DNA from: Abditibacteriaceae bacterium
GTDB taxonomy: Bacteria; Armatimonadota; Abditibacteriia; Abditibacteriales; Abditibacteriaceae
Assembly (NCBI GenBank): GCA_031372065.1
Contig: JANMKN010000332.1
Location: forward strand, 1-12,896
DNA: 12,896 nucleotides
Direction: 5' to 3'
How positions within the stretch are numbered: the stretch's first letter is position 1; each line of letters opens with the position of its first letter. Made by a program: the position numbers and the translations under genes. Shown in pieces: positions 1 to 12,896 of this stretch. Under the pieces are notes generated by a model. It made no database searches. It saw only the letters and a list, made by a program, of their open reading frames with translations, and was not told where the DNA came from.

Positions 1-80
1 CCCCGCGCGCCCACACCGGCCCCGCCAATTCGTACTTTTGTTGTTGGGCCTACCTTTTTGTCCGCCAAATTCTGTGATGC

Positions 81-105
81 GGGCGAACAAAAGGTTCGCC
101 CCTAC
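81..105 (-). repeat. GTAG-family REP-like palindrome (may also act as a 3' stem-loop for the helicase mRNA)
   Basis: Minus strand reads GTAG-GGGCGAAC-CTTTT-GTTCGCCC: a GTAG tetranucleotide followed by a perfect 8-bp inverted repeat (81-88 / 94-101). It starts 2 nt after the helicase stop. A degenerate copy in the opposite orientation lies at 43-66. Confidence 0.65.
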
Positions 106-107
106 GG

Positions 108-1850
108 TTACTCTGTTTTGCTTCTCGTGGCAAAAACTAAAACTTGTTTGGGGGCTTCTTCTTTGGGTTTGGGCGAGGCTTTTTTCGGCACGACAGGGCG
201 GCCTACGTTGTAGGTTTCTTCGAGCCAAGCCACCACTTTTGTCAGTTGCGAGAGCGGCATTTGGCCGCGCGGTAGCGAAAATTGGCGCGTGATGGCTTTG
301 TTGGTTTCGCCCCACTTGCCGCCGAATTGATAGCGGTCTAAATCTTTGCAATAGTCGTCAATTTTGCGGCGCAGATTGGCTTCCATCTGGCTTGGCGTTT
401 GGTCGGGCAAATGTTGCGGCGCGACAGTCGGCAACGTTAATTGCGCCGACGCGGCAGGTTTGGCGTCTTCCATTGCCCATTCTTCACCGGCCCACGCGAA
501 CAAATTGCCGACTTGGCTCCAACGGCGCTGCTCGGCCTGACTGCCCACTGGCGTGATATTATTGCGCGGCGCCGCTTCGCCGACGGCTTGAATGCCCAAA
601 TCATCGCGCGCCGCGCCGCGCACGGCGGTGACTTGTTCGCTTTCCATCGCCTGAATAATCGTCACCATATTGCGATCATCCGGCACATAAACGAAGGCCA
701 TCTGGTTTTCCCACGGCCCCGACGCGGCGTCGTAACGCGTGGCGCGAGCGAGCATTTGTTCAATCCACGGGCGTGAGCGAATGTGCGTTAAACACGCGAT
801 GTGCGTAATCGGCGGCACGTCCAAACCTTCGTAAGCCATCGCGACGGTCACAAGCGCATCCATCGCTTTGGCGGTGCCGCATTGCTTGTATTTTTCAATG
901 TTGGCAGCCGCTTTGGACGAATCGTCGCTGGTGGCAATGGCCGCCGAAATGCCTTGGCGCTGCAAGTGTTCAAGGTATTTGCGCGCTTCTTCGATATTGG
1001 CCGTCACGACCAGCAGTTTTGAGCGCGGATGCGTTTTTTTGTGGCCTGCCCAATGCGCTGCGCATTCGTCGAGAAGCTGTTCGGCAAACTGTGTTTTGAG
1101 CGCGGTATAAACGGCTTCGTTGGTGTTTTTGTAGGCTTCGGAGATGCGCAAATTATAAGTTTCGCCATCCAGCCCAATCCATTCCGAGGAGCCATCCATC
1201 AGTTCAAAATGAATCGGCAAAATGGCGCGCTCCATCAGCGCGTCGCGCCGCGAATAAGCGAGGCCCGCCGTGTCGCCGCCGCCATATAAATCCACCACTT
1301 CGCCGTCTTTGGTCGCCACATAAGGCAAAAACGCGATGTTTTTGCGATTGCCTCGCTCTAAGGTGCCTGACATGAAAATTGTCAGCGCGGCGCGTTTGAC
1401 GAGCGGCTCCAACGCCGCCGCCCATGTGCCGCCTTCTTCGACATGATGCGGCTCGTCCAGCACCAAAATGTAGCGATGCTGGCGGAACTCGTCCACCATA
1501 TGATTGTTGGCGAGGCCGATGGCCTGATAAGTGGTAACGAAACCGGAAAGCCCGCGCGCCGGGTCAAGTTCGTTGGCGCTGCGACGAATAACGTGGTTAT
1601 GACCGAGCAATTCGCGCCCGCGCGCGGCGACAAATTCTTGTTCGGCCTGCAATTGCAAAGCGCGGCGCGGCACCACCCAGCAAAGGCGATCCGCGATGGT
1701 GGGAATGAGTTCTGCGGCGGCGATCAGCGGCAAAAGACTTTTGCCACCGCCCGGCGTGGTCGCACACACGATGCGCTTGATGCCGGATAATTCACCGCCG
1801 CGAATCTGGCGGCAGACCTGAAAAAATTGCTCTTGATGCTTGCGAAACAT
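108..1850 (-). CDS. Superfamily 2 DEAD/DEAH-box (ResIII-like) helicase, 580 aa
   Basis: Q-motif-like FRKHQ, Walker A TPGGGKS, motif Ia VVPRRAL, TTYQ, Walker B LDEPHH, motif III SGT, motif V EGLDVP, motif VI QMLARATR. No upstream in-frame start before the TGA at 1887-1889. Confidence 0.9.
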   Translation of the reverse strand: MFRKHQEQFFQVCRQIRGGELSGIKRIVCATTPGGGKSLLPLIAAAELIPTIADRLCWVVPRRALQLQAEQEFVAARGRELLGHNHVIRRSANELDPARGLSGFVTTYQAIGLANNHMVDEFRQHRYILVLDEPHHVEEGGTWAAALEPLVKRAALTIFMSGTLERGNRKNIAFLPYVATKDGEVVDLYGGGDTAGLAYSRRDALMERAILPIHFELMDGSSEWIGLDGETYNLRISEAYKNTNEAVYTALKTQFAEQLLDECAAHWAGHKKTHPRSKLLVVTANIEEARKYLEHLQRQGISAAIATSDDSSKAAANIEKYKQCGTAKAMDALVTVAMAYEGLDVPPITHIACLTHIRSRPWIEQMLARATRYDAASGPWENQMAFVYVPDDRNMVTIIQAMESEQVTAVRGAARDDLGIQAVGEAAPRNNITPVGSQAEQRRWSQVGNLFAWAGEEWAMEDAKPAASAQLTLPTVAPQHLPDQTPSQMEANLRRKIDDYCKDLDRYQFGGKWGETNKAITRQFSLPRGQMPLSQLTKVVAWLEETYNVGRPVVPKKASPKPKEEAPKQVLVFATRSKTE

Positions 1851-1932
1851 GGCGGCGACGGGGAGGTTCGATGGTTCAACTACGTTTCAACGTCGCGCAC
1901 AGTCTGACACGCCGCCGCTGCAAATTCCAGAC

Positions 1933-1962
1933 TTGACAAAGCACGCCCATTTCGCTTATGAA
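1933..1962 (+). promoter_or_regulatory. Possible sigma70-type promoter in the divergent intergenic region
   Basis: Perfect TTGACA at 1933-1938, with an imperfect -10 (TATGAA, 1957-1962) 18 nt later. It points toward the gene at 2133. Confidence 0.25.
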
Positions 1963-2132
1963 AGGCTGTTCGACTTGGCTGGGAACATCGAGTTTTGGCT
2001 TGTTGTCCAACGGACGCGCACCGCGACGCTGCGTATAAAGTCAAATTCTTACACTTTGCGCGTTGGGGCAACCTACGAACAGAAGTCACTTGTCGCGCGG
2101 CGCGTTGCTCGCAATTGCAGAATAATAAAATC

Positions 2133-3377
2133 ATGCCCAACGATTCCAATCTCATCATTTGTCCGCGTTGCGGCGATGCCAATGCGCCAAAGGCGTTGGT
2201 GTGCAGCATTTGCGGCACGCGTTTGCCGGAAAGAAACGAGGCTGCCCCGCCTGTGCTTGTCGCGCAAGAGGCCGAGCCAGAAAGTATTGCGGACACGGCA
2301 GAAGACGAAGTGCCCCACGAAGATACTGCACGGGAAATAGACGCGCGGCGGGCGCATCATCTTTTGGAACGCGCCTTTATTTTAGTCGGGCGCCACGAGT
2401 TTGAGGCCGCTGTTTTGGCGTGCCGTCAAGCGTTGTTGCTGTTGCCGGAATACGCTCTTGGTTCGGCTTTGCTGGGCTTGCTGCTCAAGCGGCAAGGCGA
2501 CGCGCCCGGTTCTGCTGCCGCTTACGCCAAAGCAAAAGAATTGGTGCCCGACACACTGTGGGAGACATTATCATTAGACGCGCTGCACACAGTTTTTAAG
2601 GAAAGCGAAACTCCCGTGCCCGCGCCAGAAAAGCCTGTTGTTCCGGCGCCTACGATAGCAACCGAAGTGGCTGCACCGCCAAGCGATTTACAACACGAAG
2701 CGCCCGTCGCTGTGAAAGAGGTCGCAGCAAAGCCTGTTGTGTGGCCAGAAACAGTTTCACCGGCGCGCGATAAGAGTTGGATGGCGTATGCCGCTGTCGG
2801 CACAGCGATTTTGATTGGTCTTGTCTGGTTGTATAAAAGTTTTACGCCGCCGCTGCCCACGCCGCAGGATACTACGCAGGCGGCGCGACCCATTGGCGAT
2901 CCGCTCGTGCCCGGCGGCGCTTCTCAACTGCCGCCACTGCCGCGTGGAGAAAACCAATTATCGTCGCCCAGTGGCGGCAATCAAGCACAGCCACCGCCGC
3001 CACCTGCTGGACAAAGGCCTGTTGGCAGCGGCTCTGCCGGTGGGCAGCCTGCGGCTCAAGTAGCGGCTCCGCCAGCGCATCAATTAGGGCAATCTTTCGC
3101 GGAGACTCGACCTGCGCCGACGCTCTCTGCTGCGCCTGCAACGATTAACCCCGCTGGCGAAACGGCGCGCGATGGCCAAACCACACAAACCTCATCTGCG
3201 CCTGCTACGGTTGCACTTCCGCTCACTCCCGGCGGCGGAGTGCAATCTGGTGGTAGCACGGCGGGCAGTCTTCCTCCGCCAAGGGCACCGGTGGAGGTGC
3301 CACGCTCGCAGGGCAATTCGCGGCCCGGCACGCCTCACAATAGCATCCCCGGCGCTTTTCAACCCGGCAGGCCGTAA
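2133..3377 (+). CDS. Zinc-ribbon + TPR-like single-pass membrane protein with Pro/Gly/Ala-rich C-terminal tail, 414 aa
   Basis: ATG at 2133 preferred over the track's 1995 start. CPRC-x10-CSIC zinc ribbon, helical TPR-like segment (FEAAVLACRQALLLLPEYALGSALLGLLLKRQGD...AYAKAKELVP), one hydrophobic helix (WMAYAAVGTAILIGLVWLY), low-complexity tail. Confidence 0.75.
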   Translation: MPNDSNLIICPRCGDANAPKALVCSICGTRLPERNEAAPPVLVAQEAEPESIADTAEDEVPHEDTAREIDARRAHHLLERAFILVGRHEFEAAVLACRQALLLLPEYALGSALLGLLLKRQGDAPGSAAAYAKAKELVPDTLWETLSLDALHTVFKESETPVPAPEKPVVPAPTIATEVAAPPSDLQHEAPVAVKEVAAKPVVWPETVSPARDKSWMAYAAVGTAILIGLVWLYKSFTPPLPTPQDTTQAARPIGDPLVPGGASQLPPLPRGENQLSSPSGGNQAQPPPPPAGQRPVGSGSAGGQPAAQVAAPPAHQLGQSFAETRPAPTLSAAPATINPAGETARDGQTTQTSSAPATVALPLTPGGGVQSGGSTAGSLPPPRAPVEVPRSQGNSRPGTPHNSIPGAFQPGRP

Positions 3378-3382
3378 GCGCG

Positions 3383-4579
3383 TTAAGAAGTTTGGTGACG
3401 CGGCCAACGTGTGGAAAACGTGGTGCCGTTTTCGTCGGAGGTCAGCGAAATAGCGCCGCCGTGTGCCGACAAAATTTCGCGCGTTATATAAAGGCCCAAA
3501 CCCAAACCTTGCGAATTCATCGCTTCTTCGGAGGGCAAGGCGCCGCGCTTAAAAGGATCGAAAAGCGACTCGTGTTTTGCTGGGGGAATCGGCTCGCCCC
3601 CATTGTGAATTTCAATGAAAATATCGGATTCGTTGCTGTGCAAAGTCAGGCGCACCGGCTGATCGGGCGCGCCGTATTGCAGGGCATTGGAAAGCAAATT
3701 GGAAAGGGCCTGTGCCGCGCGACTTTCATCGAAATGGGCGTGTCCATCGCCGTGCGCTTCAAAAATAATTTCGCGCGCCGCATGGCTGACACGCAATTCG
3801 TTGATGACTTGCAAGCAGACTTCGCCTAAATTATTGTGCGAGGGCGACAAACGAATGCCGCCGCCAACTTGACTGCGTGTTAAATCGAGCGTGTTTTCGA
3901 TTAAATCCGACATCCGCCGCCCGCTATCGCGAATAACGCGCGCCAACATGAGGTTTTCATCTGAAAGCGTTTCGTCGTCCCGCAAAACCGCCGCCGCCAC
4001 TGTAATGGCATTGAGCGGGCTACGCAGGTCGTGACCTAAAATGCCGATAAATTGGTCGCGGATTTTGGTCGTTTCCTGGGCGATTTCCAATGCTTTTTGC
4101 TGCTGCAAGCGGCGTTCTTCGGCTTCCATTTCAAAGGCAACCAAATTAGCTAACAACTGAAACGTTTGCAGATGATCTTCGGAAACAGGGGTTGATTGAG
4201 TGTCAAGCGCGCACAGAGTGCCAAAAAGACTTTTATCGCGGCGATAAAGCGGCACCGCAATGTAGCTTTCGACGCCAAAGACTGTGAAACCGGGATGATT
4301 TTGCCAGCGCGGATGAGTGCTGGCCTGAGAAATGACTATCGGCGCGACCGCACCGCGAACGGTATTTCAATAAGTGTTGGCAAGTTCGAGGTTTTGTCCG
4401 GCTGCAAGACCAAAACCGAGATTATCCAAGACGGCGCAGGCTGTCCACGTTTCGCTTGTGACGTGGGCTACCACAGCCAAGCGAAGACCTGTTGTTTTAC
4501 ACAACAAATCGAGAATGGTATGAACGTTTTCGAGGCGATCAAAAACAGCGAAGTCTTCAGGAATCACTAAAGGAACCAC
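3383..4579 (-). CDS. GAF-domain sensor histidine kinase with one in-frame TGA (codon 71), candidate selenoprotein, 398 aa
   Basis: Track ORFs 4367..4579 and 3383..4255 share a frame. The 111 nt between them translate without a stop as NTVRGAVAPIVISQASTHPRWQNHPGFTVFGVESYIA, completing a GAF domain (...SYIAVPL...FGTLCALD). It is followed by H-box LGHDLRSPL, N-box NLLSNALQYG, F-box LFDPFKRG and G2 GLGLGLYI. The GTG start at 4579 is uncertain (alternative GTG at 4567; no SD seen). Confidence 0.88.
4329..4369 (-). promoter_or_regulatory. Putative bacterial SECIS element directly 3' of the in-frame UGA
   Basis: mRNA: UGA-AAUACCGUUCG (11 nt)-CGGUGC-GGUC-GCGCCG-AUAGUCAUUUC. There is a 6-bp upper stem (4350-4355 / 4340-4345, one G-U pair) with a GGUC loop (4346-4349), and a lower stem GAAAU/AUUUC. 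The spacing and loop match the E. coli fdhF SECIS. Confidence 0.75.
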
Positions 4580-4618
4580 TAAAAAACGACAAACAGAAAT
4601 TGGGACGACAAACCAAGT

Positions 4619-5989
4619 TTAGCAGGGCGGAGCAGCGCGACCTTCCAACGATGCCACAATATCGCTGAGAACTTTAACGACTTCGGTGTCGAAATGTGTG
4701 CCCGCGCCGCGATGCAGTTCGCCAAAGGCGTATTCAACAGACATGGCGTCGCGGTAAGGGCGCTTAGAAGTTAAGGCGTCATAGGCATCTACGGCGCCAA
4801 TAATGCGTGCTTGGAGGGAAATTTCGTCGCCCGCTTGCCCGGCAGGATAACCAGAGCCATCAATGCGCTCGTGATGGTGCAAAACAATCGGCGCGATATG
4901 TCGCAACGAGGGCACACGTTTGACTAAATCGCTGCCAATTTCGGAATGCTTTTGAATAATAGCGAACTCTTCGGGCAAAAGATGACCCGGCTTGAGCAAA
5001 ATGCCGTCGGGAATGCCGATTTTGCCGACATCGTGCAGCAAAGCGGCGTATTGCATTTCTTCAAGAGCCTTGCCTTGCAATCCAAAGCGCTTTGAAACGG
5101 CAACGGCCAAGTTAGAAACGTTTTCGCAATGCCCGCGCGTATAAGGGTCTTTGGCTTCGATAGCATCGGCCAAAGCCGCGACAGTGGAGCGAAATGAATC
5201 GCCCAAAGCACAATGCAAACGCTGGTTTTCGATGGCTAATCCGCCATGTCGCCCGATAGAAAGTAAGAGTTCCATGTCGTCGTCCGTGTAGTTGCCTTCT
5301 CGTTTGTTGGCAACTAATAAGATTCCTGTTAAAGTGCCACGAACGACGACAGGGGCACAAGCGATGTTCACTAAAGCTGTGCCAGCAGGCAACGCATTGG
5401 CGTCATTTATTTCGATGGAGTCTTCTTCACGGGCGGCGCGGCGGGTGAATTCAAAAATGCCGTTTTGCACGACTTCGGGCAGGTCGTCCAAACCAATAGA
5501 AGCAATAATACCATCGCCGTCCGCTTGGGTGAACAGGCCGAATTCCGAAGCGGTGAGGTTCATGCCGATGCGCGTGATAAGCGTCGGCAAATCCTCGGCG
5601 CGCAGGTCGCTGTAAACCTCTAAAAGTTCATGGCGCAAATCATGGTTTTTCTTGTTTTGCTGGGAGAGTTGTTGCGTCAGAGCCGCAAGTGCATCTAAAT
5701 GGCGCCCGCATTCGTGCCGGAGTTTTTCGCTTTCGCGCAAGGCCGACTGGCATTGATTGTTGGCGGCATCGCGTTCGTTTTGCATGGCGTCACGCTCCAC
5801 TTGATAGCGCCCGCATTGAACGCGAGCCGAGGCTAAAGCGGCGCGACTTTGTTCCAGTTCGGCGTGCATTTTTTGCAGCGCTTCTTGCAATTGGCGCCCG
5901 TTGGTGGCCAGAGCGTGCAAGGTTTGATTGGCTTCTTGAAAACTGGCGTCGGGATTTTCGCTGGCATCCGTTGAAGAATGAAGTTCCAT
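4619..5989 (-). CDS. Coiled-coil + GAF + HD-GYP domain protein (probable cyclic-di-nucleotide phosphodiesterase), 456 aa
   Basis: N-terminal heptad-rich coiled coil; GAF-like NIACAPVVVRGTLTGILLVANK...YTDDDMELL; HD-GYP motifs AKDPYTRGH, LLHDVGKIGIPD, HHERIDGSGYP, DAYDALTSKRPYR. Confidence 0.92.
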   Translation of the reverse strand: MELHSSTDASENPDASFQEANQTLHALATNGRQLQEALQKMHAELEQSRAALASARVQCGRYQVERDAMQNERDAANNQCQSALRESEKLRHECGRHLDALAALTQQLSQQNKKNHDLRHELLEVYSDLRAEDLPTLITRIGMNLTASEFGLFTQADGDGIIASIGLDDLPEVVQNGIFEFTRRAAREEDSIEINDANALPAGTALVNIACAPVVVRGTLTGILLVANKREGNYTDDDMELLLSIGRHGGLAIENQRLHCALGDSFRSTVAALADAIEAKDPYTRGHCENVSNLAVAVSKRFGLQGKALEEMQYAALLHDVGKIGIPDGILLKPGHLLPEEFAIIQKHSEIGSDLVKRVPSLRHIAPIVLHHHERIDGSGYPAGQAGDEISLQARIIGAVDAYDALTSKRPYRDAMSVEYAFGELHRGAGTHFDTEVVKVLSDIVASLEGRAAPPC

Positions 5990-6046
5990 AATGGTTTCGC
6001 TTCACTGATTCTTAGCAGGCGCTGTGCCGAAGAGTGATGGCTTTAT

Positions 6047-6580
6047 TTAGAAATTTTGGCGTCGTTCGGGCCGCACTTCGCGCACTAAATGGCCGAGTTC
6101 GGGCGCGACCAACTTTTCCATCGCCAAACGCACCGCGTTGGGCGAGCCGGGCAGCGCAAAAACCAAAGTGCGCCCGATAACACCGGCAAAAGCGCGCGAA
6201 AGCATCGTCGCGGCGCCGATTTCCTCGTAAGACAACACGCGAAACACTTCGCCAAAACCGGGCAACTGCTTGGTGAGTAGTGGTTCAACGGCTTCGGGCG
6301 TCACATCGCGCTCGCCGATGCCGGTGCCGCCGGTGAGAATAATGGCATCCGGGTCGTCTATGCCTTCGAGCGCGGCGCGCACGGCGTCGGCGATTTTGGC
6401 TTTTTCGTCATGCACGATTTGCGCGCCGCAAATGGTGTGGCCGTGCGCTTCCAAAATCTCGCGAATCAGTGGCCCGCCGCGATCCGTTTTTTCGTGGCGC
6501 GTGTCGCTCACGGTCAGAATGAAACAACGCACGCTGTCCGGCGCCTCGGCACGGTGCTGCTCGGTGGAAAGTGATGACAT
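6047..6580 (-). CDS. moaB: MoaB/MogA family molybdenum cofactor biosynthesis protein, 177 aa
   Basis: Motifs ILTVSDTR, DRGG, TGGTGIGERDVTPEA, LPGFGEVFR, MLSRA, LPGSPNAV. Confidence 0.92.
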   Translation of the reverse strand: MSSLSTEQHRAEAPDSVRCFILTVSDTRHEKTDRGGPLIREILEAHGHTICGAQIVHDEKAKIADAVRAALEGIDDPDAIILTGGTGIGERDVTPEAVEPLLTKQLPGFGEVFRVLSYEEIGAATMLSRAFAGVIGRTLVFALPGSPNAVRLAMEKLVAPELGHLVREVRPERRQNF

Positions 6581-6586
6581 GAGGAT

Positions 6587-6796
6587 TCAATTGCCGTTGT
6601 GGCGGTTTTGACTGTTTTGCAGTTCGGCGACCTGTTGTTCCAGTTCTGTAATGCGGCGCGTCGAGTCGCTGGATCTGCTGCCGCTTGCCAATTTGACTAT
6701 GACGAACACGATGGCGCCGACAACGGCAAACATCATAAGCATCATAAATAAGAGGCCGCCGACAATTGCCAATTCATTTGTGCCAAGACCAAGCAT
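6587..6796 (-). CDS. Small single-pass membrane protein with TatA-like N-terminus and C-terminal coiled coil, 69 aa
   Basis: Strong SD (AAAAAGGAG, 5 nt before ATG), MLGLGTNELAI start, long hydrophobic helix, RITELEQQVAELQ coiled coil. Fits tightly between its neighbours. Confidence 0.75.
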   Translation of the reverse strand: MLGLGTNELAIVGGLLFMMLMMFAVVGAIVFVIVKLASGSRSSDSTRRITELEQQVAELQNSQNRHNGN

Positions 6797-6808
6797 AAAA
6801 ACTCCTTT

Positions 6809-7159
6809 TTAACGGGCTTGCCGTTCCATTGCTTCGACGGCGTCTTTGGCTTCTTTGAGGCCGCAGTTGGTGCGTTCGCGGTAGATTTTGATGGCTTCGA
6901 TTTTCTGACCGCGCCGCAGGGCATCTAAAACGTCGTCGTCGCCGGTGGCGCTGCCGCTGCTGGAACTAAACGGCGAATCAGTCGGGTTATTGAATGTGTT
7001 GGGCGTGTTTGTGCTTCCGCCGCTTTGATTGCGCTTGGTTATCACGAAGAACACCACGCCAAACATTACAATCGTGTCCACTACGAAAAACGCGATGATG
7101 AACGGCAGCCAATTGATGCCAGAGCCAGTAGTTGTAACCGTGTTTGAAATTTCCAACAC
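6809..7159 (-). CDS. Membrane-anchored protein with ribosomal L7/L12 C-terminal-like domain, 116 aa
   Basis: SD AAAAAGGAG before GTG; transmembrane segment WLPFIIAFFVVDTIVMFGVVFFVI; Ser/Thr/Asn linker; GQKIEAIKIYRERTNCGLKEAKDAVE matches the L7/L12 CTD signature. Not the canonical rplL. Confidence 0.82.
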   Translation of the reverse strand: MLEISNTVTTTGSGINWLPFIIAFFVVDTIVMFGVVFFVITKRNQSGGSTNTPNTFNNPTDSPFSSSSGSATGDDDVLDALRRGQKIEAIKIYRERTNCGLKEAKDAVEAMERQAR

Positions 7160-7194
7160 ATTTCTCCTTTTTGTTTATTGCCTGATCCACGTTT

Positions 7195-9087
7195 TTAACG
7201 CGAGGCATATTCGCGCTCGAATTTCTTGTCGAGTTCGAGCGTGGAAATCTTGATGAGAATCGGCTGACCGTGCGGGCAGATGCCGGGGTTTTGCACCGTC
7301 ATTAAATCCTCAATGAGTTTTTGTTGCTGCTCCGTTTGCAAGGGGTCGCCGGCTTTGATGGCGTTTTTGCAGGACAGCATGGTGAGCAGGGCGCGGCGCT
7401 TGTCTTGTAAGGTGCGGCCCGGTTTGCCGTCGCTGGAAATCATTTCGTCCAACAAATCGCCGAACGCGGTTTGATAGTCGCCGTGTGCCACCAAAGTCGG
7501 CACCGCGCGCACCAAAACCGAACTGCCGCCGAACGATTCGACTTCAAAGCCCAAATCTTTGATGAGATTGGCGTTTTCTTCGAGCGCCGCTGCCGCGCGC
7601 GGGCCGACTTCGGCGGTGAACGGAATCACCAAGCGCTGCGATTCGACCGCGCGACTTTCGGCGGCTTCGATGGCGCGGTCAGCTAAGATTCTTTCGTGCG
7701 CGCGGTGCTGACAGACAATATAAAGGCCGTCGTCGGCCTCGCACAAAATGTAAGCGTTGTGCGAAATCTGCGCGAGAGGGCGCAGTTGCAGCTTCTTTTC
7801 TTCGGGCGGCGTGAAGTCGGGGAAAAGGTTGGATGCGGGATGCTGGGAACCACTATTCGCTGACCACTGACCACTGACCACTGACTGCTGACTCGGATAG
7901 GCGGCGCGAAAAGCATTAATATCGCCGCCGGTAGGCGCAACAGGCACTGAGAATGCAGAGTTCTCCCCGCTTCCCGCCTCCTGCCTCCTGCCTTCGGCCT
8001 CCTGTCCACTGCCCACCGACCACTGCTCACTGTTCGCCGGGGCTTCCGCTCGTCCTTGAAACTGCCAGTCGGGTGTGAGTTGCGCGGCGGCTAAGGTTTC
8101 GCGGGCAGCGATGCGCACGGCGTGATGAATTTCCCATTCGCGCGCAAAGCGCACTTCGCTTTTGGTCGGATGCACGTTCACATCCACCGCGCCAGCGGGC
8201 ATTTCGATGAAAATGACGGCGACAGGAAAGCGCCCGCTGCCATGAATCAGGCCTTCATAAGCCGCTTGAACCGCGTGTTGCATGGTGCGATTCTTCACCA
8301 CGCGCCCGTTAATGTAAAAAATCTGATTATTGCGATTGGCGCGCGTCATTTGCGGGCGCCCGACAAAGCCCGTCACTTTAATTGGCGAAGTGTCATCTTC
8401 GGAGGAAGGCGCAATCGGCAGCATCTGGCGCCCGGTTTCGCTGCCCAAAACGCAAACTACGGCGTTGAACGGGTTGCCGTTGGCTTCGACGCGCAGCGAT
8501 TCGTTGCCGTTATGACGCAGGCGAAAGGCCACTTCGGGATACGCCAAGGCCAAATGGCCGATCATTTCCGCCGTGCGCGCGGCTTCGGCGGCGTCGCTTT
8601 TGAGGAATTTAAAGCGCGCGGGCGTGTTGAAAAACAAGTCGCGCACAATGATTTCGGTGCCTTCGGAGCAGCCAACTTCGGAAACATCGGTGACAACGCT
8701 GGCTTCGACGGTGACGCGCGTGCCACTTTCGGCGCCGGTTTCGCGGGTGTTGATTTCCATGCGCGAAACGGCGGCCACTGAAGGCATCGCTTCGCCGCGA
8801 AAGCCGAGCGTGTTAATAGACCACAAATCGGCGGCGTCTTGCAGTTTGGAGGTGGCGTGGCGCTGCAAACATAGAACGGCATCGGAAGCGTTCATACCGG
8901 CGCCATCGTCGCGCACGCGGATGAGTTTCTTGCCGCCGTCTTCTATATCTATATTAATGCGGCGCGCCCCGGCATCAATGGCGTTTTCGACGAGTTCTTT
9001 GACGGCGTTGGACGGGCGCTCAATGACTTCGCCCGCCGCGATTTGATTGGCGATTTCAGGTTCAAGTTTACGGATTCGGTTCGACAC
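7195..9087 (-). CDS. mutL: DNA mismatch repair endonuclease MutL, 630 aa
   Basis: NQIAAGEVIERP, VKELVENAIDA, RHATSK, LGFRGEA, VDVNVHPTKSEVRF; C-terminal endonuclease motifs (variant CQHRAHERILAD, SCKNAIK, CPHGQP). Confidence 0.97.
   Translation of the reverse strand: MSNRIRKLEPEIANQIAAGEVIERPSNAVKELVENAIDAGARRINIDIEDGGKKLIRVRDDGAGMNASDAVLCLQRHATSKLQDAADLWSINTLGFRGEAMPSVAAVSRMEINTRETGAESGTRVTVEASVVTDVSEVGCSEGTEIIVRDLFFNTPARFKFLKSDAAEAARTAEMIGHLALAYPEVAFRLRHNGNESLRVEANGNPFNAVVCVLGSETGRQMLPIAPSSEDDTSPIKVTGFVGRPQMTRANRNNQIFYINGRVVKNRTMQHAVQAAYEGLIHGSGRFPVAVIFIEMPAGAVDVNVHPTKSEVRFAREWEIHHAVRIAARETLAAAQLTPDWQFQGRAEAPANSEQWSVGSGQEAEGRRQEAGSGENSAFSVPVAPTGGDINAFRAAYPSQQSVVSGQWSANSGSQHPASNLFPDFTPPEEKKLQLRPLAQISHNAYILCEADDGLYIVCQHRAHERILADRAIEAAESRAVESQRLVIPFTAEVGPRAAAALEENANLIKDLGFEVESFGGSSVLVRAVPTLVAHGDYQTAFGDLLDEMISSDGKPGRTLQDKRRALLTMLSCKNAIKAGDPLQTEQQQKLIEDLMTVQNPGICPHGQPILIKISTLELDKKFEREYASR
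7853..7893. repeat. 7-bp tandem repeat in the mutL linker: (CTGACCA)x3 perfect plus degenerate flanking units
   Basis: CTGACCA at 7860-7866, 7867-7873 and 7874-7880, then CTGACTG and CTGACT. Encodes SQQSVVSGQWSA. Confidence 0.85.
7967..8036. repeat. Degenerate 7-bp tandem array (10 units) in the mutL linker
   Basis: ccgcttc ccgcctc ctgcctc ctgcctt cggcctc ctgtcca ctgccca ccgacca ctgctca ctgttcg. Encodes approximately NSEQWSVGSGQEAEGRRQEAGSG. Confidence 0.8.
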
Positions 9088-9093
9088 ACTTTC

Positions 9094-9102
9094 AGTTTAG
9101 CA
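9094..9102 (-). promoter_or_regulatory. Extended -10 promoter element for a probable leaderless mutL transcript
   Basis: Minus strand reads TG-C-TAAACT-GAAAGT-GTG(start): a TGnTAnnnT element 6 nt before the start codon. No SD is present. Confidence 0.55.
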
Positions 9103-9234
9103 AGCGCGAGGAATTGCTGAATTTAGCGCTTTACATAGGCTCTTGGGGGCAGAGACTACTGACAAAATATCGTCCCTCACAGTGTGAATTTCCCAACACT
9201 CAATGGCGTTGCGGGCACCACAAAAGGAGAAATC

Positions 9235-9345
9235 ATGCTTAAACAAGAGATTTTAAGGACAAGTCGGCAAGCGGCGCACCGCGAAAAGGGCACCCGGAGC
9301 CGTGATTTCCATCGCCGGGCACGCCAAGTAACGGTTCTGCCGTAG
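9235..9345 (+). CDS. Possible small basic protein, 36 aa (MLKQEILRTSRQAAHREKGTRSRDFHRRARQVTVLP)
   Basis: Strong SD AAAAGGAG followed by AAATC and ATG, like the SDs of the genes starting at 7159 and 6796. Ends TAG at 9343-9345. No recognisable homology. Confidence 0.35.
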   Translation: MLKQEILRTSRQAAHREKGTRSRDFHRRARQVTVLP

Positions 9346-9484
9346 CTGACCGCGTAAGATGAGGATGTTATGCTTAAGTTACAACAGGCGCGCTCAAGCG
9401 CTTAGAGCCTCTCTCGTGTCCGGTTGAGGTTCAGTCAAAGTCTTTCCATGACAAAGCAGCATCTCCGGCGAAAGAACGAGATTT

Positions 9485-12400
9485 ATGATGAAAATGCAAG
9501 TGATGAAGTCGTTCGGCGTCTTGTTAATGAATGTCTTGATGTTTGTGGCGCTTGGCCTGAGTCGCCCGGTCAGGGCCGATGTGTTCTCCAACGTGCCCGA
9601 AGCCAGCAGCTATACGCTGGTTTACACGCTACCCATTCCCACAGGCGCCGACTTAAATAAGAACGCCATTCCTTACAGCGTGGATAACTCGGCGGGCACT
9701 CCGGCGACTTTTGACCGCGTGGCCTATTATCTGGAATTGCAATCTGGCGCGGGTGCGCTGCAATACGTCTTTGTTTCTTTTGACAAGCTCGCCGGTATGA
9801 CCGCCTCCAACCAGATTGGCGTGCCTAATGTGGCGTCGGGCGAGTTTTATCAAGCGCTTTTGGCCAACATGAACGTTGCATCGAACGTGGCGGGCCTCAC
9901 TACCGGCACGGGCATCGCCACCGGTAACATCGAGTTCTGGCCTTCCAATTACTCCACCCCCAACGACAACAGCGTGCCAAATGCCGATGGCAGCACCTAC
10001 GATTTCGGCGATGGCGGTGCGGACACTTCTGCTGGCTACGGCTCGATGCAACTTCACAACTATGATGTGGATGGCGCCGGTGCGGGCACTGTCGGGCAAA
10101 CGCTGCTCGCTTACAACCAATGGGGCAGTGGCGGTGGCGAACTGGGTATTGATAACCAGAGTAGCGGCAACCCCGACTGGACTTTCGCCGGCAACGTCGC
10201 CTCCTACACTGTGCGCAACCTGCAAATCTTAGTGCGCCTGCCGGACACCGCGCAGACCACGCCGAACTTTGTGGTCAATAACACCGCCGATTACGACGAC
10301 GGCACCTGCGGTGTTGCCCACTGCACTTTGCGCGAAGCGATTAACGCGGCCAACAGCAACACTGATGCGAGCCTTATCACCTTTTCGAGCCTCTTTAATA
10401 GCGCGCAGACCGTTATGGTGGACAACGACTTGCCTGCGATAAGCGCGGAAACGACCCTGACCGGCCCCGGCGCCACTCTGCTGACAGTGCAAGAAAACGG
10501 CGCCGCGCAGTTGCTTGATATTTTCACCGTGAGCAATCGCGCCAGAGCGACTTTTAGCGCCTTGACCATCAGCGGCGGTTACGACGGCATCTTCAACAGA
10601 AATGGCACGCTGATGCTCGCCGACTGCACCTTCAGCGATAACCGAGCTGCCCTTGAAAGCAGAGGCACGGCGACAGCCACAGTCACCAACTGCCTCTTCA
10701 GCGACAACATTTACGGTGTTGCCAACATAGGCGGCACGGCGCTGACCACTGACTGCACTTTTAGCGACAACGACCTCGGCACTCTGGTCTACGGCGGCAC
10801 CTTGACTTCTACCAATTGCACCTTCCGTAGAAACTCTTATGGCATTGCCACCGACATCGGTGGTGATGCCACGGCCAACGGCTGCACGTTTAGGCCCAAT
10901 CTTTATGGCGTTTATAACGGGGACGGCACGGTGCAGGTGACGAACAGCATTTTCAGCGGCAACTTCGACGGCATTCACAACGAAGTTGGCACGGCAACGG
11001 TCACCAATAGCTCCTTCAGCGCCAACGATGTCGGCATTCATAACCTCGACGCGACGCCTGTCACCAATTGCACCTTCAATAACAACAGCTTTGGCATTTA
11101 CAACGAAGGCGGCGCGCTGACGACCACCAATTGCACCCTGAGCGGCAACAACGACAAGGGTATTTTTGTCTTTGGAGGCACCGTGAATGTGCAGAACTCC
11201 ATCGTTGCGGGCAACACCAACTTCGACATAGACGGCACTTTCACCAATGGCGGCAGCAATATCATCGGCGGCACGGCGCTGGCGGCGGGTCTTGAAACGG
11301 ATGGCACCGGCAAGCCTCTTCTCCGGCACAACGGTGGCCCGACCCCCAGCATTGCTATCGTGCCGGGTTCTCCGGCCCACGGCAATGCCAACCCTGCGAC
11401 TACTCCGGTCACTGACCAGCGCGGCTTTCTGCGTCCACTGCCCGGCGTTGGCAAGCCTGACATCGGCGCCGTTGAACTCGAAGTGCTGGTCACCAGCAAT
11501 CCCGTTGTCACCGAAACTCCGGGCGGCACCATCGCCAGTTTCATCGTAGATTTAGGTTCTCCAGCGCTGCGTGTCATCACCTTCGATGCCGTTACCAGTG
11601 ATTACAGCGCTCTGGCAGGCAGCGACTACATCGCCCGCGCTTTGAAAAGCTACTCCATTGGCATCGGCCAAAGCAACAAGGTCATCACCGTGCCGATCTT
11701 GGACGACAACGTGGACGAGATTCAGGAAACCTTTCTCCTGCTTTTGTCCAACAGCAATAAGGCCAGCATCCGCGCCAATGGTGGTATCTTGGGTGGACGC
11801 GCCACCATCATTGATGACGATGCCGTGCCCACGGTTTCCGTCGCCGATTTGCCCGGTGTGCGCGAAGGCAGCAGCGGCACGCAGAATCGCAGCTTCACCG
11901 TCAAACTCTCGGCTCCCGGCACCAAAACGGCTGTCGTTGACTACGCCTTCAACGGCACTGCGACCTACGGCACGGACTACAACGCCCCGGCGGGCAACAG
12001 CGCACCCTGACCTTTGCGCCCGGTGAAACCAGCAAGAGCGTTGCGGTGCAAATCTACGGCGACACGCAGCCCGAAGACGACGAAAGTATTCGCCTGCAAC
12101 TGACCAAGGTTAGCGGCGCGGTAGCCGGTCAAGTCATCGGCACGCTTCTCATTCTCAACGACGACACCATTGTTTCCGTCAACAATCTTCCACCCCTTCA
12201 AGAAAAGTCTGCGGGCAGCCAGAGCCGTCATTTTACCGTTAGTTTGGCCTTTGCCAGCAGTAATACGGTTTCTGTGGCCTATGGTTTTGCCACATCGAAC
12301 GCCGCGACTTATGGCGATGATTTCACCGCACCGGGCGGCAATGCTGCCACCCTAACTTTTGCGCCCGGAGAAACCAGCAAAAGTGTCTTTGTAGATGTTT

Positions 12401-12864
12401 TAGGCGACACCTTGCCCGAAAACGACGAGCCGATTAGTATTCAACTGCTTAATGTGGTCAATGGTGTCTTCGATGGCACTGCCCGCACCGGTCAATTGCT
12501 TATTGTGAACGATGACGCAGCGCCCAGCCTGTCGCTTAACGATGTAATTCAGGCCGAGGGCAGCGGCGGCATGACCAACTTCACTTTTACAGTGACTTTA
12601 TCGAAGGTCAGCGGCCAAGTGGTGACAGTTTCTTATCAAACGGCCAACGGTAGCGCGGTGAAACCGGGCGATTACATCGGTAAAGCCGGCACTCTAACCT
12701 TTGCGCCCGGTGAAACTACCAAAACCATCACCGTTACAGTGGCAGGCGACGCCGTGCATGAAAACGACGAAACCTTTACCGTGGATTTGAGCAATCCTGT
12801 GAACGCCACTCTCCTTGATGGTCAAGGCCAAGGCACCATTTTGGACGACGACGCTTCAATTTAA
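9485..12864 (+). CDS. Large secreted CSLREA / parallel beta-helix / choice-of-anchor-Q / 4x Calx-beta protein, interrupted by a 1-bp frameshift at ~12002 (about 1126 aa if restored)
   Basis: Signal peptide ending RPVRA|DVF; VVNNTAD...CGVAHCTLREAINAAN (CSLREA-type, Cys at 10322); about nine xTNCTFSxN beta-helix turns; NGGPTP...SPA...DQRG...DIGAVE; Calx-beta units (LTFAPGETSK, DDxVDExxETF, TILDDD). Track ORFs 9485..12010 and 12046..12864 join in the middle of a Calx-beta unit. Confidence 0.85.
10610..11215 (+). repeat. Coding repeats of ~21-23 aa (parallel beta-helix turns)
   Basis: Recurring LADCTFSDN, VTNCLFSDN, TTDCTFSDN, STNCTFRRN, ANGCTFRPN, VTNSIFSGN, VTNSSFSAN, VTNCTFNNN, TTNCTLSGN. Confidence 0.8.
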
Positions 12865-12896
12865 GCGAGCGTAACCCATCAAAAGCGCGGCGAGAA

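Follow-up and report, generated by a model that had tools for sequence, protein, structure and literature searches.

We describe here a cytoplasmic two-component sensor kinase that very probably carries selenocysteine (Sec) in its GAF domain, which is the best overall explanation we have for a kinase gene that appears split by an in-frame TGA codon in a bacterium of the Abditibacteriaceae (phylum Armatimonadota). The UGA at 4367-4369 is almost certainly recoded as Sec, and comparison with related loci points to a real, apparently uncatalogued selenoprotein family of Sec-GAF kinases. The gene is located in a stretch of 12,896 nucleotides (contig JANMKN010000332.1 of assembly GCA_031372065.1), called the window in the following. 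The features that matter for the argument are:

3383..4579, minus strand: gene for a GAF-HisKA-HATPase sensor histidine kinase with a predicted in-frame Sec codon, stop codon TAA
4367..4369, minus strand: TGA predicted to encode Sec (U71), at the invariant Cys column of the GAF domain
4130..4537, minus strand: GAF sensor domain, residues 15-150, with conserved W45, C48, T69, U71, H95, S105, Y106, C123 and D126
3869..4060, minus strand: HisKA domain (Pfam), residues 174-237, with H-box His183
3398..3730, minus strand: HATPase_c domain (Pfam), residues 284-394, with conserved N298, G328, F340, G360 and G362
4340..4355, minus strand: putative bacterial SECIS upper stem-loop with a 6-bp stem and a GGUC loop (4349-4346), 17 nt after the UGA
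4619..5989, minus strand: GAF/HD-domain (HD-GYP-type) gene with a coiled-coil, 40 nt upstream of the kinase

An in-frame TGA codon in a sensor kinase gene

With TGA read as Sec, positions 3383-4579 of the minus strand form a single open frame of 398 residues in which U71 is the sole recoded codon; translation with table 11 breaks the kinase frame into ORFs of 70 and 290 aa. It had been claimed that these two ORFs are one frame and that the TGA is its only interruption, and the translation with U agrees with this claim. The GAF, HisKA and HATPase_c domains each score above their Pfam cut-offs, and H183 together with the conserved residues N298, F340, G360 and G362 identifies the protein as a HisKA-type kinase; the GAF domain and the kinase boxes are intact, as was also predicted. 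Translation probably begins at a GTG. The one at 4579 would give 398 aa; the one at 4567, which would give 394 aa with Sec67, is the likelier start, since it agrees with the closest Cys homologues (P0002-P0004) in N-terminus and in length (394 aa). Thus, of the proposed 398-aa kinase with Sec71 the Sec reading stands, while the length should probably be corrected to 394 aa. Residue numbers nevertheless follow the 398-aa version (U71) throughout. Assembled contigs of runs X1, which may be the source, and X3 span the codon and show no letter other than TGA, these being contigs of one study and not independent reads.

The original prediction had placed the TGA at a conserved Cys position, and the homologues bear this out. 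All 118 homologues that reach the U71 column have Cys there, as do 149 of the 150 best 50%-cluster representatives; the remaining two of the 120 homologues listed, P0043 and P0063, are gene calls that start just after the column and lack it. W45, C48, T69, H95, S105, Y106, C123 and D126 are also near-invariant across the homologues. The codon at this column was read in 88 loci, of which 8 come from genomes of the host phylum and 80 are the best of 142 metagenome matches, leaving aside L023, whose contig begins past the codon, and L029, a duplicate of L022. It is TGA in 31 loci, TGC in 50 and TGT in 7, and never TAA or TAG. The codon counts for genomes are confined to the host phylum; a contig search with the single protein matched G002 only. 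The TGA shared by relatives, for which a search had been proposed, is found in four genomes and 27 metagenome loci.

The 31 TGA loci have GAF identities to the window protein down to 47% and a locus GC of 0.45-0.71, and in none of them does the aligned GAF domain contain a stop other than the TGA at the column. The kinase is complete in 20, runs off the contig end in six and is broken in the kinase part in five (L022, L042, L057, and L035 and L037, which are near-identical in sequence). L022 belongs to G002, where frameshifts affect the kinase (L022/L029), the HD-GYP gene and selA (C8:669353-670369) and the selB match is short. That the same assembly fragments selA and the HD-GYP gene suggests that the break in L022, and the frameshifts of G002 altogether, are indel errors of the assembly. 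For the comparison of the window with G002, dN/dS is 0.195/2.70 upstream of the TGA and 0.142/1.93 and 0.215/1.45 downstream of it. dN lies far below dS on both sides in five of six pairs in an ungapped comparison; the exception is the pair L039/L040, whose kinase stretch has dN higher than dS, the ungapped comparison having probably lost register there. These values indicate purifying selection on both sides of the TGA, and the relaxed selection of the downstream part that would speak for a recent nonsense mutation was not found.

That the TGA is a true stop, be it by nonsense mutation, by sequencing error or in a conserved arrangement where a 70-aa peptide is followed by a re-initiated kinase, is very improbable. 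Gene callers do predict the two pieces separately, as short fragments and as kinase fragments such as P0043 and P0063, and TGA is a normal stop in the host genome, where it terminates 777 of 2265 ORFs of at least 350 aa. However, a stop at this place would halve the GAF fold, and its recurrence in 31 loci, always at the Cys column and with no other stop codon, argues against it, as do the covarying SECIS downstream and the Sec machinery in all four TGA genomes that could be checked (see below). When protein databases were searched with the N-terminal piece, 649 short proteins matched. The 120 that were listed all have TY or TF as their last residues, immediately before the column, in a ranking biased by a query that itself ended there and with entries judged from protein ends and not from stop codons. 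Among the matches listed, labelled short proteins come from Pyrinomonadaceae (Acidobacteriota) and from Chloroflexia/Chloroflexota. The protein ends indicate that gene callers split members of the family in two, into a 'hypothetical protein' of about 70 aa and a truncated kinase.

A putative SECIS hairpin and the machinery for Sec decoding

The putative SECIS did not figure in the original prediction and is the strongest evidence for Sec recoding. The available part of PMC13188914 models the bacterial SECIS with a loop of 3-9 nt, a G within its two leading positions, a stem of 4-16 bp and a spacing of 16-37 nt. The hairpin in the window fits this model with a 4-nt GGUC loop, a 6-bp stem, a spacing of 17 nt and -11.8 kcal/mol. 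Its folding energy alone is not significant (z -1.32, 0.75 and -0.42), and a similar hairpin follows 165 of 7612 in-frame TGA sites of the host genome under our filter. The evidence for the SECIS is therefore comparative and does not come from the single sequence. In 28 distinct TGA rows 93.4% of the stem cells are paired. Stem covariation is 0.394 compared to 0.123 for shuffled rows (0 of 500 shuffles) and at most 0.099 for slid controls, where the shuffle control ignores relatedness and the hairpin structure was derived from the same TGA sequences. Both stem pairs that join third codon positions (wobble-wobble) show all four Watson-Crick types. The six inner pairs are complete in 22 of the 28 TGA rows versus none of 46 Cys rows. 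GGTC makes up the loop in 26 of 28 TGA rows; Ala is encoded by GCG in 26 of 26 cases (background 37%) and Val by GTC in 26 of 27 (background 35%). On these counts, synonymous choice is fixed where the predicted loop and stem require it, and protein constraint cannot explain the changes of the predicted stem at synonymous sites. In L043 and L046 a one-codon insertion between the UGA and the hairpin places the loop at 20 nt with the loop sequence retained.

The host genome (G000, 6.14 Mb, 93.9% complete) contains selA, selB, selC and selD, all four genes that the original prediction had suggested to look for and that a bacterial selenoprotein gene calls for. SelA, tRNA-Sec and a TGA-containing SelD are encoded together on contig C287, and SelB on C44. 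The tRNA-Sec is the only tRNA with a TCA anticodon among 56 ARAGORN calls. A genome-wide reassignment of UGA to Trp or Gly, or a suppressor tRNA, is refuted by this and by the many long host ORFs that end in TGA; moreover, the homologous residue is Cys and neither Trp nor Gly. We give this alternative a practically negligible probability, in agreement with the earlier argument against reassignment. Among the TGA-form genomes selB was found in G000, G002 and G003 and selA in G100, hence Sec machinery in four of four checked, while selB was not found in the Cys-form genomes G006, G018, G021 and G023 (87-92% complete), a co-occurrence that holds among kin and not among independent genomes. selB is also present in G001, although the partial protein of this genome groups at 90% with a Cys form. 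The sel genes, the Cys column and the shared TGA under selection are the three points at which the Sec reading could have failed directly, and it failed at none of them.

The host genome has more in-frame TGA codons with SECIS-like hairpins, at C129:12505(-), C351:59316(-), C65:5524(-) and C355:33290(+). Labelled by eye from their motifs, these genes look AhpD-like (CxxU) and peroxiredoxin-like (TxxU, UxxC, UxxT). Two further in-frame TGA codons, at C260:601(+) and C199:13674(+), are flanked on either side by sequence that looks coding and have a G-loop hairpin, while no selenoprotein motif was recognised in them; these are possibly further unusual selenoproteins, or chance. The host tRNA genes include arrays of 8 and 7 genes, at C272:5671-6560 and C197:3039-4293.

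Spread and novelty of the predicted Sec form

Sec-GAF kinases appear to span at least three phyla, namely Armatimonadota, Chloroflexota and Acidobacteriota, a spread that the original prediction had not noted. We have calculated a quick ML tree of 106 dereplicated GAF domains (from 206, near-duplicates dropped) over 144 columns with the Sec/Cys site masked. All 24 Sec rows fall inside one group of 44 rows (SH-aLRT 94), alongside 20 Cys rows that include Myxococcota, and the Sec/Cys label requires at least 5 changes on the tree versus 22 when shuffled. The simplest reading of this unrooted tree, in which many forks are unresolved, would be one gain of Sec followed by several reversions to Cys. 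The tree thereby suggests repeated Sec-to-Cys reversion, against the rarity in bacteria that is stated in the available part of a 2026 review (PMC13188914). Cys-coded proteins nested among the Sec forms are P0010, P0006-P0008 and P0002-P0004. The GAVAP peptide of P0010, which is encoded by the SECIS in Sec forms, is likely a relic of such a reversion. The near relatives P0002-P0004 (about 70-74% identity) use Cys, which argues that Sec is dispensable.

The original prediction knew of no characterised Sec-containing two-component sensor, and the inventories are in line with this. Table 1 of PMC13188914 (2026) lists 119 families, through which the families of Haft and Tolstoy 2025 were covered as well, and contains no GAF protein, histidine kinase or two-component sensor. 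Term searches gave no GAF selenoprotein or histidine kinase in the text of the same paper, in the text and the available part of the supplement of BSepDB (PMC13326102), or in the text and four supplements of deep-Sep (PMC12013277). No paper describing a Sec-GAF or a Sec-kinase turned up in a literature search over titles and the beginnings of abstracts, with subscription papers outside its scope, and the GAF region is not covered by any model of NCBIfam 20.0. The wider proposal is that of an uncatalogued class of signalling selenoproteins in at least three phyla, with a GAF-pocket selenol as direct sensing switch and a history of one Sec gain and several Cys reversions; we see it as evenly balanced between right and wrong.

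Most of the catalogued bacterial selenoproteins are redox enzymes, proteins that handle metals, or transporters, and a Sec sensor kinase would bring selenium into signal perception. The GAF subfamily has 2101 representatives at E <=1e-10. If the proposal is true, Sec marks a catalytic-type residue of a large and unstudied three-Cys GAF family. Sec usually replaces a reactive Cys, and therefore the codon points to a functional residue of a widespread GAF subfamily. With such a residue pinpointed in a subfamily that has no known ligand, the signal becomes directly testable.

The GAF sensor domain and its relation to known systems

An AlphaFold2 model with Cys in place of Sec has a GAF fold (pLDDT 87.5), in which C48 and C123 are positioned on strands and U71 in a short helical segment of lower confidence. 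The best structural match of the GAF domain is Dcsbis (4ZMU, Z 16.9, rmsd 2.7, 150 aligned), which is also the best profile match (E 5.5e-7), and the Dcsbis Cys aligns with U71. Taken together, the model and this match would place U71 where the helix that forms the roof of the GAF pocket begins. Dcsbis (PA2771) shares with the window protein the GAF fold and the Cys at the U71 position; it differs in its diguanylate cyclase output, and identity is 15-20%. According to the available text of PMC4937426, its GAF domain has a large pocket between the sheet and helices 3-4, without a known ligand, and binds neither cAMP nor cGMP.

U71 also aligns with Cys76 of E. coli MsrC in three of three MAFFT modes, 24 residues before the HIAC Cys; this mapping is that of MAFFT, the family profile against MsrC being not significant by hhalign or hmmsearch. 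When a GAF HMM was iterated, it shifted towards the C-terminal half and did not cover U71. The HIAC Cys is the nucleophile of fRMsr (bioRxiv 10.1101/2021.02.26.433065, available part), and the accessible portion of PMC6211008 describes a Cys 24 residues before the nucleophile as critical for activity of Thermoplasma fRMsr. From this spacing, U71 may be equivalent to the critical Thermoplasma Cys. The window protein has the GAF fold in common with fRMsr/MsrC (3MMH is a Foldseek match), as well as the position of Cys76, and it might share the thiol redox chemistry of these enzymes. However, it lacks the catalytic HIAC Cys, MsrC Asp123 aligns with its C123, and its GAF domain is fused to a kinase. 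We have rejected an identity as fRMsr because the HIAC nucleophile is not kept, the profile comparisons are not significant and the domain is part of a kinase.

Since U71 aligns with MsrC Cys76 and with the Dcsbis Cys, yet the protein is not an fRMsr, we propose redox or electrophile sensing with the selenolate as the reactive sensing atom, and we give this proposal about an even chance. SelB-tRNA(Sec) would bind the GGUC-loop hairpin 17 nt downstream, so that the UGA is decoded and Sec takes the place of the invariant Cys in the three-Cys GAF subfamily (C48, C/U71 and C123, plus H95). The selenolate would react reversibly with an oxidant or a small electrophile that enters the GAF pocket, and resolution would occur as a selenenylsulfide with C123 or C48. 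The C-terminal GAF helix, which runs into HisKA, would then move and switch the autophosphorylation of His183. As a by-product, full-length kinase would be made only when selenium is available.

The GAF/HD-GYP gene adjoins the kinase also in two other genus members with TGA, and this neighbour may link the sensor to c-di-GMP turnover. Upstream of the kinase there are mutL, two small genes, a molybdopterin-binding gene and the GAF/HD-GYP gene; G002 has this gene order as well, and G003 has part of it. A small membrane-anchored protein with a C-terminal ribosomal L7/L12 C-terminal-like domain is encoded at 6809-7159 (-), downstream of mutL, and is kept in G002. The window further contains a DEAD/ResIII-type helicase gene (108-1850, minus strand) and a gene for a large secreted Calx-beta protein (9485-12864, plus strand) that is apparently split between two frames near 12010-12046. 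There is no response regulator within the window; REC genes adjoin the kinase in L038, L047, L048, L055/L056 and L113. No conserved operon was found across the Sec-GAF kinase loci compared.

Sec might be real and still act as a ligand for a metal or an Fe-S cluster. In that case Zn, Cu, Fe or a small Fe-S cluster would be held by C48, U71, C123 and H95, and through this cofactor the kinase would sense a metal, O2 or NO, which we consider rather doubtful. AirS of S. aureus is a kinase with a GAF-bound Fe-S cluster, and three invariant Cys/Sec residues with one His could plausibly serve as ligands. Position 93 holds a fourth Cys in 57 of 150 representatives; it is Gln in the window protein and is not conserved. 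CxxC or CxxH spacing is absent, and none of the listed structural matches names a metal-bound or Fe-S GAF domain, while many are haem or bilin GAFs. More generally, metals or molecules derived from metals take part in about 70% of the ligand interactions predicted for selenoprotein families (PMC13188914, available part), which would favour a metal.

Alternatively, Sec might form an adduct, covalent or tight, with a specific organic ligand, or the system might be mainly a selenium-availability switch that works through the Sec-dependent full-length kinase. We judge this distinctly unlikely. There is precedent for an adduct, as cysteines bind bilins covalently and MsrC has a Cys in its substrate site. 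The alignment of U71 with this pocket Cys, the many bilin-binding GAFs among the top structural neighbours and the large pocket of Dcsbis would fit. However, the bilin-attachment Cys-His motif of phytochrome and cyanobacteriochrome GAF domains, which by a weak alignment to 2K2N we take to be at position 93, appears not to be conserved here. The genes next to the kinase differ from locus to locus and are neither selenium nor bilin genes, and a Cys version occurs in close kin that have selB (G001).

Sensing of redox signals or electrophiles through the selenolate, the reading that we prefer, finds a functional parallel in DosS and DosT, which are among the structural matches. As far as the available part of PMC8063818 goes, these are GAF-input histidine kinases that sense redox or gases. 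They sense via a His-bound haem, have tandem GAF domains and contain no Sec. The Cys-form three-Cys GAF kinases (RefSeq; Myxococcus, Corallococcus, Pseudomonas, Rhizobiales) belong to the same subfamily with the same architecture, have about 30-56% GAF identity and share the invariant C48/C71/C123/H95, but they use Cys codons and have no SECIS. The three-Cys GAF is also found on HWE and HisKA_3 kinases and on SpoIIE proteins, and our literature search found no functional study of the Cys-form kinases. With the SelB/SECIS-dependent selenoproteins (FdhA, SelD, Prx and AhpD-like proteins) the window protein shares the in-frame UGA, the Sec/Cys pair, a SECIS within the ORF and selABCD. The SECIS of the catalogued selenoproteins has a G-first loop 16-37 nt downstream in the part of PMC13188914 that was available, and the window has the same (17 nt), while its T-[YF]-U motif is unlike UxxC or CxxU.
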